Origin: Hormoscilla sp.
GTDB lineage: Bacteria > Cyanobacteriota > Cyanobacteriia > Cyanobacteriales > Desertifilaceae
Direction: 5' to 3'
Assembly (NCBI GenBank): GCA_051439505.1
Contig: JBFRWI010000082.1
Coordinates: 1-19,142, forward strand
DNA: 19,142 bases
Shown: in pieces, positions 1 to 19,142 of the stretch
How the letters are laid out: every line of letters begins with the position of its first letter
Position numbering within the stretch: position 1 is the first letter of the stretch
Translations under genes and position numbers: made by a program
Notes under the pieces: generated by a model
What the model was told of the DNA's origin: nothing
The model's input: only the letters and a program-made list of their open reading frames with translations
The model's database searches: none

Positions 1-51
1 AAGAAATGCTACCATGCGATCAGGGTTATGTTAGACTACAGATAATGAGAA

Positions 52-1446
52 ATGCTATACCGAAAACTTGGGTGCGGAAAGTTCATAGTTCCTGGTTTAA
101 TTGTGGTAGCAGCAATGGTAGTGGTAACCTTAGCTCGTACTAAGCAGCTCATACGGCAAGCACCGTCGAGTTCACGACTGGTGCGAGGGGGGGGCGATCG
201 ACAATTGCCAGAGTCGGTCTCTGGTCGGCAGATGGAAGCGGCACCGTCGGGGAAACCGAAGCTACGCCCCCTGCCAAAGCCAGAACCAGCGATGGGGTTG
301 ATGCTTCCCACTCAAAGGGAAATTATAGCTAATTACGATCGGCTGATGGCAGGCTCATCACCCCTATCTATGCCACAGCTAACACCCGTTCTTGACCCCA
401 TACCCCCCCCGCTGCTGCCAGTGCCCTCGCGGGAGTTGACAATGCCGAAAGTGCCTGAAATTATATCTAACTACGATCGACTTTGGGCAGGCTCCATTCA
501 GCAGGAGACCCCCTCGTCCCTGACAGTCATTGCTAAAGCACCGGGCTTGACTCAAAAAGCGATCGCCTCCCCAAAACCGACAAAGCCGGTACCTCCTTTA
601 TTGTCTCCTGTAATTCCCTTGCCTCAATTGACGGGTGATGAGTTGCCGACGCGAGTATCCCAAGGAATAGTCAGGACTACCCTAGCAGGGAACAAGCCTA
701 GCTTAGACACCCAACCCAGCAGAGATCTACAGGTGTTTATACCAGACCAACTGCCTTTCGTGCCCTTACAAGGGCGCGAGCAACGCGCTCCGAGTATTGC
801 CGTTGGTACGCCATCGGCTTATGGCAAATCCTGGGGAAGTGCTAGTATTGGCTTGAGTTTACAATCGAGAACTCGTTTTACCAATACTGCCGATGGCGGA
901 GTGGGGATTGGCTTCGGATTGGGCGATCCCAAGGAAACGGTTGGTTTGGATGTCGGCGTGAACGTCCTCGATTTAATCGGGGATACTGCACAAGATGGCA
1001 GCATCAGCTTCAAGCTTCATCGCCGGTTGCCTCAGGATGTGGCTGTGGCTGTGGGAGTTAACAATGCTATCACTTGGGGTGACACCGATGGCGGTTCGAC
1101 GGTTTATGCGGTGGCCAGCAAGATGTTTCGCCTCACTGAGAGCGTTCAAGCTCCCTTGAGTCGCCTCTATGTTTCTGCTGGTCTGGGTGGCGGACAATAT
1201 CGTTCTGAATCTGATATTGACAATGATGTTAATTCAATTGGCTTGTTTGGCTCTGTGGCCGTGCAAGTGGTGCCGCAGATGCATGCGATCGCCGAATGGA
1301 CGGGTCAGGATTTGACAGTAGGAATATCTGTCGTTCCATTCCGGAACCTGCCCCTAGTGATTACGCCAGCAGTGACTGATATCACTGGTAATGCTGGTGA
1401 TGGCAGTAGATTTATTTTCGGGATTGGCTACGGATTTTCTTTTTAA
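52..1446 (+). CDS. Exported protein: Pro-rich N-terminal region plus C-terminal outer-membrane beta-barrel-like domain
   Basis: 464-aa ORF. It has an N-terminal hydrophobic segment (IVPGLIVVAAMVVVTLA), a Pro-rich linker and Gly/aromatic amphipathic strands. The end, FIFGIGYGFSF, has a terminal Phe resembling a beta-signal. Confidence 0.7.
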   Translation: MLYRKLGCGKFIVPGLIVVAAMVVVTLARTKQLIRQAPSSSRLVRGGGDRQLPESVSGRQMEAAPSGKPKLRPLPKPEPAMGLMLPTQREIIANYDRLMAGSSPLSMPQLTPVLDPIPPPLLPVPSRELTMPKVPEIISNYDRLWAGSIQQETPSSLTVIAKAPGLTQKAIASPKPTKPVPPLLSPVIPLPQLTGDELPTRVSQGIVRTTLAGNKPSLDTQPSRDLQVFIPDQLPFVPLQGREQRAPSIAVGTPSAYGKSWGSASIGLSLQSRTRFTNTADGGVGIGFGLGDPKETVGLDVGVNVLDLIGDTAQDGSISFKLHRRLPQDVAVAVGVNNAITWGDTDGGSTVYAVASKMFRLTESVQAPLSRLYVSAGLGGGQYRSESDIDNDVNSIGLFGSVAVQVVPQMHAIAEWTGQDLTVGISVVPFRNLPLVITPAVTDITGNAGDGSRFIFGIGYGFSF

Positions 1447-1458
1447 GTACAAACAATC

Positions 1459-2961
1459 ATGAAAATTGGTAAGGCATCAAAACTGCTAGGGTTGGCGATC
1501 GCGATTAACCTGATTGTCATCTCCATTCCACCCGTTTATCCTCAAAGTGGCAATCAGTCCGATATCACCGGTCCTAATCCCCTGGAAATTATCCCAGATA
1601 TTCCCCGCTCCGATCTACAAGAAATTCCCGTAGAGAGCACCAGTAGTAACATAGAAGTCGATCGCGATACTTTTGACAATCGCTTTTCCAAAGCTGATTT
1701 CAATCAAGCTGTCGAGCAATTTGAACAGCTGCAAGCATTCACCTATGCTCAACAGTTAGATATCAAGCTCTTTGGTCAAACGACTACACCTTGCGAAATA
1801 GCTGAATCTTTAGATTTATTATTTAGACAAACAAGTAAAAAGCCAGCACTGATTTATACTGTTTTGTTGGAGCAACAATTAGAATTGTTCCTGATTATTC
1901 CAACTGCTAGAGCTTGTGGTAAAAATTTTGCCAAACAAAATAGCACTCAGTACGTGCGAAAGGTGATTCCCAAAGCCAATCGCCGAGTTGTTAAACAGAT
2001 CGCCAATAAGTTGCGCGTTCAAGTGAGCAATCCGCGAAAAATTAGAACTACAAGTTACATGCCTTTTGCTAAACAGCTTTATGAATGGCTGATTGCGCCT
2101 TTGGAACCAGAGTTAACGGCAAATCAAATAGATACTTTGATTTTTTCAATGGACAAAGGTCTGCGTGCTTTTCCTATTGCTGCCCTCAACAATGGCGAAC
2201 AGTTTCTGATTGAAAAGTATGCTGTGGGTTTGATTCCCAGTTTTAGCCTCACTGATACTCGTTACCGTCCGATTAAAAACGCACGCCTGCTGGCCTTTGG
2301 CGTATCTGAAAGTACCCAGGGACAAACCCCCTTACCTGCTGTGGCTGTGGAATTGCCCATATTAAGGAATATTTGGGGAGGAAAGCAATTTATCAATCAA
2401 GCAGCGACTTTGGCTAACTTTGAGTCGCAAAACATTCAAGAACGCTTTAGCATTATTCATGTGGCAACTCATGCGGAATTTCAACCAGGGAAAATTGATA
2501 ATTCTTACATTCAGTTTTGGAACGAAAAATTGAAGTTGGATCGACTCAGGCAACTGTCAGAAAAATCTCAGTGGAGTGCAGATTCAAAGGTAGAACTGCT
2601 GGTTCTGAGTGCCTGTAGAACGGCCCTGGGAAATGAACAAGCAGAATTGGGATTTGCTGGTTTGGCTTTACAAGCAGGGGTGAAGACGGCAGTTGGTAGC
2701 CTTTGGTATGTCAGCGATCGGGGTTCCCTGGCCCTGATGAGTGAATTTTATCATCAGTTGCAAACTGCTCCCCTGAAAACTGAGGCTTTGAGACAGGCCC
2801 AGTTGGCTATGCTGAAAGAACAAGTCCTCATTAAAGATGGACAGTTACTACTGCCCGATCGGGCGATCCCTATCCCTGAAGAAATTGCTGGTACTGGCCT
2901 GACCTCTCTCTCTCATCCTTACTTTTGGTCCGCTTTCACGGTCATTGGCAATTGGAATTAG
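1459..2961 (+). CDS. CHAT domain (caspase-like HetF family) protein with N-terminal signal/TM segment
   Basis: Contains IIHVATHAEF (catalytic His), LLVLSACRTA (catalytic Cys), GSLWYVSD and HPYFWSAFTVIGNW. Starts 12 bp after the previous ORF, so likely co-transcribed. Confidence 0.93.
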   Translation: MKIGKASKLLGLAIAINLIVISIPPVYPQSGNQSDITGPNPLEIIPDIPRSDLQEIPVESTSSNIEVDRDTFDNRFSKADFNQAVEQFEQLQAFTYAQQLDIKLFGQTTTPCEIAESLDLLFRQTSKKPALIYTVLLEQQLELFLIIPTARACGKNFAKQNSTQYVRKVIPKANRRVVKQIANKLRVQVSNPRKIRTTSYMPFAKQLYEWLIAPLEPELTANQIDTLIFSMDKGLRAFPIAALNNGEQFLIEKYAVGLIPSFSLTDTRYRPIKNARLLAFGVSESTQGQTPLPAVAVELPILRNIWGGKQFINQAATLANFESQNIQERFSIIHVATHAEFQPGKIDNSYIQFWNEKLKLDRLRQLSEKSQWSADSKVELLVLSACRTALGNEQAELGFAGLALQAGVKTAVGSLWYVSDRGSLALMSEFYHQLQTAPLKTEALRQAQLAMLKEQVLIKDGQLLLPDRAIPIPEEIAGTGLTSLSHPYFWSAFTVIGNWN

Positions 2962-2978
2962 TTGTTAGTTGTTAGTTG
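2958..2978. repeat. Heptamer tandem repeat (TTAGTTG)x3, STRR type
   Basis: Read directly from the sequence; overlaps the CHAT stop codon. Confidence 0.85.
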
Positions 2979-3027
2979 TCAGCGGTCACGGGAACCGCTG
3001 GGGGAATTTTCGATTAGTCTCGTGGTC

Positions 3028-3157
3028 CGCCGGGGGTTAAAACCCCCGGCGTTACCAGGCGGAGCCAGGTAACGAGGCTTAAGTGGGTTAAAACCGACTC
3101 TTATGCCCGATCTAGAAAGCGTTTTTCCCTCGTTTCCAGGCTCTGCCTGGGAACGAT
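3028..3157. repeat. Cluster of REP-like palindromes between convergent genes
   Basis: CGCCGGGGG-TTAAAA-CCCCCGGCG at 3028-3051. GTTACCAGGC..GCCAGGTAAC lies at ~3051-3073 and CTCGTTTCCAGGCTCTGCCTGGGAACG at ~3129-3156. A related copy lies at ~14293-14321. Confidence 0.7.
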
Positions 3158-3210
3158 TTTTCTAGAGGCTCTGCCTCTAGTTGACAATGGTGCAAGATGT
3201 GATATGCATC

Positions 3211-4137
3211 CTATTTATCATTAGTAAATGGCGGAATTCCTGCGAGATCGAGGATTTTGGGGATCGCATCTTCTCGCTTGACTGCCATCAGGTGGACTCC
3301 TTGACATAACTGGCGCGCGATCGTCACTTGTTCGGCTGCTATTTTGATGCCTTCCTGTAGGGGGTCTGCTGCTGCTGCTAAACGGTCGATAATCTCCGAA
3401 GGAATGTGAACGCCGGGGACTTTCCGATTGATGAAATTGGCGTTTTTCGCTGATTTGAGCAGAAATATTCCCGCTAGTATGGGTTTGTCAACTCCGGCGG
3501 CAATTTGAGTCATGAACTTTTCTAAGCGATCGAAATCCGTAATCAGCTGGCTTTGGAAAAACTGCGCCCCCGCTGCTAATTTCTTTTCAAACCGACTCTG
3601 TAAACCGGACCAGCTTTTCAGTTGCGGATCGACTGCGGCACCTACAAATAAGTCTAAAGCACCATCTGGGAGTGGCTTTTCATTGGCATCTATGCCGCGA
3701 TTCAGTTTATCAATTAACTGGAGTAAGCGCACTGATTCTACGTCGAAGACTCCTTTCCCATCCGGATGATCCCCTGCTTTCATCGGGTCTCCTGTTAAGG
3801 CTAATATGTTATGAATCCCCAATGCATGTGCCCCCATCAGGTCTGCTTGCAAACCTATGCGGTTGCGATCGCGACAAGCTACCTGACATACTGGTTCAAT
3901 TCCGGACTGCAATAAAATCACTGATGCTGCTAGGGGACACATCCGCAGCACCGCCCGACTGCCATCGGTAATATTCACTGCATGGACTCTACCTTTGAGC
4001 AGTTGCGCCATTTTTACCATATGTGCTGGATCCCCTCCCTTGGGTGGCGCTATCTCTGCTGTGAGCAGAAATTCTCCAGCAGCAGCAGCTGCACGCAATG
4101 ATTTTTGGGGTTTTAACTCTTGACTTAAATCGGTCAT
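3211..4137 (-). CDS. metF: 5,10-methylenetetrahydrofolate reductase
   Basis: Motifs TAEIAPPKG, NITDGSRA, CRDRNRIGLQ, NILALTGD and AGAQFFQSQ match the MTHFR family. Confidence 0.95.
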   Translation of the reverse strand: MTDLSQELKPQKSLRAAAAAGEFLLTAEIAPPKGGDPAHMVKMAQLLKGRVHAVNITDGSRAVLRMCPLAASVILLQSGIEPVCQVACRDRNRIGLQADLMGAHALGIHNILALTGDPMKAGDHPDGKGVFDVESVRLLQLIDKLNRGIDANEKPLPDGALDLFVGAAVDPQLKSWSGLQSRFEKKLAAGAQFFQSQLITDFDRLEKFMTQIAAGVDKPILAGIFLLKSAKNANFINRKVPGVHIPSEIIDRLAAAADPLQEGIKIAAEQVTIARQLCQGVHLMAVKREDAIPKILDLAGIPPFTNDK

Positions 4138-4180
4138 TGTGCTTATGAGTGATATTACAATTCTCTAGTATACACCCCGA

Positions 4181-4230
4181 GGACATGGTGGGCGGTGTTT
4201 TAGGACATGGTGGGCGGTGCCCACCCTACG
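4181..4230. repeat. GTAG-type REP (minus strand CGTAGGGTGGGCACCGCCCACC) with a 17-bp local duplication
   Basis: GGACATGGTGGGCGGTG occurs at 4181 and 4203. The full palindrome is at 4209-4230, with further copies at 5873-5891 and 7170-7191. Confidence 0.8.
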
Positions 4231-4270
4231 TTATGGCGAATATTATCGCGATTTTTACATTTGGCGATCG

Positions 4271-4521
4271 CTATCCTATTTTAAGCGATCGCCTGGCCAG
4301 TTTACCATAGGTTTTCACGGTTTCGTAAGGCATTTCTAAATCGGTGGCTATCTCCTGTAAGGATTCGCCAAATTCTTGCCTTGCTAGAATTGTAGCTCGA
4401 ATAAGCCAAGCGTTCCAGGCCCGATCGCCTCCGGGGCGTTTCTGACTAAAAACTTTAAACTCCCAACCAAGTGATAATGATGCCGTGGGGTCCGCGTCAG
4501 GCGATTGTCATTTGCCAGCAT
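4271..4521 (-). pseudogene. Frameshifted sigma-70 region-4-like helix-turn-helix gene
   Basis: A minus-strand frame with no start codon reads ...KRPGGDRAWNAWLIRATILARQEFGESLQEIATDLEMPYETVKTYGKLARRSLKIG* (stop at 4271-4273). It joins ATG 4521 only via a -1 shift near 4448-4459. It is not in the ORF track. Confidence 0.6.
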
Positions 4522-4834
4522 GGGTATGTTCAGCTTGGGACTTACTGCTAAGTCTATTTTATCAGATAAATAGCGCCTGCGTCAACATTTTTCCTCTCAT
4601 ACAGTCCCGATCGCATCTGGTGGAATGCTCTGGCCGAAATTGCCCGATCGCCCTGGGCAAGGCACCGGCGACAATATGACATTCTTTTTTTGACTGTTTC
4701 TATTTTTTATGGTTGTGGATGCCCTAAAGTATCACAGAGCAATGGTTTTGGCTATGGTAACTTACGTAAATACAGTGTTTTTCACGAATGTCAGACTACA
4801 GAAAGAAAAAAATAAGAAAAATATGGAAAAAGGC

Positions 4835-4863
4835 TTGACAAATCATTTTTCTGAACTTACCAT
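4835..4863 (+). promoter_or_regulatory. sigma70-type promoter for the methyltransferase
   Basis: TTGACA-17 nt-TACCAT with an A-rich upstream tract; AGAGGA RBS at ~4919. Confidence 0.65.
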
Positions 4864-4933
4864 AGTTACAGGAATGTGAGCGATCGCGGCCCTGAAACTT
4901 ATTTGCTGTTCCGTTAGTAGAGGAAAATCTCAG

Positions 4934-5749
4934 ATGAAAACAAGCACGATAACAGAAAGAAATTATCTTCCAGGGGAGGAAGAACGACTAACATCCCTAG
5001 TTGCCGAATATGGAGTACACTTAGAGCAAAGAAATTTGGATATCTACAGCGATATCGGATTAGAAGGGTGGTGGGGAGCCAATGGCATTCATCATGCTTT
5101 GCATGACATGAATCCCATTAGAGGGGGATTTGTCATAGATTTACTCAAAAGGTTTGACATTGTCCCTCCTAAAGGAATAATTGAAGTTGGTTGTGGCGGC
5201 GGTATATTTTGCGAATATCTTGCGAAGCAGGGATATCAAGTGCTCGGTGTTGATATGTCAAGGGGAGCAATAAAAGTGGCCCAGGAGCACGCTGTTATTG
5301 CCAATGTGCCAGTAGAGTATCAAGTGAGTAATGTTTATGAGTTACCCTTTGAGGATGAAAGCTTTGATGTCGTGATGTCTAGTAACTTTCTCCAACATGT
5401 AGAAGATTTAGTAACTGCTTTTTCCCAAATGTCGAGAATCCTCAAAAAAGGCGGCCTGTTTATCTTTGATACGATTTCCCGGAATGAATATTCTGTGACC
5501 AACTTCATGAAGTTAGAGGCGGAAGGGATTATTATTCCTGGCGCTCACGAACCATTGCTGCTTATAAAGCCAGAGGAAGTGGAGAGTTTAGCAAAACAGT
5601 TTGGGATTGCACTTGCTGCCGATGTTAACAATCCTTTTGGGTTGATTATTGAGGCGATCGAATGTATTGATGGCAAGTTTCAACTGCAGAAAGTTACCCA
5701 AAAGGAGACTTTACAAAATTATATTGGCTATGGCATTAAGACTGGGTAG
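4934..5749 (+). CDS. Class I SAM-dependent methyltransferase, UbiG-like
   Basis: Motif I is IEVGCGGG, followed by GVDMS and ELPFEDESFDVV. UbiG-like segments include WW..G...LHDMNPIR, GGLFIFDTISRN and GAHEP..LIKPEE. Confidence 0.88.
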   Translation: MKTSTITERNYLPGEEERLTSLVAEYGVHLEQRNLDIYSDIGLEGWWGANGIHHALHDMNPIRGGFVIDLLKRFDIVPPKGIIEVGCGGGIFCEYLAKQGYQVLGVDMSRGAIKVAQEHAVIANVPVEYQVSNVYELPFEDESFDVVMSSNFLQHVEDLVTAFSQMSRILKKGGLFIFDTISRNEYSVTNFMKLEAEGIIIPGAHEPLLLIKPEEVESLAKQFGIALAADVNNPFGLIIEAIECIDGKFQLQKVTQKETLQNYIGYGIKTG

Positions 5750-5763
5750 AACCGATCCTTGCC

Positions 5764-5837
5764 GAAGTAAAGATTGAACTTGGTAATCCATTATTCGCCA
5801 ATCAGGATTGCCACGTCATCTTTTTGAGGTGATATAA
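5764..5837 (+). pseudogene. 3' remnant of a hicA toxin gene
   Basis: Encodes SIIRQSGLPRHLFEVI*, nearly identical to the C-terminus SIIRQSGLPRYLFEIDS* of the hicA at 9757-10085. The upstream part has an indel and a stop. Confidence 0.7.
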
Positions 5838-5872
5838 TCACTAAAGTCGATCGCGCGATCGAGAAAGCGTTT

Positions 5873-5964
5873 GTAGTGGGCACCGCCCACCATTCGCAGG
5901 CCAAGTAGCTGCCAACGGGTTTTGACCACATCCCGCTGGTTGGGTTGAGGTCCCTTACCCAACC
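5873..5964. repeat. Two REP-like palindromes
   Basis: GTAGTGGGCACCGCCCACC at 5873-5891 and GGTTGGGTTGAGGTCCCTTACCCAACC at ~5938-5964. Confidence 0.65.
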
Positions 5965-6010
5965 GACGACATATTTTTGCAAATATAATTGGCGATTTCC
6001 TTAAAAAGCA

Positions 6011-6039
6011 TTGACAAAAATTTGCTCGGCATTTACTAT
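6011..6039 (+). promoter_or_regulatory. Near-consensus sigma70 promoter
   Basis: TTGACA-17 nt-TACTAT; no plus-strand ORF in the track until 6432. Confidence 0.7.
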
Positions 6040-6045
6040 AGCTAT

Positions 6046-6235
6046 ATGGCTGTTACTACGGCCACTCTGTACCTGGAAAATTTAATAACAGGTTCACGCT
6101 CGTTTCATTATTCGCCTAGCCCGGGATCTGGGGGCGCGATCGCTCGTTGCTAGGGATAGGTTTCATCCGCCTCCATGCTATTAGGCGATCGCCTTGCGGT
6201 GAGTAGGGTAGCATCGCCCCCGGGTACTCTAGCAG
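6046..6235 (+). ncRNA. Candidate structured non-coding RNA or leader (unassigned family)
   Basis: It begins with a 5' hairpin TGGCTGT-TACT-ACGGCCA and a boxA-like GTACCTGGAAAATTTAATA. An 11-bp stem (6126-6136/6215-6225) then encloses three hairpins. Confidence 0.35.
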
Positions 6236-6282
6236 TGCTGTGGCTGTGGAAAAAATGCGATCGCATTAGCAGTCATGGCTTT

Positions 6283-6310
6283 TAACTATACCATAGTTAG
6301 TGATATAATG
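6283..6310 (+). promoter_or_regulatory. Inverted repeat plus extended -10 upstream of the MNT-HEPN pair
   Basis: TAACTAT-ACC-ATAGTTA followed by TGA-TATAAT (6305-6310). Confidence 0.45.
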
Positions 6311-6431
6311 ATGGTAAGGCAGGTTGCTTGAATAGGGGGCAGGGCAAGATTATCGGTTCATGGAAAAATGTAACAAAGGCCGGACACCGGGCGGGCGATC
6401 GGAAGATGAGGAAAATTAAGGAATCGTAAAA

Positions 6432-6719
6432 ATGAATCTGGAAAAATTACACCAATACCGTGACGAGATCCTGAAATTAGCGGGAGAATATCATTCAGCA
6501 AACGTGCGGGTGTTCGGTTCCGTGGCGAGGGGAGAAGCAACCGAAACCAGCGATGTTGATTTGCTCATAGACCGGACTCCCGAACAGGATTTATTTGATT
6601 TTATTCGCTTTGTTCGCGCATTGGAAGAACTTTTGGGGTGCCAAGTTGACGTGGTACATAGCAGCGCCTTGCATCACTCGATTCGAGAGCAGGTTTTACA
6701 AGAGGCGATCGCTTTATGA
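6432..6719 (+). CDS. mntA: Minimal nucleotidyltransferase antitoxin (MntA-like, type VII TA)
   Basis: FGSVARGEATETSDVDL fits GSX10DXD; 95 aa; ATGA overlap with the next gene. Confidence 0.9.
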   Translation: MNLEKLHQYRDEILKLAGEYHSANVRVFGSVARGEATETSDVDLLIDRTPEQDLFDFIRFVRALEELLGCQVDVVHSSALHHSIREQVLQEAIAL

Positions 6720-7078
6720 GTTCATCATCTAAAAGTCCATTGTTTTTTCTGTATCATATCAAAGAATCTATTGAAGCGATCGCCTGTTATATTCAAGAGG
6801 GAGGTAAGGAAGCATTTTTGCACAAGCGCATGGTGCAAATGGCGGTTTTGCACGAACTCGTAATTATTGGAGAAGCAGCGAATAACCTATCAGATGAATT
6901 GAAAGCTAGCTATTCTCAAATTCCTTGGCGAGACATCGTAGATTTCCGGAATGTGCTTGCACACCATTATTGGGGAGTGGATCTAGAAGTAGTGTGGAAG
7001 ATTATTGAAGAAGGGGATAAGTTACCATTACTGCGATCGCAAGTGCAAGCAATAATTGATGACTTAGAAAAGCAATAA
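6716..7078 (+). CDS. hepT: HEPN/DUF86 ribonuclease toxin (HepT-like)
   Basis: Contains IIGEAA, IPWRDIVDFRNVLAHHYWGVD (RX4HXY) and VW; translationally coupled to the MNT gene. Confidence 0.9.
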   Translation: MSSSSKSPLFFLYHIKESIEAIACYIQEGGKEAFLHKRMVQMAVLHELVIIGEAANNLSDELKASYSQIPWRDIVDFRNVLAHHYWGVDLEVVWKIIEEGDKLPLLRSQVQAIIDDLEKQ

Positions 7079-7169
7079 TGCCGTTCCATGAATTACCATC
7101 GCGGTCAAAACCAGTGTTGATGGGATTCCCCCCTGACATCAGTGAACTAGAACTATATTAATAGCTTCA

Positions 7170-7210
7170 GGTGGGCGATGCCCACCCTACGAACTACTGC
7201 CCACCCTACA
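7170..7210. repeat. GTAG-type REP copy with partial duplication
   Basis: GGTGGGCGATGCCCACCCTACG matches 4209-4230 at 21/22 and is followed by a second TGCCCACCCTAC. Confidence 0.8.
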
Positions 7211-7214
7211 TACT

Positions 7215-8222
7215 TTATAATGGTTGCGAGTAACCTAGGGCTGTTTTGACTTCTGCCAGGGTTTGGTTGGCGATCGCCTCTGCTTTTTCCCTGCCCGATC
7301 GCAGCACCGACTCCAGATATCCCTTCTCAGCCATTATTTGCTGATACTTTTCCTGAATTGGCTGCAACGCCTGAATTACCGTCTCCGTCAGCAAGGGCTT
7401 AAATTGACCCCATCCCATATCCTGACATTCGGCTGCCACATCTGACTTACCTTTTCCAGATAGCAGCATATAAAGTGTCAACAGATTATGACATTCCGGA
7501 CGTTCCGGGTTGTCAAACTCCAAACCCCGCACCGGATCCGTCTTGCAGCGCTTAATCTTTTTCGCGATCGCCTCTTTAGGGTCTAGCAAATTGATCCGAC
7601 TCAGTTCCGAGGGGTCTGACTTAGACATTTTCTTCGTCCCATCGGTCAAACTCATCACCCGCGCCCCTTCTTTACGGATGATTGGTTCTGGTAATTTCAA
7701 AATCGTCTGACCCTGTCCGAACTGGTGGTTAAACCTGACTGCTATGTCCCGAGTCAGTTCCAAATGTTGCTTCTGGTCCTCTCCCACTGGCACCTTATCC
7801 GCTTGGTACAGCAAGATATCTGCTGCCATCAGTACCGGATAGTCTAGCAACCCCGTCCCGACATTTTCCCCTTGCTTCACTGCTTTTTCCTTAAACTGGA
7901 TCATGTCTGACAGCCAGTTTAGCGGTGTAATACAATTTAGTAGCCAGGTGAGTTCGCTGTGAGCCGATATATGGGACTGGACAAAAATTGTACTATATGT
8001 TAAGTCTATACCGCAAGCTAGATAGAGGGCGGCTATAGTATAGGTATCGGCTGCTAGGGTCGCTGGGTTGTGAGGTACCGTGATCGCGTGTAAATCTACC
8101 ACGCAGAAGTAATTTTCATAACTACTCTGTCCTTCTACCCAGTTGCGAATGGCACCGATATAGTTACCCAGATGGAGATTGCCGGTTGGTTGAACTCCCG
8201 AAAGAATACGTTGCTTACTCAT
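7215..8222 (-). CDS. trpS: Tryptophan--tRNA ligase
   Basis: Contains SGVQPTGNLHLGNY (HIGH-like), YPVLMAADIL, VPVGEDQKQHLE and KMSKS. Confidence 0.98.
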   Translation of the reverse strand: MSKQRILSGVQPTGNLHLGNYIGAIRNWVEGQSSYENYFCVVDLHAITVPHNPATLAADTYTIAALYLACGIDLTYSTIFVQSHISAHSELTWLLNCITPLNWLSDMIQFKEKAVKQGENVGTGLLDYPVLMAADILLYQADKVPVGEDQKQHLELTRDIAVRFNHQFGQGQTILKLPEPIIRKEGARVMSLTDGTKKMSKSDPSELSRINLLDPKEAIAKKIKRCKTDPVRGLEFDNPERPECHNLLTLYMLLSGKGKSDVAAECQDMGWGQFKPLLTETVIQALQPIQEKYQQIMAEKGYLESVLRSGREKAEAIANQTLAEVKTALGYSQPL

Positions 8223-8502
8223 AAATAGTTCTTTGCGATCGTTAAGCTGCCTGTGTACTACATTAACTAGATATAATACATCAATCGGCGTTGCACAACA
8301 ACACCGATTGATTTGGGTTGAAAATAGAAAATTGTGAATGGTAAATTGAAATAGTTATAACTGTTCATAAAAAGACCAATAAGGGCTTTTAAATTTTCCG
8401 TTTTAAATTTGCAATTTGCAACCATAACACCGATTTATGTTGACATTCACCATACAGAGTGACCGACCATGGTGAATAAATGTTAATATCTGGCAATATT
8501 TG

Positions 8503-8540
8503 GCCATTAGCCATTAGCCATTAGCCATTAGCCATTAGCC
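8503..8540. repeat. Heptamer tandem repeat (GCCATTA)x5, STRR type
   Basis: Read directly in the divergent intergenic region upstream of trpS. Confidence 0.9.
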
Positions 8541-8653
8541 TTTAACATATCTTACTCTAGATAGGGCAAATTCTCACTTTTTTGAAGTTATGTTAAGCTA
8601 TAATACCTATATTAGCAGTCAAGCCAGACATAGTCATATTTGTCTAGATAATA

Positions 8654-8956
8654 ATGAAGCAAATTTTGGATCTCGATTACGCGGCCCAGTTGCGAGCATG
8701 TGTGGAACGGGCCAGGGATATCTCAGACAACGCGAAAGCATCTGGAGACTTTGCGCAGCTGTGCGATCGCCTAGCAGCAGAGAACCCCCAAGCAGCGGAG
8801 TTGCTGGAGATTCTCTGGAATGAATTCGTGGCAGCTAACCGGTCAGCTACCTTTTGGCAGCAAATATCTGATGTGGAGAAGAAATTGTCAGAACAGATGG
8901 CCCAAACTAACGTACAATTAAAGCAGAATTACTTGCGGTTGATGCAAGAGCAATAG
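8654..8956 (+). CDS. Hypothetical helical/coiled-coil protein
   Basis: 100-aa ORF with natural composition and a coiled-coil-like C-terminus (QLKQNYLRLMQEQ); divergent from trpS. Confidence 0.8.
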   Translation: MKQILDLDYAAQLRACVERARDISDNAKASGDFAQLCDRLAAENPQAAELLEILWNEFVAANRSATFWQQISDVEKKLSEQMAQTNVQLKQNYLRLMQEQ

Positions 8957-9082
8957 CTTCAAGTTGCTTGGGGTTTTGAGATCTTAAAGGCCATTGTTGA
9001 AAATTGAAAACCAAATCCCAGATCTATGACTCTGACTATTAATATCAAACTTCAACAATTAACAACCTCTGGACCATACGAC

Positions 9083-9142
9083 CGGTGATTGGTGATGTGC
9101 GATCGCGGCACGAAACCACTGCAAATTCATCACCAATCACCG
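9083..9142. terminator. Perfect 15-bp inverted repeat between convergent genes
   Basis: CGGTGATTGGTGATG (9083-9097) pairs with CATCACCAATCACCG (9128-9142); no clear U tract. Confidence 0.5.
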
Positions 9143-9179
9143 CAGGAACCTCCAGCTGCGCTACAGGCGGGACTGCGAC

Positions 9180-9479
9180 CTACTTTTTCTTTTTATCAAA
9201 TTTCGAGGTAGCTTTGTCTACAGCTGAGCTGAGTTCGCCCCACGCACTTTGCATGCCTGACTTGAGGCTTTTCCACGCTTCGCCCTTTGAATCATTCAAT
9301 TCCGCCATCTTCTTCTTGGCAGCATCACGTTTTTCTTTTAATGATTTAATCTGCTGATTTAGCTCCGCTTTGGCATCTCCTCCTGCTTTTTCGGCTTTCC
9401 CTTGCAGCTTGTCAATTTTGGCACCAAGGTCGGCCAGTTTTTTCTCCATTGTCTTCTGGTACTCTTTTTTCTCTTCCAT
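9180..9479 (-). CDS. Lys/Ala-rich coiled-coil protein, sll1863-like stress family
   Basis: Pattern YQK.ME.KL....AKID.L..KA...GEAW..LK.G...AW.EL; GAGGA RBS upstream. The family assignment is from memory. Confidence 0.75.
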   Translation of the reverse strand: MEEKKEYQKTMEKKLADLGAKIDKLQGKAEKAGGDAKAELNQQIKSLKEKRDAAKKKMAELNDSKGEAWKSLKSGMQSAWGELSSAVDKATSKFDKKKK

Positions 9480-9756
9480 TGGTTTTTCCTCTTACTTGCA
9501 GCCTCCAATATCCTCTATTATCTTAAACCCATCGATAACGGGCTGTTGAATATTGTAACGATTCTTTACATTTGCCTGTAGCCCAGAAAACAGGTTTTGG
9601 GGAAAAAACCTATTTGCTCAAGTTTGATTGACATTACTATCCGAGGATTTTAAGCGATCGGCCTCTGGTTTTGGTAGGGGCGATCGCCATTCATCTGACT
9701 CTGAGGCAATTAATGGGAATTGGGATGCTAATTCGTGTGGCGATCGCCTCTATAAT

Positions 9757-10085
9757 TTATGAGTCTATCTCGAAGAGATAACGAGGTAATCCTGACTGGC
9801 GAATAATAGACTGCAAGGTGCCAATCCTTAATTCCTTATAGTTAGGAACTGGAACGGTAACAGTAGATTCCTCGGTTCGTAACTGCATGATAATATGGCT
9901 AAGCTGTCGCGCATTAAAATTGCATCAACAGAAAGGCTGAAACCATTGTTACCAGCCGTTTAAGAAATTTTGAATTTTGAATTTTGAATTTTGAATTGCT
10001 TACCATGCATCCTTACTTCTACAAAGCCATATTCGGACAAAATTCGACAAACTTCCTTTGCCGATAACACCCTTAACTTACCCAA
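9757..10085 (-). pseudogene. hicA: HicA mRNA interferase toxin interrupted by a 99-bp insertion
   Basis: Removing 9902-10000 and one TA restores 75 aa: MGKLRVLSAKEVCRILSEYGFVEVRMHG|SHIIMQLRTEESTVTVPVPNYKELRIGTLQSIIRQSGLPRYLFEIDS. The TTG start overlaps the end of hicB. Confidence 0.9.
9902..10000. mobile_element. 99-bp non-autonomous element, TA target duplication (copy 1)
   Basis: TA|AGCTGTCGCGCATT...(TTTTGAA)n..TTGCT|TA; a homologous inverted copy of the same length is at 18646-18744. Confidence 0.85.
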
Positions 10086-10305
10086 CTTTCACCTCTACTT
10101 GCTCTACAAAAACTTCATTATTTAATCGAGGCGGAATTTCAGAAGCATCGGCAGTCTCAAAAAAAAGTTCTAAAGCTTCAATCAAATTATACCTGGCTTC
10201 GTCAGCCGTATCTCCTTGACTGGCGATGTCTAATTCTGGGCATAAGGATACATATCCAGAACCCTCTCGTTCAATAATTGCTGTTAGCTGTTTTGTTGGT
10301 TTCAT
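10078..10305 (-). CDS. hicB: HicB-family antitoxin (short form, no DNA-binding domain)
   Basis: TAIIEREGSGYVSLCPELDIASQGDTADEARYNLIEALELF; an alternative start is at 10317. Confidence 0.9.
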   Translation of the reverse strand: MKPTKQLTAIIEREGSGYVSLCPELDIASQGDTADEARYNLIEALELFFETADASEIPPRLNNEVFVEQVEVKVG

Positions 10306-10501
10306 TGTAGCATGCAATCGCTAGATTAATCTTTATTACTCTAGTATAGCAGGTAGCAGATAAATTGGGAATTAAGAATTCAGTTTTTTCTCAAAGACCT
10401 GGTTGATGGGCTAAGTTATCCTCCCAAAGTTATGGCTACCCGCAGATTGAGAAACCAGGCAACTTGGGCGAAACCCGGTTTCTGGGCCAATTTTATTTCA
10501 A

Positions 10502-10711
10502 CTAATGGGGGCAGCAATATTGGCCATCTTCTGTTATGCAGGTTGGGCAAGTTTCCTTTTTATCCTCGGATTTTATTTCTATTCCTGTTACAGACCTCGT
10601 GCTATATTCTTGAGGTCGGGCGATCGCCCCCGATTGTGAGACTGCCGCTAAACTGATTGTTAAGGCGGGAAAAAGTGCGATCGCATAGCCAATTATTGCA
10701 GTAGAATGCAT
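10502..10711 (-). CDS. Small secreted peptide with Cys-rich C-terminus
   Basis: AGGAGG RBS spaced for ATG 10711 (alternative 10717), a hydrophobic signal-like N-terminus, and the tail CPTCITEDGQYCCPH. Confidence 0.6.
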   Translation of the reverse strand: MHSTAIIGYAIALFPALTISLAAVSQSGAIARPQEYSTRSVTGIEIKSEDKKETCPTCITEDGQYCCPH

Positions 10712-10750
10712 TACCATTACCTCCTGAATCTGTAATTAGGCAAACAGCAG

Positions 10751-11089
10751 CTAATGGCTGAGTAGCAAAACACTGGCGATCGCCAAACCCAGGCCCAGGT
10801 AACCGGAAGGGGACAAAGTTTGCTGGTGCAGGATAAAAATCCCCAGCAGATTACTCATAATAATACCCAGACAGCCCGTGAGAGCAGAAACGCGACCGAG
10901 TTCAGTAGCAGACCACAAGTAAAATTGCCCGGCAATGCCGATAAAGCGGGTGATCGTGAAAAGCCAAAACCAAGGGCGATCGACGCTATGGGCAGTAAAT
11001 CCCACGGTTTTGAGATAGTCTACAGCAGGAATTTCGCCAAGCAAAAACGTGGCTTCAGTTAAGATCGCTACCAGTAAAACTTTAGACAT
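10751..11089 (-). CDS. Small multi-TM membrane protein, SMR/DMT-like
   Basis: 112 aa with about four hydrophobic segments. The C-terminal pattern LLGIFILHQQTLS...YLGLGLAIASVLLL resembles SMR TM3-TM4. Confidence 0.65.
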   Translation of the reverse strand: MSKVLLVAILTEATFLLGEIPAVDYLKTVGFTAHSVDRPWFWLFTITRFIGIAGQFYLWSATELGRVSALTGCLGIIMSNLLGIFILHQQTLSPSGYLGLGLAIASVLLLSH

Positions 11090-11141
11090 GATCTATTTTT
11101 GGGCTTGATAATATTGAGGATATTTATAAGCTTCGTCACCA

Positions 11142-11251
11142 CGCCCGAACCCGCCCGAACCCGCCCGAACACGCCGCCCGAACCCTAAAGGGTCGGGCTA
11201 CATGAACAAAGCCCGCCTGCGCGGGCTAGATTCCAAAAGTGAGATGCACCC
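11142..11251. repeat. 10-bp tandem (CGCCCGAACC) running into a composite REP-like element (copy 1)
   Basis: GCCCGAACCCTAAAGGGTCGGGCTAC..AACAAAGCCCGCCTGCGCGGGCTAGAT..AAAAGTGAGATGCAC; inverted copies at 13896-13958 and 14156-14220. Confidence 0.85.
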
Positions 11252-11262
11252 GCAGAGTTTAC

Positions 11263-11292
11263 CCATTCCCTACTGCTAGCAGCAGGGAATGG
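11263..11292. terminator. Hairpin downstream of the 11407-11727 gene
   Basis: CCATTCCCT-ACTGCTAGCAGC-AGGGAATGG; weak U tract. Confidence 0.4.
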
Positions 11293-11406
11293 CAAGTTTC
11301 AATTAGCGATCGAGGTCCTATTCATTGTGAAAATATAATTCATCCTCCACCTTTCAACGTACTGGTATGGGGAAAGAAGAGGCCGATCGCCAACTAACCA
11401 GTGATT

Positions 11407-11727
11407 TTAATTGGCTTCAAAGCACTTCCAAGAGTAGGGATCGCTCGGATTGGTTGCGCGGGAATAGGCCCGTTGGTTGTTGTACTGTATTTTACAGGCA
11501 TTATCCATTGAGATGCTAACTTTGTCCTGTCCTAACTGACAACGCCATCCCCAAGCGTTGTTTTGGACTAAGACTGCTCGGGCCCTCGGGTTGTTAAAGC
11601 GATTCTGACAATATTTGTTCAGGTTAACACCGCCAAGCTCTCGGGCTTCTGCGGTCAAAGCGTAAGTCAGGGATCCGAGGGCGAAAGTTACGGCTGCTAG
11701 CCATTGTTTTACTTTTACAGGTTTCAT
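11407..11727 (-). CDS. Secreted protein with two tandem Cys-pair repeats
   Basis: Signal peptide ending AEA and an AGGAG RBS. The repeats are VNLNKYCQNRFNNPRARAVLVQNNAWGWRC and ISMDNACKIQYNNQRAYSRATNPSDPYSWKC. Confidence 0.85.
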   Translation of the reverse strand: MKPVKVKQWLAAVTFALGSLTYALTAEARELGGVNLNKYCQNRFNNPRARAVLVQNNAWGWRCQLGQDKVSISMDNACKIQYNNQRAYSRATNPSDPYSWKCFEAN

Positions 11728-11862
11728 TTTTGAACTCCTTTAACGTGAAAAATTTATCGAGATGGAAAACTTGCGCAGGCGGGATCTGTCTGTGTAGTCG
11801 TTGGTAGGATTGACATAGAAACCGCCGATATGTTGACAAAAAATGGAAAAATGCCCAACACT

Positions 11863-13731
11863 TCAATTGAGATTTTGCTTGCGCTTCAGCATTGAGACCG
11901 TACCCAAGGCACCAACAGCCAATAAGCCTAACAGGGAACTGGGTTCGGGAACGGACTGAGGTTCTTCATCAAAGGGTCGCATCCGGAAACTACCTGTGAA
12001 ATCGTTGAAAGCTAACTTAATCGGAAAAGCGGTAGGACTATTCGGATCGATCGAGCCATCAATGCCAGTGACGCTAAAGCTGGAAACGCCGCTACCAAAA
12101 TCAACAGTCTCACCAGGACTGAACTCACCCAGTAGGGTATCTCCTACCCAGACACCGAAGGAGTTATCTGCATCAATACCGGTGGGCAAGTCAAGGATGC
12201 TGGTGAACAGGGTATCTCCTATAGCCTCAAATTCAAAGCCGTAATTAGTGGGCGGGTCGAACCATAGACCGCTAACCCCATCGATAAAGACCTGCCAATC
12301 ATCTTCAGTAAAATCTGCCATTTTTGGGAGATCCTGATTCCAGCCTGCACTGGTCGGGGAAAGAGGTTCTAAACCTTTAGCTACCAAACCTGCATTAACG
12401 ATGAACTTAGCTAGCTGTCCCCTGGTAACATTCTCGTCGGGATGGTATGTGCCATCTGGAAAACCGTCGATTATCCCTTCAGATTTTAAGATGTCAATTT
12501 GCGATGCAAAAACATGGTCGCAAGGGATATCCACAAAAACACTCTCACGACTCTGATTATTATTACAATATGGCGGATAAGGACGTTCAATCTCAGAATC
12601 AGTGATTGCGGCAGCCCCGTTCACGACAAACTTAGCCATCTGTCCCCTGGTAACATTCTCGTCGGGATGGTATGTGCCATCAGGGAAACCGTTAACTATC
12701 TGTAAGTCCCTTAACATGTGAATGTAGGAGAAAAAGTCATCTTCAAGAGGAACATCAGGAAAATATGGACCTGCAGAAGTAAATTGTGGCAAGTTAAATC
12801 CATTGACGATAAACTTGGACATGTGCCTTCTGGAAACGGGCTCGTTAGGTCTGTATGTGCCATCTTCATAACCGTCAATCACCTCCCAGTCTTTGAGAAG
12901 GTTAATGTACCCTGCAAAAGGGTGACTGTCCGGGACATCAGAAAAGTAGTATCCTGGTTCTGGCTGCATCTCCCAAAAAGTTTTGAGCGGGTTGAAGTTC
13001 ACCTCACGGAAATATTTTTTGTCCAGATTGTATCCTTCTCCTTTTTCTATATCGATTCCTTGCAAGGCACCCCAAAGATTATTGGTAGAAACTTCATAGT
13101 GCAGATGAGGAGCCACACCACCTTTACTGCCTGTTTTTCCAAGAAAATTTGGTTGTTCTTGCTCTTCTTGCCGTGTTGTTACTGACTGATCTTTGGAGAC
13201 ATAAATCTCATCTAGATGCTTGTAAATATGGTATCGTCCCTCACTGTCCTTGATCGATACAATTCCCAAGTTTTCTTGGACATATTCAACTGTTCCATCA
13301 ACAATGCTGTAAACAGGTCGCGGTGCGTCGCGAATCGCATCCCCACCAATGTCTATCCCACCATGATATCCATATTTTCCAAAATCTGTTTCCCAGGAAT
13401 TGCGATAATCATCAGCAATATAAGCCCCCTTCAATGGAGTTTCAAATGAAACTTCTCCAAACACGGCAAGAGAAAAATCTTGATATAATTGACCAATTTC
13501 AGAATTGGGGTTGTCGTTTATCCAGTTCAAATCAGCAGCACTGTTGATTGCATCTTCCCAATCTTCATCAGTCCAATCACTTAACTTTCCACTTAACTCT
13601 ACAGCGGCTGCGGTCTGATTGTAGGAAGTTAACGTGACAGCTAAAGTTGGTACTCCTAAGAGTATAAGTGCTGAAGTAGCACTGCTAGCAGCTTTTCCCA
13701 TCCATTGGTCGAAATTATTTGTAGATGACAT
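11863..13731 (-). CDS. M23 metallopeptidase + 3 SLH domains + PEP-CTERM sorting signal
   Basis: M23 motifs YHGGIDIG, YKHL and PHLHYEV; three F.D(V/I)P...G(Y/F).DGTY.P.E.V(S/T)R units; VPEPSSLLGLLAVGALGTVSMLKRK. The start is placed at 13731 (MSSTNN) because of the AGGAGG RBS. Confidence 0.92.
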   Translation of the reverse strand: MSSTNNFDQWMGKAASSATSALILLGVPTLAVTLTSYNQTAAAVELSGKLSDWTDEDWEDAINSAADLNWINDNPNSEIGQLYQDFSLAVFGEVSFETPLKGAYIADDYRNSWETDFGKYGYHGGIDIGGDAIRDAPRPVYSIVDGTVEYVQENLGIVSIKDSEGRYHIYKHLDEIYVSKDQSVTTRQEEQEQPNFLGKTGSKGGVAPHLHYEVSTNNLWGALQGIDIEKGEGYNLDKKYFREVNFNPLKTFWEMQPEPGYYFSDVPDSHPFAGYINLLKDWEVIDGYEDGTYRPNEPVSRRHMSKFIVNGFNLPQFTSAGPYFPDVPLEDDFFSYIHMLRDLQIVNGFPDGTYHPDENVTRGQMAKFVVNGAAAITDSEIERPYPPYCNNNQSRESVFVDIPCDHVFASQIDILKSEGIIDGFPDGTYHPDENVTRGQLAKFIVNAGLVAKGLEPLSPTSAGWNQDLPKMADFTEDDWQVFIDGVSGLWFDPPTNYGFEFEAIGDTLFTSILDLPTGIDADNSFGVWVGDTLLGEFSPGETVDFGSGVSSFSVTGIDGSIDPNSPTAFPIKLAFNDFTGSFRMRPFDEEPQSVPEPSSLLGLLAVGALGTVSMLKRKQNLN

Positions 13732-13895
13732 ATTATGCCTCCTTTTTTTGGAATCCACAATACATTCTGTTGCGCGGATCGCACCGGCACTAGGCAAACC
13801 GATCGCGCGACCTAACTAATATCTCCAGCCGAACCATAAACCAGCAACAACCAGTAATCAAGTGGCAGGTTGCTTGTTCATATTAAAGCTAGAGT

Positions 13896-13958
13896 GTGCA
13901 TCTCACTTTTCTCATCTAGCCCGCGCAGGCGGGCTTTGTTCCTGTAGCCGGACCCTTT
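13896..13958. repeat. Composite REP-like element copy 2 (interrupted by the MITE)
   Basis: Reverse complement of copy 1; it resumes at 14119. Confidence 0.8.
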
Positions 13959-14118
13959 GGGTGTGGTCAAAAGTAGTTGATAGTCATTTGCTGCCGATAA
14001 CTGTAGGGGCGAAGCATTCGGGGGACCAATTATGACATAAATTGACAGATATCCTCTCCGAATGCTTCGCCCTGCCCCCGCGAGGTCTTCGGTGTACCAA
14101 CTGTTTTTGACCACACCC
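13959..14118. mobile_element. 160-bp MITE with 21-bp TIRs and 9-bp target-site duplication
   Basis: The TIRs are GGGTGTGGTCAAAAGTAGTTG and CAACTGTTTTTGACCACACCC (19/21 match). GGACCCTTT flanks it at 13950-13958 and 14119-14127. An internal 15-bp IR spans 14007-14021/14058-14072. Confidence 0.88.
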
Positions 14119-14155
14119 GGACCCTTTAGGGTACCGTTCCGGAAAAATCGGGCGG

Positions 14156-14256
14156 CTTTTCTCATCTAGCCCGCGCAGGCGGGCTTTGTACCTGTAGCTG
14201 GGCCCTTTAGGGTTCGGGCGGGGGAGGTCAAGTACCAACTGTTTTTGACCACACCC
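14156..14256. repeat. Composite REP-like element copy 3 plus an orphan MITE right end
   Basis: CTCATCTAGCCCGCGCAGGCGGGCTTTGT...CCCTTTAGGGTTCGGGCG; TIR copy at 14236-14256. Confidence 0.8.
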
Positions 14257-14338
14257 CTTCGCCCGTGCCCCTCGTGAGATGCATTCTTAACCCCTCGTTC
14301 CCACGGATCTGCCTGGGAACGGGTGACAGCGACTCAAC

Positions 14339-15937
14339 TTATCCACGGGAAAACCAATAGGTTTGCAAAGGACTGCGGGTGGCGCGTTTGATAAAGTCCT
14401 TATTATAATGGGCACCTCCAGTTCCTCCAAAACCATCGGGAGTGCGAGTCTCGAAATGCAAGTGATTGTCTGCATTGATTCGGCCTAGATACGTTTCCGT
14501 ATCGATCCTGTCTCCCCGAGAGAGACTGGGATTCAGATTTAAATGACCGTAAACCCATTGGGATAAACCAGTTTGGCTAGTAACGCCAATGAAACCAGAA
14601 TCGATCCAAGCAACTGTTCCCGGAGCTACTGCTTCTACCCGCGTCCCTGTTGTGGCACCAATGTCGATTCCCGCGTGCCACTCTTTGATACCATCATTGT
14701 CGGGATCGCCGTTATAATAGCCTGGGTCCATATAGCCCGCCGTCATGGGAAATCGCTCTCCCCGTCCGAAAAGATCGTAATTCAGATCGGTGTAAATTTG
14801 CTCTACTTCGCGGCTGGTTAAATTATGATCGCGATAGTAGTCAGGCCACCCATAATCGAAGCCAGTATTGTCACTGGTTTGCCGGTCCCAATCATCGTCA
14901 CTCAAGGAAGTCAGTTCCGGAAAGTAGTTTTTGTCGAAAGAATCCCCCGAGACGTTTTCCCAAGAGACATCGAAGTAAGCATCCCCATCCCGTTCGCGGA
15001 AGTATGCTAATACCCAATGATCGCCGTCAGAGGTAGGCGTGAACTCAATCGTTTTGCCTCCGTAAGCATCTTCGTTAAACTTCCATTCTGTGATGTAAGA
15101 CCAATTGCCTCCATTCACCGGTCGAGTAGCTAGGGCATAACCGTCGTCGGCGCGGAATTGGAACCTGTAAGTATCTCCGGCTTCAAACTCGGTTTGCGTC
15201 CACATTTCGAGCATGAAAAAGTCATCGGGAATGCGGGAATTGGGACTGCCCCGTCCCCAATCAGCGGAAAAACCTTGTTTGCCGTCGCTGCGGGTATTGG
15301 AGTAGCTCAAGTTGGCTAAACGCGAGCCAGTATTGGCATTTGAAGCCCGGACAGACCAATTATTGCTATAAAAATTGGCTTGCTCGACGGAAATGACTTG
15401 TTCGTCAAGGAGAACGGTGCCCCGATCGTCCTCTGACTGAATGCGCAGTTGTTCGGCCTCGCTGACAGAGAAATCCAAAACAGCATTTCGGAATGCCTCG
15501 CCTTCATCACCAGGAGTATCTGCACCTGGGTTCAGCAGCTCATCGATCCGGTGACCAACTTCCTCAATCACGACCTCCGCGAGTAAGTCTACCGGTCCGG
15601 AACCTGTCACTAAAGATTGAGCCAAGTAGATCGCATCTTGTGCGCTAGCATAAGCGCCCTGGGCTCCGTTCATGGCCTCATCGGGCACAATTTTAATTCC
15701 AGAAAGCAAGCCAGTATCTCCCTGGGACATGTCAGACAACAGGTTTTGGATCGCCACAGGATCGCGAACCCCATAAATTTGCTCCATGTCAGATTGAGCG
15801 GAGCCAGAACCGGCAAATTTGTTGAGCTGATTCTCGACTTCTCCTAACACCGGAGACAAAACGGCATTATCGACTAGGGAATCACCGGCAGCATCCAAGG
15901 AACTGTTGTCCGCCATAGAAATATTGTCGTCAAACAT
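14339..15937 (-). CDS. Acidic multidomain protein: EExGH domain + PA14-like domain + M23 metallopeptidase
   Basis: The N-terminal domain reads GAQGAYA..AIYL..IEEVGHRID..DTPGDEG. The PA14-like part reads WGRGSP..YRFQFRADDG..YFRERDGDAYFDVSW. M23 motifs are WHAGIDIG, YGHL and NHLHFET. It has a GAGGT RBS and no evident Sec signal. Confidence 0.88.
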   Translation of the reverse strand: MFDDNISMADNSSLDAAGDSLVDNAVLSPVLGEVENQLNKFAGSGSAQSDMEQIYGVRDPVAIQNLLSDMSQGDTGLLSGIKIVPDEAMNGAQGAYASAQDAIYLAQSLVTGSGPVDLLAEVVIEEVGHRIDELLNPGADTPGDEGEAFRNAVLDFSVSEAEQLRIQSEDDRGTVLLDEQVISVEQANFYSNNWSVRASNANTGSRLANLSYSNTRSDGKQGFSADWGRGSPNSRIPDDFFMLEMWTQTEFEAGDTYRFQFRADDGYALATRPVNGGNWSYITEWKFNEDAYGGKTIEFTPTSDGDHWVLAYFRERDGDAYFDVSWENVSGDSFDKNYFPELTSLSDDDWDRQTSDNTGFDYGWPDYYRDHNLTSREVEQIYTDLNYDLFGRGERFPMTAGYMDPGYYNGDPDNDGIKEWHAGIDIGATTGTRVEAVAPGTVAWIDSGFIGVTSQTGLSQWVYGHLNLNPSLSRGDRIDTETYLGRINADNHLHFETRTPDGFGGTGGAHYNKDFIKRATRSPLQTYWFSRG

Positions 15938-15966
15938 GAGATTACCTCATTGAAGCTAGATGTCTA

Positions 15967-15998
15967 TGAGAGCGAATCTCGGATGTGATTTGCGCTCA
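15967..15998. promoter_or_regulatory. Imperfect inverted repeat 30 bp upstream of the PA14-M23 gene
   Basis: TGAGAGCGAATC-TCGGATGT-GATTTGCGCTCA. Confidence 0.45.
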
Positions 15999-16033
15999 CA
16001 TTTCAATGTTGGCACCTCGTTCCTGGATTGCCT

Positions 16034-16184
16034 AGATCAAAAATAGTTAAAATCTTAGATCATTCTTAGATCAGTTCAGAACGATCTCAAAATAGATCAC
16101 TTTTCAGATCATTCTCAGATCATTTCAGATCTGGATCTCAAACTAGATCAATTCTCAGATCATTCTCAGATCATTCCTAGATCA
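16034..16184. repeat. Phased AGATC(A) box array, putative operator
   Basis: AGATC at 16034, 16057, 16068, 16094, 16106, 16117, 16127, 16145, 16157, 16168 and 16179, plus GATC at 16083 and 16134. Three ~48-51-bp units are visible. Confidence 0.9.
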
Positions 16185-16261
16185 CCTTAAAAAAACTTGG
16201 TCACAGGTGGGAAATTGGTGCTATAAACGATTTATGCTAGATTGAGCAAGAGATAAGAACG

Positions 16262-18646
16262 ATGTCAGTCAAACTTAACAAAGATGGCCCTCGTATACTG
16301 AGAGAGGCTTATAAGCGTAAAGGGTTGTCACAGTACGAATGGGCACGCCAAGCTGGCTATACAGAGATAGTTGTTAAAAATCTTCTCAGAATTGAAGGCG
16401 GCGGTCCTGTCAGTCAAGAGGCGCTAGAGCGTTTGTGTGAAGTCGTGGAGGTTAACTGGCAAGATGTTGTGGAAGACCCCCCGATCGACCCTCTACTGGC
16501 AGAGGTACGGGAGAAGCACCGGCCATACTTGATCGAGAAGCACGGCAAGATACGAGTCTTGGACATGGAACAGCCCATCGGCCTAGATGATGTCTTTATC
16601 GAAGTCAAGATTCTCGAAAAATTGACCAAACGCTTGCACCTCAGCCGGAAAGAACTGATGGACCAAGCTAACCATCCCGACCATGACTTTGAACGTTGGG
16701 GTTTCGGTCGCGTTCTGGAAGAGGGCTTGTCAGGTCTGGATGCCTTGAAAAAATTTCAGAAATTGGTGGTATTGGGTAAGCCGGGTTCGGGGAAAACCAC
16801 GTTTTTACGTCGGGTTGCCATTCTCAATATTCACGGGCATTTTCTGCCCGATCATGTCCCGGTGTTCATACCCTTGGCTGACTTTGCTGCCGATCGCAAG
16901 CAGCCTTCTTTGCTGGACTATATTATTGAGCATTGGCAAAACCGGGGGGGCATTTCTCCGGAAACGACCAAAGAGTTGCTCAGGCGAGGGCGTGTCTTGG
17001 TCTTGTTGGATGGACTCGATGAGGTCAAAGAAGCCGATAGCGAACGAGTCATTCGATCGGTCGAAGCTTTTACTCACCAGTTTATGGAAAACCATTTTGC
17101 CATCACCTGCCGCATTGCGGCCCGGGAGTACACATTTAAATCCTTTACTGAGGTGGAGGTGGCTGATTTTAAGGATGCTCAAATTAAAGATTTTGCTGAC
17201 AAGTGGTTCTCGGCCCGCCGCGACAAACACAAAACTTGCAAATCAGCAGAAGAGTTTTTGCAACAGCTGGAAGCCCATCCTCGCATGCAGCAACTGGCAA
17301 CTTCGCCTCTGCTGTTGACTCTGCTATGCTTGGTATTTGAAGATTCCGGTCGCTTTATGGAGAGTCGTGCCGATCTTTACAAGGAAGGAATCGATTTGTT
17401 GCTCTTCAAGTGGGACAGTCGAGAACACAATCTTCAGCGTCCCCGAGTGTACAGCGGTCTGGGGCCTCGACGCATCCGATCGCTACTGGGGCAGATAGCC
17501 AAAGATACCCTGGAACGAGAGGAAAAATTTTTTCGGGAGAGACATATTGAATGCTGGATAGGTGACTTTATCCGCAATTTGCCGGAAGCTAAGACAGATC
17601 CGGAGGCTTTGAGGGTCGATAGCCATCAAGTTCTTGAATCCATTGGAGGATACGGTCTATTGATAGAGCGATCGCAGAAGTTATGGTCTTTTTCGCACTT
17701 GACCTTCCACGAGTATTTTGCGGCAGATGCGATCGCGGAGCGTTGTAACCCTGACATGCCTGACGATCCAGTCCTCAATCAACTGGTCAGTCATCTGTGC
17801 GATCGGCGTTGGCGAGAGGTCTTTCTTCTGACCTCGGAAATGCTAGTTAATGCCGATAAGTTATTGCTGTTGATGAAAAGAAAGACCGATGCATTGATTG
17901 CAGAAACAGATGCATTGCAGTCAATGCTTAATTCTTTATCCCAGAGGTCTTGCGATGTTAAGTCTCGATATAAGCCTGCTGGGATTCGTGCTTTTGATAT
18001 AGAAGGGGCAATGGATAATTATAATCCTCATGTATGTGCAAGAGATAAATCACTTGAAGATAATTTATCTCTTGAAATTATCTTGCTTCAAATAATGGGA
18101 ATTGTTTTATACAATCACGATTTGTCTAGCTCTCTTTCTTTGGGTGTTGATACTTGTATAGATCGGATCATTGAACCTCTTTTTGAAGAAGATTTCCCCA
18201 GGGAAATTGATTATGGCAAGGCAAGCGATCGCTATGAACTCTGGCAAAATGCAGAACTTGATACAGATGTCAGACAAATCAGTAAGGCCATTGAAAAAGC
18301 TAGTCATCCCACCCTGGGCAACCCCGAGTTGAAGCAAGCATTACAACAGCTTCAGGATAAGCTGCCTGACGATTTAGATGAAAACAATCAAGAGTGGCTC
18401 AAAACCCAGTCAGCGAAGGATTGGGGGGAAGAACTCAGGCAAGTTATCATTAAATATCGAGGGATTGGGCATGATTGGCAAGGACAGTTTACACCTGCGG
18501 AACGCCAACTGTTGAAAAGCTATTACAATGCCAATGCCTTGTTGGCTCGTTGTTTGAATGGTAACTCGGTTGTCTCTCCTCATGTTCGCCAAGAAATTGA
18601 GGATACTTTGCTATTGCCTGACGCCGAAATTAAGGCCAGGTCATAA
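16262..18646 (+). CDS. XRE-like HTH + NACHT NTPase + C-terminal helical (NCH2-like) domain
   Basis: HTH: KGLSQYEWARQAGYTEIVVKNLL..LERLCEVVEVNWQDV. Walker A: GKPGSGKTT. Walker B: LVLLDGLDE. Also ITCR, SPLLLTLLC, FSHLTFHEYFAA, WREVFLL and a C-terminal IGHDW..F..LKSYYNAN.LL..CL..VRQEIEDTLLLP. Confidence 0.93.
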   Translation: MSVKLNKDGPRILREAYKRKGLSQYEWARQAGYTEIVVKNLLRIEGGGPVSQEALERLCEVVEVNWQDVVEDPPIDPLLAEVREKHRPYLIEKHGKIRVLDMEQPIGLDDVFIEVKILEKLTKRLHLSRKELMDQANHPDHDFERWGFGRVLEEGLSGLDALKKFQKLVVLGKPGSGKTTFLRRVAILNIHGHFLPDHVPVFIPLADFAADRKQPSLLDYIIEHWQNRGGISPETTKELLRRGRVLVLLDGLDEVKEADSERVIRSVEAFTHQFMENHFAITCRIAAREYTFKSFTEVEVADFKDAQIKDFADKWFSARRDKHKTCKSAEEFLQQLEAHPRMQQLATSPLLLTLLCLVFEDSGRFMESRADLYKEGIDLLLFKWDSREHNLQRPRVYSGLGPRRIRSLLGQIAKDTLEREEKFFRERHIECWIGDFIRNLPEAKTDPEALRVDSHQVLESIGGYGLLIERSQKLWSFSHLTFHEYFAADAIAERCNPDMPDDPVLNQLVSHLCDRRWREVFLLTSEMLVNADKLLLLMKRKTDALIAETDALQSMLNSLSQRSCDVKSRYKPAGIRAFDIEGAMDNYNPHVCARDKSLEDNLSLEIILLQIMGIVLYNHDLSSSLSLGVDTCIDRIIEPLFEEDFPREIDYGKASDRYELWQNAELDTDVRQISKAIEKASHPTLGNPELKQALQQLQDKLPDDLDENNQEWLKTQSAKDWGEELRQVIIKYRGIGHDWQGQFTPAERQLLKSYYNANALLARCLNGNSVVSPHVRQEIEDTLLLPDAEIKARS

Positions 18647-18744
18647 GCAATTCAAAATTAAAAATTCAGAATTAAAAATTGGGAAAGCCTCTTAGAGCAA
18701 GGGTTTCAGCTCTTGGGCCGTAGCAATGTAAATGCGCGACAGCT
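18646..18744. mobile_element. 99-bp non-autonomous element, TA target duplication (copy 2, inverted)
   Basis: TA|AGCAATTCAAAATT...AATGCGCGACAGCT|TA; sits in the NACHT stop codon. Confidence 0.8.
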
Positions 18745-18773
18745 TAATGATTTAGCTATGAAAGTCTCGCACA

Positions 18774-18910
18774 CTGGGAGGTGATGGCTCGCAGTCGCCA
18801 CCTGCTAGCACCGGTGTTGACAGGCTCCCGAGCAGCGAAATTATGGCTTGCTGGGGGGTGATGGCTCGCAGTCGCCACCTGTTGGCACCGGTGTTGACCG
18901 ACTCCGGAGC
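18774..18910 (+). repeat. Two 60-bp direct repeats (period 77) with folding potential
   Basis: CTGGG(A/G)GGTGATGGCTCGCAGTCGCCACCTG..GCACCGGTGTTGAC...CTCC.GAGC at 18774-18833 and 18851-18910. Confidence 0.85.
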
Positions 18911-19000
18911 CACTCACGGAGGATCTGATCGGAGAAACCCGGTTACCCAGACCGGCGTGCGAGCCCGCGCTCCCGGGAGACACAGAAGGGGAGACCCGAC

Positions 19001-19119
19001 CGGGTGTGGTCAAAACGGGTGTGGTCAAAAGTAGTTGGAGAGGATCCCCCCCAAACCCCCCCTTCCAAAAGGGGGGGGTTCCGGAAGCCCCCCTTTCTAA
19101 GGGGGGTTTGGGGGGATCC
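19001..19119. repeat. Left TIR of the 160-bp MITE family (15-bp duplicated) plus a G/C-run palindromic dispersed repeat
   Basis: CGGGTGTGGTCAAAA x2 then GTAGTTG, followed by GGATCCCCCCCAAACCCCCCTT...AAGGGGGGTTTGGGGGGATCC. Confidence 0.75.
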
Positions 19120-19142
19120 GGCGACTGGGAGGGCCGCCCGAA

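Follow-up and report, generated by a model that had tools for sequence, protein, structure and literature searches.

AfsR is described in passages of one report as binding 11-bp direct repeats that overlap the -35 element (PMC10936776), and MalT in passages of another as an oligomer that binds promoters with multiple sites (PMC10427625). According to passages of Kibby et al. (10.1101/2022.07.19.500537), bacterial NACHT proteins can be antiphage, and their predicted adaptor effectors include transcription-regulatory or DNA-binding domains. Cyanobacteria possess many NACHT paralogues whose outputs are obscure. Here, we describe a Hormoscilla sp. locus that provides one of them with a constant partner gene, a candidate operator, and promoters that may be its targets. 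It lies in a contig of 19,142 nucleotides, the whole of which was analysed and is called the window below. We read the locus, with a probability of about 0.6, as a MalT/AfsR-like STAND transcription-regulator cassette that controls a divergent unit in which a small multidrug resistance (SMR)-like protein is the constant component. A literature search covering titles, abstract beginnings, and few subscription papers returned no description of this cassette; the architecture table in the supplement of 10.1101/2022.07.19.500537 may include HTH-NACHT-NCH2 neighbourhoods.

Organization of the Locus

Five genes on the opposite strand face an intact HTH-NACHT-NCH2 gene across a 324-bp spacer (15938-16261), as defined by the ORF list (Table 1). 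The ORFs, strands, and AGATC-containing spacer of an earlier note made from the same DNA were reproduced by the ORF list and motif counts. Its description of the five as envelope or secreted genes needs a qualification for the PA14-M23 protein, which lacks an N-terminal hydrophobic signal. The cargo genes are separated by 136-600 bp, and two of these gaps contain a hairpin repeat present in about 168 copies in the genome. Given the hairpins in cargo gaps and the separate 5' region of the M23-SLH gene, the distal cargo genes may be transcribed independently, a point against the cassette reading. Tandem and dispersed repeats abound in the host genome. A CRISPR array was considered for the spacer and rejected, as 6-bp boxes recur at 10-12 bp where repeats of 23-50 bp with unique spacers are expected; two Rfam CRISPR-DR28 matches are single dispersed hairpins outside the AGATC array.

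Table 1. Features of the locus, with positions in the window.
Feature	Position	Strand	Remarks
71-aa ORF, hydrophobic N-terminus, Cys-rich tail	10502..10717	-	gene status uncertain
SMR/DMT-like membrane protein, 112 aa	10751..11089	-	constant NACHT-NCH2 partner
Further hairpin repeat copy	11174-11249		same ~168-copy genomic repeat
Secreted-type Cys-repeat protein, 106 aa	11407..11727	-	ORF and relatives
Signal-like N-terminus, M23, 3 SLH, PEP-CTERM, 622 aa	11863..13731	-	ORF open to 13797
5' region and first codons of M23-SLH gene	13701..13900	-	96% identity to C62 paralogue
Genome-wide hairpin repeats	13896..14221	.	gap between two M23 genes; terminator-like
PA14-like and C-terminal M23 peptidase, 532 aa	14339..15937	-	Pfam, motifs; no signal peptide
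Weak promoter-like element for cargo (inferred)	16006..16034	-	-35-like 16034-16029, -10-like 16011-16006; 7/12 consensus
Direct-repeat array, proposed operator	16034..16184	+	10 AGATCA and variants; most gaps 10-12 bp; higher period of 51 bp
Extended -10-like element (TGnTA..) of NACHT gene	16219..16227	+	40 bp past start of last box
XRE-type HTH-NACHT-NCH2 STAND NTPase, 794 aa	16262..18646	+	ORF, Pfam, motifs, fold
XRE/Cro-type helix-turn-helix, aa 1-63, proposed array reader	16262..16450	+	predicted fold; HTH_31 below cut-off

The NACHT Protein

The NACHT and NCH2 domains score above the Pfam cut-off, and Walker A (aa 172-179) and a DGLDE Walker B, of the D[GAS]hDE form, are intact and invariant across nine sequences, which places the protein among NACHT-clade STAND NTPases. 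LRR, TPR, or WD40 sensor repeats were not found in its 794 residues. The N-terminal 80 residues are predicted to adopt an XRE/Cro-type HTH fold (mean pLDDT 84.7) with C.BclI, HipB, CapH, and SinR as the best PDB matches of the model; the protein thus appears to join a DNA-binding domain (aa 1-63) to a STAND module, as MalT and AfsR do. HTH_31 remains below the Pfam cut-off (E 0.001), and solved structures searched with the HTH sequence gave no informative match. The predicted NACHT fold matches NLRC4 and NOD2 in a full-length model that is poor (mean pLDDT 57.6) and served for this fold only. A pattern search in which this NACHT protein alone served as query gave no match among the species genomes. 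Assignment to a named NACHT defence system was rejected, since no full-length model match was obtained: the PADLOC PDC-S60 match is limited to aa 164-491 and the NCBIfam EruA match reaches 38.8 bits against a cut-off of 1000, with the defence-model matches confined to the NTPase core.

The Array and Its Putative Promoters

The array fills 47% of the spacer, in which 11 AGATC boxes lie on the plus strand and 3 on the minus strand, with a periodicity of about 11 bp and 51 bp. AGATC is not enriched across the whole window (41 found versus 41.85 expected); the 260 nt preceding the NACHT ATG hold 13 RGNTCW matches versus 2.7 in shuffles, a count reached by 0 of 500. The remaining AGATC clusters among those listed for the genome have other units and other spacings. 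The spacer's CRP-like inverted repeat was rejected, its spacing being 7 bp and its sequence broken in relative G002. The 51-bp period is kept in the same-genus orthologue even though boxes and recognition helix have changed, and in relative G478 the array and promoter were duplicated together with the NACHT gene. The abundance of repeats in this genome, together with the local duplication revealed by the 51-bp unit, would suit a neutral slippage product like many other short tandem repeats here, but this origin is most improbable: relatives of several families retain the box motif, the ~10-11-bp phasing, and the spacing to the -10 element while flanking bases diverge.

On the NACHT side, an extended -10 motif, picked after viewing the sequences, follows the last box by 40-42 bp in each of the five loci that make up the window's clade (40 bp in the window itself; four relatives show 41-42 bp). 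On the cargo side, three of the five clade loci place a -35-like hexamer directly against the distal box, the window being in the same register as G254 and L080. A generic promoter scan listed neither promoter-like element. Phased direct repeats at a target promoter, as in the MalT/AfsR type, are thus present at promoters predicted from sequence.

Correspondence between Box and HTH Type

Among the SMR-linked loci, seven spacers of XRE-type heads contain 6-15 RGNTCW boxes each and no WWTACAG, and three spacers of winged-HTH heads contain six WWTACAG each and no same-strand RGNTCW. Against 500 shuffles, each spacer ranks above or close to the maximum (p 0.002-0.004), with both patterns derived from the very spacers scored. 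The contrast represents about three NACHT lineages, and common descent can mimic co-variation of this kind; within the XRE group, the sample is too small to link the middle box base to helix residues. A sibling winged-HTH family shows a strand bias of its boxes (152 versus 48), and its box bases can be predicted from helix residues. The winged-HTH head of the NB-ARC/AAA_35 genes is also used by three SMR-linked NACHTs. Box type tracking HTH type, and an array in register with promoter-like elements on both sides, support transcription as the probable output, as the earlier note had proposed. Of its expectations for homologues, a box that changes with the HTH type is seen among the SMR-linked relatives, with no cross-matches; a conserved hydrolase cargo is not.

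Cargo Genes and the Exchangeable Slot

M23 scores above the Pfam cut-off in both large cargo proteins, and their HxxxD and HxH metal motifs are intact, as expected of M23 metallopeptidases; the three SLH domains and PEP-CTERM of the 622-aa protein are also above cut-off, and PA14 is below it (E 0.0016). The 5' region of the M23-SLH gene is absent elsewhere in the genome apart from the 96% identical paralogue on contig C62, and the gene therefore appears to travel with its own leader. That M23-SLH-PEP-CTERM paralogue faces an HTH-NB-ARC gene, where the array alone is not significant (p 0.07). The best relative of the 106-aa protein (in G113) stands opposite an HTH-only gene across a different array, and for the 71-aa ORF similar but frameshifted DNA was found in G002 and none in 150 other genomes.

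Intact wall hydrolases occur in two of nine SMR-linked loci, namely the window (two M23) and G478 (CHAP). Of the other seven, three carry a 52-aa ORF, another three have an empty interval from array to SMR-like gene, and one, G002, retains only a PA14-M23 remnant of aa 1-129; cargo content varies even inside the genus. The earlier note's model, in which a dedicated NLR-like sensor activates genes for secreted peptidoglycan hydrolases that serve antagonism, defence, or wall remodelling, finds support in the intact metal motifs, the CHAP protein, and the C62 paralogue. We consider it quite unlikely, and "cell-wall-hydrolase system" is not supported as a definition, for beyond the two loci in nine Pfam detects hydrolases in 0 of 48 divergent neighbours of the wider family, the C62 array alone lacks significance, and other cassettes in the genome oppose trypsin, a C39 peptidase, FG-GAP/Calx-beta, and proteins without known identity. 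By these counts the cell-wall-cutting enzymes would be exchangeable passengers of the slot, and the hydrolase reading does not generalise.

Of 20 HTH-headed genes in this genome, 8 have a significant upstream array; of 110 control genes, 5 do, a difference in favour of the cassette reading. Arrays also precede HTH-only proteins, and the NTPase is therefore dispensable for the architecture. Since cargo genes reappear facing different HTH(-STAND) genes whose boxes also differ, the locus represents one instance of a regulator-array-cargo architecture of the mix-and-match kind. The earlier suggestion that homologues carry upstream arrays applies to the SMR-linked spacers but not to HTH-NACHT-NCH2 loci generally; in non-SMR loci arrays at p<=0.05 are near background (8/115), which counts against the cassette reading.

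The SMR-like Partner

The SMR-like gene is rare (7 of 401 genomes) and had no match in plasmid records. A NACHT-NCH2 gene adjoins it in 8/8 loci found through the SMR-like gene (7/7 genome matches and L166), in three of them directly across the array. This small membrane protein is a steady partner of NACHT-NCH2 across cyanobacteria. In a quick NACHT tree of 50 of 94 rows (8 SMR-linked and the 42 closest others), the SMR-linked rows require three changes but may share one origin. The pair is patchily distributed and frequently decayed.

Control of the NACHT gene alone, with the divergent genes as passengers that have their own promoters at an insertion hot spot, is unlikely. The NACHT-side anchor is the best-conserved register, cargo differs within the genus, the M23-SLH gene carries its own leader, and the boxes all share one orientation, as this explanation would have it; but it does not account for the constant SMR linkage, the cargo-side -35-like element abutting the distal box in three loci, or the recurrence of other cargo genes opposite HTH genes with arrays. 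For the cassette reading, G478 is an awkward case, its intact NACHT copy being convergent with the SMR-like gene.

Proton-coupled SMR pumps are expected to have a glutamate in helix 1. Position 12 is Glu in the window and Gln in five of six aligned sequences, and a conserved acidic residue follows seven positions later. The protein has a weak Qac match with all curated family scores below cut-offs, and Multi_Drug_Res/EamA annotates 11-37% of the members of its ESM Atlas neighbours. An abortive defence pair, in which the NACHT senses infection and kills through a holin-like SMR-like protein (with hydrolases where present) while HTH and array only silence the pair, would fit the Gln substitution, the strict linkage, patchy distribution, and frequent decay, and the antiphage capacity of bacterial NACHTs in passages of 10.1101/2022.07.19.500537. 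It is nonetheless improbable: the PADLOC and NCBIfam matches cover the NTPase core only, the latter far below cut-offs, and the relatives' flanking genes are mostly housekeeping or transposase genes, not defence islands.

Proposed Mechanism

In the MalT/AfsR-like cassette, the XRE head would bind the direct-repeat array, and NTP-dependent oligomerisation, by analogy with MalT and AfsR, would let several heads occupy boxes one helical turn apart. As the array lies between two putative back-to-back promoters, autoregulation by the NACHT protein and its control of the divergent unit are both probable. The SMR-like membrane protein would be the constant component of this unit, and the slot between array and SMR-like gene would be exchangeable; in the present locus it is occupied by a small secreted protein along with two M23 peptidases. 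The trigger is most likely an envelope or invader cue.

Transcription as the output of some bacterial NLR-like proteins becomes directly testable here by head and array swaps, and the apparent helix-box code of the sibling family would permit target prediction and the building of orthogonal regulators. A speculative and rather doubtful extension is that plug-and-play immune-type regulons form a large family, so far undescribed, in filamentous cyanobacteria. Each would combine an NLR-like STAND sensor of transcriptional output, an operator array whose sequence follows a readable helix-to-base code, and a divergent slot shuffling secreted and membrane effectors; in this branch, an atypical SMR-like fixed effector, with hydrolases where present, might kill or sever the sensing cell to protect the filament.

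Comparison with Known Systems

The SMR-like protein resembles EmrE, Qac, and ArnE/F of the SMR/DMT transporters in length (~112 aa) and hydrophobicity, but differs in reaching no curated cut-off and in having mostly Gln for the helix-1 Glu. Cyanobacterial winged-HTH(-NB-ARC/AAA_35) genes share with the window an HTH-headed gene, a same-strand box array, and a divergent neighbour, whereas their HTH fold and box, an upstream 9-nt repeat, are different. Such repeats are said to be known as vapR-vmaP, a name absent from the literature search results.

The NLR-related bacterial NACHTs of Kibby et al. have in common with the window the DGLDE NACHT module and a cyanobacterial expansion; the passages concerned mention neither an operator array nor a target gene or SMR-like partner, and present some of these NACHTs as antiphage, an activity that the window's subfamily may or may not share (10.1101/2022.07.19.500537).

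MalT, AfsR (a large SARP), and GutR share with the window a DNA-binding domain joined to an NTPase oligomerisation module, and direct repeats one helical turn apart near -35 (PMC10936776, PMC10427625). Relative to MalT and AfsR, the window has a NACHT instead of an AP-ATPase/MalT-clade module, an N-terminal XRE head instead of a LuxR/OmpR-type domain, an NCH2 helical C-terminus in place of a TPR-type sensor, and 10-15 boxes for two divergent promoters, with head, box, and cargo exchangeable. Judged by these features, the NACHT protein appears to work like a MalT/AfsR regulator but is no member of that clade.

The locus in the window

All six open reading frames (ORFs) lie where the earlier note placed them, on a contig of a 6.5 Mb cyanobacterial assembly. 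The 794-aa protein contains NACHT and NCH2 domains, both above the Pfam cut-off, with intact Walker motifs and a fold that resembles NLRC4/NOD2, and its residues 1-63 are predicted to adopt an XRE/Cro-type helix-turn-helix (HTH) fold. M23 domains with HxxxD and HxH are present in both large cargo proteins, of which only M23-SLH-PEP-CTERM has a signal-like N-terminus. Within the 324-bp spacer, AGATC occurs 11 times on the plus strand, with periodicities of 11 and 51 bp, and RGNTCW boxes number 13 compared with 2.7 in shuffles. ORFs, domains, and box counts thus bear out the observation of an HTH-NACHT gene facing its cargo across an AGATC array.

The dispersed hairpin repeat listed in the table matches Rfam CRISPR-DR28, yet lies outside any CRISPR array. 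The cassette is also bracketed by heptamer tandem repeats, although this may be chance because the element has more than 100 copies in the genome.

Features of the window and of related loci
Feature	Location	Remarks
AGATC array	16034-16183	plus strand
Dispersed hairpin repeat	11174-11249, 13896-13961, 14156-14221	about 168 genomic copies
Heptamer tandem repeats	9900-10002 and 18644-18746	inverted orientation (76%)
Two small adjacent ORFs	6432-7078	by motif, similar to a nucleotidyltransferase-HEPN toxin-antitoxin pair
HicB-type antitoxin-like	10078-10317	
Basic ORF family, 52-63 aa	L160:9876-10031, C148:12218-12409, C70 near 13100-13250, L168	
C62 cassette	L038:8795-15490	
Winged-HTH array genes	G000 (the window's genome) C41, C89, C32, C195, C109, C26, C100 (L202-L212); L230-L289	

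The SMR-linked subfamily

The SMR-like gene was detected in 7 of 401 genomes, and a NACHT-NCH2 gene lies nearby in all seven. An 80%-identical copy occurs in a Hormoscilla sp. record (L165), and the pairing recurs in L166, found by a separate search, and in L080, reached via the NACHT protein. In G648, G446, and G617 the pair stands back to back with no gene in between; in G254, L080, and L166 a 52-aa ORF separates the two. In G478, the slot between array and SMR-like gene is filled by a CHAP protein and by a secreted protein rich in proline; an array and a NACHT remnant lie upstream, and a second, intact NACHT copy, in convergent orientation, has an array of its own. The decayed orthologue in G002, of the same genus, keeps PA14-M23 residues 1-129 and a GNAT-like remnant.

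The box sequence follows HTH type in these loci. Seven spacers of XRE-headed copies hold 6-15 RGNTCW boxes each and no WWTACAG, whereas three spacers before winged-HTH copies hold six WWTACAG each and no same-strand RGNTCW; both patterns were derived from the spacers in which they were counted, and the contrast amounts to about three lineages of the NACHT protein, as counted in a quick tree. Most gaps between boxes measure 10-12 bp. All five loci of the window's clade have an extended -10-like element that begins 40-42 bp past the last box. On the opposite strand, the distal box directly adjoins a -35-like hexamer in the window, G254, and L080; the hexamer lies ten bases further out in L166 and is poor in G002.

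The winged-HTH NACHT proteins paired with the SMR-like gene (L161, L162, L163) have a hydrophobic segment ahead of the HTH, a sequence feature that suggests membrane anchoring.

The wider NACHT family

Relatives of the NACHT protein are present in 57 of 61 genomes. Upstream DNA was long enough in 124 distinct loci, of which 13 have an upstream repeat at p ≤ 0.05, five of them SMR-linked; the remaining eight, of 115 non-SMR loci, are near chance. The nearest ORF of 95 HTH-headed non-SMR loci is divergent in 48, co-oriented in 38, and absent within the flank in nine, where the divergent count covers ORFs of about 100 aa or more and misses small ones, and many flanks span only 1.5 kb. Pfam found no wall hydrolase among the 48 divergent neighbours, and gave no match for 16 of them. 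The proposed layout of array plus divergent hydrolase is therefore not general across HTH-NACHT-NCH2 homologues, and with intact wall hydrolases in just two of nine SMR-linked loci (the window and G478), a definition of the system by peptidoglycan hydrolases is not sustained.

In one HTH-NACHT subgroup (L132, L135, L125), the gene opposite, 130-135 bp away, encodes a two-helix CyanoTRADDas_TM membrane protein, which may parallel the SMR-like partner; another subgroup (L049, L060, L068) faces DUF3775.

Modular cargo and the winged-HTH sibling family

The regulator-array-cargo architecture is modular. The best-matching relative of the 106-aa cargo (in G113) stands opposite an HTH-only gene across AAAGTTGGA boxes; helix and box are the same as on contig C41 of G000, where an FG-GAP/Calx-beta protein serves as cargo. 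A C62 paralogue of the M23-SLH-PEP-CTERM gene faces an HTH-NB-ARC gene (array p 0.07), and the two paralogues have in common a 200-nt 5' region (96%) occurring nowhere else in the genome. Homologues of the 52-aa ORF, two in G000 and one in G004, each diverge from another HTH-headed gene (ATPase-TPR in G000, a broken copy in G004); their spacers show repeat boxes by eye, and C70 and C148 both failed the array test.

In the C62 cassette, HTH-NB-ARC and the kinase-TPR gene that follows it stand opposite M23-DUF4214-SLH-PEP-CTERM and a gene for a secreted-type protein of 150 aa, with TTGTCTCA repeats in the spacer. The basic ORF family lies opposite an HTH-headed STAND-type gene every time, and its Pfam search returned zero matches.

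Across G000, a significant array precedes 8 of 20 HTH-headed genes and 5 of 110 control genes; seven of the eight belong to the winged-HTH class. Of 22 PEP-CTERM-like genes, 4 have such a gene within 3 kb. The winged-HTH class is a sibling family, separate from the window's HTH. An unbiased array test was passed by 10 of 56 of its loci, and a post hoc 9-nt pattern in 66 gave 152 same-strand versus 48 opposite-strand matches. In the 25 related loci that have at least three boxes and whose helix could be parsed, arginine in the helix accompanies T at box position 3 (5/5 versus 2/20) and an acidic residue accompanies C at position 6 (9/12 versus 1/13).

Winged-HTH-headed genes occur in 110 of 121 genomes, with up to 44 matches per genome; with or without NB-ARC/AAA_35, they have same-strand 9-nt arrays whose bases track recognition-helix residues. 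Repeats upstream of this class have reportedly been described before, and the novelty of this part is lower if that report holds.

Proposed mechanism and known relatives

Judged from sequence, the locus is most simply explained by a STAND transcription regulator that controls itself and the divergent unit. The regulator would bind a phased operator lying between two back-to-back promoters, governing its own gene together with a unit in which the SMR-like protein is the constant member. Genes for HTH-only proteins have arrays ahead of them too, which makes the pairing of HTH and array look like the primary element and the NTPase like a sensor added to it. Distal cargo may escape array control, given that hairpin repeats lie between the cargo genes and that M23-SLH has a leader of its own. 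The earlier interpretation, an NLR-like sensor switching on secreted peptidoglycan hydrolases, is partly supported: the predicted transcriptional output finds support, and hydrolases as its general target do not.

The NACHT protein matched no named defence system across its full length, and no description of the cassette was found among the titles and abstract starts searched. Kibby et al. report large cyanobacterial expansions of NACHT and predicted adaptors that include DNA-binding domains (10.1101/2022.07.19.500537). Passages of PMC7159879 and PMC4192349 refer to effectors of the HTH type and to a NACHT gene among the ChIP targets of HetR, and make no mention of arrays. AfsR binds direct repeats of 11 bp that overlap the -35 (PMC10936776). 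MalT oligomers bind multi-site promoters, and a transporter subunit holds MalT at the membrane (PMC10427625). This tethering may offer an analogy for the SMR-like partner. By clade and domains the NACHT protein is not a member of the MalT/AfsR group, yet by analogy it would work alike.
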